Notes under the pieces: model-generated | Database searches by the model: none | Told to the model about the DNA's origin: nothing | Seen by the model: only the letters and a program-made list of their open reading frames with translations | NCBI GenBank assembly: GCA_963782055.1 | Contig: CAWAIF010000003.1 | Span: 6,400,001-6,464,000, forward strand | Direction of reading: 5' to 3' | DNA length: 64,000 bases | Source: an uncultured delta proteobacterium | GTDB taxonomy: Bacteria; Myxococcota_A; Polyangia; Polyangiales; Polyangiaceae | Shown here: positions 1 to 64,000 of the stretch, one piece after another | How the letters are laid out: each line of letters opens with the position of its first letter | Numbering within the stretch: the stretch's first letter is position 1 | Program-made: the position numbers and the translations under genes

Positions 1-1985
1 GCGCCGAGCGGCAGCCGGTCCAGGTCCAGCGACTCCGCCGGCTCGGCGAAGAGGCACCGCAGCCGCTCGCGGGTATCCAGACACCAGGCGTGCACCAGCG
101 GGTTGCGCTCGCGCGTCTCGAAGACGAGCCGGTCGATCTCGGCGTGCGCGCCCTCCAGCTCGCCCGCGGCCATGCGCCGCTCCACCTCCAGCAGGTGCGA
201 GATGGCGTGATAGACGGTGTCCCCCTTCGCGCGGAGCAGGCGCTCCAGCAGCGCCCTGGCCTCGGCCAGGCGCCCGCGCGCGACGGCCAGGTTGGCGATG
301 GCGTTCTGCTGGATGCGCGTCGCGCGCAGGCTGTCCAGCGCGCCGAGCTCCTCCTTGCCGCCTGTCAGCTCGTCGTGCGCGCGGTCCAGGTGCCCGCACT
401 CCATGTACGCCGCCATGCGGTAGTAGCGCGCGAAGAACTCCGGAGGTCCGCCCAGCACGTCGGTCGCCAGCCCGGACGGCGCCTCGCGCTTCGGTCGGCC
501 GCCGCCCTGCTCCAGCGTCCGGAGCGCCCGTTCGGTCTGCCCCGCCTCGGCGAGGTAAAACGCCAGCAGCGCGCCGCGCACCGTCGCGCTCGCGTCGTCC
601 ACCGGCTCGAGCTGCTCGAGCACCTCCACCCCGCGCTCGGCGCGCTCCAGGCTGTGCACCGCCATCGCGTGCAGCAGCCCGGCCCAGAAGGCCGTCGGGG
701 CGTCGTGCGCGGCGTGCGCGGCGCGGTAGGCCGCGTCGGCCACGCGCTCGGAGTCGCTCAGACGCTCCTCCACGGAGAGGGCGCGCGCCCACAGCAGCCG
801 CTCCACCACGGCGTCGGCGGGCGGCTCCTCCAGCACTGTCGTCACCTTCACGTCGGCGAGCTGCAGCGCGGCGCGCAGCTTGAAGGAGCGGAAGGCGGGA
901 TCGTCGACGGGGGCGAGCAGCTTCCAGAGCGTCGGCGCCTGACCGCCCCGCAGCAGGGCGTCGAAGGACGCGCGGCACAGGGCGAGCGCGCTCTCGGTGT
1001 CCCCCACCTGCAGCGCGAGCCGCACGGCCTCCGTCGCCTCCGCCTCGCCTCCGCTCGACGCGAGCGCCGAGACCGCGCGCCGACGCGCGTGCCCGCTGGA
1101 GGGCGCGATCCACTCCTCCACCCACGGGCGGGCGGCCTCGTGAAGGCAGAAGCCACCGGCGACCGCCTCGACGAGGCCGCGGCGCTCCAGCTCGTCGATC
1201 GCGGGGCGAACGTCCTCGCCCACGCTCTCCTCCAGCACCTTCTGCAGGACGGGGCGCTCCACCACCCAGAGCACCTCCAGCACACGACGCCCCAGATCGT
1301 CCACGCCCTCGAAGGGCTCGTCGCGCGTGGCCACCGGGACGCCGGCGAGGCGCCGCAGCATCCATGGAGAGCCGGCCGCCTCCCGCGCCACCGACAGCGC
1401 GCGCGCCCGGGAGAGCTCGGGGTCCACCTCGCGAGCCAGCGCCGCGAGCTGCCGCTCGGTCAGCGGCCCGAGGCGCAGCACCTGCCCCGCGAGCTCGGGA
1501 GCCGACGGCACCACGCGGCTGGTGGCGATCCAGCGCGAGCGCCGTGCGTAGCGGGCCACCGAGACCAGCAGCCGCTCCGCCTCGGTCATCGCGTGGTGCA
1601 CGTCGTCCAGCAGCACCACAGCCTCGTGGGCCTCGGCGAGGTCGATGGCGTCCATCGCCAGCTCCTCGTCGTCGCGCCCGGGCAAGGCGATCGCGGGCGC
1701 GCCGCCCAGACACCCGAGCGCGCGCACCAGCTCCAGCAGCACCTGGCCGAAGGGCTTGGAGGCGCGCAGCCCCACCATCACCGCCCGCTCCAGCCGCTCG
1801 CGGAGGTGGGCCTGCACCGCGGCCGCCGCGAGGGACGTCTTGCCGAGCCCGCCGACGCCGCACACCACCAGCACCGGGGCGCGGCGGAGCATCGCCCGGA
1901 GGGTGCGCAGCTCCTCACGCCGGCCGAGGAAGGTCGCCGGCGGGTTGGGGACTCGGTAGGCCAGCGGAACGCGGGGAGAGGGCAT
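1..1985 (-). CDS. STAND-class (NB-ARC/AP-ATPase-like) NTPase with helical/TPR-like C-terminal region; 3' end runs off the window
   Basis: Hand translation from ATG 1985: MPSPRVPLAYRVPNPPATFLGRREEL (FxGR), Walker A GVGGLGKTS, Walker B VVLLDDVH, IATSR sensor, AGSPW (GxP) and FCLHE (MHD-like). Absent from the ORF track because no stop lies in the window; the 90..2051 + ORF is its antisense shadow. Confidence 0.85.
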   Translation of the reverse strand, partial: MPSPRVPLAYRVPNPPATFLGRREELRTLRAMLRRAPVLVVCGVGGLGKTSLAAAAVQAHLRERLERAVMVGLRASKPFGQVLLELVRALGCLGGAPAIALPGRDDEELAMDAIDLAEAHEAVVLLDDVHHAMTEAERLLVSVARYARRSRWIATSRVVPSAPELAGQVLRLGPLTERQLAALAREVDPELSRARALSVAREAAGSPWMLRRLAGVPVATRDEPFEGVDDLGRRVLEVLWVVERPVLQKVLEESVGEDVRPAIDELERRGLVEAVAGGFCLHEAARPWVEEWIAPSSGHARRRAVSALASSGGEAEATEAVRLALQVGDTESALALCRASFDALLRGGQAPTLWKLLAPVDDPAFRSFKLRAALQLADVKVTTVLEEPPADAVVERLLWARALSVEERLSDSERVADAAYRAAHAAHDAPTAFWAGLLHAMAVHSLERAERGVEVLEQLEPVDDASATVRGALLAFYLAEAGQTERALRTLEQGGGRPKREAPSGLATDVLGGPPEFFARYYRMAAYMECGHLDRAHDELTGGKEELGALDSLRATRIQQNAIANLAVARGRLAEARALLERLLRAKGDTVYHAISHLLEVERRMAAGELEGAHAEIDRLVFETRERNPLVHAWCLDTRERLRCLFAEPAESLDLDRLPLG

Positions 1986-2079
1986 CGCGCGGGTCCACCA
2001 TATCAAACCCCGCGCGGACGCCGGGGATCCCGCGTAATCCGGTGTAACTAGGCGCCGGCGCTGGACGCGCTAACCTCGG

Positions 2080-4065
2080 GTGGTGAGCCCGCGACGCCTT
2101 TCCTTGCCCTTTCTCGCCCTGTCTGCCCTCGCCGCCGCCGCCAGCGCGCCCGCGTGCAGCAGCACCCCAGACACCACGCCGCCGCCGGACGACCGGCCGC
2201 CGCGCATCTGCAAGGTGCCCGGCGACGCGCCGCAGCCGTGGTTCCACGAGGTCACCGACCAGGTGGGCCTGGGCAAGACCGGCTCGCTCGAGCCCATCGC
2301 GGTGGGCGTCATCGCCGCCGACCTGGACGGCGACGGCTTCCCGGATCTGGTGACCTACGCGGGCAACTCCTCGCGCGGGATGATCACCGACCAGAAGAGC
2401 GTGCTCTACAACAAGCGGCTGCGCTTCGTCTTCATGAACCGCCCCGACCCCAACGACGCGTCCAAGCGCGTCTTCGTCGACACCCTCGCCGACTCCGGCC
2501 TGCTCGCCACGCGCGACGGCAAGGGCGATCGCGGCTGGGGCCTCATCAACGCGGGGGATCTGGACAACGACGGCGACGTCGACCTGCTCCTCTGCCCCGC
2601 GGACGTCATCTCCAGCACCTACTCGCCCGAGGATCCGTGCGACGCCTTCCTCAACGACGGCAAGGGCCACTTCACCCTCGCCCCCCAGAGCGATCTGGAC
2701 AAGAAGGTCATCTGGGTGGGGAGCGGCGCGCTGCTCGACTACGACCGCGACGGCGTCCTGGACTTCTGGCCGGCCACGGTGGCGCACTGGCCCTACGACC
2801 CCAACGGCCCCAACAACGAGCCCCCCACCCTCTACCGCGGCAACGGCGACGGCACCTTCACCAACGTCTCGGCGCAGGTCGGCCTGCCCACCACCGACGG
2901 CACCCTCATCCAGGGCACCCAGTGGCGTCACGTCTTCGGCGTGACGGCGTGCGACATCGACGGCGACGGCGACGACGACATGATCTTCGCCTCCTACGGG
3001 CGGGAGGAGAACCAGGTGTGGCGCAACGACGACGGCCACTTCGTCAACGTCGCGCACGATCTGGGCATCGACCACGACGACCGCGAGGACTACTCCGACG
3101 ACCAGTCCTACCGCTGCTACTGCGCGGCGACGCCCGGCGCGTGCCCGGCGAGCGTGCCCGCGCCCAGCCCGGCGAGCTTCTGCAACGCCTTCGGCAACGG
3201 GCTGGGGCGCGGGTGGGGGCCCAACATCAGCGACAAGTCCTTCTCCCTGGGCGGCAACAACTTCACCATCGCCTGCGGGGACATCGACGACGACGGCGAC
3301 ATGGACCTGATGAGCGCCACCATCGTCCACGGGGACGTCGGCAGCTCGGAGGACCCGTCGGAGCTCATCTTGAACCCGGGCGACGGCAGCAAGTTCACGC
3401 GGCCGGGCAACGAGACCAACGGCATCGACCGGCCGGAGACGGGCATCTACTGGAACCACGGCGACGACATGGCGGTGTTCGCCGACCTCGACCTGGACGG
3501 TCGCAAGGACATCTTCATGACCACCACCGGCGCCTACGGCCCGGTGGATCGCTCCCACCTCTGGCACCAGAAGGCGGACGGCACCTTCGAGGAGATCGCC
3601 ATGCAGGCGGGCCTGGTCAGCTCCAACTTCATGCCCAACCACCAGGGCCCGGTGTTCGTCGACATCGATGGCGACGGAGACCTGGACCTCATCGACGGCC
3701 AGACCGACGGCGTCCAGAGCATGCACGCATACATGAACGACGTCGGCCAGGACTCCAACTGGTTGCGCGTACGCCTGGTGGGCTCGGGCGCGGGCGGCTC
3801 CAACGTCTCCGCCATCGGCGCCATCGTGCGGGTGACGGCGGGCGGCCGCACCCAGACCCAGGAGATCCAGGGCGGCTACGGCCACGGCAACCAGGAGGCG
3901 GGCCTGGTGCAGACCTTCGGCCTGGGCGACGCGTGCGACGTGGACAAGGTGGAGGTCCGCTGGCCCAACGGCGACTCCACGGTGTCCACCTTCAGCGACG
4001 TGCGGGCGAACTACACCATCGAGCTGCACGAGGGCGACGACGCCGTCCACTACGTGAAGCACTAG
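2080..4065 (+). CDS. CRTAC1-family lipoprotein: FG-GAP/VCBS repeats plus ASPIC/UnbV C-terminal domain
   Basis: Signal peptide ending APAC; repeated DxDGDGDxD motifs; C-terminal NWLRVRL..SAIGAIVRV..FGLG..VEVRWP. Start may be GTG 2083. Confidence 0.9.
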   Translation: MVSPRRLSLPFLALSALAAAASAPACSSTPDTTPPPDDRPPRICKVPGDAPQPWFHEVTDQVGLGKTGSLEPIAVGVIAADLDGDGFPDLVTYAGNSSRGMITDQKSVLYNKRLRFVFMNRPDPNDASKRVFVDTLADSGLLATRDGKGDRGWGLINAGDLDNDGDVDLLLCPADVISSTYSPEDPCDAFLNDGKGHFTLAPQSDLDKKVIWVGSGALLDYDRDGVLDFWPATVAHWPYDPNGPNNEPPTLYRGNGDGTFTNVSAQVGLPTTDGTLIQGTQWRHVFGVTACDIDGDGDDDMIFASYGREENQVWRNDDGHFVNVAHDLGIDHDDREDYSDDQSYRCYCAATPGACPASVPAPSPASFCNAFGNGLGRGWGPNISDKSFSLGGNNFTIACGDIDDDGDMDLMSATIVHGDVGSSEDPSELILNPGDGSKFTRPGNETNGIDRPETGIYWNHGDDMAVFADLDLDGRKDIFMTTTGAYGPVDRSHLWHQKADGTFEEIAMQAGLVSSNFMPNHQGPVFVDIDGDGDLDLIDGQTDGVQSMHAYMNDVGQDSNWLRVRLVGSGAGGSNVSAIGAIVRVTAGGRTQTQEIQGGYGHGNQEAGLVQTFGLGDACDVDKVEVRWPNGDSTVSTFSDVRANYTIELHEGDDAVHYVKH

Positions 4066-4066
4066 C

Positions 4067-4104
4067 CTCACCCCACGGCCCCCTCTCCCGGGGACGGGCC
4101 GGGG
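4067..4104. repeat. Degenerate REP-like GC-rich hairpin after the stop codon
   Basis: CCTCACCCCACGGCCCCCTCTCCCGGGGACGGGCCGGGG; arms CCCCACGGCCC / GGGCCGGGG pair with one bulge. Confidence 0.35.
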
Positions 4105-4139
4105 AGCCCAGGATGCTTCATCGGCGGTAGACTGCCCGC

Positions 4140-4610
4140 ATGAGCCAGATCTTCCGGTGCGCCAACTGCCTCGCGCCGCTTCGCCTCGACGCCGGCCCCA
4201 TCGCCACGTGCTCCTACTGCGGCGCGCAGACGCTGGTGAGCGCCCCGGCCGCGGTCGCGAAGCCGCCGGTGGGGAGCGGGCGACGGCTGGCCGCGGACGT
4301 CGCCTTCGTCGTGTCGCCGACGCGCCGGATCCCCTTCCTCGAGGCAGGCGCGCCCGTGCCCATCTTCCGTACCCAGACGCTCTCCACCTCGCGCGACGAC
4401 CAGGACGAGCTGAAGGTGAACCTGGCGCAGGGCGAGCGCGAGCTCGCGAGCTTCGGCTTTCCGATTCGCCAGCGCGGGCCGCGCGGCGTCCCGAAGATCG
4501 CGCTGACGGTTCGCGTCGCCGAGAGCGGCGCGATGAGCGTGACGCTCACCGAGCCGGGCACGGACAACGCCCTGGACCGCGACGGCATGCTCGCCGAGGT
4601 GACCGGCTGA
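4140..4610 (+). CDS. Zinc-ribbon protein fused to an Hsp70/DnaK substrate-binding beta-sandwich-like domain
   Basis: CANC..CSYC, then TQTLSTSRDDQDELKVNLAQGER..GPRGVPKIALTVRVAESGAMSV, which parallels DnaK [45 protein letters not shown]. Confidence 0.8.
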   Translation: MSQIFRCANCLAPLRLDAGPIATCSYCGAQTLVSAPAAVAKPPVGSGRRLAADVAFVVSPTRRIPFLEAGAPVPIFRTQTLSTSRDDQDELKVNLAQGERELASFGFPIRQRGPRGVPKIALTVRVAESGAMSVTLTEPGTDNALDRDGMLAEVTG

Positions 4611-4825
4611 TGAGTCGAGTGGACCAGATCCGCGAATGCGCCGTCGAGCTTCTGCAGCGCCTCGGGCGTCTTGGCGAGGAGCGAGACGAGGAACACGGTG
4701 GACCGGGCTCGGCGAAGGCGGTGAGCTCGTAGCGGCCCGAGGTCGGCTGATCGCAACGAAAGACCGATCAGTGGGACGCGCCGTTCAGTCGCTTGGCCCG
4801 GTTCTCGACGGGACGCTTCGCCGCT

Positions 4826-5188
4826 TCAGCAGCCCTGACACGACGCTGGCAGCGTGGTCGCGGAGAGCGAGGCGGCGCAAGCAGCGGCCTGGATGTCATT
4901 CGTGCACGTCGTGAGCTGAGCGCTCGTGCATGCGTCCATCGCAGTCTTGTTGGGCAGAGCGTCGAGTACCTTCTGCAGGCACTGGTTCGTCGTCCCGTCC
5001 GCCCCGTCCGTGGGAAACGCGACGCTGTATTCCACCGGGAAGCAGTCCTTGAGCCGCTGGCAATACGGGGGCGTGACTTGGCGCGCTGCCGCCTCGGTGG
5101 TCGGGTTGTCGCCACCGCTGCAAGCAGCGAGGCTCACCCCGGCAGCGACCAGCACGAGGACAACGGCTTTCGACGCGATTCGGCTCAT
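4826..5188 (-). CDS. Small Cys-rich lipoprotein, hypothetical
   Basis: MSRIASKAVVLVLVAAGVSLAAC lipobox; purine-rich SD (GGAGGAGGAG) upstream of ATG 5188; 8 further Cys. Confidence 0.75.
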   Translation of the reverse strand: MSRIASKAVVLVLVAAGVSLAACSGGDNPTTEAAARQVTPPYCQRLKDCFPVEYSVAFPTDGADGTTNQCLQKVLDALPNKTAMDACTSAQLTTCTNDIQAAACAASLSATTLPASCQGC

Positions 5189-5828
5189 CTCTTTCTCCTC
5201 CTCCCGTTCCGTGCTTCGGGACCTCGCGGACGTGCGCGCCGGACACGCTCCCGAAGAGAGCGAGCCCGGAACGCTGTCCAGCCGCGTACCGCTGTGCGGC
5301 GACGACGACACCGAAGTCCCCTCTACCGGGCGTGGCGCGTCAGACAAAGGGAAAAGCACTCGAAGGGCGGGCGGCTCGAATGCTTGCTCGTGCCCGGGCC
5401 GACGCACCAAGCGCCCCTCCTGGACGCGCTCTTCGCCGAGGCGATGGGCCCCTCCGCGTGCGCTCGCGCCGCCGCGTGTTGCCCGTGCACTGCGGGCGAA
5501 GGACGGCGTCGAGAACGGCGAGGACACCGTCGCGATCTGCGGTGGTTCCCCTGGCATGTCGCCGCTCTATTGCCGGAGCTGGCAACGGCGGCGGTGAGAG
5601 CGTACCGGCGCGAGCCGCCCGCCGAGTGTGCCCGATGACATCCCGGCTCGGCGCAGTGAAGCGCCCGCCGCCCGCCGGAAGGCTGGCGGGACTCTTCCGC
5701 CCCTCCGGCGTGGCACCGCACGAAGCGCCCTCGCTCGTTCCCTCCCAGCCCGGGCGGAGGGCCATCGCGGGGGAGGGCCCGTTACCTCCGCCTTCCCCGG
5801 CCACAGCCCGTCACCGCCGAGCAAGAAA

Positions 5829-5933
5829 CCCTCCCCGCCCGAGCGAGCGAAGCGAGCGATGGGCCGGAGGAGGGCGCCCACGCGCAGGGCCCGCAGGGCC
5901 CAAGCATGGGCGGGGCGGGGCCCCCCTTGCCCC
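5829..5933. repeat. Structured REP-like/ncRNA-like element, copy 1
   Basis: Three predicted stems; core CGCCCA-CGCGCA-GGGCCC-GCA-GGGCCC-AAGCA-TGGGCG is shared, with covariation, with 34175-34352. Confidence 0.6.
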
Positions 5934-5939
5934 TTCTTC

Positions 5940-7046
5940 TCAGTTCGAAACCACCGTCCGCGAACAATTCTGCTGACTGAAGTTGTAACGCGTCCCCCCA
6001 TCCACCATCTCGAAGTCCGCCGGAGTCAGCGCCTTCAGATCGTGCGTATCCATCACGTCCGCGAGGTCCGTCGTGGCGGACACGAACAGGTAGTTACTCC
6101 CCGAGCCGTCATCCAGAAACATCCCGTACGTCTGCAGCGCCTTGGCGATGGTCCGCGCCGCATCGCTGGGGAGCGACGCGAGGTTGTAGTCGGAGCGCAG
6201 CCGGATGCGCGCGCCGTAGGGCATCGTGTTGGATCCGCCGGTGGGCCCGCCCAGGTGCGTGGCGGGGTGCACGTACACCGCCTTGCGGATCAGGCTGTTC
6301 TTGAGGGTGAAGCGCATCGCGTGGGCGATCTTGCCGGCCTGGATCTCCGCCTTGGTGACGAGCAGCGGGGCGATCGGCATGTCGGCCGCGTCGGAGCCGG
6401 TGCAGCCGTCGCCGCGGGAGAAGGGGTTGCCCGGCTGCCAGTAGTCGTGCGTCAGGTCCCACACCGCAAGGCAGGTGCCGGTGAAGGTGCCGCCGGTCGC
6501 CTGACCGCCGGTGACGTCGGCCTGGTAGAGCTCGTAGAGCCTCGTGCCCTGGTAGACCAGCAGGTGGCAGTCGTCGCCCTGGTTGGCGCAGTGGTAGTCG
6601 CTGGAGCCCTCGATGTTGCCGCCGGGCGGCAGCGCGATGGGCGAGGAGTCGCAGTCGGGAGGGCCGTAGCCGACGTCGGTGAAGGCCCGGCGCGTGAGGT
6701 TGGCGTCGGCGTGCAGGATCGCCATCGAGGGATCGAGCTGGAAGGGCCCCCACCCCGTCTGCTCCAGCGAGGTCTGGATCGTCCCCCACTCCGAGTCCGC
6801 CGCTGCCTTGGAGACGTCCTGGTAGATGGTGGAGGATCCGGGGAAGTCCTGTGATCCGGTCGTGCCGCCGTCGCCCCCGCCGCCGTCCGTCTGCGACGAG
6901 CCGTCCGGCCCGCCGCCCCCATCGCCGCCTCCTCCATCCGCGCTGGCGATCGCGTCCGGTCCGCCGTCGGCGCTGGACGAGTCATCTCCCCCGCAGGCGA
7001 GAGGCAGGAGGCAGAGGGCGAGACCCAGGCAGGCGATTGTGCGCAT
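5940..7046 (-). CDS. Lipoprotein of unknown function with Asp/Gly linker and globular domain
   Basis: Lipobox PLAC-GGDD; DGG-rich linker; DCHLLV..LYELY..SDAADMPIAPLL..HAMRFT; GC3-biased codons. Confidence 0.85.
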   Translation of the reverse strand: MRTIACLGLALCLLPLACGGDDSSSADGGPDAIASADGGGGDGGGGPDGSSQTDGGGGDGGTTGSQDFPGSSTIYQDVSKAAADSEWGTIQTSLEQTGWGPFQLDPSMAILHADANLTRRAFTDVGYGPPDCDSSPIALPPGGNIEGSSDYHCANQGDDCHLLVYQGTRLYELYQADVTGGQATGGTFTGTCLAVWDLTHDYWQPGNPFSRGDGCTGSDAADMPIAPLLVTKAEIQAGKIAHAMRFTLKNSLIRKAVYVHPATHLGGPTGGSNTMPYGARIRLRSDYNLASLPSDAARTIAKALQTYGMFLDDGSGSNYLFVSATTDLADVMDTHDLKALTPADFEMVDGGTRYNFSQQNCSRTVVSN

Positions 7047-8800
7047 CAGTGATAGGCTACCAGATAGGAGTTGAGGTCGATGTTACCGCTACCGCCCGTC
7101 GGCGGCTCGGCGTTGTTGAACATCCCCTTGTAGGTCACCGTCGCGTCCTGTCCGGGGGTCACGTCCTTCGTCACGTCCTGGGCCCACGGGTCCACCTGCC
7201 AGCCGGGGCACCACCCCCCGCGCCCGAACCACCACGTGCCGCCCTGGTTGGGCACCATGCCCGTCGCCCAGTTGGGGACGCACTTGTCGCTGGAGCCCGC
7301 CATCGGGAAGTCGTGATCGTACTTGGTGCCGTTGACGGTGAGCTCGTGCTGGTGATCGCAGAACTCGGAGCACGAGCTGGCGTCGTTGCCGTGGCCGGTC
7401 ACGATCGTCCACAGCTCCACGCGCGTGGCGTCGGCGGGGATGGGCACCGTCGCCGGCGTGCGCCCCACGTTGTAGTTCTCGTTGAAGGCGCCGCCGGTGA
7501 AGAGCGGGGTGATCGCCTCCGGCGTGTAGCCCTTCTTCTTGTTGGAGAAGCGCAGGGAGAGCGTGGTGGCGGTGGGCTGCTTGTTCCACGAGGGAGCGAA
7601 GTCCCAGCGGAAGTGGCGCATCCCGCCGTCGCGCAGCAGGGCGAGCATGGGCGTGGCGTCGACCACCCAGTGCGTCTCGCGGTGGTAGCTGGTGATGAAG
7701 CGCGCGATCTCGGTGTACGCGGGGGCGCCGCCGTCCCCGGCGTCGCCGCCGTCGGTGCCTGCGTCGCCGCCGGCGCTCGGCGCCGCCACCCCCAGCGAGG
7801 CGATGTAGTCCCACGCGCCGCAGCTCTGGAACTCCGCCACGCTGGGCGTGGGGCACGCGCTGGTGACCTCCACCTCCAGCGTGTCGAAGCCCTTCATCTG
7901 CTGCGCGGTGGGGAGCTGCACGTCCGTCTCGGCGAACTCGCTCAGGACCTGCCCGTCCCAGAGCTTGACGACCGTCGCGCCCTCCGCGTCCAGCTTCTCT
8001 TGCTGGTCCGCCTGCGCGTTCATGTAGTCCGCCTCGTACGCCGCGTAGGCGATGTTGTTCTGCCAGGGCCACTGGTTGGCGTCCTGCAGCGACTGGTCGA
8101 AGCGGGTGACGTCGGCGAGCTGGCCCACGTCGCGGATGCGCTGGAAGCGATCGATCGCGAGGCCGCTGACGGCGTGGTGGGTGAGCGCCTGCCCCACCCA
8201 GTTGCCCAGCGCGCCGCCCCGCGTGGCGACGACGTGCAGGTGCGGACGCCACTGGGCGGCGTCGGCGTCGGACATGCCGCCGAGCAGGGTGTCGACGCGC
8301 TGCTGCATCGCGCTGGTGACGTTCTGCGCGTTGGCGTCGGAGCCCTGGAGGGAGACGAAGAAGTAGTGGACGTTCTTCGGGGAGGCCTTCAGGAGCGCGG
8401 CGAGATCCTTGTCCTTGGTCCAGATGGAGGTGGTGTCCAGCGCGGAGACCGTCAGGATGTCCGGCAGGAAGATGTAGCTCTCGCACCCGGTGAAGCTCTG
8501 CTTGAAGTCCCAGGTGGTGCCGTCGACCAGCGGGACCGTGAAGTCATCGGCGATGTCGCCGCGGTTTGCCCCGTAGGGGCCCGGGGAGAAGGGCACCGTG
8601 GGGAGGCCGAGATCGCTGCACGACGCGGACTGCGGGCCCGCGTCCGGCTGCGGCGCCACGTCGTCGGCCGTCACGTCGTCGCCGGCGTCCGGACCGCCGT
8701 TCTGATCCCCGGAGTCGGAGCAAGCGAGGAAGCCGGCGGAGCACGCGAGCGCCGCCACCGAGCCCAGAGCGGAGAGGCGGAAGAGAAGCGAGCGCATCAT
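7046..8800 (-). CDS. Peptide-N-glycosidase F-related lipoprotein
   Basis: Lipobox FLAC; CGAWDY, EIARFITSY, TGHG..CSEFC and GTWWFGRGGWCPG match PNGase F-like domains. Start ATG 8800 or 8797. Confidence 0.85.
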   Translation of the reverse strand: MMRSLLFRLSALGSVAALACSAGFLACSDSGDQNGGPDAGDDVTADDVAPQPDAGPQSASCSDLGLPTVPFSPGPYGANRGDIADDFTVPLVDGTTWDFKQSFTGCESYIFLPDILTVSALDTTSIWTKDKDLAALLKASPKNVHYFFVSLQGSDANAQNVTSAMQQRVDTLLGGMSDADAAQWRPHLHVVATRGGALGNWVGQALTHHAVSGLAIDRFQRIRDVGQLADVTRFDQSLQDANQWPWQNNIAYAAYEADYMNAQADQQEKLDAEGATVVKLWDGQVLSEFAETDVQLPTAQQMKGFDTLEVEVTSACPTPSVAEFQSCGAWDYIASLGVAAPSAGGDAGTDGGDAGDGGAPAYTEIARFITSYHRETHWVVDATPMLALLRDGGMRHFRWDFAPSWNKQPTATTLSLRFSNKKKGYTPEAITPLFTGGAFNENYNVGRTPATVPIPADATRVELWTIVTGHGNDASSCSEFCDHQHELTVNGTKYDHDFPMAGSSDKCVPNWATGMVPNQGGTWWFGRGGWCPGWQVDPWAQDVTKDVTPGQDATVTYKGMFNNAEPPTGGSGNIDLNSYLVAYH

Positions 8801-8892
8801 GGAATCTTGCGCCGCAACGCCGTGGAAGGGAAGCGGCCGCGTCACACAAGCGTCATTCGGCGTGGTCGGCGGGGCGTGCTACGCCCTCCCGC

Positions 8893-10653
8893 ATGCGCAA
8901 GGCGCCCATCCTCTTCTTGCTCCTCGCCGCCGCGTGCGGCCCCGCCGCCGACTCGCAGCCACCCGTCGCGCCGCCCGCACCGACCACCCCGGTCGCGAGC
9001 GCCACGGCGACAGCCAGGCCCGCGGCGCCCGCGAAGCCCGCGCCGGTCGTCGTCGCGATCATCGTCGACCAGCTCGGCGCCTGGGTCGCCGACGAGCGCC
9101 TGCCGAAGCTCCCCGACACCGGCGGCTTCGCCCGCCTGCGCCGCGAGGGCACCTGGGTCCGCGACATGCACTACGCCCACGCCGTCACCGACACCGCGCC
9201 CGGACACTCCGCGCTCTACACCGGCGTGCCCCCGCGCCGCTCCGGCATCTACGGCAACGAGGCGGTGGATCCCAAATCGCGCGAGCGCGTGTCCATCCTG
9301 CACGACCCGTCGAGCAGGACGCTCCTGTCCGACGGCGCGCACGGGGGCGCGAGCTCCTCCCTCGCCATCCTGCAGGTGCCCACCGTCGCGGACCGCTTCC
9401 GCGCCGCGCACCCCGACGCCGACATCGTCAGCCTCTCCCTCAAGGACCGCGGCGCCCTCTTCGCCGGGGGGCGGCACCCGAGCGCGAGCCTCTGGTACTC
9501 CTCCGGCAAGGACGCCTTCGTCACCTCCACCGCCGTCGCCGGCGCCTACCCCGCGTGGGCCGCCCGCGCGCAGGCCGGCGGCGTGGTGACGCACCTGCGC
9601 GACGCCCCGTGGACACTCGGCGACGCGCGATCGTGGGTGGCGGAGAACGCGCGGCAGGTGGACGCGCAGCCCGGCGAGGGCGACATCGACGGCTTCGGTA
9701 TCACGTTCCCTCACGCCTTCTCCGCCTCGAAGAACCCCAGGTTCGCGATGAAGGCGAGCCCCCGCGGCGACGCGGCGGTGCTCATGCTCGCGCGCGCCGC
9801 GCTCGCCGCGCACAATCTCTCCCACCCCATGCTCCTCGCCCTCTCCCTCTCCTCCAACGACTACGTCGGCCACGTCTTCGGGCCGGACTCGTGGGAGGCA
9901 TGGGACTTCCTGCGCACCCTCGACGCCGCCCTCGGCAGCTTCTTCGACGCGCTGGACGCGCGCGTCGGCAAGGACGGCTGGTCGCTGGTGCTCACCGGCG
10001 ATCACGGCTCCCCCACCCTGCCGGAGCTCTTGGACGCGAAGCGCCCCTGGTGCAAGAAGGGCGCGCCGGCGGACCCGTGGGAGCGCCCGTGCGGCAAGGC
10101 GGAGCGCCTCTACCAGGACAAGCTGGCGAAGGAGACGCAGGCGGCGGCGGTCCGCGCGGTGGGCAAGGGCGACTGGATCCGCGGCGTGGCCGATCCATAT
10201 GTATTCTACACGGATGCCGCCGTCGCCCTGCCGGCGGCGAAGAAGGCGAAGCTCGGGGCGGCGGTGATCGCCACCCTCGACCGCCACTTCGGCGTCGACA
10301 AGGTGATCCCCTGGAGCGGCGAGGCGTGCCCGGCGCAGAGCGACGAGTCGCGTGACGCGCTGGTCTGCCGCGCGCTGCCGCCGAAGGACAACCACGGCCT
10401 GTTCGTGCTGCAGAAGCGGGGGTCCTTCTTCGATCCGGACTACGTCGTGGGCAAGGGCATCTCCCACGGGAGCACCTACCCGTTCGATCGATCGGTGCCG
10501 CTGCTGGTGCGCGCGCCCGGCCGGGCGAAGGCGGGGGACCGCGAGACCGGCCCGGTGAGCTTCGCCAGCTTCACCCGGACCCTCTCCTCGCTGCTCGGAG
10601 TGGCCCCGCCGCCCGGGTGCTTCGACGGCAAGGATTTCGCTCCGCGACATTAA
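8893..10653 (+). CDS. Alkaline phosphatase superfamily lipoprotein (PafA/nucleotide pyrophosphatase type)
   Basis: Lipobox AAAC; IVDQ, TDTAPGHS (Thr nucleophile), SLKDRGA, DYVGH, TGDHG and HGS metal-ligand motifs. Confidence 0.9.
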   Translation: MRKAPILFLLLAAACGPAADSQPPVAPPAPTTPVASATATARPAAPAKPAPVVVAIIVDQLGAWVADERLPKLPDTGGFARLRREGTWVRDMHYAHAVTDTAPGHSALYTGVPPRRSGIYGNEAVDPKSRERVSILHDPSSRTLLSDGAHGGASSSLAILQVPTVADRFRAAHPDADIVSLSLKDRGALFAGGRHPSASLWYSSGKDAFVTSTAVAGAYPAWAARAQAGGVVTHLRDAPWTLGDARSWVAENARQVDAQPGEGDIDGFGITFPHAFSASKNPRFAMKASPRGDAAVLMLARAALAAHNLSHPMLLALSLSSNDYVGHVFGPDSWEAWDFLRTLDAALGSFFDALDARVGKDGWSLVLTGDHGSPTLPELLDAKRPWCKKGAPADPWERPCGKAERLYQDKLAKETQAAAVRAVGKGDWIRGVADPYVFYTDAAVALPAAKKAKLGAAVIATLDRHFGVDKVIPWSGEACPAQSDESRDALVCRALPPKDNHGLFVLQKRGSFFDPDYVVGKGISHGSTYPFDRSVPLLVRAPGRAKAGDRETGPVSFASFTRTLSSLLGVAPPPGCFDGKDFAPRH

Positions 10654-10699
10654 CAATGTGGAGCGTCCGTGGGGTGACGGGCCTGCGCTATAGTCTGCG

Positions 10700-11986
10700 G
10701 TGATGAAGACGATCTTTGCTTTCTCCTTGTTCGCCGGCGCGGTGCTCCTCGCCGCCTGCGGGCGGACCGACCTGGGCGCCGAGGACATGATCCCCGAGGA
10801 CGGCGGCGCCGACGTCACCGGCGACGCGTGCCCGCCGACCCAGACCGAGTGCGGCGGCGCCTGCATCGACGTCTCCAGCGACCCCGCCAACTGCGGCGGC
10901 TGCAACATCTCCTGCGCGTCCACGCAGACGTGCACCGGCGGCCAGTGCCTCACCAAGCAGTGCCCCGCGGGCAAGACGCTGTGCGGCGACACCTGCGTCG
11001 ACGTGACCACCGACGGGAAGAACTGCGGCGCCTGCGGCACCGCGTGCCCCGACACCGAGGTGTGCCTCTTCGGCTCGTGCGCGCTCACCTGCGACGTCGG
11101 CCTGGCCAAGTGCAACGGCGGCTGCGTCGACCTGCTCAAGGATCACGACAACTGCGGCGGCTGCGGCAAGACGTGCGCCGTCGACGAGACCTGCGCCAGC
11201 GGCCTGTGCTGCGGCGCGGGGGAGTCCAACTGCAGCGGCGTCTGCGCCGACACGCAGAACGATCCGCAGCACTGCGGCACCTGCACCACCAAGTGCGGCC
11301 AGGGGGAGAGCTGCAACGGCGGGCAGTGCGGGAGCTGCAGCAAGACGGTGCTGGTGCTGTCCGACAGCGACGCCAGCGCCAACGCCGCGCTGAAGACGGC
11401 GCTCACCAACGCCGGCTTCACGCCGACCCTGATCGCCGGCGGCGTGGTCACCTACGCGGGCAACCCCGCGCCCAGCGGCTTCGGCGCGGTGCTCGTCAGC
11501 AACGGCGAGCAGTGGAACCAGGACATGAACGCCTCGGGGCAGACGGCGATCGTCAACGCGCAGCAGGCGGGCGACACCGGCGTGGTCTTCACCGAGTGGG
11601 CGGCGTGGATGCCGACGATCAACCTCTGGAAGACCCTCCGGCAGCTCGTGCTCCTGCAGCACGACTCGGGCGTCGACTCGACGCTCACCTTCGACCTGAA
11701 GGTGAACAACCACCCCATCTGGAAGGGGCTGCCGACGACCTTCACCACCGTCAACAAGATGGGGGCCAACGTCGGCGCCACGCTGCTGCACAACGCCACC
11801 GAGATCGCCGGCTGCAGCGAGTGCAAGGGCCCCGGCGTCGCGGTGCTGGACGAGCAGGGCAAGGGGCGCATCGTGCACATCGCCCACGCGGCGAGCTACC
11901 AGGGCGGCGGCAAGGCTTGGTCCAACGACACCAACACGACGACCATGCTCACCAACGCGGTGGGCTGGGCGGCGAAGTGTCTCTGA
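10700..11986 (+). CDS. Lipoprotein with myxobacterial Cys-rich repeats (DxxNCGxCGxxC) and a C-terminal alpha/beta domain
   Basis: Lipobox LAAC; four repeats (DPANCGGC, DGKNCGAC, DHDNCGGC, DPQHCGTC). Start GTG 10700 or ATG 10703. Confidence 0.85.
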   Translation: MMKTIFAFSLFAGAVLLAACGRTDLGAEDMIPEDGGADVTGDACPPTQTECGGACIDVSSDPANCGGCNISCASTQTCTGGQCLTKQCPAGKTLCGDTCVDVTTDGKNCGACGTACPDTEVCLFGSCALTCDVGLAKCNGGCVDLLKDHDNCGGCGKTCAVDETCASGLCCGAGESNCSGVCADTQNDPQHCGTCTTKCGQGESCNGGQCGSCSKTVLVLSDSDASANAALKTALTNAGFTPTLIAGGVVTYAGNPAPSGFGAVLVSNGEQWNQDMNASGQTAIVNAQQAGDTGVVFTEWAAWMPTINLWKTLRQLVLLQHDSGVDSTLTFDLKVNNHPIWKGLPTTFTTVNKMGANVGATLLHNATEIAGCSECKGPGVAVLDEQGKGRIVHIAHAASYQGGGKAWSNDTNTTTMLTNAVGWAAKCL

Positions 11987-12036
11987 GGGGTTCCGGCGGC
12001 CACCTTCCTTGGTACGCTGAGCGCTGGAGGCTGCCC

Positions 12037-13713
12037 ATGCGACTCGTCCCCCCTGCGATCCTCCTCTGCCTGCTCGTGGCGTGCGGCGGCGACGACTCGT
12101 CGTCGGCCAACCCGGACGGCGGCGGCACCGACGGCGGCAGCGGGTCCGACGGCCAGAGCGCGGCGGACACCGGCGGCGGCGACGGCTACGTCCCCCCGGC
12201 CGCGCCCACCTGCACCCCGCCGGAGACGGCGCCGGACACCAGCAACCCGACGACCGTCGTGGGCACCGGCCCGGGCACCTGCACCGAGGCCGCGCTCGTC
12301 GCGGCGGTGGCCAAGGCGGGCGTCATCACCTTCGACTGCGGGGACGCCGCCACGATCACCGTCACCAAGCCGCTGATGCTCCGCACCGACACCGACACCG
12401 TCATCGACGGCGGCGGCAAGGTGACCATCGACGGCGGCGGCAAGACGCAGATCATGAACTTCAACCACCCCAACTACCGGGTGAACGACGTCCGCCTCAC
12501 CCTGATGAACCTGACGCTCGCGCACGGCAAGATCAGTGGCACCAAGAAGTACGCCACCGCCCCGGCCCCCTGCTCGACGGGCTACTACGACGGCTACGGC
12601 GGCGCCCTGTTCGTGCGCGACGGCGTGGTGCTCATCATCGACACCGTCTTCGACTCCAACGGCGCCGAGCAGCTCGGGCCGGATGTGGGCGGCGGCGCCG
12701 TCTCCCTTCAGGGCGTGAAGAAGGCGACGATCATCGGCAGCACCTTCAAGAACGGCACCGCCAGCAACGGCGGGGGCATCGAGTCGCTCAACTCCGACTT
12801 CGACGTCTACAACTCCGTCTTCGCCAACAACACCGCGACGGGAAACGGCGCCAACAGCGACGACGCGAACAAGTGCCCGGTCGTCGCCGACAACGGGCAA
12901 CACCAGGTCGGCTCCGGCGGCAACGGCGGCGCCGTGGCCATCGACGGCGGCTCCGACCTCACCCACACCTTCTGCGGGGTCACCTTCACCGGCAACAAGG
13001 CCGGGTCGGGCGCGCTCGCCGGCGCCATCGGCCGCACGCCGGACAAGGCGAAGCAGAAGACGGTGATCGACCGCTGCCTCTTCGACGCCAACACCGACCC
13101 CGACGGCGGCGGCGGCGCGCTCTACTTCCACAACTCCGACCTGCAGATCCTGGCGACCACCTTCCACGCCAACACCGCCAAGGGCTGCGGCGCGATCCAG
13201 GCGGACGGGACCACCATCGACTTTTCCAACGACACCTTCGAGGGCAACCAGGCCACCGGTTCGGGCGCCGTCGGCGGCGGGATGTGCCTCTTCGGCGGCG
13301 ACGGCACGATGAAGAACGTCACCTTCGCCAACGGCAAGGCCGACGGCTTCGGCGCCGCCATCTTCGGCAACCCCACCCTCACCGTCGACAACACCCTCTT
13401 CTCCAACAACACCGCGAACAACCCCGGCGCGCCGATGCAGTGCCAGATGACCGCGACGGGCGCCGGCAACCTGCAGTTCCCCAAGAACCACCAGAACGGC
13501 GGCGCGGCGGACGCGACGTGCGTCACCGGCATCACCATCGCCGACCCGATGCTCGCCGCCATCGGCCCGAACGGCGGCCCCACCCCGACGATGCTCCCCA
13601 AGGCGGGCAGCCCCGCGCTCGGCCTCGGCAAGGCCTGCCCGGCGACCGACCAGCGCGGCACCGCGCGCCCGGCGGACGGCTGCACCTCCGGCGCGGTGGA
13701 GGGGACGAAGTAG
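12037..13713 (+). CDS. Right-handed beta-helix lipoprotein (Pmp-like GGA/FxxN repeats, choice-of-anchor-Q-like tail)
   Basis: GGAGG SD; lipobox LVAC; repeated GGAL/GGAV and FxxNxA; tail NGGPTPTM..GSPAL..DQRG..GAVE. Confidence 0.88.
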   Translation: MRLVPPAILLCLLVACGGDDSSSANPDGGGTDGGSGSDGQSAADTGGGDGYVPPAAPTCTPPETAPDTSNPTTVVGTGPGTCTEAALVAAVAKAGVITFDCGDAATITVTKPLMLRTDTDTVIDGGGKVTIDGGGKTQIMNFNHPNYRVNDVRLTLMNLTLAHGKISGTKKYATAPAPCSTGYYDGYGGALFVRDGVVLIIDTVFDSNGAEQLGPDVGGGAVSLQGVKKATIIGSTFKNGTASNGGGIESLNSDFDVYNSVFANNTATGNGANSDDANKCPVVADNGQHQVGSGGNGGAVAIDGGSDLTHTFCGVTFTGNKAGSGALAGAIGRTPDKAKQKTVIDRCLFDANTDPDGGGGALYFHNSDLQILATTFHANTAKGCGAIQADGTTIDFSNDTFEGNQATGSGAVGGGMCLFGGDGTMKNVTFANGKADGFGAAIFGNPTLTVDNTLFSNNTANNPGAPMQCQMTATGAGNLQFPKNHQNGGAADATCVTGITIADPMLAAIGPNGGPTPTMLPKAGSPALGLGKACPATDQRGTARPADGCTSGAVEGTK

Positions 13714-13729
13714 CGCGCGCCGCCCGGCT

Positions 13730-15577
13730 TCAGGCGCGGCCGAGGAGCTCGACGACCAGCTCGCTCGGCAGCGGTGGACTGAACCGCCCCTGGCGGCCGC
13801 TCATCCCCCGCGAGCAGAAGATGGCGTTGAGCACCGACTCCTCCGTCGCCTCGATGACGGCCTCGTAGAGATCGTTGACGTAGGCGTCGGAGAGGAAGCT
13901 CACGCTGAGGTACTTGCTCGGCCGCTCCTGCGTCCGAGGCAGGCGGTTGGCCGTGCTGAAGGCGACGATGATCTCGCCGCTCGTCGACGCGGCGATGGAC
14001 CCGGCGCGCCCCAAGCCGAGGGCCGCGCGCTTGGAGAGGCGCCCGAGCTGGCTGGAGACGAGCGGCGCGTCGGTCCCCACCACCACGATGATGGAGCCGT
14101 AGCTCTTGGTGCGCCGCTCCATCTCGTAGAGCGGGTCGAGCTGCCGCCCGATCACCGCCCCCGCCACGTTCAGGCTGGCCATGCGTCCGAAGTTGGAGAG
14201 CACCAGCACGCCCAGGGTGAAGGTGCTCTCCCCGATGGGCACGATGCGCGAGGAGGTGCCGATGCCCCCCGCGAAGTCGAAGGTGGTCATGCCGGTGCCC
14301 GCGCCGACCGAGCCCTGCTCCACGCGCCCGCCCTTCGCCGCCTCGATCGCGCGGACGGCGTCGGTCGAGGGGCTCGTCCCGACGCGCACGTCGTTCAGGA
14401 AGGAGTCGTCGGTCTCGCCCACGACCGGGAGCACGACGTCGGTGCGCGTGCCGAGCTCGGGGTGCCTCTTGGTCATGTGCTCGATCACCCCGTGGTGGAC
14501 GCGACCGACGGAGTGCGAGTTGGTGAGCAGGATGGGGGTCTCCAGCCACCCCCACTCCATGAGCTGCGTCAGGCCGGCCATCTCCCCGATGCCGTTCAGG
14601 ACGAAGCCGCCGGCGACGAGGCGTCGCTTGAAGACGTCCCCGCCGGACGGCAGGACCGCCGTCACCCCGGTGCGCACGGCCGTCGTGCCCTCCTCGCCGG
14701 GCACCTTCACGTCGTCGCGGATGGTCGTGACGTGCCCGACGCGCACCCCCTTCAGGTCGGTGATGGCGTTGAACTGGCCCGGCGAGAAGCGGCCGATGCG
14801 GATGCCCAGCTCCCGCGCCGTCGGACGGTCGGGGCCGGTGCTCTCGCGCGCGGCGATGTCCACCCGCCGCGGGGTCCGCACCGCCAGGTCGTGACGGCGC
14901 GCGGCCGAGCGCACGACGAGGCGCAGCACGTCGTGCTCGTCCAGCCCTGCCGCGGCCGCCGCCGTCATCAGCGGACCGTGCGCGCGCAGGCTCGGCAGCG
15001 GGTCCAGCGCGACGAAGCGCGGGGTGCCGTGATCATCCAGCCGCAGCTCCACGACGCCGACATCCCGGCAGCTCGCCGCCTCGAAGGCCTTCTTCGCCAG
15101 CGCCCGAACGGCCTCGCGCTGCTCGGGCGTGAGCTTCGCCGCGGCGCGGCCCTCCACCGCCTCCACCACCTTGCCCGGCAGGGCCTCGAGCAGCGGCACG
15201 GTGAGGGCGCGGCCCCGGCCGCCGGCGGCGACGGCGACGCCCTGCGCCGCGAGCACGGTCTGGGCGAGCTTCCGGTCCAGGTTCATGTCCAGGAGCGCCG
15301 CCCCGCTGCCGGTGTACGGGAGGCGGAGCTGCTCGAAGAGGGCGGCGTAAGAGACCTGCCCCGCCTTGCCGATCCGGCCGCGCGCCAGGTTGAGCACCAG
15401 CGCGGGCGCGCTCTCGACCAGCCGCGCGACGATGGTGGCGGGCGTGCCGGAGACCTCCACCGGGGTGACGCGATGATGGAGCTCGACCAGGAGGGCGCAG
15501 ACGCGATCGACGTCCTCCTGACGGAGGCGCTCCCCCTCGCCGGGAGACCCGAGATGGTAGGCGACAGCGATCTTCAT
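13730..15577 (-). CDS. Fusion of a degenerate D-Ala-D-Ala-ligase-like domain and a DmpA/P1 (S58) aminopeptidase
   Basis: N-terminus LPYTGSG..CRDVG..LPSL is Ddl-like; C-terminus NAITDLKGVRVGH, RTGVTA, GSVGAGTGM, GGIGTSSR, SNFG, YGSIIVVVGTDAP is DmpA-like. Confidence 0.88.
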   Translation of the reverse strand: MKIAVAYHLGSPGEGERLRQEDVDRVCALLVELHHRVTPVEVSGTPATIVARLVESAPALVLNLARGRIGKAGQVSYAALFEQLRLPYTGSGAALLDMNLDRKLAQTVLAAQGVAVAAGGRGRALTVPLLEALPGKVVEAVEGRAAAKLTPEQREAVRALAKKAFEAASCRDVGVVELRLDDHGTPRFVALDPLPSLRAHGPLMTAAAAAGLDEHDVLRLVVRSAARRHDLAVRTPRRVDIAARESTGPDRPTARELGIRIGRFSPGQFNAITDLKGVRVGHVTTIRDDVKVPGEEGTTAVRTGVTAVLPSGGDVFKRRLVAGGFVLNGIGEMAGLTQLMEWGWLETPILLTNSHSVGRVHHGVIEHMTKRHPELGTRTDVVLPVVGETDDSFLNDVRVGTSPSTDAVRAIEAAKGGRVEQGSVGAGTGMTTFDFAGGIGTSSRIVPIGESTFTLGVLVLSNFGRMASLNVAGAVIGRQLDPLYEMERRTKSYGSIIVVVGTDAPLVSSQLGRLSKRAALGLGRAGSIAASTSGEIIVAFSTANRLPRTQERPSKYLSVSFLSDAYVNDLYEAVIEATEESVLNAIFCSRGMSGRQGRFSPPLPSELVVELLGRA

Positions 15578-15601
15578 TCGTCGGATGCCTCGCGCGGGTG
15601 T

Positions 15602-16360
15602 CTACTCGGCGACCTTGCGCCCCGGGACCGGCGGCTTCAGGAGCACGACCGCGTGCTTCGCGCGGATGCCGGGGCCCGCGTCGCCGGCCCCCGCGGCGAC
15701 TGTCGCCAGGTCGAACGCGAGCCCCCACTTCACGCTGGCGTCGGCAGCAAGGTACCACACGTTGGAGTCGCACCTCGCCGCGAGCTTGCGTAGCCCCTCG
15801 GTGCCCAGCGTCAGGTCGGGGCCGGCCATGCCGTGGCTGAAGCGCACCGCCGTGCCGCCACCCGCCGACCACACCAGGATGGCGCTGTCCTTGCCGATCA
15901 TCGCCACCGCGCTGCACGCCGACGCCGCGGGGTGATCGAAGTCCACCTCGAGCTCGCCCAGCGTCTGGTCGCGCCGGGCGGTCTTCACCCGCGCCCCCTT
16001 CGCCTTCGCCGCCTTGATGCCGCCGATGGCCGCGGCGACGTTGGCCATGGTGGCGTCGCGCAGGGCATCCAGCTCGAGCACCTCGCCCTCCACCTTGGGC
16101 CTGGTGGCGAGGAGCGCGGCGAGTCGCCCCGAAGCGTCCCCGGCCGAGAGGTCGACCTTGTCCCCGGTCACCATCACGGCCTTGCTGTCGACGGTCACCA
16201 GCGGGGGCGTCGGCGCGGGAGGCGGCGTGGCTGTCTGCGGTGGGGGCGCGGCCGCCTCAGGCGTGGAGGGGGCCTCCTTCTTCTCGTCGCACGCGGCGAG
16301 AAGGCCACAGAAAAGGAGGAGCGGCACGGTCGAGCGCCTGGCAGAGTCGCGGCAGGTCAT
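15602..16360 (-). CDS. Lipoprotein with probable tandem ExbD/TolR-like periplasmic domains
   Basis: Lipobox LAAC; Pro-rich linker; VLELDALRDATMANVAAAI and VWYLAADASVKWGLAFDL resemble the ExbD 'i.aD..v.y..v..v' strand-helix. Confidence 0.65.
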   Translation of the reverse strand: MTCRDSARRSTVPLLLFCGLLAACDEKKEAPSTPEAAAPPPQTATPPPAPTPPLVTVDSKAVMVTGDKVDLSAGDASGRLAALLATRPKVEGEVLELDALRDATMANVAAAIGGIKAAKAKGARVKTARRDQTLGELEVDFDHPAASACSAVAMIGKDSAILVWSAGGGTAVRFSHGMAGPDLTLGTEGLRKLAARCDSNVWYLAADASVKWGLAFDLATVAAGAGDAGPGIRAKHAVVLLKPPVPGRKVAE

Positions 16361-16462
16361 GGGGAAACCTTCGCAAGACTAGCCAAAAGCCGGGCGCGGG
16401 CTCGCCAAAATCCGCTACCCTGGTCGCTCGAGCTTGTCGTCACGCCGTATTGCTCGTCACCC

Positions 16463-17842
16463 ATGACCGAGCCTCCCGCCTTGCAGGATTCCCCAGCGCT
16501 CGAGGGTTCGCTCGTCGCCGGGAAGTACCGCGTGCTGCGATTGATCGGCACGGGGGGTATGGGCACGGTCTGGGAAGGCGCCCACGAGGCGCTCGGCACC
16601 AAGGTCGCCATCAAGTTCATCAAGCCGGCGCACGCGCAGGCGGCCGACGCCCGCCGCCGCTTCGAGATCGAGGCGCGCGCCGCGGCCAAGCTCCAGTCCA
16701 AGCACGCGGTGCACGTCTTCGACTACGGCGTGAACGACGCCGGCCTGCCGTACATCGTCATGGAGTACCTGGAGGGCGAGTCGCTCTCCGAGACCATCAT
16801 CCGCCGCGGGGCGTTGCCCCCGCCGGAGGTGGCGAAGATCATCGGCCAGGCGGCGCGCGCCCTCGCCAAGGCGCACGGCGCGGGCATCGTCCACCGCGAT
16901 CTGAAGCCGGACAACATCTTCCTGGCGGCCAACGCCGACGAGCAGGACTCCGACCTGCCCTACACCGTCAAGCTGGTGGACTTCGGCATCGCCAAGATGC
17001 TCGACGAGAACCTCAAGTCGGACGGCGCCAACAACAGCATGGGCGGGCCCACGCAGGAGGGCGCGGTCATCGGCACGCCCAACTTCATGGCGCCGGAGCA
17101 GCTCACCGTCGGCGGCTCCCCGACCCCCATCACCGACCTCTGGTCGCTCGGCGCCTGCACCTTCGCCGCGATGACCGCCCGCATCCCCTTCGAGGGCGAG
17201 GTGCTGGGCGACATCGTGCTCAAGGTGTGCGCCGCGCCCCTGCCGGTGCCCTCCAAGTACAACCCGAACGTGCCGCCGGGGTTCGACGCGTGGTTCGCGC
17301 GGGCGTGCAGCCGCAATCCGCTCAAGCGCTTCCAGTCGGCGGACGAGCTCTCGGAGTCGCTCGCCAACGTGTGCGGCACCGGGCGGGTGCGCGTGGCCAC
17401 GCTGAGCGAGGATCAGGTGCAGTACGCCCTCAAGCCGGCGGACCCCGACCTCGCCGCGCTGGCGGACGAGATCGAGATCCCCCGGGGCATGTCCCCGCGG
17501 ACCGCCCTGCTCGCCGGGCTGGTGCTCGGCGTGACGATGGTCATCGGGATCATCGGGGCGATCGCCTGGCGCGACAAGCAGCGCGCCGAGGACCAGATGA
17601 ACGTCCCGCCCGTACCGACGGCGACCGACAGCGCGACCCCCTCGGCGACGGCCCCCGCCCCGAGCGCGAGCGCCAGCGCCTCGGCGGCCGTCCCCGACGC
17701 CGCCGCCCCCGCGCCGAAGCACGGCGCGAAGCACCACCCCCACGGCGCGGCCGCGCCGCACGCCTCCCACTCCGCTCCCGCCCCCGCCCCCTCGCCTTCG
17801 CCGGAAGACGGCGACGGGGGGGCGACGACACCGCCGGGGTGA
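16463..17842 (+). CDS. Membrane-anchored Hanks-type Ser/Thr protein kinase
   Basis: IGTGGMGTV, VAIK, HRDLKPDN, DFG, GTPNFMAPE, DLWSLG; one TM helix and a Pro/Ala-rich tail. Confidence 0.95.
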   Translation: MTEPPALQDSPALEGSLVAGKYRVLRLIGTGGMGTVWEGAHEALGTKVAIKFIKPAHAQAADARRRFEIEARAAAKLQSKHAVHVFDYGVNDAGLPYIVMEYLEGESLSETIIRRGALPPPEVAKIIGQAARALAKAHGAGIVHRDLKPDNIFLAANADEQDSDLPYTVKLVDFGIAKMLDENLKSDGANNSMGGPTQEGAVIGTPNFMAPEQLTVGGSPTPITDLWSLGACTFAAMTARIPFEGEVLGDIVLKVCAAPLPVPSKYNPNVPPGFDAWFARACSRNPLKRFQSADELSESLANVCGTGRVRVATLSEDQVQYALKPADPDLAALADEIEIPRGMSPRTALLAGLVLGVTMVIGIIGAIAWRDKQRAEDQMNVPPVPTATDSATPSATAPAPSASASASAAVPDAAAPAPKHGAKHHPHGAAAPHASHSAPAPAPSPSPEDGDGGATTPPG

Positions 17843-17898
17843 CGTCACCGCTCCAGCTCACCAAGCCGGACGCGCGGGGAAGGAGGGGCGGCGCGTGG

Positions 17899-18153
17899 CT
17901 AGGCGGCGCGCTGGCGCAGCTCGACCCGCAGCTCGTCGAAGCTGGGGGCCTGCAGGCCGCGCGCCCGGCGGAGCAGGAACAGCGCGTGGTGGACCTCCGT
18001 GTCGTCGGGCATGTCCGACGAGCCCGCGAGCACGTTGCGATCGGTCGCCAGCAGGAGGGCGGCATCGAGCTCGTCGCCGCGGGCGGCGTCGATGTAGGTG
18101 CGTGCTTCCTCGAGCGTGATCGTATCCAGGCTGCGCAGAATGAGGTTCGACAT
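17899..18153 (-). CDS. Small helical hypothetical protein (alternative in-frame TTG start at 18492)
   Basis: MSNLILRSLDTITLEEARTYIDAARGDEL..; GAAGGGG SD upstream; GC3-biased codons. Confidence 0.7.
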   Translation of the reverse strand: MSNLILRSLDTITLEEARTYIDAARGDELDAALLLATDRNVLAGSSDMPDDTEVHHALFLLRRARGLQAPSFDELRVELRQRAA

Positions 18154-18509
18154 GGTGGTGCGTCCCCTTCGCCCACGACGCGAGGCCGCGGGCTTGGCCG
18201 ACGTGAGCAGGTCACGGCGGGCAATGGCGTCGCGGCCGCACGAGGCGTCCGGGGCGCGTGTTGTGTGGTGCTGCGAGCGCCGGCCGCCCGATGGGGCGGC
18301 CGACACGGGGGCGCCCAGCGGGTCCGGCCCGCGAGGCGTCGAGAGAGGGTCCGGACGCGCGAGGGGCGCGTGGGCTGACACGATCCACGGGGCCGTCGGG
18401 CCGTCGGCCGGCCTTGGGCCGGACTTCAGGAGCGTCGCGCCGGTGCCGGCGGGCGAGAACTGCTCGAGGCGTTCCCGGTCGTCCGCGGTCAATCACCCTC
18501 CCACGCGCG

Positions 18510-18586
18510 ATGCATGTATACCGCAAACGTAATCAACTCCGTGCAAAGCACAAGTATCTGTTTGCGATCTGCACGGAATCGTCACA
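18510..18586. promoter_or_regulatory. AT-richer intergenic patch with inverted repeats, possible operator or promoter
   Basis: TCCGTGCA (18538-45) / TGCACGGA (18570-77) and CGCAAAC (18522-28) / GTTTGCG (18560-66). Confidence 0.4.
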
Positions 18587-18646
18587 CGCGGACCTACACG
18601 GTCGCCATCCACCTGGCCCAGCCGTCCCGTCCGGCTCCCGGCAGCG

Positions 18647-20296
18647 CTACTTGCGGAGCGCGGGGTCCACGTCCAGCCAGCGGACCATCGCGCTGCCCGC
18701 GTGCTGCGCGTAGTCGATGCGGAGCTGCCAGTCGACGAGGCTCCCGGGCATCGCGCCGTAGACCATCGCCGGGTCCGCCATGAGGTGCGCGCTCCGTCCT
18801 CGGAGCTGCTGGCGCATCAGCAAGGCGAGCGAGTGACGAAGCTGATCCTTCAGCGCGGCGCGCTCCGCGGCGGGCACGCCCGCCTTCGTCGCCGCCTCCA
18901 GCGTGGCGACGCCCGCCTCGCACCGGCTGGCGACGGGCGTCAGCCGCGGGGTGACCAGCGGCCCCAGTCCGAGCGCGCCGTCGCAGTCGAAGGCGCAGTC
19001 CCCGGCGTGCAGCTGCAGCCCGCGGTCGTAGGCCTGCCAGCGCAGGCAGAAGTCGAGCGCCTTCGGGTCCGGCGCGCGGTCCCAGAGATCCCCCATCGCC
19101 TGACACGTCCAGTGCTCCTCGCCGAAGTAGTAGCGATCGCCGAAGAAGCTCCAGGCGGGGCCGACGAGGTGCGCGAGGCCCTTCTTCGCGCCCTCGAGGT
19201 AGCGCGGGTCGCCGGTCACCTGGTTGGCGCGCGCCAGCGCGAGCGTGGCCTCGCCGGAGAAGTAGAGGAACTGCACGTCGATGGGGCGGCCGTCCCTGTC
19301 CGCCTGGTGCATGAACTCGCCGTCCGGGCGCTGCTGCGCCAGCAAGAAGTCCGCGAGGCCGCGCACCAGCGAGAGGTAGGTGTCGTCCAGGCCGGCGCGC
19401 ACGATCTCGGAGAAGGCGATGACCGCGAGGGCGGAGGAGCCGATCTCCGCCGGGAAGCCGACGGCGACGCAGGGGTTGCGGCCGCACTTGCGGAGGGCGT
19501 CGTTGCGCATCAGGCCGGCGGCCCGCAGCGCCGCGCTGCGCAGCTCGATGTCGTGGCTGCGGCGGGCGACCTGCGCGACGAAGTACGTCGCCCCCGCGTG
19601 GCGCGGCCAGTCGTAGCCGCTGAGCACCTGGCCGCTGGCGGCGTTGACGAGGTAGTGGAAGTGGCCGTCGTCGGAGACGCCGCGCGCGAGGTAGCGGGCG
19701 GCCTGGTAGGCGCTCATGCGCACGTCGGCGTCGTCGAAGCTGCTCGCCAGGATGGGCATCGGAGGGAGCTGCCCCACCACCGTGCGCTCGGTGCGGATGC
19801 GCCGGAAGGTGGCGCGCTCCTGGACGTCGATGGGCTTCGCCCCGAGCGGACCGGACGCGATCGCCGCGAGCAGCGGCACGTCCACGCCCATGTTGAGGCT
19901 GAGCGCGGGCATGGAGACGCCGTGGTCGTAAGCCTGGTGCGCGACGAGATCGTCGGGGGTGACGTAGGCGGTCTTACCGTCCAGGTCGACGCGCACGCCG
20001 TCGCGGCTCGGCACGAGGGAGAGCGCGAAGAGCGGCTCCGGCCACCGGAGGATGGGGCCCTCACCGACGACGCGCTCGTAGACCAGCGCGCCCTCGGCGG
20101 CGGCGAGCGGCGTCCCGCTCACGTCGGGGCTGGAGACGAGGGCGCGCGCCACCAGCTTGCCGCCCAGCCAGCGCGACGCGATGATGGTGGCCTTCGCCGG
20201 GGGGCGCACCCGCACGGTGCCGCGCACCACCCCGCAGGCGATGACGAGCAGGACGAGCCACCCGCCGAGCAGTCTGGCCAGCCCGCGGGGCGTCAT
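18647..20296 (-). CDS. Exported hypothetical protein, probable alpha/alpha-barrel C-terminal domain
   Basis: N-terminal hydrophobic segment; YDWPRHAGATY, QQRPDGEF, YFSGEATLAL and RIDYAQHAGSA; start overlaps the upstream stop (ATGA). Confidence 0.8.
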   Translation of the reverse strand: MTPRGLARLLGGWLVLLVIACGVVRGTVRVRPPAKATIIASRWLGGKLVARALVSSPDVSGTPLAAAEGALVYERVVGEGPILRWPEPLFALSLVPSRDGVRVDLDGKTAYVTPDDLVAHQAYDHGVSMPALSLNMGVDVPLLAAIASGPLGAKPIDVQERATFRRIRTERTVVGQLPPMPILASSFDDADVRMSAYQAARYLARGVSDDGHFHYLVNAASGQVLSGYDWPRHAGATYFVAQVARRSHDIELRSAALRAAGLMRNDALRKCGRNPCVAVGFPAEIGSSALAVIAFSEIVRAGLDDTYLSLVRGLADFLLAQQRPDGEFMHQADRDGRPIDVQFLYFSGEATLALARANQVTGDPRYLEGAKKGLAHLVGPAWSFFGDRYYFGEEHWTCQAMGDLWDRAPDPKALDFCLRWQAYDRGLQLHAGDCAFDCDGALGLGPLVTPRLTPVASRCEAGVATLEAATKAGVPAAERAALKDQLRHSLALLMRQQLRGRSAHLMADPAMVYGAMPGSLVDWQLRIDYAQHAGSAMVRWLDVDPALRK

Positions 20297-20763
20297 GACG
20301 CCTTCTCGGATCCCTCCGAGGCGGGGCGCTGCGTGTCGTCCGGCGGCGCGGCGTCCGGGGCGACCGCCGCGCGCGACCAGGGGCCGACCATCACCAGCTC
20401 GACGGCCGGGATGGCCACGAGGTACGGAAGCGCCAGCGCCGCCACCAGGACCAGGATGACCGCGCCGCCCTTGCCCACCGGGCCGTAGATGCCGGAGAGG
20501 TAGCTGGCGGTCACGGCGAGCAGGGTGATGAGCAGGAGGCCCACGCCCAGCGAGACGAAGCTCGCCACCCGGGCGATCGACGCGGCGGCGCGATGGCGCG
20601 CCAGGAGCGCGACGCCGGCCGCGAGCTGCAGCAGGGCGACCGCCGTGGCGGTCACGTCGACCGGCGCCCACCGCGTGGGCAGCGCGCCGTAGACGCCGCC
20701 CAGCACGAGCGCGGCCACGACGAGGTCGAGCACGCCGAAGACGAGCTGCGTCCGCCGGCTCAT
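20293..20763 (-). CDS. Hypothetical membrane protein, about 4 TM
   Basis: Four hydrophobic stretches; lies directly downstream of pntB. Confidence 0.75.
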   Translation of the reverse strand: MSRRTQLVFGVLDLVVAALVLGGVYGALPTRWAPVDVTATAVALLQLAAGVALLARHRAAASIARVASFVSLGVGLLLITLLAVTASYLSGIYGPVGKGGAVILVLVAALALPYLVAIPAVELVMVGPWSRAAVAPDAAPPDDTQRPASEGSEKAS

Positions 20764-20774
20764 GCGCTACCGGA

Positions 20775-22207
<1,433 letters not shown>

Positions 22208-22208
<1 letters not shown>

Positions 22209-23785
22209 CAGCGGCCCGCCTTCTCGGCGGAGCCGCGCCGGAACATCTTGAGCATGCGCTGGGTGACGAGGAAGCCGCCGGCGACGTTGACCATGGCGAG
22301 CAGCACGGCCGCGCCCGCCAGGATGGTGGCGACGTGCAGGCCGCCCGCGCGCAGGAGCAGGACGCCGCCCACCAGGATGATGCCGCTGATGGCGTTGGTG
22401 ACGCTCATCAGCGGGGTGTGCAGGGCGGGGGTCACGTTCCAGATGACGTGCCAGCCGACGACGCACGCGAGCAAGAACACCGTGAGGTGCTCCAGGAACT
22501 GGCTGGGCGCGAAGAGGCCGGCGACGCCGAGCAGGCACGCGATGAGCGCGACGAAGACGAGGCCGACCGTGTTGCTGTGCACCGGCGGGTGGTGCGCCGG
22601 GCCGCCCTTCGGCGTCTCCGGCTGCGGCGCGGCGGAGCGCGGGCGCGGGCGCGACGGCGGCGGCCAGAGCAGCTCGCCCTCGTTGAGCACGACGACGCCG
22701 CGGTGGATCTCGTCCTCCAGGTCCAGGACGATGTCGCTCTTCTCCTCGTCGTAGACGTCCTGGAAGAGGTTGTAGACCGTGGTGGCGTAGAGCTCGCTCG
22801 TCTGCCGGGCCATGCGGCTCGCCAGGTCGGTCGCGCCGATGATCTGCACGCCGAACTTCTCCACCACCTTGTCGCGCTCGGTGAGCATGCAGTTGCCGCC
22901 TTGCTCGGCGGCCAGGTCCACGATGACCGACCCGTGGTGCATGCTGACGACCGCGCCGGAGGTGATGAGCTTGGGCGCGGGCACGCCGGGGATGACGGCG
23001 GTGGTGACGATGATGTCCACGTCCTTGGCGTTCTCGGCGATGAGGGCCTGCTCGGCGGCGAGGTACGCCTCGCTCATCTGCTTGGCGTAGCCGCCCTCCC
23101 CTTCCCCCGACTCCTTGAAGTCGAACTTCAGGAACTGGGCGCCCAGGCTCTCCACCTGCTCGCGGACCGCGGGGCGGGTGTCGAAGGCGCGCACGACGGC
23201 GCCGAGGCTGCGCGCGGCGGCGACGGCGGCGAGCCCGGCGACGCCGGCGCCGATGACCAGCACCTGCGCGGGCTTGACCTTGCCGGCGGCGGTGACCTGC
23301 CCGGGGAAGAAGCGGCCGAAGTGGGCGGCGGCCTCGATGATGGCGCGGTAGCCGACGACGTTGGCCATCGCGCTGAGGGCGTCCATCTTCTGCGCGCGGG
23401 TGATGCGCGGGATGCAGTCCATCGCCAGGACGGTGGCCTTGCGGGCGGCGAGCATCTCCACCAGGTTCTTGTTGATGCCCGGCCAGATGAAGCTGATGAG
23501 GCGGCCGCCCTCCTTGAGCATGTCCGCCTCGTGCTTGCCATCGGGGCGGAGCATCGGCGGGCGCACCTTGAGGACGATGTCCGCCTGCTCGTAGAGCGTG
23601 GCGGCGTCGGGGACGACAGTGGCCCCGAGCTCGGCGTAGGCGCCGTCCTGGAAGTGGGCCGCCTCCCCCGCGCCCGCCTCGACGACGACCTCCAGGCCGA
23701 GCTTTGTGAGCTTCTTGACGACGTCCGGCGTGGCGGCAACGCGCTGTTCCTTGGGGTAGATCTCCTTGGGGATCCCGACTTGCAT
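22208..23785 (-). CDS. pntA: NAD(P) transhydrogenase subunit alpha (fused form)
   Basis: [55 protein letters not shown]. Confidence 0.97.
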
Positions 23786-23971
23786 GGTCCTTTTTTCGCG
23801 CGTTGCCCCCCGGAACCGCGCGACAAAGCTACTCCCGCGCGGCTTCGAGCGAAAGGGCGATCACGCCCTCTGTCGCGGTGGCCGGGTGCTTCAGGTCGCG
23901 ATGCCCCGACGCATGGCGGAGGGCCCGCGTGGGGAGGGCCTCGCCCGGTCCACGCGTTGCCTCACGTCCTG

Positions 23972-25510
23972 TCAGAACTGGCCATAGACGAACGGCTCTG
24001 CCTTCGCGCCCGCCGCCAGGTGCAAGCACAGCGCGACCGCGGCGAGCACGGCGCCCTGCACGACGGCCGGGGTGCGCGCGAAGAGGCCGTGAACGCGTTC
24101 TTCCCAGTCCTTCGGCACGAAGTGCAGGACCATGGCGACGACGACGAGCACGACGACCTTGGCGGGCAGGTTGGTGGTGCCCCACTCCAGCCGGCCGATG
24201 CGAGAGAGCATGAGGCTGGCGTGCGCGAAGGTGGGCGCGCGGAAGAAGATCCAGGCGAAGCACACATACTGGAAGGTGAGGAAGGTGGCCACCGCGTTGC
24301 CGAGCCAGGAGCCACCGGGCGCGGGTGCGCTCGGGCCGCGGCGGGAGGGCAGCGGCGCGCTCTCGCCCTCCGGCGCGAGGCCGGCGGTGGCGCGGCGGGT
24401 GCGCCACCTCTGCCACATGCGCGTGCCGGCGAGCGCCACGCCGTGGAGCGCGCCCCAGATGACGAAGTTCCACGACGCGCCGTGCCACAGGCCGCCGAGG
24501 ACCATGGTGATCATCAGGTTGCGGTACGTCTTCCACGAGCCGAAGCGCGAGCCGCCGAGCGGGATGTACAGGTAGTCGCGCAGCCAGGTGGAGAGCGAGA
24601 TGTGCCACCGGTGCCAGAACTCCTGCAGATTCTTGGAGATGTAGGGGGCGTCGAAGTTCTTCGGAAGCTCGAAGCCGAAGAGGAGCGCGCTGCCGATGGC
24701 GACGTCGGTGTAGCCGGAGAAGTCGGCGTAGATCTGGACGGCGTAGGCGTAGACGGAGACGAGCACCTCCACCGAGGAGAAGCGCTCCGGGTTGTCGAAG
24801 ACGCGCCCGACCATGTTCTGCGCGAGGGTGTCGCCGATGACGATCTTCTTGAGCAGGCCGGTGGCGATGAGCCAGAGGCCGCGCGCCTGCTGCGACTCGT
24901 CGAAGACGGGCTCGCGGTCGAACTGCGGGAGCATCTGCCGCGGGCGCACGATGGGCCCGGCGACGAGGTGCGGGAAGTAGCAGACGAAGAGCAGGTAATC
25001 GAGGTAGCGCCGCGCGGGCAACAGCTCGCGGCGGTACACGTCGATCGTGTAGCTCATCGTCTCGAAGGTGAAGAAGGAGATGCCGAAGGGCAGCACCAGC
25101 CGCAGGTGCACGCGCGAGACGTTCCACCCGGCGGCGTGCGCGAGGTCGGCGAAGGAGTCGACGGCGAAGTTGAAGTACTTGAAGACCGCGAGGACGCCCA
25201 GGTAGTAAAAGACGGAGCAGAGGAGCAGCGCCTTGCGGCCCAGCGGATGCTCGACGCGGCCGAGCGCGCGGCCGATGTAGAAGTCGAGCGTGGAGCCGAG
25301 GAAGATGATCCCGAGGCAGAGCACGCTCCAGGGGATCGCGCCCAGCGGGACCGGCTCGTCGCGCGCGGAGTCGAAGGTGCCGTAGAAGTAGAAGCCGTAG
25401 CTCGCGACGATCAGAAAGAGGATGCGCAGGGTGCGGTGCTTCCGGACGGCCCAGAAGACGACGAAGCACAGGACGAGAAAGACCCCGTAGAGCGGCGAGT
25501 TGAACAGCAC
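23972..25510 (-). CDS. MBOAT family O-acyltransferase (AlgI/PatA/DltB-like)
   Basis: MLFNS, LPFGISFFTF, FPHLVAGPI, DFSGYTD, EFWHRWHISLSTWLRDYLYIPLGG, LWHGA, PFVYGQF. Confidence 0.95.
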   Translation of the reverse strand: MLFNSPLYGVFLVLCFVVFWAVRKHRTLRILFLIVASYGFYFYGTFDSARDEPVPLGAIPWSVLCLGIIFLGSTLDFYIGRALGRVEHPLGRKALLLCSVFYYLGVLAVFKYFNFAVDSFADLAHAAGWNVSRVHLRLVLPFGISFFTFETMSYTIDVYRRELLPARRYLDYLLFVCYFPHLVAGPIVRPRQMLPQFDREPVFDESQQARGLWLIATGLLKKIVIGDTLAQNMVGRVFDNPERFSSVEVLVSVYAYAVQIYADFSGYTDVAIGSALLFGFELPKNFDAPYISKNLQEFWHRWHISLSTWLRDYLYIPLGGSRFGSWKTYRNLMITMVLGGLWHGASWNFVIWGALHGVALAGTRMWQRWRTRRATAGLAPEGESAPLPSRRGPSAPAPGGSWLGNAVATFLTFQYVCFAWIFFRAPTFAHASLMLSRIGRLEWGTTNLPAKVVVLVVVAMVLHFVPKDWEERVHGLFARTPAVVQGAVLAAVALCLHLAAGAKAEPFVYGQF

Positions 25511-25604
25511 GGCGCGCCTGCCCTATAGCGCGACTCGCCCCGCGCGTGCGAGACCGATCGCCGGGGCGGGCTCCGGGACGCGCGCCCAGTGCTGGGCCAC
25601 GTCC

Positions 25605-26360
25605 TCAGAAGAGCATCGCGGCGCCGCCGAACTGGAGCGTCGCCCCGGGCGCCTGCGGGATGTCGGCCGTCTTCCAGGCGTCGCCGTCGAGCGTCGCCGA
25701 GAAGACCTCGCCGCTCTCGGTGAAGCCGTAGAGCGTGCCCCTCCACGCGGCGAGGCCGTAGACGTTCTTGTAGGGCACGGGGCCGTAGTTCTTCTTCAAC
25801 GCGCCGCTGTTGGGGTCGGCCTCGACGATGCAGTCACCGCAGCCAGGGCCGCTGACGCTGAGGAAGAGCCGGCCGTCGTAGGTGTAGACGAGGTCGCCGC
25901 TGATGCTGAGCTGGGCGTTGGGGTCGTTGCCCGTCGCGAGCGGGCCGACGTCGCTCGTCGTGCCGTCGGCCATGTTGATCTTGACGTACTCGTTGCCGTA
26001 GTAGCCGACGAGCGTCTCCTGCGCGGGGTCGAGGATGCCGGCCGGCACGAAGGCGAGCGCCACCGGTACGGTCGAGCCGCCCACCTTGGTGCAGGTGCCC
26101 GTCGCCGGGTCGACCTTGTTGAGCGCGCCGTTGGACACCCAGAGGCCACCCTGCTGGTCGATCGCGATGTCCACCGCCTCCGCTGCCTCGCAGCCGGTGA
26201 GGGGGCCGACGGGCGTGGCGGCGAGCGACGCGACGTCCAGCGAGTAGAGGGTGCTCGCGCCGTTGGCGTACACCAGCCTGGGAAGGGGCTCCTCCGGCGT
26301 GCTGTCGCTGCTGCATGCGAGGAGTCCCGCGGCGAGCCCGAGGGCGAGGATGCGGCTCAT
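25605..26360 (-). CDS. Lipoprotein, probable beta-propeller
   Basis: Lipobox LLAC; repeated beta-rich units (DIAID, VDPATG, GDLV, YGLA). Confidence 0.8.
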   Translation of the reverse strand: MSRILALGLAAGLLACSSDSTPEEPLPRLVYANGASTLYSLDVASLAATPVGPLTGCEAAEAVDIAIDQQGGLWVSNGALNKVDPATGTCTKVGGSTVPVALAFVPAGILDPAQETLVGYYGNEYVKINMADGTTSDVGPLATGNDPNAQLSISGDLVYTYDGRLFLSVSGPGCGDCIVEADPNSGALKKNYGPVPYKNVYGLAAWRGTLYGFTESGEVFSATLDGDAWKTADIPQAPGATLQFGGAAMLF

Positions 26361-26429
26361 GGCTCGATCCTACGCGAGGCGAGAGGCCGTGACCATGGCG
26401 AGCGCGCGTGCTATCGGCACACGCGGACC

Positions 26430-27935
26430 GTGAGCACGCAGAGCCCCTCGGCGAACGAAACGGCGCCCGCGCCCAAGACGCGCCACCCCCTCGCGCAGAA
26501 GACGACGCGGGCGCTCCTCGTCATGCTTGCCCTGCTGGCGATCCCCTATGCCTCGCCGCGCCTGCGGCGGCTGCGCATCGTGCACGCGCCGTGGGACCAC
26601 ACCGACACCGAGGCCGTCGCCGCGGCGCCGGTGGTCCCGCCGCCGGTCACCACGATGGGGGAGGACCAGCTCGGGGCGACGCAGAACCAGGCGACCGTCA
26701 CCAACTCGCTGCCCGCCGACGACCGGGTGCCCCTGGACGCGGAGGAGCTCGCCAAGGCCGCGGGGTCCATCGCCATCGAGGACGCCACCGGCCACGCGCT
26801 CGACGCCTTCTACGCGCAGCTCGCCCGCACCATCCGCAAGGAGCCCGGCGCCGTCACGCGCATCCTCCACTACGGCGACTCCGTCATCGCGAGCGACTAC
26901 GTCTCCGGCACGATGCGCCGCAAGATGCAGGAGCGCTTCGGCGATGCCGGCCACGGCTTCATCCTCACCGCCAACCCCTGGGAGTGGTACTTCCACAACG
27001 ATGTCTCCCACCGCGCCTCGGGCGGGTGGAGCATGAGTCGCATCACCGGCCCGCTGGTCAAGGACGGCCTCTACGGCCTGGGCGGCGTCTCCTTCCACAC
27101 GCGGCAGACGGCCACCGCCACCTTCAGCACCGTCTCGCGCGGGGACTTTGGCCGCAGCGTCTCGCGCTTCGACGTCTACTACCTGGAGCAGCCGGACGGC
27201 GGCGACTTCCAGATCGAGATCAAGGGCAGCGACCCGGTGCGTGTCTCGACGCGCGGCGACGCCAAGGTCTCGCGCAAGAAGTCGGTGACGGTGCCGGACG
27301 GCCCGGCGTCCATGACGATCCGCACGCTGGGCGGGGGCGACGTGCGCATGTTCGGTGTCGTCATGGAGCGCGACGTCCCCGGCGTGACCTACGACGCCCT
27401 CGGCGCGCTCGGCGGCCGCGCGAGCCTCTGGCACGTCATGGACGCAGCGCACTGGAAGGACCAGATGACGCTGCGCGACCCGTCGCTCATCGTGGTGCAG
27501 TACGGCACCAACGAGAGCGAGGACGGCGGCGTCAACGAGCCGCAGTACCGCAAGTCGCTCGGCGCCCTGCTGGATACGCTGAAGGCGGCCGCGCCCGGTG
27601 TGTCCATCCTGGTCGCCTCGCCGATCGACCGCGCGGAGCGCGACGAGAACGGCCACCTGCGCACGCCGCACGTCATCCTGCGCCTCGTCGCCCTGCAGGA
27701 GGAGATCGCCAAGGCCCACGGCGTCGCCTTCTGGAACACCTTCCAGGCGATGGGCGGCAAGGGATCGATGGCCAAGTGGGTCAAGCGCGGCCTGGGCGGC
27801 GGCGACCTCACGCACCCCTCGCCCGCGGGCGCGACCGTGCTCGGCACCCTCTTCTTCAAGGCGCTCACCACCGGCTACGACGCCTACGCCAGCACGCACA
27901 AGGACGCGCCCATCGTCGACGCCGGCAGCGACTGA
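26430..27935 (+). CDS. Membrane-anchored SGNH/GDSL protein (PatB/Ape-like O-acetyltransferase or esterase)
   Basis: TM helix; ILHYGDS, RFGDAGHGF, YGTNE, DLTHP. GTG start inferred. Confidence 0.88.
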   Translation: MSTQSPSANETAPAPKTRHPLAQKTTRALLVMLALLAIPYASPRLRRLRIVHAPWDHTDTEAVAAAPVVPPPVTTMGEDQLGATQNQATVTNSLPADDRVPLDAEELAKAAGSIAIEDATGHALDAFYAQLARTIRKEPGAVTRILHYGDSVIASDYVSGTMRRKMQERFGDAGHGFILTANPWEWYFHNDVSHRASGGWSMSRITGPLVKDGLYGLGGVSFHTRQTATATFSTVSRGDFGRSVSRFDVYYLEQPDGGDFQIEIKGSDPVRVSTRGDAKVSRKKSVTVPDGPASMTIRTLGGGDVRMFGVVMERDVPGVTYDALGALGGRASLWHVMDAAHWKDQMTLRDPSLIVVQYGTNESEDGGVNEPQYRKSLGALLDTLKAAAPGVSILVASPIDRAERDENGHLRTPHVILRLVALQEEIAKAHGVAFWNTFQAMGGKGSMAKWVKRGLGGGDLTHPSPAGATVLGTLFFKALTTGYDAYASTHKDAPIVDAGSD

Positions 27936-27939
27936 CCAG

Positions 27940-27985
27940 CGCGCCCCCGTCCCCCCAGACACCCGCGCCCCCGTCCCCCAGACAC
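27940..27985 (+). repeat. Tandem direct repeat, 2 x ~23 bp
   Basis: CGCGCCCCCGTCCCCCCAGACAC (27940-62) and CGCGCCCCCGTCCCCCAGACAC (27964-85). Confidence 0.8.
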
Positions 27986-28656
27986 ACCACGGCGCACCAG
28001 ACGAGGGAGCGCCCGGTGCGAAAACGCAGAAGTGACCGGCGCGCCCTTCCGGGCGGATGACTCTGGCGGAAAATGGACGAAGGTCCCGGTGACTACGAGC
28101 AGAATTTGTAATGCGGCACCCTTCATTTCAGGCACCAGGGGTCCTGCTACCCTCCGCACACGCCACCACTCCACCAGGTTCCGAAGCAGGAGCGCCGACG
28201 ACAGGCGGCTTGCACCGCCCATCCGCGCGACAGCCGTGGTCATGCTACTTTCCGGCGCCTGTCGCCCTCACCGCACACGGCGAATGACGGCACGCGCTTC
28301 GAGTTTTCGACCTCGATCGCCCTCGCCCGCCGTCGAGGCGATGCCTCGTCGTGCAGGGGTGCCGCGTGGTAGCGCGGCGCGGTCCGGGGGCGGGAAAGCA
28401 AGCCCGGCAACAGCGTTCGGCCCGAGGGAGCTCGCTTGCGCTCCTCTCTGTCCCAATCCGCAAGCCCTTTAGCTTTGCAAACTCATGTCATGAAGCCGTC
28501 CTCCATGCAGTGATCCGTTTGTTTCGGCGCGCCCACGCGAGACAGCCGCGTCCAGCTCCGCTCGCGAGTCGGATCTGGTGGTGCGCCTGCAAGCCTCCGA
28601 GCACGAGTCGTGCCGACACGAGAGGCGCGTGCTTGCCGCGCCGCACGACTGGCGAC

Positions 28657-28693
28657 CCTGTCCCCCCTGTCCCCTCCGCCTGTCCCCGGACAC
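28657..28693 (+). repeat. Three copies of CCTGTCCCC
   Basis: Copies at 28657, 28666 and 28679; the last continues GGACAC, echoing the 27940 repeat. Confidence 0.6.
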
Positions 28694-28724
28694 CCCCGTC
28701 GCACCCGGCGACAGGCGGGATCCC

Positions 28725-30158
28725 TCAGAGCGGAATGGCGACGAAGGGGGACTGCTCGCCCTCGCCCGAGCCGGCGGGCGGCGCGTCGGACGGGGTGATC
28801 GTGGGGCGCGGCGGAGGCGCGGCGACGGGCGGCAGGTTCTTCTGGGCGCGCCAGTCGGTGTAGGCGCGCAGCAGGTCCGCGGCGAAGAGCTCTCCCAGCA
28901 CCGCGTAGCCATCCCGCGTCATGTGCGTGTGGTCGTGCTGGGCGCGCGGCGGGTCCTCGTCGGCCCAGGTGATCATGGTGCCGGGCCCACCCATCGCGGT
29001 GAGCTGATCGTAGAAGCCGCAGCCCGCGGCCTTGGCCACGCGGCGCTCCACCTGCACGATGTCCTGGACGCGCTGCGAGGGCACCCACGCCTTGCCGCCG
29101 TCCGCCGCGGGGGTATCCGACTCGATGGCGCGGTCCGGTGGGCCGAGCAGCAGGCACGAGGCCGACGGCACCGCCCGCGCGACGCGGCCGAGCGCGTCGA
29201 CGAGCTGCCGCTCGATGAGGTCCATGGATTGATCGTCGGCCGACTCGTTGGTCCCGTAGGCGAGGACGACGAGGTTGGGCGAGCGGTGGCGGATCTGCTC
29301 GGCCATGTGCTGCTCGTTCCACTGCAGCGTCGTCGCGGCGCGCGCGCCGTTGATGCCGAGGGCGTCGTAGACCACGCCCACCTTCGCACGATCGAGCGAG
29401 ACGCCGAAGAAGCGCACCTCGCCGTCGCCCCTGGCGCGCACCTCCAGGCGGTGCGGGCCGTCGGGCACGTCCACCTCCTTGTACGCGGAGGCCGCAGTCT
29501 TCGCGCGGGTGGAGACGCGCGCGGCCGGCAAGCCGTCGACCAGCAGCTCGAAGGACCCGCCCTTCGGCTGCGCGAAGTAGTCCAGCTCGATGCGCGAGGA
29601 GGGCGCCGTCACCTCCGTCCACGCGCGCGCGTTGCGCTTGCTGGTGAGCAGGCACCAGCCGGCGAGCCCGTAGCAGCCGTCGCCCACCAGGTGGCCGTGC
29701 TCCAGCTTGCCGTGCTCCGCCTTCCAGCTGTGCGTCATGCCGGGCGACTTGATGCCCTCCTGGTAGTACGTGCGCCACGGGCGGCCGAGCTCCAGGAAGC
29801 CGCGGCCACCGTCGCCGAAGCGCGCCTGCAGCTCCTGGCGCACCGTCCCGGTCTCCAGGTCGGCGGCGGTGTGCGAGTCGCCGAACTGCAGGACGCGCAC
29901 GTCCTCGGTCGCGGTGCCGTCGTCGACGGCAGCCAGCGCGGTGAAGAAGTGGCCGAGCCGCCCCGCGTTCTCCAGCGGGCTCGCGGGAGGGACGGGCGCC
30001 GGCGCCGCCGCGTCGGTCGCGGCGGCCACCTGCACCGACGCCGCCGGCCGCACGACCGTCGGCGCGCTCACCTGCTCCGGCGTCTGGCCGCGGTCCCCCA
30101 TCGCGGTCGTCTGCCCGCAAGAAATCAGCAGAAACAGCGGCAACAGCGGGCGGCGCAC
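28725..30158 (-). CDS. SGNH/GDSL lipoprotein (PatB/Ape-like), paralog of 26430-27935
   Basis: Signal MRRPLLPLFLLISC; LQFGDSH, RFGDGGRGF, YDALGING, YGTNE, DHTHM. Confidence 0.88.
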   Translation of the reverse strand: MRRPLLPLFLLISCGQTTAMGDRGQTPEQVSAPTVVRPAASVQVAAATDAAAPAPVPPASPLENAGRLGHFFTALAAVDDGTATEDVRVLQFGDSHTAADLETGTVRQELQARFGDGGRGFLELGRPWRTYYQEGIKSPGMTHSWKAEHGKLEHGHLVGDGCYGLAGWCLLTSKRNARAWTEVTAPSSRIELDYFAQPKGGSFELLVDGLPAARVSTRAKTAASAYKEVDVPDGPHRLEVRARGDGEVRFFGVSLDRAKVGVVYDALGINGARAATTLQWNEQHMAEQIRHRSPNLVVLAYGTNESADDQSMDLIERQLVDALGRVARAVPSASCLLLGPPDRAIESDTPAADGGKAWVPSQRVQDIVQVERRVAKAAGCGFYDQLTAMGGPGTMITWADEDPPRAQHDHTHMTRDGYAVLGELFAADLLRAYTDWRAQKNLPPVAAPPPRPTITPSDAPPAGSGEGEQSPFVAIPL

Positions 30159-30236
30159 GACCAAGGGATCCTTGCACGTTACAGCCAGCCGCGCGAGTTT
30201 ATTGCGGAACGGCGAGACTTTCGCCAGGGTGCGCGT

Positions 30237-30761
30237 GTGCTGGAGCGCGTTCTGGATTTCTTCGCGCCGATGTTCGGCCGCGACCTCGGGCCGCGCGCGC
30301 GGGTCGTCGTCGCCGGACTGTGGGTGGCGGGGCAGGCCGCGCTCATCGCCACGGGCGGCATGCGACCGGACAACGCCTTCGCCTTCCGCATGTTCAGCGA
30401 GTCGTCCACCATCCAGATCGTCCTGTACCGCGAGGTGGAGGCCATCTCCGGCGAGGGCACCCAGCTCGTGCGCGTCGGCGCCGACGGCTCGTGGGTCGCC
30501 ACCGACGACAACGGCGACCCCCAGCGCTTCTCCTGGCGCGATCGCGTCGCGGATCCCACCCTCTCGCGCCTCGACGTGACCGAGCACGCCAGCTACGGCG
30601 CCGACGCCCAGCTCGCGCGGCTCCGTGCGGCCCTCGACGACGTCATGGCGCACACCAACAACGACACCCAGACGATCGCGCTGGTCGCCGACGTCACCGT
30701 GCGTCGCAACGGGCGGCCCCCCGAGCACGTGCGACTGACGAGCGCGGCGCGGGGCCGCTGA
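30237..30761 (+). CDS. Single-TM protein, possible gamma-carboxylase lumenal-domain/SdpA-like partner of the HTTM protein
   Basis: TM followed by FAFRMF; stop overlaps the next start (TGATG). Start uncertain (GTG 30237 or ATG 30270). Confidence 0.7.
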   Translation: MLERVLDFFAPMFGRDLGPRARVVVAGLWVAGQAALIATGGMRPDNAFAFRMFSESSTIQIVLYREVEAISGEGTQLVRVGADGSWVATDDNGDPQRFSWRDRVADPTLSRLDVTEHASYGADAQLARLRAALDDVMAHTNNDTQTIALVADVTVRRNGRPPEHVRLTSAARGR

Positions 30762-31885
30762 TGGCCGGCGACCTCCTCGGCCGCGCGCGCAAGCGCCTCC
30801 GCGCCTGGCAGATCGAGGGCGGCGACACCCACGTGCTCGCGGTGGCGCGCATCCTCTTCGGCCTGCTCCTCTTCTGGCAGGCGCTGGACGCCGCAAGGGC
30901 CCTCCACGACTCGCGCTACTTCGGCGACGTCTTCCACATGCCGATGATCCCGGAGGCCCTGGTGCCCTCGCGCACCGTCTACGTCGGCATCCTCGCGGCG
31001 CAGATGCTCTGCGCGGCGCTGGTCGTCGTCGGCCACCAGGCGCGCCCCGCCCTCCTCTTCTCCGCCCTCTCCGTCGTCTACGTGCTGCTCTGCGACCGGC
31101 TGCACTACCACCACAACCGCTACGCCCTCGCCTGCTACGCCTTCCTGCTCGCCTTCTCCCCGTGCGACCGCACCCTCGTGCTCGGGCAGACCCCGGAGGA
31201 GGAGGACCGCTTCGGCCCGCTGTGGGCGCAGCGCCTCGCGCAGCTCCAGGTGAGCATCATCTACCTCGCCTCCGGCGGCTCGAAGCTCCTCGACGCCGAC
31301 TGGCGCCATGGTCTCGTCTTGCTCGACCGCCTGACCCGCTACGGGTACATCGCGCTCGACAAGGGCGTACCGCAGCGCGTGGTCGCCGCCTTCCAGCAGC
31401 CGCTGGTCGCCAGCGGCCTGGCGAAGGCCGCCATCGCCACCGAGCTGCTGCTCGCGGTCGGCCTCTGGGTGCCTCGGCTGCGCGCGCCGCTCCTCTGGTG
31501 GGGCGTCATGTTTCACCTCACCATCCAGGTCACCAGCCAGGTCGAGCTCTTCACCTGGACCACGCTGGTCGCCTACGCCCTCTTCGCCACGCCCGACCGG
31601 CGCGCGCGCAAGCTGCGGTTCGATCCCTCGCGCCGCGTCTGGAAGTGGCTCGCGCGGGGCATCAAGGCGCTCGACTGGCTCTCGCGCTACGAGCTCAAGG
31701 CCTGGGAGCCCGACCGCCTCCGCGCGCGCTCGCTGGTGGTCGTGCGCCGCGACGGCAGCATCGCCACCGGCCTGCGCGCCGCGGCGATGGTGGCGCGCAC
31801 CACGCCGCTGCTGTTTCCCCTCTGGGGACCGCTCGCCCTCGTCGCCGCCTTCACCAAGAGAGGCGACGCCGGCGTCCGTTCGTGA
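30761..31885 (+). CDS. HTTM-domain protein (vitamin K-dependent gamma-carboxylase-like) with C-terminal DCC1/DUF393-like domain
   Basis: ARILFG, YHHNRY, QVSIIYLASGGSKLLDADWRHG, GVMFHLTI; tail LRFDP..IKALDW..VVRRDG..GLRAAAMVARTTP. Confidence 0.85.
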   Translation: MAGDLLGRARKRLRAWQIEGGDTHVLAVARILFGLLLFWQALDAARALHDSRYFGDVFHMPMIPEALVPSRTVYVGILAAQMLCAALVVVGHQARPALLFSALSVVYVLLCDRLHYHHNRYALACYAFLLAFSPCDRTLVLGQTPEEEDRFGPLWAQRLAQLQVSIIYLASGGSKLLDADWRHGLVLLDRLTRYGYIALDKGVPQRVVAAFQQPLVASGLAKAAIATELLLAVGLWVPRLRAPLLWWGVMFHLTIQVTSQVELFTWTTLVAYALFATPDRRARKLRFDPSRRVWKWLARGIKALDWLSRYELKAWEPDRLRARSLVVVRRDGSIATGLRAAAMVARTTPLLFPLWGPLALVAAFTKRGDAGVRS

Positions 31886-31901
31886 GAGTGTCGGAGGCCG
31901 C

Positions 31902-33731
31902 ATGGCCCCGCGCGCGCGTGCGCTCCTCGTGCTCCCGCTGATCCTCGCCCTCGGCGCGCCGGCCGCCGCCGCGGGCCCGGCGGACCCCTCCGCGCCGGTG
32001 TCGGAGACCTTCGGTTACTCGCCGTACGAGACCGAGACCATCGCGATGGTCCTTGAGCGCCTCCACGCGCGCGCCGAGCCCGCGCCGGACGGCAAGATCA
32101 TCGAGGGCATCGACGTCGTGCGCCTGGAGGTCTTCGAGCACCGCGATCCGGTGCCGTACTTCCTGAACGCCTTCCACGCCACCTCCAAGGAGTGGGTCAT
32201 CCGGCGCGAGGTGCTCCAGGACGTCGGCGACAAGTACGACCAGCTCCTCGTCGACGAGACCGCGCGCAACCTCCGTTCTCTCCCGCAGCTCTCCCTCGTG
32301 CTCACCGTCGCGGTGAAGGGCTCCTCCCCGGGCAAGGTGCGCCTGGTGGTCATCACCAAGGACGTCTGGAGCCTGCGACTGCAGTGGGACATCATCCTCA
32401 CCAACGGCGGCCTGGAGCGCCTCGTCCTGCAGCCGGCGGAGACCAACCTCCTCGGCATCCACCACACCCTCGGCGCCAACTTCCTCTACCAGCCGCTCTC
32501 CACCTCCCTGGGCGCGTACTACGTCGTGCCCCGCTTCGGGCGGTCGCGCGTCGAGGCGACCGCCAGCGGCAACGTCGTCGTCGACAACACCACCGGCAGC
32601 CCGGAGGGCTCCTTCGGCGGCGCCACCGTCGCCCAGCCCCTCTGGTCCACGCGCACCCCCTGGGCGTGGAGCGCCACCGCGCAGTGGCGCAACGAGATCA
32701 CCCGCCGCTACTCCGAGGCGGCGCTCGCCACCTACGACTCGCCCCTCACCCCGCAGAAGGACGGCATCCCGTACGAGTACCACAGCGATCTGGCCCTCGC
32801 CGAGGCGAGCGTCACCCGCTCCTTCGGCTGGAAATACAAGAACGACTTCGTCCTCTCCTTCCAGGCGCTGCACCGCAGCTACTCCACCCTCGACCTCTCC
32901 GGCTTCGACCCCGCCGCCGTCGCCCAGTTCCGCGCGACGCGCGTCCCCATGAACGACGACCGCGTCGGTCCGGCGCTCCAGTGGCGCACCTACACCAACG
33001 ACTTCGCCCGGGTGCTCGACCTGGAGACGCTCGGCCTGCAGGAGGACGTGCGCCTCGGCCACTACCTCGGCGTGAAGGTCTACCCCGTCTCGCAGAACCT
33101 CGGCTCCACGCGCACCTTCCTGGGCGTCTTCGCCGAGGCCGGCTACACCGCGGCGATCAAGGACGGCATCTTCCGCGTGGACGTCCAGAACACGACCGAG
33201 GCCAACACCACCGACGTGCTGCAGGGCGTCTTCGACGCCGAGACCTACTTCGCCACCCCGCGCTTCGGCATCGGCCGCCTGATCTGGGCGGGCCGCTTCA
33301 TCGACCGCTACGCCGACTACCTCAACCAGGTCAGCTACGTCGGCGCCAACAGCGTGCTGCGCGGCTACCCGAGCAACTTCTTCGTCGGCAAGAACGTCGT
33401 CGCCTCCAACCTGGAGTACCGCTCGCGTCCCCTCGAGATCCTCAAGGTCCAGGTGGGCGGTGTCCTCTTCTACGACGCGGCCAGCGCCTTCGACGACTGG
33501 TCGCAGGTCGTGCCGCGGCACGCCGTCGGCTTCGGCGTGCGCGCGCTGCTCCCCCAGTTCGACCGCATCGTCTTCCGCGCCGACCTCGGCTTCCCCATCT
33601 CGGCCAGCCCGCTGCCCGCGGGCGTCGGCCCCGTCACCTTCTACGTCACCTTCGCGCAGGCGCTGGAGGCGCCGCAGTTCGGGCCCCCGTCCTCCAGCAT
33701 CGGCGCGCTGCTCGGCTCGACCTCGCGCTGA
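31902..33731 (+). CDS. Omp85 (BamA/TamA)-like outer membrane protein with POTRA-like domain
   Basis: Signal peptide; TSKEWVIRREVL..ETARNLR, ETNLLG, LRGYP, NLEYR, FYDAA, GFGVR, RADLGFP. Confidence 0.85.
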   Translation: MAPRARALLVLPLILALGAPAAAAGPADPSAPVSETFGYSPYETETIAMVLERLHARAEPAPDGKIIEGIDVVRLEVFEHRDPVPYFLNAFHATSKEWVIRREVLQDVGDKYDQLLVDETARNLRSLPQLSLVLTVAVKGSSPGKVRLVVITKDVWSLRLQWDIILTNGGLERLVLQPAETNLLGIHHTLGANFLYQPLSTSLGAYYVVPRFGRSRVEATASGNVVVDNTTGSPEGSFGGATVAQPLWSTRTPWAWSATAQWRNEITRRYSEAALATYDSPLTPQKDGIPYEYHSDLALAEASVTRSFGWKYKNDFVLSFQALHRSYSTLDLSGFDPAAVAQFRATRVPMNDDRVGPALQWRTYTNDFARVLDLETLGLQEDVRLGHYLGVKVYPVSQNLGSTRTFLGVFAEAGYTAAIKDGIFRVDVQNTTEANTTDVLQGVFDAETYFATPRFGIGRLIWAGRFIDRYADYLNQVSYVGANSVLRGYPSNFFVGKNVVASNLEYRSRPLEILKVQVGGVLFYDAASAFDDWSQVVPRHAVGFGVRALLPQFDRIVFRADLGFPISASPLPAGVGPVTFYVTFAQALEAPQFGPPSSSIGALLGSTSR

Positions 33732-33787
33732 CCTTCACGCGCCAGCGGTGCCGAGCGCCGGGCCGACGCCTTCACGCCATCGCGCGC

Positions 33788-34096
33788 TCAGTCCGGCGGG
33801 ATGCAGATTGGCGCGGAGCCGTCACAGCCGGCGCGGCACGCCGCTCCGCTACCGAAGCGCGCGACGCACCGGTTGTCCTCGGTGCACGCGACGGTGCAGA
33901 TGTTCGCCATCGACGAGCACCCGTTTCCGACGGGCAGCGACTCGGTCAGGCACGTCGTCCCGCCGCCGCAGTCCGGCTCGACCACGTTGCACGGCTCGCC
34001 CGGCGGGATCTCGCCCGCGTCGCTCTTGCCCCCGCATCCGGCAGCCACCAGCGCGAGGCAGATGACCAGGACCGGGCTCCAGGGGAACCGCGTCAT
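33788..34096 (-). CDS. Small Cys-rich lipoprotein, hypothetical
   Basis: MTRFPWSPVLVICLALVAAGC lipobox; GGAGG SD; 10 further Cys. Confidence 0.75.
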   Translation of the reverse strand: MTRFPWSPVLVICLALVAAGCGGKSDAGEIPPGEPCNVVEPDCGGGTTCLTESLPVGNGCSSMANICTVACTEDNRCVARFGSGAACRAGCDGSAPICIPPD

Positions 34097-34174
34097 CCAG
34101 CCTCCGTCCGCCTCGTCCAGGCTTGCCGCAGAGCCTGCACGATCGCGCCGCGGCCGGCGCACGACGGAGCACCA

Positions 34175-34352
34175 TCCTCCCCGTGTGGCGCGCGGAGCGC
34201 GACACCGTGGGGAGGAAGCGCCACGCGCAGGGCTCGCGCGCAAGCCTTCTCGCGCGCCGGAACATGTGTATCCTGCATACATTGGCGGCGCGCGAGAAGG
34301 CGAGCACGAGCCCGAGCATGGCGCCAGGAGGGGCCCACCCCCCTCTTCGCCC
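34175..34352. repeat. Structured REP-like/ncRNA-like element, copy 2, carrying a long internal hairpin
   Basis: TCCTCCCC/GGGGAGGA stem; GCGCCA-CGCGCA-GGGCTC..GAGCCC-GAGCA-TGGCGC; perfect 16-bp inverted repeat 34244-59 / 34286-301. Confidence 0.65.
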
Positions 34353-34358
34353 CACCCC

Positions 34359-36263
34359 TCACCACTCCGTGCGCTGGACCACCGGGAGCTGCAGCGCGCG
34401 CTCGCGGTCCAGGTCCAGGTTGCCCACGTGGAGGCTGAGCGGCGCCTGCACCCACTTGTAGATGGACTGCACGAAGAGGCGCCCGAAGCGCTCGGCCCAG
34501 GCGTCGGTCTTCTGGGCGCCGTGCTCCGGGAACATGGCGCCGAGCACGGTCGCCACCTCCTCGACGCTCATCTTCTCCCCCGCGTAGAGCGCGAAGCACG
34601 CGTCCAGCACCGGGAAGGGCATCAGCTCCCGCTCGTCCTCCTGGTCCTCCGCCAGCTCCGCCGACGCGGGCTTCTTCAAGGTCAGCCGGATCGCCTCCGA
34701 GCCCGTCGTCTCCAGCAGGTAGTCCAGGAGCATGTTCACCACCGTCTTGGGCACGTTGGCGATCACCGAGAGCGCGCCCTCCAGGTCCCCGCCGATGGTG
34801 CAGTACCCCACCGCCTTCTCGCTCATGTTGCTCGTCTGCAGGAAGAGGCCGCCCGCGGAGTTGGCCCACGTCCACATCCGCTCCGCGCGCACGCGCGCCT
34901 GCGCGTTCTGCCGCGCCATCGGCGTCAGCGCCTCGCCCGGCTGGAGCATCCCCTTCACCGCCTCCAGCTCCCGCTCGAACGCCTCGTCGATGGGCACCTC
35001 GGCGTAGACCGCGCCCAGCTCCTCCGCCGTCTTCTTCGCCGCCGCCCGCGTCTCCTCCGAGGAGTAGCGGCTGGGCATGAAGAAGCCGCGCAGGATCGCC
35101 CGCGCCTTCGCGTCGCGCCCCGCCTGGTCCAGCGCGGCGAAGCGCCTGTCGACGTAGCGCCGCGCGATCCACAGGCTGAGCAGGCTGTCGCGCCCGCCGG
35201 AGAGCGCCACGCCGATCGTCTTGAAGGCGCGCGTCTTCTCGAAGTAGTCGCCCACCCCGACGGCGAGCGCGTCGAGCAGGTCCTCGCAGAAGCGCGCGCG
35301 GGGATCGGGCGGCGGCGCGCTGGTGTCGGGCAGGAAGAAGCTCCGGTTCGCCGGCACCGGGTAGGTGAGCTTCGCCCGGCCGGGGGCCTTCGCCTCCACG
35401 CGCACCCGCCGCACCGCCGGCGTCGCGTCCAGGAAGGCCCGGCGGTCGTGCCGCCAGGTGGTGTTCTCCGATCGCAGCCGCTCGGTGCGGTCCAGGTCCA
35501 CCGTCACCGCGGCCACGCCCTCCTGGAAGCGCGGTGCGTCCAGCAGCACCCGCCCGTTCTGCGCGACGAACCCGCCGCCGTCGAAGATCAGGCCGTCGTT
35601 GGCGCCGAACAAGTTGCAGTATGCAACCGTCGCCTGGTTGTCCGCCGCGCGCGTGGCGATCATCTCCCGCCGCGTCTCCATGATCCCCAGCCGGAAGGGC
35701 GACGCGGAGAGGTTGAGCACCAGCTCCGCCCCCGCGTAGCACCGCCGCCGCATCGGCCCGTCGGGCGACCAGAGGTCCTCGCACACCTCCACCGCGAAGG
35801 TGGCGAAGGGCGCGTCGAACACCATGTCCCCGAAGGGCACGCCGCCGATCTCCCCGCTCAGCCCCGGCTCCCCGCGCGAGAGCGTGCGCTCCTCGTAGAA
35901 GACGTTGTAGGTGGGCAGCTTCTCCTTCGGCACCAGGCCCAGCACCCCGCCGCCGTGCACGACGGCCGCCGCGTTGTAGAGGCTGGGGCCCCGCGCGACC
36001 GTCAGGCCGAGCGTGAAGATCGCCTCGTCGCTCGCCGTCGCCTCCGCGAAGGCGCCGAGCGCCTCCCACTGCGCCGCCACGAAGGCCCGCCACTGCACCA
36101 GGTCCTCCGGCGCGTACCCGCCCAGCACCTGCTCCGGCAGCGCCACGAAGGTCGCCCCCTTGGCGGCCGCCTCCCGCGCGAGCTCGATCGCCCGCGCCGC
36201 GTTGCTCTTCACCGCGCCCACCGTGCTGTTGGCGGTCGCCAGGGCGATCCGAATGAGTCTCAT
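34359..36263 (-). CDS. nadE: Glutamine-dependent NAD+ synthetase
   Basis: Nitrilase-type domain (LPE, KEKLPTYNVFYEER, VCEDLW) plus synthetase domain (LSGGRDS, QNAQARVR, NMSE, SAEL). Confidence 0.95.
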   Translation of the reverse strand: MRLIRIALATANSTVGAVKSNAARAIELAREAAAKGATFVALPEQVLGGYAPEDLVQWRAFVAAQWEALGAFAEATASDEAIFTLGLTVARGPSLYNAAAVVHGGGVLGLVPKEKLPTYNVFYEERTLSRGEPGLSGEIGGVPFGDMVFDAPFATFAVEVCEDLWSPDGPMRRRCYAGAELVLNLSASPFRLGIMETRREMIATRAADNQATVAYCNLFGANDGLIFDGGGFVAQNGRVLLDAPRFQEGVAAVTVDLDRTERLRSENTTWRHDRRAFLDATPAVRRVRVEAKAPGRAKLTYPVPANRSFFLPDTSAPPPDPRARFCEDLLDALAVGVGDYFEKTRAFKTIGVALSGGRDSLLSLWIARRYVDRRFAALDQAGRDAKARAILRGFFMPSRYSSEETRAAAKKTAEELGAVYAEVPIDEAFERELEAVKGMLQPGEALTPMARQNAQARVRAERMWTWANSAGGLFLQTSNMSEKAVGYCTIGGDLEGALSVIANVPKTVVNMLLDYLLETTGSEAIRLTLKKPASAELAEDQEDERELMPFPVLDACFALYAGEKMSVEEVATVLGAMFPEHGAQKTDAWAERFGRLFVQSIYKWVQAPLSLHVGNLDLDRERALQLPVVQRTEW

Positions 36264-36293
36264 TGACTGTTTCTCGCTAGCCCTTCTCTAGGG

Positions 36294-37184
36294 TCACCGG
36301 AAGGCTCCGACCAGCCCCTCGTACACGCTGGCGTGGGCCGCCACGCTCGCCTCCACGTCGCGATGGTACCCGCCGCCGAGCGTCACGACGAGGGGCACGG
36401 CCAGCCGCCTCGCCAGGGCGAAGACCGCCTCGTTGCGGGCGCGCAGGCCGGCCAGGGTGAGCCGCATCCGCCCGAGGCGGTCGCCGGCGAGCACGTCCAC
36501 GCCCGCCTGGAAGAAGAGCAGCTCCGGACGGAAGCCCTCCACACGCTCCAGCGCGCCGCCCAGCGCGGCGAGGTACGTGGCGTCGTCGCACGCGTCGGGC
36601 AGCTCCACGTCGAGGGAGCTCCGCTCCTTCCGGAAGGGGTAATTACGTGCACCATGCAAGGACACGGTGAGCACGTCGTCGTCGCCGGCGAAGATGGCCG
36701 CGGTGCCGTTGCCCTGGTGCACGTCCAGGTCCACCACCGCCGCGCGGCGCACGCCGTGATCGCGCCGCGCGACCCGCACCGCGACCGCGATGTCGTTGAA
36801 GACGCAGAAGCCCTCCCCGCGATCGGCGAAGGCGTGGTGCGTGCCGCCGGCGATGTGCCCCGACGCTCCCTCCTGCAGCGCCCACGCCAGCGCGGCCAGC
36901 GTCCCGCCCACGCTGCGCAGCGATCGCTCCACGAGCATCTCCGACCACGGGAAGCCGAGCCGCCGCACCGCCTTCTCCTCGAGCGTCCCGTCCTTCACCG
37001 CCCTGACGTACGCGCCGTCGTGGACGAGCGTGACGTCCTCCACCGTCGCGCGCGCCCCTCGCTGCATCGCCCACGGGAACGCCCCCGACAGCCGCGCGTG
37101 GAGCTTGCCGTACTTGGCGATCGGAAACCGATGCCCCGGCGGTAACGGCAACCGGTGCAGGTTCTCGGTGAAGATCAGCCGCAC
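36294..37184 (-). CDS. Zn-dependent histone deacetylase family protein
   Basis: HRFP, GGTHHA, GFCVFND, DLDVHQGNGT, AGVD, LGGGY. GTG start inferred. Confidence 0.92.
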   Translation of the reverse strand: MRLIFTENLHRLPLPPGHRFPIAKYGKLHARLSGAFPWAMQRGARATVEDVTLVHDGAYVRAVKDGTLEEKAVRRLGFPWSEMLVERSLRSVGGTLAALAWALQEGASGHIAGGTHHAFADRGEGFCVFNDIAVAVRVARRDHGVRRAAVVDLDVHQGNGTAAIFAGDDDVLTVSLHGARNYPFRKERSSLDVELPDACDDATYLAALGGALERVEGFRPELLFFQAGVDVLAGDRLGRMRLTLAGLRARNEAVFALARRLAVPLVVTLGGGYHRDVEASVAAHASVYEGLVGAFR

Positions 37185-37265
37185 CCCCTCATTGGTACCT
37201 GCAACCCGCCGCCGCGCAAACGGGGACTCCCGCGCCGATTTGCCCGAAATCGGACCCCACCCGTC

Positions 37266-37293
37266 TTGACGCCCCCCGCCCCATCCACACGAT
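37266..37293 (+). promoter_or_regulatory. Sigma-70-type promoter for nfeD, probably leaderless
   Basis: TTGACG-N16-CACGAT ending 6 nt before GTG 37300. Confidence 0.5.
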
Positions 37294-37299
37294 CCGTAG

Positions 37300-38688
37300 G
37301 TGAGCCGCCACATCTTTCGCCGCTGGACGCGAGGACTCTTCCTCCTCCTCTTTGCCGTCGCCGGCCTGGGCTGGTCGGCGGCCGCCCGGGCGGAGACGTA
37401 CGTCCACATCGGCATCACCGGCGTCATCAACCCGGTCGAGGCGCGCTACGTGCGCCACGCGCTGGACGTCGCGCACGATCGGCACGCGGCCTTCCTGCTC
37501 GTCTCCATCGACACCCCCGGCGGCCTCGTCAGCTCCATGGAGGAGATCACCTCCGCCATCACCAACGCCAACGTCCCGGTCGTCGGCTTCGTCGAGCCCA
37601 CGAGCGCGCAGGCCACCAGCGCCGGCGCCTTCATCCTGCTCGCCACCGACATCGCGGCCATGGAGCCCCACACCCGCGTGGGCGCCTCCCATCCGGTCGG
37701 CAACGAGGGCAAGGACCTCTCCAGCGTCATGAACGAGAAGGCGACCAACAGCCTGGTGTCGCTCGCCAAGTCCCTCGCCGCCCGTCGCGGCCGCCCGGAG
37801 AGCTTCGGCGAGTCCATCGTGCGCAACTCGGCCAGCTACACCGCGGAGGAGGCCAAGGCGAAGGGCGCTGTGGAGATCCTGGCGCCCGACCGCGCCGACC
37901 TGCTGCGCCAGCTCGACGGCCGCGCCGTCACCGTCCACGGGCACGAGGTCGTCCTGCACACGCAGGGGGCGCAGGCGATCGAGCTACCCCTCTCCTGGCC
38001 CGCGCGCCTGCTGGATCACCTCGCCGACCCGACGATCGCGTCGATGCTGCTGTCCCTCGGCATGCTGGGGATCCTCTACGAGCTCTCCTCCCCCGGCATC
38101 GGCGCCGCGGGGATCGTCGGCGTCGTCTCGCTGCTCACCGGCCTCTGGGCGATGAGCGTGCTCCCGGTGGAGCTGAGCGGCGTGCTGCTGCTCGTGGCCG
38201 GCTTCGTCGCCATCGCGATCGAGATCAAGGTGCAGAGCCACGGCGCGCTCGCCTTCGGCGGCGTGGTGTCGCTGCTGCTCGGCGGGCTCATGCTCGTCGA
38301 CAGGGCGAGCTACTTCGGCGGCACGCAGCAGGTCGACTGGCGCGTCTTCGCGCCCTTCCTGGCGCTCGCGACGGCCGCGGTGGTCTTCCTCGCCTCGGTG
38401 GTGCTGCGGTCGCAGCACGCCCGCCTCCAGACGGGCGTGGAGTCGCTGGTGGGGCGCAGCGGTCACGCCCGCTCCACCTTTCGCGCCGCCGGCGGCGGTT
38501 TCGCGGGTACGGTCTTCGTGGACGGGGCGCGCTGGGCGGCCAGGTCCGCCGCCCCGCTGGAGGACGGGGCGGACGTGATCGTCACCGCGGTGCTCGCCGG
38601 TCCGGCGCGCCTGGAGGTTCGCCCGGCGACGCAGCCGAAGAGCCCCGGGGGCGAGGTGCGCGTCGAGCCAACGCTCGCGAGGCCGTGA
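37300..38688 (+). CDS. nfeD: NfeD membrane-bound ClpP-like serine protease
   Basis: IDTPGG, ATSAG, GASHPV, TM region (ELSSPG) and C-terminal OB fold ([12 protein letters not shown]). Confidence 0.93.
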
Positions 38689-38725
38689 CCCGCGAGCTCG
38701 AGTCAGAGTGAAAGGAGCTTCTTCG

Positions 38726-39511
38726 ATGGATCCCAATGTGCTTCTGATCGGGCTGTCGCTCGTCGCGGCGATGGTCTTTCTGGTGGTGGCGCGCGCCGTC
38801 CGCATCGTCAAGGAGTACGAGCGCGGCGTCGTCTTCCGCCTCGGCCGCGTGGAGCCGGGCAACGTGAAGGGCCCCGGCCTGCGGCTGCTCGTGCCCTTCA
38901 TCGATCGCATGCTCAAGGTCGACCTGCGCACCGTCACCCTGGACGTGCCCCCGCAGGAGGTCATCACGAAGGACAACGTGACGATCAAGGTCAACGCGGT
39001 CGTCTACTTCAACGTGATGAACCCGGTGGACGCCGTCATCAAGATCGCCAACCACTTCGTCGCCACCTCGCTCTACGCCCAGACCACCCTGCGCAACATC
39101 CTCGGCCAGCACGAGCTGGACGAGATCCTGGCGGAGCGCGAGAAGATCGGCCAGGCGCTGCAGCGCATCATCGACGAGGCGACCGACGCATGGGGCGTCA
39201 AGGTGAGCGCGGTGGAGATCAAGGACATCGAGCTGCCGGAGGTCATGCGCCGCGCCATGGCGCGCCAGGCGGAGGCCGAGCGCGAGCGCCGGGCGAAGGT
39301 CATCGCCGCGGAGGGCGAGTTCCAGGCCTCGCAGAAGCTGATGGAGGCCGCGCAGATACTCGAGAAGAGCGCGTCGGCGCTGCAGCTGCGTTACCTGCAG
39401 ACGCTGGTGGAGATCGGCGTGGAGAACTCGACGACCGTCGTCTTCCCGCTGCCGCTCGACCTCGTCGGCCCCTTCAAGGAGCTGCTGACCACGAAGAACT
39501 CGCAGCGTTGA
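38726..39511 (+). CDS. SPFH/stomatin (slipin) family protein
   Basis: [46 protein letters not shown]; usual nfeD partner. Confidence 0.95.
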
Positions 39512-39521
39512 CGCGGGTGGC

Positions 39522-39537
39522 AGGCACCGGTCTTGCT
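39522..39537 (+). promoter_or_regulatory. Sigma-54 -24/-12 motif
   Basis: AGGCACCGGTCTTGCT: GG-N10-GC with GGCAC and TTGC; ATG 39549 lies about 12 nt downstream. Confidence 0.6.
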
Positions 39538-39548
39538 TCACCCCAGGC

Positions 39549-39878
39549 ATGACCGGCGCCCTGCTGCCCCTGCTCGTCGCCGTCGTGTTCTGCGCGGTCA
39601 CCTCCGCGCTGGTGTTCCGCGGCGTGCGCGTCCGGCAGGCCAGAAATCTCATCGCCTTCGGCGCCGTGGTGATCGACGTGAACCCCGAGGGTGTACCCGC
39701 GCGCGAGAGGTCGCGTCGCGTGCCGCTCGACGACATCATCGATCGCGCGGGCGACCTCGCCGCCAAGGACGACGCCGTGGTGATCATCGGCCGGCACCTG
39801 CGCGCCGTGCGCGCCGCCTACAGGCTGCGCGCCCTCGGCTTCCGCCACGTCACCGCCGTCGCCGCGCTCCGCGGCTGA
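39549..39878 (+). CDS. Membrane-anchored rhodanese-like protein lacking the catalytic Cys
   Basis: TM, then GAVVIDV..VPLDDI..AVVIIGRHLRAVRAAYRLRALGFRHV. Confidence 0.65.
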   Translation: MTGALLPLLVAVVFCAVTSALVFRGVRVRQARNLIAFGAVVIDVNPEGVPARERSRRVPLDDIIDRAGDLAAKDDAVVIIGRHLRAVRAAYRLRALGFRHVTAVAALRG

Positions 39879-39988
39879 CGCGCGCATCTCCTTCGCGACG
39901 GCGCGAGCCATGCACCTGACCGTCGCCGCGGCCCCCGCCGCCCCCGCTCTTTGCGCGAGCCGCGCTGCACTCCGCGCGGCCAGGTGAG

Positions 39989-40004
39989 GGGCACCCTTGA
40001 TGCA
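39989..40004 (+). promoter_or_regulatory. Sigma-54 -24/-12 motif
   Basis: GGGCACCCTTGATGCA, GG-N10-GC, 25 nt upstream of ATG 40029. Confidence 0.45.
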
Positions 40005-40028
40005 ACCCGTACGTGCGTGCCCCCCGCG

Positions 40029-41288
40029 ATGGCCCGCCTCGCCCAGATCTTCACGCCCGAGGGCGTGCAGATCGCCGTCGTGCTGCTGCTGTCCTTCCTT
40101 GTCGGTCTGGAGCGGGAGGAGCACAAGGCGAGCTCCAAGCACTACAGCTTCGGCGGGGTCCGCACCTTCCCCCTCGTCGGCCTGCTCGGCTACGCCCTCG
40201 CGTGGGTCTCGGCGCCGAGCGTCGTGCCGCTGACCATCGGCCTGGCCGTCGTGGGCGCCCTCATGGTGGTCTCCTACCGCCACAAGCTGGCGCACTCGCG
40301 CTCGGCGGGCGTGACGACCGAGGTCTCCGGCCTGCTCACCTTTCTGGTGGGCGCGCTCGTGCAGCGCAACGGCTTCTGGATCGCCGGCGCGCTGGCGATC
40401 GTGAGCGCGGGCCTGCTCGAGCTCAAGGCCGGCCTGCAGAAGCTCGCCGCGCGTGTCGGCCCGGAGGAGGTGCTCTCCCTCACCAAGTTCCTGCTCCTGT
40501 CCATCGTGGTGCTCCCGGTCCTGCCGAACCAGCCCTTCGGCCGCTTCCACGTCAACCCCTTCCGCACGTGGCTGATCGTCGTGGTCGTCAGCGGCATCTC
40601 CTACGGCAGCTACGTGCTGCAGCGCTGGATGAAGGGGCGCGGCGACGTGCTGCTCGTCGGCGTGCTGGGCGGCGCGTACTCCTCGACCGCCACCACCGTG
40701 GTGCTCGCCCGGCGCGGGAAGGACACCGACCGGCCGCACGTCTTCGCCGGCTCCATCCTCGCGGCCTCCGGCGCGATGTACGCGAGGCTGGTCGTGTTGC
40801 TCATGGTCTTCGACGCCACGCTGGCGCGCGCCCTCGCGCCGGGGTTCCTCGCGCTCGCCGCGCTGGCGTGCGGCGGGGGCTGGCTGGTCGCGCATCGCGA
40901 CGCCGGCACCGCGGCCCCGAGCGAGCCGGCGCGCACCAAGAACCCGCTGGAGCTGCGCACCGCGCTGCTGTTCGCCCTCGTCTTCCTGGTGATGCTCATC
41001 GCGACCCGCGTCGCGCTGGAGACGCTGGGCAGCGGCGGCGTCTACGGCCTCGCCGGGGTGATGGGCGTCGCCGACGTCGACCCCTTCGTGATGAGCCTGA
41101 CGCAGTCCGGCGCCGCCGCGGCCACCCTCCACACCGCGTCCATCGCCGTCACCATCGCCGCGGCGAGCAACAACCTCGCGAAGGGCGTGTACGCGTTCGT
41201 CATCGCGCGGGGCAAGACGGGCACCACCAGCCTGCTTCTCCTCGCCGCTCTCGCCGCCGCAGGCCTCGCCCCGATCCTCTTTTTCTGA
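40029..41288 (+). CDS. MgtC/SapB plus DUF4010 membrane protein
   Basis: VGLERE, GGVRTFPL, GVTTE, VLPVLPN, GGAYSSTATT, NPLEL, DVDPF. Confidence 0.92.
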   Translation: MARLAQIFTPEGVQIAVVLLLSFLVGLEREEHKASSKHYSFGGVRTFPLVGLLGYALAWVSAPSVVPLTIGLAVVGALMVVSYRHKLAHSRSAGVTTEVSGLLTFLVGALVQRNGFWIAGALAIVSAGLLELKAGLQKLAARVGPEEVLSLTKFLLLSIVVLPVLPNQPFGRFHVNPFRTWLIVVVVSGISYGSYVLQRWMKGRGDVLLVGVLGGAYSSTATTVVLARRGKDTDRPHVFAGSILAASGAMYARLVVLLMVFDATLARALAPGFLALAALACGGGWLVAHRDAGTAAPSEPARTKNPLELRTALLFALVFLVMLIATRVALETLGSGGVYGLAGVMGVADVDPFVMSLTQSGAAAATLHTASIAVTIAAASNNLAKGVYAFVIARGKTGTTSLLLLAALAAAGLAPILFF

Positions 41289-41360
41289 ATGGACGAGCGC
41301 GATGCGAAATCGCGCTCGTCCGATCTAGGTCTTGTCTCACGCTGCGGCACGCGGCGCCCC

Positions 41361-42119
41361 TCAGGGAAGGATCTGGTCCGGGTACCGCCGGATCAACGCG
41401 TTCTCCGCAGCGCGCGCCTCATCCGCCCTCCCCACCGCCCGGAGCGCGCGCGCCCGGAGCGTCAGCTCCTCCGGCTCCAGCTTCCGCTTCGGGAGGGCGT
41501 CGATCACACCGAGCAAGGTGAGCGCCCTGTCCGGGTCGCCGCGCAGCAACGCGCCGCGCGCCTCGCTCACCAGCCGGGCCTCCCGGGCGAGCTCGTCGCC
41601 GGGGCCCGCGCCCTGCGCGGCCGCTGCCTGGCCGCCGCCGGAAGCGCGCGGCGTGTCCGCGATGCGCGCGCTCGCGCGGCTCGCGTGCACGACACCCGCG
41701 CCGGCCCCCGACGCGGTGCCCACCCCCACGGCCCGCGCGACCTCCCCGCCCCCCGGGCCCGCAGCGGCGCCGCCCCGCGCCCGCGCGACGTCACCCTGCG
41801 CCCGCGCCTCCATCGCCACCGTGGCCCGCGGCAAGCGCTCCGCGACGCCTCGGCGCGCGATCGGCTCGGGCGCCACCGACGCGCCCGGCGCGGCCGGGCG
41901 CAGCGCGAGCAGCGCTCCGGCGAGCCCCACCGTCACCACACCCCCGAGCAAGGTCCCGAGCACCAGCTTGCCCGACAGCCCCTTGGCCGTCGCCAGCGCG
42001 GCGGGCGCCGCCGCCGCCGCCTGCACGCCCCGCCACATCGCCTCCCGCGAGCCGGCGTTCGGCCGATCGTCGCGCGCGGCGCGCAGCAGCGTCCTCGTCT
42101 CCGACGACAGGTCGCTCAT
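41361..42119 (-). CDS. Putative anti-sigma factor (TM plus C-terminal TPR-like helices)
   Basis: Overlaps the ECF sigma stop; LLRAARDDRP, TM, and LAREARLVSEARGAL..GDPDRAL..RYP tail. Confidence 0.75.
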   Translation of the reverse strand: MSDLSSETRTLLRAARDDRPNAGSREAMWRGVQAAAAAPAALATAKGLSGKLVLGTLLGGVVTVGLAGALLALRPAAPGASVAPEPIARRGVAERLPRATVAMEARAQGDVARARGGAAAGPGGGEVARAVGVGTASGAGAGVVHASRASARIADTPRASGGGQAAAAQGAGPGDELAREARLVSEARGALLRGDPDRALTLLGVIDALPKRKLEPEELTLRARALRAVGRADEARAAENALIRRYPDQILP

Positions 42120-42685
42120 CGCACACCTCCCGTGTCGACCGAGCCGACCAGCCCGCCCACGGCGGAGAAGCGCACCCCGCTCGTGCGCTCCTGCGCTCGC
42201 AGCGCGCGCTCCAGGTCCACCCGCGCGACGCGCAGCCGCGAGTACACGGTGTTGACCGGGATGTCGAGCGACTCGGCGATCTCCGGCGCCGTCATCTCCT
42301 CTACCTCGTGCAGCACCAGCACCGCGCGCTTGCCCACGTCCAGCGTCGCGAGCGCCGCGTCCAGTCGCTCCAGCGCCTCGCGACGCTCCGCGCTCGCGCT
42401 CTGGTCCGCCTCGAAGGCCTCGCGCTCGCCTGCGGCGCCGCCGTCGGCGTCCTCGGGGTGACGGCGCCGGTGGCGGCGCCAGTCCGACGCCACGCGCAGC
42501 ACGATCTGGAAGAGCCACGCGCGCGGGCCGTGGCCGCGCTCCTGAAACTCGGCCAGGCGCCGGTGCGCGACCACGAACACCTCCTGCGTGCGGTCGTCGA
42601 TGTCCGCCTCGCTCACGCCCAGGCGCCGCAGGTTGCGCCAGACGAAGTCCACGTGCGCGTCGTACATGGCGCGGAAGTCGGTCAC
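42116..42685 (-). CDS. ECF RNA polymerase sigma factor
   Basis: HVDFVWRNLRRLGV, DRTQEVF, AWLFQI, VLHEVEEMTAPEIA..VNTVYSRLR. Confidence 0.95.
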   Translation of the reverse strand: MTDFRAMYDAHVDFVWRNLRRLGVSEADIDDRTQEVFVVAHRRLAEFQERGHGPRAWLFQIVLRVASDWRRHRRRHPEDADGGAAGEREAFEADQSASAERREALERLDAALATLDVGKRAVLVLHEVEEMTAPEIAESLDIPVNTVYSRLRVARVDLERALRAQERTSGVRFSAVGGLVGSVDTGGVR

Positions 42686-43593
42686 CGCACCCTCCAGGTG
42701 AGGCCGACCTCGGTGCGCAGGGCGAGCAGGTTGGCCGGCTCCGCGCCGGTGTGCCCCACGTCGAAGCCGGCGAGACCGCGCACGTCCACCGAGAGGTTGC
42801 TCGCCAGCTCGCCGCGCAGCCCGAGGCTCGCGCCGGGCGCGAAGAGCACCTGCGTCGCGTGCTGGTCGCCGGTGATCTCGTCCAGGCCGGCGATCTCGGT
42901 CGAGAGGCAGGTATCGAGCTGCAGCCCGTGCCGCTCGATGTAGTTGCCGGGGAGGCGCACGCACACGTCTACGCGCAGGCCGTAGTAGCCGGCGTGCTGC
43001 CCGAGCGAGGTGGCCCACAGCAAGGAGGGCCGCACGAAGATGCCCTTGCCCGTCTCCGCCGTCAGGGAGACGTCGCCCCCGACGAAGGGCGAGACGGCGG
43101 TGACGCCCACCCCGCTCATCAGCAGGCCCGCGCCGCCCAGCTCCACGGTGCGCCGCCCCTCCGGGTGATCCAGGATGGGCGCCGCCTCGTCGTTGACGGG
43201 CGTGGGGGGCGACGGCGGCGGCCACGCGGCCTGGTCGGCGACGGTGACCACCGGCGGCTTCTTCCGCGCAGCCATGCGCGCACGCTTGCGGTCGTGCTCC
43301 ACGTCCAGGACCATCGACGCCCAGACACCGACGGCGTCCACGACGGAGCCGCACCGTTCGCCGCGCGCCACGTCCAGGTCGCGGTGGGCCACGCCCGCGC
43401 CGCGCTCGTCGTCCAGCGTCGCCTTGACCAGCACCCGCGGGCCGTGCGCCTCGCTCGACACGCGCAGCCGCCAGCCGGCCGCCGGCGCCACGCTCGCCCC
43501 GAGCGCGTCGCGCAGCGCGACCCCCGCCCGCGCGGCGTCCGCGCAGACGTCCGGCGCCTCGATCACGATCGCGGGCGGCTGATCCATCCTCAC
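42682..43593 (-). CDS. Hypothetical protein with probable C-terminal beta-barrel
   Basis: Stop overlaps the sigma start; amphipathic strands ending EVGLTWRVR. Start 43593 or ATG 43587. Confidence 0.7.
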   Translation of the reverse strand: MRMDQPPAIVIEAPDVCADAARAGVALRDALGASVAPAAGWRLRVSSEAHGPRVLVKATLDDERGAGVAHRDLDVARGERCGSVVDAVGVWASMVLDVEHDRKRARMAARKKPPVVTVADQAAWPPPSPPTPVNDEAAPILDHPEGRRTVELGGAGLLMSGVGVTAVSPFVGGDVSLTAETGKGIFVRPSLLWATSLGQHAGYYGLRVDVCVRLPGNYIERHGLQLDTCLSTEIAGLDEITGDQHATQVLFAPGASLGLRGELASNLSVDVRGLAGFDVGHTGAEPANLLALRTEVGLTWRVR

Positions 43594-43684
43594 CCTCCGA
43601 TGGCCGCTAAGGCGCCAGTCCGTCGGCGTCGCCAGTGCCTATTTCGACTCTAGCAGAAAATTTCAGCCTGACCGGCCGGGATGC

Positions 43685-45175
43685 TCACCGCGCGACCTTC
43701 ATCGGGACGTTGCCGCTGAGCCAGTAGACAGCACCCGCGTCGATCGCGATGCAGTCGGGGTGATCCTGCCCGCTGGCGAGCTTGCTGGCGACACCGGCCT
43801 TGGCCCGCCAGATGGCGCCGGCGGGGCTGGTGCCCGATCCGCCGGTGGCTCCCTCGTCGGCGATGTACAGCGTATCCGAGGCGCCGTCGTAGGCCAGTCC
43901 CCGGGGGCCGGGGATGGCGATCCCCGCCGGCTTCACCACGGGGGTCTGCCCCTCCACGATGAGATCGATCTGCCCGGCGCCGCGGGCGGAGAAGAAGGTC
44001 TGCTGTCCCGGGGCGACGATGGCGATGCCGTCAGGACTCGGCTGGGTTGTCGTGAGGGTGCTCACCGGCGTGCTGGCGCTGGCCGCAGACGCGCGCCACA
44101 CCGTCCCGCTGGTCCATGTAGAGTACACATATCCGCCGCCCACCGCGAGCTTCACCGGCGTGCCGACCACGTTGCCCAGCACGGTGCCAACGCCCACGCA
44201 GTCAATTCGGCCAGGCGTGGTGGTGACGCCCGCGCAGACGTGCGTGCCGTCGGTCGCGACCGGACCGTACGCGCCGCCGGTGAACACCGAGACGCCGGTG
44301 GAGAGGGCAGCCACGCCGTCGCCATGGGCGTAGTAGACATCCTTGGCGTCGCTCGCGATGCCGAAGGTCCCCCCGGGCACACCGGTGGCGACGGGCTCCG
44401 GCGGTCCGCCGGCGCGCGGCACGGTGAGGACGTCCCCCTCCATCTGCTTGTTCGCGCCGGTGGTGAAGTACACCTTGTCCCCCGCGACGGCGATGCACGC
44501 TCCCGGCGCGAGCGGCTCGGGCTGCGTCCCGGGCGGGTAGAGGCTGCACACGCCACCCTTGCACTCGCCGCCGGAGCAGTCGAAGCCGCACGCGCCGCAG
44601 TTCTTCGGGTCGGTGGCGAGGTCGGCGGAGCAGGCGCCCCCGTCGAGCGAGCTCTCCCCGCACACGTCGCCGGAGCACGCGGTGTCGTCCACCGACGCAC
44701 CCACGCACGCGCCGTGCACGCACGTCTGATCCGCCGGACACGACACGCCCAGACAGTCGGTGCGCAGCTCGATGGGAAGCTTCAGGGACCGGTGCGCGAT
44801 GTAGCGGAGCGACCGGCGCGCCACGATGCAGCCGTCCGGCGCGTCGACAACGCACTGGTCGGTGCTCCGGTCGACGCCCAGGATCACCGTGAGCGAGAGG
44901 GTGTCGCCCGCGCCGCTCGGCACCACCACCAGCGAGCCCACGCGGTTGCTGCCGGCGGGCCCCGCGGCGGGCGAGCACCCCGTGGCGTCGATGACCTGGG
45001 CCTGCGGGGTCGCGACGGTGTCGGGGGCGCCGACGCGGATGGTCACGCCGTCGGCCTGGACCGCGCCGCACGCCGCCTCGGTGGAGATCTCCAGCGTGAT
45101 CTGCGTCGGGTCCAGACACGACGGCGCGAGGGCGATCAGGGCGGCGAGGGCCGGGAGGGCGAGCCACAGGCGCAT
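43685..45175 (-). CDS. Lipoprotein with Cys-rich repeat and beta-propeller
   Basis: Signal ending APSC; PTQITLEISTE..CIVARR; DPKNCGACG; IAV..VYF / IAID..VYW blades. Confidence 0.85.
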   Translation of the reverse strand: MRLWLALPALAALIALAPSCLDPTQITLEISTEAACGAVQADGVTIRVGAPDTVATPQAQVIDATGCSPAAGPAGSNRVGSLVVVPSGAGDTLSLTVILGVDRSTDQCVVDAPDGCIVARRSLRYIAHRSLKLPIELRTDCLGVSCPADQTCVHGACVGASVDDTACSGDVCGESSLDGGACSADLATDPKNCGACGFDCSGGECKGGVCSLYPPGTQPEPLAPGACIAVAGDKVYFTTGANKQMEGDVLTVPRAGGPPEPVATGVPGGTFGIASDAKDVYYAHGDGVAALSTGVSVFTGGAYGPVATDGTHVCAGVTTTPGRIDCVGVGTVLGNVVGTPVKLAVGGGYVYSTWTSGTVWRASAASASTPVSTLTTTQPSPDGIAIVAPGQQTFFSARGAGQIDLIVEGQTPVVKPAGIAIPGPRGLAYDGASDTLYIADEGATGGSGTSPAGAIWRAKAGVASKLASGQDHPDCIAIDAGAVYWLSGNVPMKVAR

Positions 45176-45267
45176 ACGCAGCCAGTGTAGGCCAGCCTGG
45201 AGCACAGCTTGCCCCAATCGTTCGCCAGCCTGCCCTGGTGGCACCCCGCATGCTTGTGCTGGTGGGC

Positions 45268-46671
45268 ATGGTCTCCCTCTCACGCGATCTCCGGCGCGGG
45301 GTCCAGCGGCTGCTGCAGCCTGCCGCGCGACGCCTGGCGCGGCACGAGGGGCTCCCGCCCTCGCAATGGCGGCTGGAACGCGACGATCGCGGGCTGCTGG
45401 CCCTCGACGGCCTGCCCCTGCGCGATCTGCTGCGCGACCACGGCTCGCCCCTCTTCGTCCTGGACGCCGCCCGCCTGGACGACAACGCCGCGCGATTCCT
45501 GCGGGCCCCGGCGCACCGAGTGTGCGGCGTGGAGCCGCACTACTCCTACAAGACCAACCCGGTGCCGGCGGTGCTCGACCGGCTGCACCGCCACGGCGTC
45601 GGGGCGGAGGTCATCTCGGAGTACGAGCTGTGGCTCGCGCGGCGGCTGGGGGTGCCGCCGGAGCGCATCGTGGCCAACGGGCCGGGGCGCTCGCCGGCGA
45701 TGCTGCGGCAGGCGGTGGAGCTCGGGGTGCTGGTGCAGGTGAACCACCGCGAGGAGATCCCCCGCCTCGCCGAGACCGCGCGGGCGGCGGGCAAGCGCGC
45801 GCGGGTGGGGCTGCGCGTGGTGACGGCGTCGGGCTGGTCGGGGCAGTTCGGCGAGCCCATCGCCGGCGGGCGCGCGCTGCAGACCTACCGGGACATGGCC
45901 GCGCGGCCGGAGCTGGAGGTGGTGGCGCTGCACGCCCACCTGGGTGGCGAGATCACCTCCGCGGAGGCGGTCGAGCGGCTGGCGTGGGAGCTCTCCGACC
46001 TGGCCGCCGCCGTGCGGGATGCGACGGGCGTGGCGCCGGAGATCCTGGATCTGGGCGGGAGCCTCGCCTGCCCGACGGTGGTGTCGCACGACAAGGTCCG
46101 GCTGCGCCTCAATCGTTCGCTGGGCACCGATCTACCGCCGCGCGCCCCCTCCGACGTGCTCGACATCGACGGCTACGTCGACACGGTTGTGCGCGCGGTG
46201 GAGGACGGCGCGGCTCGCCACCGCCTCCCGCGGCCGCGCATCCTGGTGGAGCCCGGCCGGGCGATGACGGCGAACGCGGCGATGCTGCTGACGCGCGTGA
46301 GCAGCCTGAAGGCGAGCGGTGCGCCCGGCGTGGTGCACGCCATCCTGGACGCAGGCGTCAACGTCGCCGAGCCGGTGCGCGGGGAGTACCATCAGGTCTT
46401 CGTCACCGACGCGCCGCGCGAGCGCGAGGAGACCTACCGGCTGACCGGCCCCATCTGCACGCCGATGGACACCCTCGTCTGGGCGCTGCGCCTGCCCGAG
46501 CTGCAGCCCGGCGACGGCCTGGCGATCATGGACGCGGGCGCGTACTTCGTCCCCTTCGCCACCAGCTTCTCCTTCCCGCAGCCGGCGATCGTGATGGTGG
46601 AGGACGGCCGTGCCCACTGCCTGCGGCGCGCCGAGACCTTCGACGACCTGGTCTCGCGCGACCTCTCGTGA
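45268..46671 (+). CDS. Fold-type III PLP decarboxylase (diaminopimelate decarboxylase-like)
   Basis: GSPLFV, YSYKTN, HAHLG, LDLGG, EPGR, GPIC, DAGAY. Start uncertain (45238-45268). Confidence 0.88.
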   Translation: MVSLSRDLRRGVQRLLQPAARRLARHEGLPPSQWRLERDDRGLLALDGLPLRDLLRDHGSPLFVLDAARLDDNAARFLRAPAHRVCGVEPHYSYKTNPVPAVLDRLHRHGVGAEVISEYELWLARRLGVPPERIVANGPGRSPAMLRQAVELGVLVQVNHREEIPRLAETARAAGKRARVGLRVVTASGWSGQFGEPIAGGRALQTYRDMAARPELEVVALHAHLGGEITSAEAVERLAWELSDLAAAVRDATGVAPEILDLGGSLACPTVVSHDKVRLRLNRSLGTDLPPRAPSDVLDIDGYVDTVVRAVEDGAARHRLPRPRILVEPGRAMTANAAMLLTRVSSLKASGAPGVVHAILDAGVNVAEPVRGEYHQVFVTDAPREREETYRLTGPICTPMDTLVWALRLPELQPGDGLAIMDAGAYFVPFATSFSFPQPAIVMVEDGRAHCLRRAETFDDLVSRDLS

Positions 46672-46682
46672 CCGGATCGCCT

Positions 46683-47778
46683 TCAGTTCGCGGAGGGCGC
46701 GCGGCGGCCGGCGGGCACGCCCATGCATGCCATGTGGCGGCCGGCCCAGTGCTGGATGCGGGCGAGCGCCTCCGCCGGGTGCCCGCCGGTGCCCTTGAAG
46801 CCGACGAGGTAGACGTGGTTGTCACACCACCCGGTGACCGCGACGCGCTCGCCGCCCGGCAGCACGGCGATGCCGCTGCCGCGGTCCAGGCCGGGCACGG
46901 TGTAGGTGGTCTCCTTCCAGTCGCGCGTGTCCACCACCGAGACGCTGTTGGTCGCCCCGTAATCTGCAGAATACACGTATCGCCCGTCCGCCGTGGCCTC
47001 CAGGCTCTTGGGCCACGTGCCGATGGGCACGCTGTGGGTGACGCGCTCGGTGGCGAGGTCGAGCGCGTCGATGCGCGAGTCGTGGTAGCAGGAGATGAAG
47101 AGGGTGCGCTCGTCGGGGGAGAGCGCCAGGTGGCGGGGGATGGCGCAGGCCGCGAGGCGGTAGCTCTCCCCCATGTCCGGCCCGCGGAAGACGTCGATCG
47201 ACGCGCCGTCGAAGTTGGCGACGTACAGGCTGCCCCCGCGGGTTAGGACCATCCCGCGCGGGTGCTCGCCGACGGGCAGGGTGCGCACCACCCTGCCACG
47301 CGCCAGGTCCACCTCGCTCACCGAGTGGCCGTTCCAGTTGGCGGCGAAGAGGGTCTTGCCGTCGGGGGACAGCGCCATGATCTTGGGGTGCGAGCCGACG
47401 TCGAATCTCGCGCGTCACCCGGCGCGTGCGGGTGTCGATGAGCTGCACGGTGTCCCGCGCGAAGTTGGACGCGTAGAGGGTCGCGCCGTCGGCGGAGAGC
47501 ACGCTCTCCACCACGATCCCCGGGACGTCGATCTCACCCTCCGGCGCGAGGGTGCGCGCGTCGAAGACGCTGATGTTGTCGCCGTTGGCCTGGCCGAAGT
47601 TGGTGACGTAGAGGCGCGTGCCGTCGGGGGAGAGGGTCACGCCCTTCGGCATCGAGCCGGTGGCGGCGACCTCCTGCACCTCCAGGTCGGGGGGCTTGGC
47701 GAGCGCCGCCGAGGGGAGAAGCGCGAGGAGCAGGGCGAAGGCGACGGAGAGGGGTCCACGCGGTGAGGAGGACGTCAA
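46683..47778 (-). pseudogene. YncE/YVTN beta-propeller gene interrupted by a one-base frameshift (or sequencing error)
   Basis: Signal peptide and YVTNF/YASNF blades in one frame up to VTREI, continuing DVGSHPKIMALSPDGK in another; the minus strand reads GAG ATT C GAC near 47404. Confidence 0.8.
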
Positions 47779-48410
47779 GGCGCACCCAGGCTGGCCTCGA
47801 CGACGTCGCGGATCACGCGGTAGCGGCGGTAGTAGCCGACCACCTTCACGACGTAGTCGCGCGTCTGCGTGAAGGGCGGGATGCCGCCGTACTTCATCAC
47901 GGCGTCGGGCCCCGCGTTGTACGCCGCGACGGTCAGGGAGAGATCGCCGTTGAAGGCGTTGGCCAGGATGCGCAGCAGCCTCACGCCGCCGAAGATGTTC
48001 TCCCGCGGGTCGTCGATGTCCTTTACCTGCATGCGGTCCGCGGTGTCGGGCATGAGCTGCATCAGCCCGCGCGCCCCCGAGACGCTCACCGCGGCAGGGT
48101 CGTAGTCGCTCTCCACCTTGATGACCGCCCGCACGAGCTGCTCGGGGATCTGGTAGAGCGTCGCCGCCTGGCGGATCCACTCGTCGTAGCGAGAGAAGCG
48201 CGCCGGGTCGTGGTCCTGCGGCGGGTGGATGGGCGCGCCGCTGCGCGGGGCGTTGCCGCCGTGCACCACCACCTTGACCCGCACGCCGGGCGGCGGGGTG
48301 GTGGTGAAGTGCACCACGCCGTCCTTGGACGTGTACTGGTAGATGTCGGCCCGCGCGAGGGCGGGGGCGAGCACCATCAGGACGGCGAGGAGGGCGTGAC
48401 GGACGCGCAT
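47775..48410 (-). CDS. Lytic transglycosylase (SLT) with DUF4124-like N-terminus
   Basis: ADIYQYTSKDGVVHFT; VES, GARGLMQLMP, AAYNAG. Confidence 0.93.
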   Translation of the reverse strand: MRVRHALLAVLMVLAPALARADIYQYTSKDGVVHFTTTPPPGVRVKVVVHGGNAPRSGAPIHPPQDHDPARFSRYDEWIRQAATLYQIPEQLVRAVIKVESDYDPAAVSVSGARGLMQLMPDTADRMQVKDIDDPRENIFGGVRLLRILANAFNGDLSLTVAAYNAGPDAVMKYGGIPPFTQTRDYVVKVVGYYRRYRVIRDVVEASLGAP

Positions 48411-48502
48411 CGGCCGAGTGGATCGTGCCGCAGGGCGCGGGCGGCGGCAAGTTGCGTGCGGCCAGACGCCCCGCCCCCCGCCCGTGGTATAGGGGCAGCC
48501 TC

Positions 48503-49015
48503 ATGACGCACTGGCAGACGGTCGCTCTCGCGGCGCTGGCCGTGGCCTTCGGCCTGCTGGTGCTGTGGCAGGTCCGCCCGGCGTTCGGCAGCCGCCGCGG
48601 CGCGCCGCTGCGCAAGGCGCTGCGCGAGGCGCACCGCCGGGTGGAGGCGGCGAAGAGCGACGACGACCGCGCGTCCGCGCTGGCCGAGGCCGCCGATGCC
48701 TGCGCCGCCGCCATCGGCCGCTCGTCGGCGGCGGTCTCGTACTACCTGCGCGCCATGCGCCTGCGGCCGGGCTCGGTCGCCCTGGTCGAGCGCGCGGAGC
48801 ATTCGCTCGCCCGCCGGCCGCGCGCCCTGGAGACGCTCCTCTGGCGCAAGCTCGGCGCGGAGGGCTTCACCCCCGAGCTGCGAGAGGCGCAGACGGCGGC
48901 GCTCGCCGCGCTGGAGCGCGTCTACCAGGACCGCCCCCGCTTCGCCGCGCGGGCGCGCGCCCTCGCCCACCTCCGCGAGGCGCTGGAGGCCGGGCCCCGC
49001 TCGCCCTCGGCCTAG
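48503..49015 (+). CDS. Hypothetical membrane-anchored helical protein
   Basis: N-terminal TM, Ala/Arg helices, GC3-biased codons. Confidence 0.7.
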   Translation: MTHWQTVALAALAVAFGLLVLWQVRPAFGSRRGAPLRKALREAHRRVEAAKSDDDRASALAEAADACAAAIGRSSAAVSYYLRAMRLRPGSVALVERAEHSLARRPRALETLLWRKLGAEGFTPELREAQTAALAALERVYQDRPRFAARARALAHLREALEAGPRSPSA

Positions 49016-50148
49016 CCGCGCCGCGCCTCGGCGCGCAGGCGCGCGTCGATCACCCGCAGGCGCAGGTGCTTCATCGTGCGCACCAGCACGATGAGCAGCA
49101 GCACCGCGCCCACCACCGAGACGAGGATGGTCTTGACCTTCTCGTCGGAGATCTCCATCGGCTTGACGGCGGCGGACGCGGCGTCGAACTTGAGGTCCGG
49201 CGGCCAGAAGGTCTTGGGCAGCGCGTGCCGGTGGCTGAGGGAGAGCCAGTCCATGAGCCCCGCCACCGTGATGTGGACGCAGAAGCCCTGGTAGATGCTC
49301 TTGGTCTTCATGCTGAGCGACCCGAGCGCGATGCCCGCGACGATCGCCCCGTTGGCCTCGAGGTACGGCTTGCCGTAGTGGATCATGCAGTACGGCACCG
49401 CCATCGCGAAGATGGCCCCGGAGCCGAAGCTCTTGCGCAGCACGCCGAGCCAGAAGCCGCGGAAGAACATCTCCAGCGCGAAGAACTGGACGAAGTAGAT
49501 CCCTTCCCAGACCAGGAAGTCGAACCAGCTGCGCGACGACTGCTTGTAGAAGGGGTAGTACGCGCCGAAGTCCGGCTGGCGGCTGACGACGAGCATCGCC
49601 GGCAGCACCACCGCGAGGAAGAGCAGGTAGATCCACGCGTGCCGGAAGAAGCCGCGGGTGCGCAGGCCGAGGTCGAGCAGGGAGTCCTTCGGGAAGAGGA
49701 TCTTCCAGAGGGGGAAGGGCACCAGCACGTAGCCGGCGACGCGCGTGAACACCCACCAGCCGAAGCCCCAGAGCTCGTTGTAGCGGAGCATCTGCAGCAC
49801 GTTGTGGTGCGCGGTGTCGAACTTGAGCAGCGCCGGCTGGATGGCCTCGTCGAAGTAGCCGCGCCCGCCGTAGTACTCCTGCATGGTGAGCACGACCGCG
49901 CAGATGACCAGGGCGAGGAAGGGGCGAAGGTCCTGCTTGCCGCTCGCCAGCACCTCCCCGCGGTGGCGCTGCGCGTCCTCGTCCAGCTCGCGCCAGGTGC
50001 GGCGGAAGAAGAAGTAGAGCGCCGGCAGGACGACGAAGAGCGCCGGGATGGGCAGGATCGGCTTGGCCGCCGTCAGGAAGGCGTCGAACGCAGACGGCTG
50101 CGGCGGCTGCGCGGCGGCGATGGGCGCGAAGATGGCGGGCGCGATCAC
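49012..50148 (-). CDS. CPBP (Abi/CAAX type II) intramembrane protease
   Basis: YYPFYK, LEMFFRGF, MIHYGKP, HITVAGLMD; GTG overlaps the gltX stop. Confidence 0.88.
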   Translation of the reverse strand: MIAPAIFAPIAAAQPPQPSAFDAFLTAAKPILPIPALFVVLPALYFFFRRTWRELDEDAQRHRGEVLASGKQDLRPFLALVICAVVLTMQEYYGGRGYFDEAIQPALLKFDTAHHNVLQMLRYNELWGFGWWVFTRVAGYVLVPFPLWKILFPKDSLLDLGLRTRGFFRHAWIYLLFLAVVLPAMLVVSRQPDFGAYYPFYKQSSRSWFDFLVWEGIYFVQFFALEMFFRGFWLGVLRKSFGSGAIFAMAVPYCMIHYGKPYLEANGAIVAGIALGSLSMKTKSIYQGFCVHITVAGLMDWLSLSHRHALPKTFWPPDLKFDAASAAVKPMEISDEKVKTILVSVVGAVLLLIVLVRTMKHLRLRVIDARLRAEARRG

Positions 50149-51608
50149 TTGGACGGCGTGGCAGTGGCGCGCTCGGCCGTGGCGGCGCCGCGTTGCAGGC
50201 GGGCGAGGCTCGTCGACTTGCCGAGCACCGCGAGCACCTGGAAGAGGCCGGGGCTCGCCTTGCGCCCGGTGAGGGCGACGCGCGCGGGCTGCGCCACGTC
50301 CTTGATGGCGAGGCCCTTCTCGGCGAGCCACGCGTGGGTGCGCTCCTCCAGCGCCTTCTCGTTCCACGAGGCGACCGCCTCGAAGAGCATGGCCAGCGCG
50401 CGCAGGTGGGCGGCGTTGTCCGGGACGAGGAACTTGGCGACGGCGGCCGCGTCCATCTCCGGAGGGTCGCGGAAGAAGAAGTCCAGGCCGTCGGCGGCCT
50501 CGATGAAGGTGCGCGAGCGCTCGCGCACGGTGTAGAGCGCCTCCTTCACCTGCGCCTCGGTCACGCCGGACAGACCCCGCTTCTCCAGGAAGGGCAGCGT
50601 GCGTCGCGCGTACTCGGCGTCGGGCATCAGCCGCGGGTCCTTCATGTGCGCGTGCTGGATGGCGAGGAACTTCTTCGCGTCGAACTTGCCGTCCCCGCGC
50701 CCGCACGCCGCCCAGTCGAAGGCGTCGACGAGCTGTTGCTTGGAGAAGATCTCCTGGTCGCCGTGCGACCAGCCGAAGCGCGCCAGGTAGTTGAGGACCG
50801 CGTCCGGCGCGTAGCCCTGCTCGCGGTACTCGCCGACGCTCACCGCGCCGTGGCGCTTGGAGAGCTTCTCCCCGCTGGGGGCGAGCATCATCGGCAGGTG
50901 CGCGAACTCGGGCACCGGCGCGTCGAAGGCGCGGTAGAGCAGGATCTGCGGCGGGGTGTTGACCATGTGATCGCGCCCGCGCGCGACGAGGGTGATGCGC
51001 ATGGTCATGTCGTCGACGACCACGCCGAAGTTGTACAGGGGCACGCCGTCGCTGCGCAGGAGCACGAAGTCCTGCTGGGCGGCGTTGGGCGTCGTGACCT
51101 CGCCGAAGACCTTGTCGGCGTAGGTGACCGAGCCCTCGCCCGGCGACCTGAAGCGCACGACGAAGGGCTTGTCCGGCTGATCGGTGCGCGCGCGGCAGGT
51201 GCCCGGGTAGCGAAAATTCGCCTTGGGGTCCTTCTTCTTCAGCGCCTCTCGCTGCGCGTCGAGCTCCTGCTTGGTGCAGTAGCACCGGTACGCCTTGCCC
51301 TGCGCGATGAGGCGCTCGGCGTGCTCCCGGTAGAGGCCCAGGCGCTCCATCTGGGTGTACGGCCCGTGCGGGCCCCCGACCTCCGGGCCCTCGTCCCACG
51401 TGAGCCCGAGCCACTTCATGGCGTCGAGGATGATGTTGCGGCTCTCCTCCGTGGAGCGCTCCTGGTCGGTGTCCTCGATGCGGAGGACGAAGACGCCGCC
51501 GGTGTGGCGCGCCCAGAGCCAGTTGAAGAGCGCGGTGCGCACCCCGCCGATGTGCAAATACCCCGTGGGCGAGGGCGCGAAGCGAACACGCGGCTTGTCG
51601 GTGCTCAT
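50145..51608 (-). CDS. gltX: Glutamate--tRNA ligase
   Basis: RFAPSPTGYLHIGG, LRIEDTD, KLSKR, full-length anticodon domain (RVALTG..SPGL). Confidence 0.96.
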   Translation of the reverse strand: MSTDKPRVRFAPSPTGYLHIGGVRTALFNWLWARHTGGVFVLRIEDTDQERSTEESRNIILDAMKWLGLTWDEGPEVGGPHGPYTQMERLGLYREHAERLIAQGKAYRCYCTKQELDAQREALKKKDPKANFRYPGTCRARTDQPDKPFVVRFRSPGEGSVTYADKVFGEVTTPNAAQQDFVLLRSDGVPLYNFGVVVDDMTMRITLVARGRDHMVNTPPQILLYRAFDAPVPEFAHLPMMLAPSGEKLSKRHGAVSVGEYREQGYAPDAVLNYLARFGWSHGDQEIFSKQQLVDAFDWAACGRGDGKFDAKKFLAIQHAHMKDPRLMPDAEYARRTLPFLEKRGLSGVTEAQVKEALYTVRERSRTFIEAADGLDFFFRDPPEMDAAAVAKFLVPDNAAHLRALAMLFEAVASWNEKALEERTHAWLAEKGLAIKDVAQPARVALTGRKASPGLFQVLAVLGKSTSLARLQRGAATAERATATPSK

Positions 51609-51672
51609 CGAACCGGAACGAGTAGCAGAGCGCGGGGATCCAATCCACCGGCAGCCACCGGGCTGGCAGCGG

Positions 51673-52551
51673 CTAGCGGACCCACTCCATCTGCCTGGAG
51701 ATCGCCTTCGCGACCTCCTCGCCGTACAGCCGCTCCACCACGTGCAGGCCCACGTCGATGCCGGCGGTCACGCCTCCCCCGGTGACGAGCTGGCCGTCCT
51801 CCACCACCCGGTCCGGCGCGGCCGTCGCCCCGAAGCGCCCGAGCTCGCCGAGGGCGCTCGCGTGGGTCGTGGCGCGCTTGCCCTCCAGCCTCCCGGCCGC
51901 CCCGAGCAGGAGCGCCCCGGTGCAGACGCTCGCCGCCAGCCGGTTGCGAGGGAAGGCGGCGAGCCAGGCGGTCACCGCGGCGTCGTGCTCCAGCTCGCGC
52001 GTGCCCTTGCCCCCGGGCACCACCAGCACGTCGAACTCGCCGAGGTCCGGGCGCACGCGCCCCACGTCGAAGCGCGCGCCGTCCTGCCCCCACGGCAGCC
52101 CGCCCCCCGCCGAGACGATCTCGAAGCGCGCGTCGGGGTCGAAGCCCATGGATCGCACGCGCGAGATGGGATCGTGCACGCCGACGAGGTCGAGCAGCGT
52201 CATCCCGGGGAAGGCCACGAAGGCGAAGTGGGTGCCGGTGACCGCGTCGGGCCCCGCGTCGGTCTGGTCCAGCGTCATCACGTCCAGGATGGCGTCGCGC
52301 GGGATGGGCCCGTGGACGTGCGGCATGGGCCCGCGCGGCGTGGCCACGATCTCCACCTTCGCCTCCAGGCGCCGCGGGTCGATGCACAGCACGCAGAGGT
52401 GCGCGTCCGATTCGAAGTACAGGCGCGCGGACTCGCGCACCGCGCGCCGGTAGGAGCAGTGCACGAAGCCGTCCGCGGCGAGCGACGCGGGCGCGTACGG
52501 GTCACCCCCGATGCTCTCGACGGTGGCGACGTGATAGAGCCAGCGCAGCAC
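51673..52551 (-). CDS. DUF952 domain fused to a DJ-1/PfpI domain
   Basis: LYHV..SLAADGFVHCS..PHVHGPI, then LDLVG, VVPGG, SVCTGA, ATTH, GGVTAGID. Confidence 0.88.
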   Translation of the reverse strand: MLRWLYHVATVESIGGDPYAPASLAADGFVHCSYRRAVRESARLYFESDAHLCVLCIDPRRLEAKVEIVATPRGPMPHVHGPIPRDAILDVMTLDQTDAGPDAVTGTHFAFVAFPGMTLLDLVGVHDPISRVRSMGFDPDARFEIVSAGGGLPWGQDGARFDVGRVRPDLGEFDVLVVPGGKGTRELEHDAAVTAWLAAFPRNRLAASVCTGALLLGAAGRLEGKRATTHASALGELGRFGATAAPDRVVEDGQLVTGGGVTAGIDVGLHVVERLYGEEVAKAISRQMEWVR

Positions 52552-53028
52552 TCAGCGCACCCGGACGCTCTGATTCATCCACTCCAGGCTCTGCGCGTAG
52601 CGCTCCACCGCCGGCTTGGCGCCGCCCGACTCCACCAGGAAGAGGCGCTTGTCCACGATGTAGAGCGTGAGCCAGTACGCGAACGGCTTGTTGCCCTGGT
52701 CGGAGCCGAAGCGCAGCTGCTTGCCCGGCACGCCATCGGCGGACTTCACGTCGCGCGTCTCCAGCAGGGCGTAGCCGTCCACGTCGCGCAGCTGCAGCGT
52801 GCAGGCGCGCGTCCAGAAGGCGAGGTCGCCGGGCGCGTCGCCCTCCAGGTCCTCCACCTGCACCGCCACCACCACGCCCTCCGGCGTGGTCGCGCGGTAC
52901 GCGTAGTTTGGCTCCTGGTTCTGCAGCTCGACGAAGCCGGGCGCGGTCTTGATGTCGAAGGGGCGCCCGCACGCGCACAGGAGCGCGGCGACGGCGAGGG
53001 TGGCCCAGATCTTCACGGCGGTTCTCAT
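52552..53028 (-). CDS. Hypothetical lipoprotein
   Basis: Lipobox LCAC; start overlaps the DUF4349 gene stop. Confidence 0.8.
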   Translation of the reverse strand: MRTAVKIWATLAVAALLCACGRPFDIKTAPGFVELQNQEPNYAYRATTPEGVVVAVQVEDLEGDAPGDLAFWTRACTLQLRDVDGYALLETRDVKSADGVPGKQLRFGSDQGNKPFAYWLTLYIVDKRLFLVESGGAKPAVERYAQSLEWMNQSVRVR

Positions 53029-54002
53029 TGCGAAAGGCTCAGGAGGCGGGGGAGCCCCAGTCCGGACAGCCAGGGGAAGGGAAGGCGCAGCGGCACGTCG
53101 CGCACCGCCGCCGCGCCGCGCGGCTCGAAGGAGGCGGTGATGGAGGAGTAGGCGATGCGATCGCGCAGCAGCTTGAGCTTGCCCTCCATCAGCTCGATCT
53201 GCTCGGTGATGCGGCCGAGCTCCTTCTCGATCGCCAGCGCGTCCTTCACGCTCGCCTTCTCCAGCAGCGCCCGCAGGCGCTCCTGCATGGCGCGCGCGTT
53301 CTTCAGGCGCGTGGAGAGGTCCATGAACTGGTCGGTCACGTCCTCGGCGGTCACCTCGCGGTGGAGCACGTCACCGGTGGCCTCCACCTGCTTGAGCGCG
53401 TCGGCGAAGCGTGCGCGCGGGACGCGGATGGTGATCTGCCGGTCCGTCCGGGTGGCGAGGTAGCCGCCCATGTCCTTGGCCATGTGCTCGATGGTGTCGA
53501 GGGCGGGCTCCACCTGGTACACCGCCAGGGTGATACGTGCAGTATACACGAGCATCGCCGCCTTGTGCGGCGCCTCGGTGGCGTCGGTCGTGGGGGCGGG
53601 CTTCGTGGTGGCCGGCGTGCCCTGACCGCCCGCCGCGCCGCCGGCGGCCGAGCCGCTCGCGGCCGAGCCGGGCATCGGCGGCGGGCTGGTGTCGATGGGG
53701 TGCTTGCCCAGGTCGGCGACCTCCTCGCCCTGGCCTTCCCGGTCGATGGCGCGAGGCGGTCTGGTGGGCGGGGGCGGCGGCTCGTCCGGCTGGTCGCCGA
53801 AGCGAGCATCCTCGTCCGGCGGCGGCGCCTCCGCCGCGGGACCGACGCCCTGCGAGGCGGTCCCCGAGACCTCGGTGCGCGCCTCCCCCGCGGCCGCTCC
53901 TCCACCGCCGCCGTAGTACGACGCCCCCGACGCGGGCGACTCCGCCGCCGCGCCACCACACCCCACCAGGGCAACGAACGCCCACCCGTACCACGCTCTC
54001 AT
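53025..54002 (-). CDS. DUF4349 domain lipoprotein
   Basis: Lipobox LVGC; ITIRVP, AEDVTDQFMDL, IEKELGRI..IELMEG, IAYSSIT. Confidence 0.88.
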   Translation of the reverse strand: MRAWYGWAFVALVGCGGAAAESPASGASYYGGGGGAAAGEARTEVSGTASQGVGPAAEAPPPDEDARFGDQPDEPPPPPTRPPRAIDREGQGEEVADLGKHPIDTSPPPMPGSAASGSAAGGAAGGQGTPATTKPAPTTDATEAPHKAAMLVYTARITLAVYQVEPALDTIEHMAKDMGGYLATRTDRQITIRVPRARFADALKQVEATGDVLHREVTAEDVTDQFMDLSTRLKNARAMQERLRALLEKASVKDALAIEKELGRITEQIELMEGKLKLLRDRIAYSSITASFEPRGAAAVRDVPLRLPFPWLSGLGLPRLLSLSQ

Positions 54003-54216
54003 CCTGCCTCCGTCACTCGCCGGCTCGCGGCCCGCCTGGGGCCCGCCGCGCGGCGCCGTCACGTTACACCCGAAGGGCGCCGGGGAGCGCTTGGACTTGC
54101 GACGCGGGCCGGCGACTGGTATGCGTGCGCCCCGTTTTTCGCCGTGCAAGTCATCTTGCACACCCACCCGTCCCCCGCTCGGCTCGGCGGCGCGGACTCG
54201 AAAAGGAGAGCCCCCC

Positions 54217-54648
54217 ATGAAAAGCCCCCTCTCGGTCGTCAAGGACAAGTTCGGCGACAAGCAGAAGCTCGTGGCCGCCATCGAGAAGCTCGCCGGCGAC
54301 GACCTCTGGGTCTCGCGCACCAACGAGAAGAAGGGCCTCGCCCACGTGGCGAACGCCAAGCTGCTGCGCCTCCACGCCACCTTCGACGCCGTGAAGGAGA
54401 AGTTCGGCACGCGCGAGAAGCTCATCGCCGCCATCCTGGAGCTGGAGAAGCGCGCCAAGGACGAGGGCTACAAGACGCGCATCTCGGCCTACCCCGTGCC
54501 GCGCCTCTGGGACATGTACCGCTCGCTGGACAAGCGCGTCGCGCGCGCCGGGCAGGCGGCGAAGGCCGCGCCCGCCAAGGCCGCCAAGCCGAAGGCCGCC
54601 GCCAAGCCGAAGGCGCCGAAGAAGGCCGCCGCGAAGAAGGCCGAGTGA
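54217..54648 (+). CDS. Small basic protein with internal duplication and histone H1-like Lys/Ala/Pro tail
   Basis: AGGAG SD; VKDKFGDKQKLVAAI / VKEKFGTREKLIAAI; tail PAKAAKPKAAAKPKAPKKAAAKK. Confidence 0.85.
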   Translation: MKSPLSVVKDKFGDKQKLVAAIEKLAGDDLWVSRTNEKKGLAHVANAKLLRLHATFDAVKEKFGTREKLIAAILELEKRAKDEGYKTRISAYPVPRLWDMYRSLDKRVARAGQAAKAAPAKAAKPKAAAKPKAPKKAAAKKAE

Positions 54649-54751
54649 GGTGAGTGACAGTCGTGTGACACACCCAAACCGTTGATGGCCCGAGCGCAGG
54701 GCTGCTAGGTATTGGGCCGCGCGTCCCGGCGGGTCGGGCGCAAGGAGAGTC

Positions 54752-55363
54752 ATGGCCAAAGTTCAGAAGTCCGCCGGCGTGGCCGTCGGCCCGACGGGAT
54801 ACCCCGAGATGCACGAGATGCTCGTGCCGAAGGCGATCTTCTTCACCAACGGCGTCGGCGTGCACAAGGACCGCCTCTCGTCCTTCGAGCTCTCGCTCCG
54901 CGACGCGGGCATCGAGAAGGCGAACCTGGTGACCGTGAGCTCGATCTTTCCGCCGCGGTGCAAGGAGCTGAGCCGCAAGGAAGGCGAGAAGCTGATCAAG
55001 CCCGGGCAGATCGTCCACTGCGTCATGGCCCGCCAGGACACCAACGAGCCCAACCGGCTCATCGCCGCGTCGATCGGCGTCGCGCGTCCGTCCGACCCGA
55101 ACATGTACGGCTACCTCTCCGAGCACCACAGCTACGGCGAGACGGCCAAGACCGCCGGCGACTACGCCGAGGACCTCGCCGCGACGATGCTCGCCACCAC
55201 CCTCGGCATCGAGTTCGACCCGGAGAAGGCGTGGAGCGAGCGCGAGCAGGTCTTCAAGATGGCCGGCAACATCCTGCGCACCCGCCACGTCGTGCAGAGC
55301 GCGGAGGGTCACAAGCGCGGGATCTGGTCGACCGTCGTGGCGCTGGGCGTGTTCATCTTCTGA
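54752..55363 (+). CDS. Pyruvoyl-dependent arginine decarboxylase (PdaD/AaxB family)
   Basis: [21 protein letters not shown] (Ser-Ser cleavage site), [17 protein letters not shown]. Confidence 0.92.
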
Positions 55364-55452
55364 AAGAGCGGGGCTTTTACCCTTCTTTACGGCCTCTTGC
55401 CGTGTCGCACCGCGCGGGGCGTGTCATCGTAGGAGCCATCGGAGGTTCTCCC

Positions 55453-56382
55453 ATGGCACCGTGGTTCCGTCCCGCTCGCATGACGCCCGTGATCCTCGCC
55501 GCGCTGCTCGCCGCCGGCGCCCTTCCGGCGTGCGCCAGCTCCGCCTCGATCGAGCAGCCCGCCAACCAGGCGTCCGGGGAGACGCGCGCGCCGCTCGCAG
55601 TGACCGCCCACGGGCCGATGAAGCTGGGCGTCGAGGCGCTCGGCGAGGTGCCGCTGCGCGCCGACCAGCGGCAGACCATCGAGCAGATGGTGAAGGACGC
55701 CGAGACGCGCCACCAGGCTCAGCGCAAGGCGCGCGAGGACCTCACGCTCGCCGTGGCCGATCAGGTGCAGGCCGGCGCCATCGATCGCACCGCCCTGCAG
55801 CCCAGGATCGACGCGGCCGCCGCGGCGTACGAGCAGTCTCGCCCGCAGGACCGCGCCGACCTGGAGAAGCTCCACGCCCTGCTCACGCCCGAGCAGCGCA
55901 TCGCCTTCGTCGACACCCTGCGCGCCAAGATGGAGCAGCGGCACCACCGCCACGCGGGCGCGGCGGCGGGCGCGCACAAGGGCGCGCACAGGGGCCACAT
56001 GGGGATGAAGAAGTGGGCGGAGGCGCTGGGCCTCACCGACGCGCAGCGCTCCGCGATCCGCGACAAGTTCATCGCGCGCTTGCAGCCGCAGGGCGGCGCC
56101 GCGGTCGCGGGGCAGGCAGGCCAGGCCTTCGCGAAGATGCACGAGGTCCACGAGCGCCTGGAGAAGATCCTGGACGCCTTCAAGACCGATCACTTCGTCA
56201 TGGACGAGGTGGCGCCGCCCGTCGACGCCAAGCAGATGGCCAACGAGTTTGCCGACCACGCGATCGACTTCGTCCAGACCGTGCTGCCCGAGCTCACGCC
56301 CGCGCAGCGCACGATCGCCGCGCAGAAGCTCCGCGAGCGGGCGAGCCACCTCGAGGAGGCAGCGCACCCGCTCGCGCAGTGA
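55453..56382 (+). CDS. Lipoprotein with duplicated Spy/CpxP (LTxxQ) domains
   Basis: Lipobox LPAC; LRADQR, LTPEQR, LTDAQR, LTPAQR; His-rich linker. Confidence 0.82.
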   Translation: MAPWFRPARMTPVILAALLAAGALPACASSASIEQPANQASGETRAPLAVTAHGPMKLGVEALGEVPLRADQRQTIEQMVKDAETRHQAQRKAREDLTLAVADQVQAGAIDRTALQPRIDAAAAAYEQSRPQDRADLEKLHALLTPEQRIAFVDTLRAKMEQRHHRHAGAAAGAHKGAHRGHMGMKKWAEALGLTDAQRSAIRDKFIARLQPQGGAAVAGQAGQAFAKMHEVHERLEKILDAFKTDHFVMDEVAPPVDAKQMANEFADHAIDFVQTVLPELTPAQRTIAAQKLRERASHLEEAAHPLAQ

Positions 56383-56391
56383 TCGCCGTCA

Positions 56392-56787
56392 CTACCGCTT
56401 CTGGTCCGGCGAGACCGGAGGCGGGTCGCCGGTGCCACGCGGCGGGGCCGGCCGGACGTCCCGGGGCAGCAGCCCCGTGCCTCCCGGCGAGACCCTGACG
56501 GTCGGCTGGGCAGCGACCTGGTTGTTGTCGTTGCCTTCGCCTACTGCGGCAACCGCGCCACCCGCGTTGGGGACACGACCGGGCGTGTTCTGTCCGGGCT
56601 GCGCCCCCACGCCCTTGGTCTGGGGCGTGATCTGGGTCACGGTTTGCTGCTTCGACTCCTGAGTGATGTTGTCGTTGGGTGGGACGTTGTTGGCGCCCGC
56701 CTGCGTTCCCTCCTTCGCACACGCCACGAAGGCGCCGGCGCCGAGCGCCGCGGCGAAGAAGAGAGCCGTCCACGTTCGACGGATCAT
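56392..56787 (-). CDS. Small low-complexity lipoprotein
   Basis: MIRRTWTALFFAAALGAGAFVAC lipobox; AGGAGG SD. Confidence 0.7.
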   Translation of the reverse strand: MIRRTWTALFFAAALGAGAFVACAKEGTQAGANNVPPNDNITQESKQQTVTQITPQTKGVGAQPGQNTPGRVPNAGGAVAAVGEGNDNNQVAAQPTVRVSPGGTGLLPRDVRPAPPRGTGDPPPVSPDQKR

Positions 56788-56966
56788 GATGGGCCTCCTG
56801 ACTTGGCTTGGCAGGGGGTACTTCAACGTTCGTGCCGAGCCGGATCCGGCTGAAAACAAGGCCCGGGGAGCCGCCGACCGCGCGAGGATGGCGTAGCTAC
56901 GCAAGGGCTGCAGCGGCCGAGCTTCCCCTTGCGGGGACGGCCCCGTACTCTCCGACCACCCCCACG

Positions 56967-57689
56967 ATGACGACGGCGGCAGAGCAAGGCGCGGCGCGAC
57001 CCGCGCACGGACCGGGCATCCTCGCGGCGTGCATGGCGGTGCTCGGCAAGGACCTGCGCATCGAGCTGCGCACGCGCGAGGTCGTCACCACGACCGGCTT
57101 CTTCGCCGTCCTCGTGGCCGTGATGGCCTCCTTCGCCTACACGACAGGACCGGAGACGACGGTGCGCGTCGCCCCGGGCACGCTGTGGCTCGCCATCGCC
57201 TTCTCCAGCGTCCTCGCCCTCGGCAGGAGCTGGCAGCGCGAGCGCGAGGATGGCGCATTCACTGCGTTGCTGGTCGCGCCGGTGCCGCGCGCCGCCATCT
57301 TCCTCGGCAAGGCCCTCGGCGTGCTCGCCTTCCTGGCGGTGGTCGAGGCGCTGCTCGTGCCCGTCGTCGCGCTGCTCTTTCACATCGACCTCTTGCCAAT
57401 CCTGCCCTCCCTGTTGCCCATCCTCGGGCTGGGGACGGTGGGCGTGGTCGCCACCGGCACCCTCTTCGGCGCGATGACCGTGCGCACCCGCGCCGGCAAT
57501 CTGATGATCGCCACGGTGCTCTTCCCTCTCCTCTCCCCGACGCTGCTCTCCGGCGTCATGGCGACGCGCGAGCTGCTCGCCGGCGCGCCCTTCGAGGAGT
57601 ACCGCGCCTACCTCGGTTTCCTCCTGGTGTTCGACGCCGTCGCGCTGGCGGGCGGGCTGGGTATGTTCGGCGCGCTCGTCGATGACTGA
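56967..57689 (+). CDS. ccmB: Heme exporter protein B
   Basis: KDLRIELR, APGTLW, EREDGAF, IFLGK, LFPL. Confidence 0.88.
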   Translation: MTTAAEQGAARPAHGPGILAACMAVLGKDLRIELRTREVVTTTGFFAVLVAVMASFAYTTGPETTVRVAPGTLWLAIAFSSVLALGRSWQREREDGAFTALLVAPVPRAAIFLGKALGVLAFLAVVEALLVPVVALLFHIDLLPILPSLLPILGLGTVGVVATGTLFGAMTVRTRAGNLMIATVLFPLLSPTLLSGVMATRELLAGAPFEEYRAYLGFLLVFDAVALAGGLGMFGALVDD

Positions 57690-57722
57690 GGCCCGGCCGA
57701 CTGCCCGACGGGCGCCGCCGGC

Positions 57723-59033
57723 TCAGCGACCGACGCGCGACGCCAGATCGCGGGCGTCGGCGAGCACGCGCGCGGGCTCGAGCGGGGCGCCGGTGATCTC
57801 GCCGAGCACCCAGAAGCCGTCGCGGACCTCGCCGCCCTCCGGGCGCACCGCGAAGCCGCGTGGCTCGTGCTCGGGCTTCGCCCCCGCCTGCTCCGCCAGC
57901 TCGAACGAGGGGGCGCGCGGGGCGTCCACCAGCACCGCGTCGACGCGCAGGCGCTCCTCCTTCCCGCCCTCGACGAAGGCGACCTCCTTCACGTGGGTGC
58001 CGCCGCTCACCGCCACGGGCGCGCCGCGCACCACGCGCACGTCGCAGCGGCTGGCGGCGCTCCGCGCGTAGGCCTCGCCGAAGGGACCGCCTCCCTCCAC
58101 GACGAACACCGCCACCCGCTCGCCGAGGCCCACGCCTCGCGCGAGCAGACCGCACGCCGCGCGCGCGCTCATGACGCCCGGCACGTCGTTGCCCTCGAAG
58201 GCGACCACGCCGTCGTGGGCCCCGGGGGCGAGCACCACGTCGCGCGCCGACGTCACCTCCGCGCGGGCCTCGTCGGCGTCCTCCGCCGGGCCGACCACCA
58301 GCACGTCGTCGCCGTAAATCCCCGCCGCCGTCGTGCGCAGCCGCAGCGTCACCGCCCCGCGCGCGACCGCGGCGTCGAAGCGCTCGCGAAGGCCGTCCCA
58401 CGCCGCGTCGAGCGTCGCGACCGTGCTGCCACCCGCCGCCAGCGCGTCGTCCACCACCTCCACCCGCCTCCCCGCCGCCGCCAGCTCCAGCGCCGCCGCC
58501 ATGCCCGAAGGACCCGCGCCCACGACGAGCACGTCCAGCGCACGCCGCGACGCCTTCGCCGCCGGGGTCGCCGTCCTGGGCAGCCGCCCCAGGCCGGCCA
58601 CGCGCCGCGCGAAGACCTGCATCACCTGCTGCAGCCCGGGCACGCCGGCGAAGAGCTCGTGATGGTTGAGCCCGGAGGCGAAGAACCAGTCGGTCACCCG
58701 CAGCAGGTCGATCTCCCGCGAGCCGAGGGTGTTCTGCGACTCCACCACCGCGCCCTCGCGGACCGGGTGCAGGCAGGTGGTGACGTTGGGCACGCCGTCG
58801 ACGCGCGCCAGGCATCCGTCGCACGCCCCCCGGAAGCACGCGGGCCCGCGCGGGCGGTGGTACTTCGGGCTGCGCGCGAGCGCGAGCTTGCCGGCGGCGA
58901 CGAGCGCCGCGGCGACCGGCTCGCCCCGCTCGGCGGTCACCGGGTGTCCGTCGAAGGTGAAGGACACCGGGTCGCGGAGCTCGCGCCCGGCCGCCCGGGC
59001 GGGCGTCGTGGGGCGTTCGGGGCGCCTGGCCAT
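57723..59033 (-). CDS. 2Fe-2S plus FAD-dependent oxidoreductase, sarcosine oxidase alpha-like
   Basis: RSPKYHRPRGPACFRGACDGC..NVTTC; VVGAGPSG; FEGNDVPGVM. Confidence 0.88.
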   Translation of the reverse strand: MARRPERPTTPARAAGRELRDPVSFTFDGHPVTAERGEPVAAALVAAGKLALARSPKYHRPRGPACFRGACDGCLARVDGVPNVTTCLHPVREGAVVESQNTLGSREIDLLRVTDWFFASGLNHHELFAGVPGLQQVMQVFARRVAGLGRLPRTATPAAKASRRALDVLVVGAGPSGMAAALELAAAGRRVEVVDDALAAGGSTVATLDAAWDGLRERFDAAVARGAVTLRLRTTAAGIYGDDVLVVGPAEDADEARAEVTSARDVVLAPGAHDGVVAFEGNDVPGVMSARAACGLLARGVGLGERVAVFVVEGGGPFGEAYARSAASRCDVRVVRGAPVAVSGGTHVKEVAFVEGGKEERLRVDAVLVDAPRAPSFELAEQAGAKPEHEPRGFAVRPEGGEVRDGFWVLGEITGAPLEPARVLADARDLASRVGR

Positions 59034-59103
59034 GCCGACCGCTTAGCACGGCGGCGATGCGGGGAGCAGCCGGCGGCGGTTGCGTGTACCTTCAATCCGC
59101 CCC

Positions 59104-59712
59104 ATGCGCATCGGCTTCCTCGGTCCTGCAGGCGACCAGCTCGGCCTGCTGGAGCGCGCGGCGAGCTTCCTGCTCTCGCGCGAGCGCGTCACGCGAGCGG
59201 TCTACCTCGGCGACGACGGCGCGCTCGACCGGTGCGTCGTCGGGTGGGCCCGCCGCCTCGTCGGCGACGACCCGACCGACGACGCCGCCTGGCGGCGCGC
59301 TTCGGAGATGGCCGTCTCCGGCACCGCCGCGCAGATCGACCGCTTCGTCGCGGGGGAGCGCGAGCGCCTGCGCCTGCGCGCGCTCGTGACGCTGCCGGAG
59401 GAGATGCCCTTCGCCTTCGAGACGCTCGGCGAGCTCGGCGTCGCGATGGCGTACGACCCCACCCTGCTCGACGAGGAGGACCTCGCCCACGCCAACCTGC
59501 TCGTGATGGGCGACTCCGACGAGCCGCGCCTGGAGGAGGCCGGGGCGCGGTGGCTGCTGGCGCCCGGCCGCATCGGCCGGCGCGGCGGGGTCGCCGTGCT
59601 GGACGTGCAGAAGGAGCCCGCGGTGGTCACCGTCTACGACCTGGACGAGCGCGAGATCATCCGCGCCGAGCTGTCCGCGCCGCGCACGCACGCCGGACAC
59701 CGCGCGCCATGA
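59104..59712 (+). CDS. Degenerate metallophosphoesterase-like (YfcE/MJ0936 fold) protein
   Basis: MRIGFLG, VYLGDD, LLVMGDSDEP and LLAPG occupy the positions of the calcineurin-like motifs. Confidence 0.65.
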   Translation: MRIGFLGPAGDQLGLLERAASFLLSRERVTRAVYLGDDGALDRCVVGWARRLVGDDPTDDAAWRRASEMAVSGTAAQIDRFVAGERERLRLRALVTLPEEMPFAFETLGELGVAMAYDPTLLDEEDLAHANLLVMGDSDEPRLEEAGARWLLAPGRIGRRGGVAVLDVQKEPAVVTVYDLDEREIIRAELSAPRTHAGHRAP

Positions 59713-60269
59713 CCACCGTCGCGGTCTTCGGGGGCAGCTTCAACCCGCCGCACATGGCGCACGTGCTCGCCGTCGCCACGGTGCTCGCGACCGAAGACGT
59801 CGACGCCCTGCTGGTGGTGCCCACCTTCCGGCATCCCTTCGGCAAGCCGCTCGCGCCGTACGACGACCGCGTCGCCATGTGCGAGATGGCGATGGCGTGG
59901 ATGCCGCAGGTGGAGGTGTCGCGCGTGGAGGAGGAGATGGGCGGCGCCAGCCTGACCCTGCGCATGCTCGAGCGCCTGCAGGGCGCGCACCCCGCGTGGA
60001 AGCTGCGCCTCGTCATGGGCGCCGACCTGCTGCTCGAGGCGCACAAGTGGTTCCGCTTCGAGGACGTGGAGAAGCTCGCGCCGCCCATCGTGCTGGGGCG
60101 CGTGGGGGTCAGCCACGCGCGCGCGCTGCACGCCATCCTGCCCGACATCTCCAGCACCCTCGTGCGCGCACGGATCGCCGCGGGCGCGTGGGACGAGCTG
60201 CACGGCATCGTCCCGCGGCGGGTGCTGGCCCACGTCCGCGAGAAAGGTCTTTATGCGTCCCCGTCGTAG
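59709..60269 (+). CDS. nadD: Nicotinate-nucleotide adenylyltransferase
   Basis: FGGSFNPPHMAH, HPFGK, MGAD, ISSTLVR. Confidence 0.92.
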   Translation: MTTVAVFGGSFNPPHMAHVLAVATVLATEDVDALLVVPTFRHPFGKPLAPYDDRVAMCEMAMAWMPQVEVSRVEEEMGGASLTLRMLERLQGAHPAWKLRLVMGADLLLEAHKWFRFEDVEKLAPPIVLGRVGVSHARALHAILPDISSTLVRARIAAGAWDELHGIVPRRVLAHVREKGLYASPS

Positions 60270-60288
60270 CCGCAGCAAGGGCCTGTCC

Positions 60289-61116
60289 ATGCGCATCGCC
60301 ATCCTCGGCGCCGGGAAGGTGGGCCGCGCCCTCGCCGCCGCCATTCGCCACGCCGGCGGTCAGGTCACCCTGCGCGCCGCGCGCAAGGGGCCGCCCCGCA
60401 GGCCGTTCGACGCCGATCTGGTCATCCTCGCCGTGCGCGACCGCCAGCTCCCGGGGCTGATCGAGGCGCTGCTCGCAGGGAAGGCGGTCACGCGCGAGGC
60501 CGCCTACGTCCACGTCGCCGGCGCGCTCCGGAGCGACGCGCTCGCGCCCCTGCGCGGCGCGTGCGCCGGCGTCGCGCAGATGCACCCGATGATCGCCTTC
60601 GCCTCCACGCGCTTCTTCCCGCAGCTCGCGAAGGGCAACGTCCACGTCGAGGGGGATCGCGTGGCCGTCGCGCGGGCGCGGCGCCTCGCCCGGGCGCTCG
60701 GCATGACGCCGCGCACCTTCGCCCGCCTGGACACCGTCGGCTACCACGCCGCGGCCAGCCTGGTCGCCAACACCGGCGCCGCCGTCGCCGCGCTGGGCGC
60801 GGAGGTGCTCGTCGCCTCCGGCGTCCCTCGCGCCGAGGCGCCGAAGCTGCTCGGCCCGCTGCTGTGGAGCGTCGCGCGGAACGTCCAGACCCTCGGCTTC
60901 CCTGCCGCCCTCACCGGTCCGGTCCGGCGCGGCGACGTCGCCGCGCTGGAGAAGGGCCGCACCACCCTCGGCGCCCGAACGCCCGCCGCCGTTTCCTTGT
61001 ATGTTGCAGGTATCCGGGCCCAGCTCCCCCTCGCCCGGGCCATCGGCGACGCCGCACCGGAGGCCTTCGACGCCATCGCCCGGTGGCTGGAAGATCTGCC
61101 CCGGCAGGAAAAATGA
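60289..61116 (+). CDS. Rossmann-like plus DUF2520 oxidoreductase
   Basis: GAGKVG, LAVRD, MHPM, YHAAA..AN, ALTGPVRRGD. Confidence 0.9.
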   Translation: MRIAILGAGKVGRALAAAIRHAGGQVTLRAARKGPPRRPFDADLVILAVRDRQLPGLIEALLAGKAVTREAAYVHVAGALRSDALAPLRGACAGVAQMHPMIAFASTRFFPQLAKGNVHVEGDRVAVARARRLARALGMTPRTFARLDTVGYHAAASLVANTGAAVAALGAEVLVASGVPRAEAPKLLGPLLWSVARNVQTLGFPAALTGPVRRGDVAALEKGRTTLGARTPAAVSLYVAGIRAQLPLARAIGDAAPEAFDAIARWLEDLPRQEK

Positions 61117-61249
61117 GGGTGCCGAGGACGCCGGCCGCCCGGAAGCCTCCGGAGCCTGCACATCCGCGCAGTCCGGACGCCATTTCAGCCCACTTTTTTG
61201 CCTGCGTCGGCTTGCTGCGATAGGTCGGTAGAGGTAGCCTTTTCTGACC

Positions 61250-64000
<2,751 letters not shown>

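Follow-up and report, generated by a model that had tools for sequence, protein, structure and literature searches.

The window, that is, the whole 64,000-nucleotide stretch of DNA that was analysed, contains three consecutive genes on the + strand, all confirmed as open reading frames, with GC3 values of 0.95-0.98. The ATG of gene 2 overlaps the stop codon of gene 1 by one base, and gene 3, preceded by a GGAGG, starts 16 nt past the stop codon of gene 2. This is the layout described in an earlier sequence-only reading of the same DNA. That reading had started gene 1 at a GTG at 30237, which is in frame; however, a 163-aa product from the ATG at 30270 is likelier, because the aligned homologues begin near there. 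Judging by their spacing, the three genes may be co-transcribed. The features of the locus are as follows:

30270..30761, + strand: gene 1, 163 aa (in-frame GTG alternative at 30237), a TM helix and an alpha/beta domain
30291..30350, + strand: TM helix of gene 1 with the invariant Q22, located by homologue alignment, AF2 model, GGCX comparison and complex model
30378..30395, + strand: F37-F42 motif (FAFRMF) of gene 1, located by homologue alignment and complex model
30761..31885, + strand: gene 2, 374 aa, an HTTM/GGCX-like membrane domain (about residues 22-279) and a cytoplasmic thioredoxin-fold tail
31109..31120, + strand: H117-H118-N119-R120 of gene 2, proposed substrate loop, from the alignment to GGCX
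31283..31285, + strand: K175 of gene 2, from the alignment to GGCX (conserved as K in 50 of the 51 sequences aligned)
31598..31819, + strand: degenerate DCC1-like thioredoxin-fold domain of gene 2, without CxxC
31902..33731, + strand: gene 3, 609 aa, a single-POTRA Omp85 (BamA-like) protein, excluded from the proposed enzyme system

Gene 2 encodes a member of the HTTM/GGCX superfamily. It matched PF05090 (HTTM) above the cut-off and has the GGCX membrane fold, with the aligned stretch restricted to residues 47-328 of GGCX. The motif QVSIIYLASGGSKLLDADWRHG, previously likened to the carboxylase segment that carries the catalytic Lys, is present in gene 2 together with YHHNRY and FH, and aligns to that segment. 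The quinol-activating residues of GGCX (K218, W223, D263 and F286) and its CO2-pocket F299 all have counterparts in gene 2, namely K175, W181, E228 (Glu at the D263 position), F251 and F264, retained in 50-51 of 51 sequences, as is the equivalent of GGCX H287; K175 aligns to the catalytic base K218. The Glu-binding triad that GGCX requires (N159, H160 and Y395) is not preserved, as H118 and N119 of gene 2 align to N159 and H160 with their order swapped, and the Y395 position, mapped onto gene 1 through a weak alignment, is variable. The lumenal domain PF22777 is absent from the gene 2 chain and had no match anywhere in the genome. The tail gave a weak DCC1-like match, below the cut-off, and no CxxC or conserved Cys was found past residue 135 in the 51 sequences, in contrast to the CxxC of DCC1-like thiol-disulfide oxidoreductases. 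Profile scores of gene 2 were 57-106 bits for full-length bacterial VKGC, 39 for an SdpB-type protein and 19 for a DUF5819 partner; the VKGC comparison set (26 of 30 loci) was chosen by similarity to gene 2, and high scores were therefore favoured.

Gene 1 matched no family in the Pfam and NCBIfam profiles, nor did sets of 70 and 31 of its relatives. The SdpA and DUF5819 (PF19136) profiles, in particular, had no match in gene 1 or the 70 relatives, PF19136 being absent genome-wide too. A PDB sequence search using the gene 1 profile gave no match, and a fold search of the Atlas returned only hypothetical Myxococcota clusters, plus DUF4857 at 0.85. We matched 315 homologues, the named relatives being Polyangiaceae, Pendulispora and Labilithrix proteins, which makes a Polyangiaceae myxobacterium the very probable host. 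Gene 1 is present in 45 out of 301 genomes of the order and in 28 out of 90 of the family (the order-wide tallies, for gene 1 and for full-length VKGC, include one genome flagged as unpublished, on which no claim rests). In a sample of the phylum, it was detected in 8 out of 251 genomes, every one inside the order. F37, F39, M41 and F42 are invariant across 44 close homologues, and the M41 position is occupied by Pro in many distant ones.

The AF2 model of gene 1 (pLDDT 91.5) comprises a helix at residues 8-27, a loop, strands, a helix at residues 111-127 and two further strands. Comparison with GGCX, along with the N-terminal Arg residues, suggests that the single TM helix has its N-terminus inside and leads into an alpha/beta domain in the periplasm. 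We propose, with the model as a guide, that gene 1 is the equivalent of TM9, loop LL9 and PBD-1 of GGCX, with the invariant Q22 in the TM helix corresponding to Q374, and FAFRMF to Y397-M402. Over the stretch between the TM Gln and the NGR turn, the gene 1 profile aligned colinearly with the C-termini of 26 bacterial full-length VKGC, without reaching significance: this alignment with the lumenal region had a probability of 1.8% and a P of 0.027, and 2 of 29 block-shuffled controls scored higher. In an HMM test of gene 1 against VKGC, real sequences exceeded 3 bits only slightly more often (8 of 89) than reversed (1 of 89) or shuffled ones (1 of 267), and the sequences are kin and so not independent. 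No natural fusion of gene 1 with HTTM was seen among the long matches in the best 150 of 193, a 3645-aa match being left out; four long matches in this set combine a gene 1-like with a gene 2-like piece and resemble frameshifted assemblies. A further search for longer proteins containing gene 1 found no fusion either, which is weak evidence.

Genes 1 and 2 are genuine genes that go together. Gene 1 lies directly before gene 2 in 40 out of 40 genome loci (40 of the 45 non-self matches, the five omitted being mostly close to contig ends). Of 49 rows, nine of which are GTDB loci (two of these duplicates), 31 show a start/stop overlap of 1 or 4 nt. Among the closest 80 of 381 metagenome matches, gene 2 follows gene 1 in 67 out of 68 informative loci; in the remaining one, other DNA breaks into gene 2 shortly after its start.

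A complex of genes 1 and 2, whose modelling the sequence-only reading had proposed as a check, was predicted with an ipSAE of 0.81, against 0.00 for the best of three controls; the runs agreed in at least 95% of contacts, and partner pLDDT was at least 86. The ipSAE mark was reached by 116 out of 157 solved pairs and 2 out of 215 mismatched pairs, counts that are only roughly applicable here, and the score could in part reflect likeness to known structures, as GGCX structures have already been solved. In the model, gene 1 occupies the place of TM9, the W399-M402 loop and PBD-1 in GGCX. Its TM helix packs against residues 155-170 of gene 2, and its FAFRMF loop sits at the catalytic Lys, contacting gene 2 residues 121 and 166-171.

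The modelled interface matches specific contacts within GGCX. F58 of gene 2, aligned to GGCX C99, touches residues 120-125 of the gene 1 helix, mirroring the C99-C450 disulfide, and residues 146-149 of gene 1 (the NGR turn, at the N474-R476 position) share an interface with D180 of gene 2 (the D222 position), mirroring the R476-D222 salt bridge. F39 of gene 1 touches A170/S171 of gene 2, equivalent to I213/A214 of GGCX; in GGCX, according to the available text describing these contacts (10.1101/2025.02.09.637231), M401 and A214 hold bicarbonate. We consider it very probable that the two products form a heterodimer. The split GGCX-like pair put forward in the sequence-only reading is upheld by the GGCX fold of gene 2, the strict adjacency, the usual overlap and the modelled position of FAFRMF at the catalytic Lys.

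We propose that the products of genes 1 and 2 are obligate partners in an inner-membrane heterodimer, which would reconstitute a vitamin K-dependent carboxylase core. TM1-8, the quinol pocket and the catalytic Lys175 come from gene 2, as its fold and residues show; gene 1, as modelled, would add the last TM helix, the loop that closes over the active site and a single periplasmic lobe facing the substrate. The split point would fall in the cytoplasmic loop before TM9, occupied by the Cys-less DCC1-like domain. Lys175 would deprotonate menaquinol, and addition of O2 would generate a strong base; the H117-R120 loop would hold the acidic residue on which this base acts, in a peptide or protein that is exposed to the periplasm and encoded at another locus. 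We infer the use of menaquinol from two futalosine-pathway genes and two VKOR genes in the genome; the active site would face the periplasm, and the substrate would be acidic. We lean slightly towards this explanation as a whole, with the Omp85 gene as a bystander. Quinone-dependent chemistry, taken separately, is probable.

Carboxylation specifically is the single likeliest chemistry, albeit a tentative assignment. In its favour, gene 2 lies closer to VKGC than to either SdpB or the DUF5819 partner and keeps the CO2-pocket Phe; against it stand the altered Glu-binding triad and the lack of a substrate gene travelling with the pair. The catalytic Lys is not diagnostic, since the Lys, Trp, FH and Phe core also occurs in the SdpB-type and DUF5819-partner proteins examined, and linaridin clusters with an HTTM gene yield dehydrated, not carboxylated, peptides in the accounts available (PMC9927463, 10.1101/2020.07.09.196543). 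In 46 neighbourhoods scanned with a rough gene caller (60-aa limit), the pair had no recurring precursor or substrate gene next to it. The Cys-rich lipoprotein previously suggested as a substrate is unique to this genome among the scanned loci and was rejected because no homologue was found at any other of them. A frequent convergent neighbour of the pair is nadE.

Gene 3 had been read as the third member of a modify-and-export system, in which the Omp85 barrel would translocate or assemble the modified substrate, a scheme that we regard as highly improbable. It has a hydrophobic N-terminus and one POTRA-like stretch (residues 96-221, corresponding to BamA model positions 336-461), and its matches to Omp85 profiles are weak and below the cut-offs. 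It scored 21.6 bits against a threshold of 297 for BamA (TIGR03303), does not show the five POTRA domains, and a canonical BamA is encoded elsewhere in the genome. With one POTRA and a barrel, additional to the canonical BamA, gene 3 fits the BamA-like Omp85 subfamily (one to three POTRA domains, alongside BamA) as described in the accessible text of PMC4104836. Despite the 16-nt spacing and shared strand, an Omp85 gene comes next after gene 2 in only 4 out of 37 genome loci and, among the closest 80 of 381 metagenome matches, in 6 out of 31 with sufficient downstream DNA; none of the distant-family loci has one beside the pair. Seen from the other side, genes 1 and 2 lie within 1.5 kb in 6 of the 30 best Omp85 loci, our own included. 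The three-gene arrangement is retained in three genera and several metagenome contigs, yet all 11 adjacent copies fall into one 13-row clade of a quick Omp85 tree (SH-aLRT 100), the remaining rows being one copy 9 kb away and one of unknown adjacency. In the gene 2 phylogeny, also a quick tree (67 rows, after one locus was dropped for its short length), adjacent copies do not form one clade (six changes, at least three forced), and the arrangement may therefore predate one recent event. An Omp85 of this type is present in 192 out of 200 family genomes (two matches weak), including one of 1.8 Mb, against 28 out of 90 for gene 1; as an unlinked core protein, it could still serve the substrate. 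The adjacency of such a near-universal gene to an accessory pair, within a single clade, is best interpreted as synteny: gene 3 belongs to the core genes of the family, lies here through an arrangement specific to that clade and is most likely a bystander rather than an export partner. The export link, for which the sequence-only reading had made conservation of the three-gene order its own touchstone, does not survive this confinement to one clade.

Far commoner than Omp85 adjacency is that of a divergent SGNH gene, the commonest neighbour of the pair, often accompanied by a second SGNH gene and an AlgI-type MBOAT. It was found at 20 out of 33 genome loci and, among the closest 80 of 381 metagenome matches, at all 36 with sufficient upstream DNA, as expected if the pair modified an envelope polymer together with these genes. 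We consider that role, or that of a quinone-handling enzyme with a non-protein substrate, distinctly unlikely: the SGNH gene persists in 19 out of 20 genomes without gene 1, which rules out SGNH/AlgI as an obligate partner, and it was not found in 3 out of 16 genomes with gene 1, lies far from the pair in distant carriers and is separated from it by unrelated genes in one genus. The same heterodimer could instead perform a peptide chemistry other than carboxylation, dehydrating, epimerising or maturing a secreted peptide, as proposed for SdpA/SdpB or LinG/LinE. This is doubtful, even if split HTTM systems with a known product yield secreted or dehydrated peptides and the Glu-binding triad is altered here. 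The pair falls outside SdpA/SdpB (TIGR04033, PF17418), as the SdpB model matched gene 2 with an E of only 0.02 and 14.5 bits against a cut-off of 178.4, gene 1 and its 70 relatives match neither SdpA nor DUF5819, and gene 2 is nearer to VKGC by profile score. The SdpAB- and DUF5819-type loci examined, moreover, each carry a precursor, and none recurs beside the pair.

To our knowledge, bacterial GGCX relatives are widespread and, MloH aside, their substrates are largely unknown. The pair represents a minimal two-part GGCX, in which the quinol-activating site is kept, the Glu-binding site is changed and the propeptide clamp is absent, and it is therefore a compact test of the residues that decide between carboxylation and other HTTM chemistry. 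Through gene 1, an unannotated 160-aa family gains a candidate role, and cultured carriers are available, as Pendulispora proteins are among the relatives. A speculative extension, which we hold as a long shot, is that a two-subunit, HHNR-loop GGCX carries out precursor-independent, menaquinone-driven carboxylation of acidic residues on scattered periplasmic or secreted Polyangiales proteins. If true, bacteria would have a general equivalent of Gla modification, as distinct from a tailoring reaction for natural products.

Our literature search, in which subscription journals were sparsely covered, found no paper on the Polyangiales gene 1-2 pair. The split architecture is already in print for a DUF5819 and HTTM-DCC1 pair of Melghirimyces thermohalophilus, published as a split GGCX model (10.64898/2026.08.19.745780). 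As far as the available text of that report describes it, a small gene with an N-terminal TM helix and a lumenal domain adjoins an HTTM-DCC1 gene, the predicted complex is GGCX-like and the second clamp lobe is absent. Genes 1 and 2 share these traits, including the HTTM-then-DCC1-like order (the DCC1 match being weak). In contrast to that pair, gene 1 is not DUF5819 by Pfam (PF19136), gene 2 scores far higher against full-length VKGC than against the DUF5819 partner, and the CxxC in the DCC1-like domain of the DUF5819 partner examined is missing from gene 2. New here is the Polyangiales subfamily itself, which stands apart in having an unannotated partner, HHNR as its loop, a DCC1-like domain devoid of Cys and no substrate encoded locally.

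A small partner beside an HTTM gene, with the Lys, Trp and FH core, is also found in SdpA/SdpB of Bacillus subtilis (PMC6818787, in the portion available), YitP/YitO and linaridin LinG/LinE, although the SdpB-type protein has a GGD loop where gene 2 has HHNR. Full-length VKGC occurs in 28 out of 45 carriers of gene 1 vs 127 out of 256 non-carriers, and this co-occurrence rules out the pair as simply its replacement. Unlike GGCX and bacterial full-length VKGC such as MloH, the pair is split into two genes, has N159 and H160 swapped, does not keep Y395, has a loop about eight residues shorter and lacks PBD-2 and the Arch domain. It shares with them the TM1-8 fold, the K218, W223, D263/E, F286, H287 and F299 positions and, in gene 1, the proposed position of M401.

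The split pair, gene 1 and the HTTM gene 2, has the following neighbours in the window:

23972-30164, divergent from gene 1: an AlgI-type MBOAT gene, a beta-propeller-like lipoprotein gene and two SGNH/GDSL genes
33788-34096, minus strand: a small Cys-rich lipoprotein of about 102 aa

The former group is probably an envelope O-acylation cluster. For the Cys-rich lipoprotein, a homologue was found in none of the other loci scanned.

Two aberrant gene 2 homologues were observed. One of them is a copy that has lost not only the catalytic Lys but also the HHNR and FH motifs, while its pairing with gene 1 is kept; it is possibly inactive:

L068:5931-7055, minus strand, in genome G254: gene 2 copy without the catalytic Lys

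The other homologue (L220:4506-8000) is broken off after about 20 codons by genes that, from inspection of the ORFs by eye, look like conjugative transfer genes. This interruption reflects either an insertion or a chimeric assembly.

The genome under study, GCA_963782055.1, encodes other HTTM proteins. A second split pair (L150:1429-2945, minus strand) consists of an HTTM gene and an overlapping small gene, whose product of about 200 aa contains an aromatic motif in addition to a TM helix; sequence comparison detected no similarity between this small gene and gene 1. The third HTTM gene (L151:955-2271, minus strand) is unsplit in layout, the last TM helix and the lumenal domain being fused in a single chain.

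In an order-wide profile search, full-length bacterial VKGC (PF22777) was present in 155 out of 301 genomes, often in two or three copies each. Split pairs of the known types also occur in other genomes. The Polyangiaceae genome G034 carries an SdpA/SdpB pair (L153) with a precursor-like gene upstream, and SdpA was matched in one of 201 genomes of the phylum. In genome G511, a DUF5819 gene accompanies an HTTM-DCC1 gene with an intact CxxC (L152), and a small secreted, glycine-zipper-like protein is encoded upstream of the pair.
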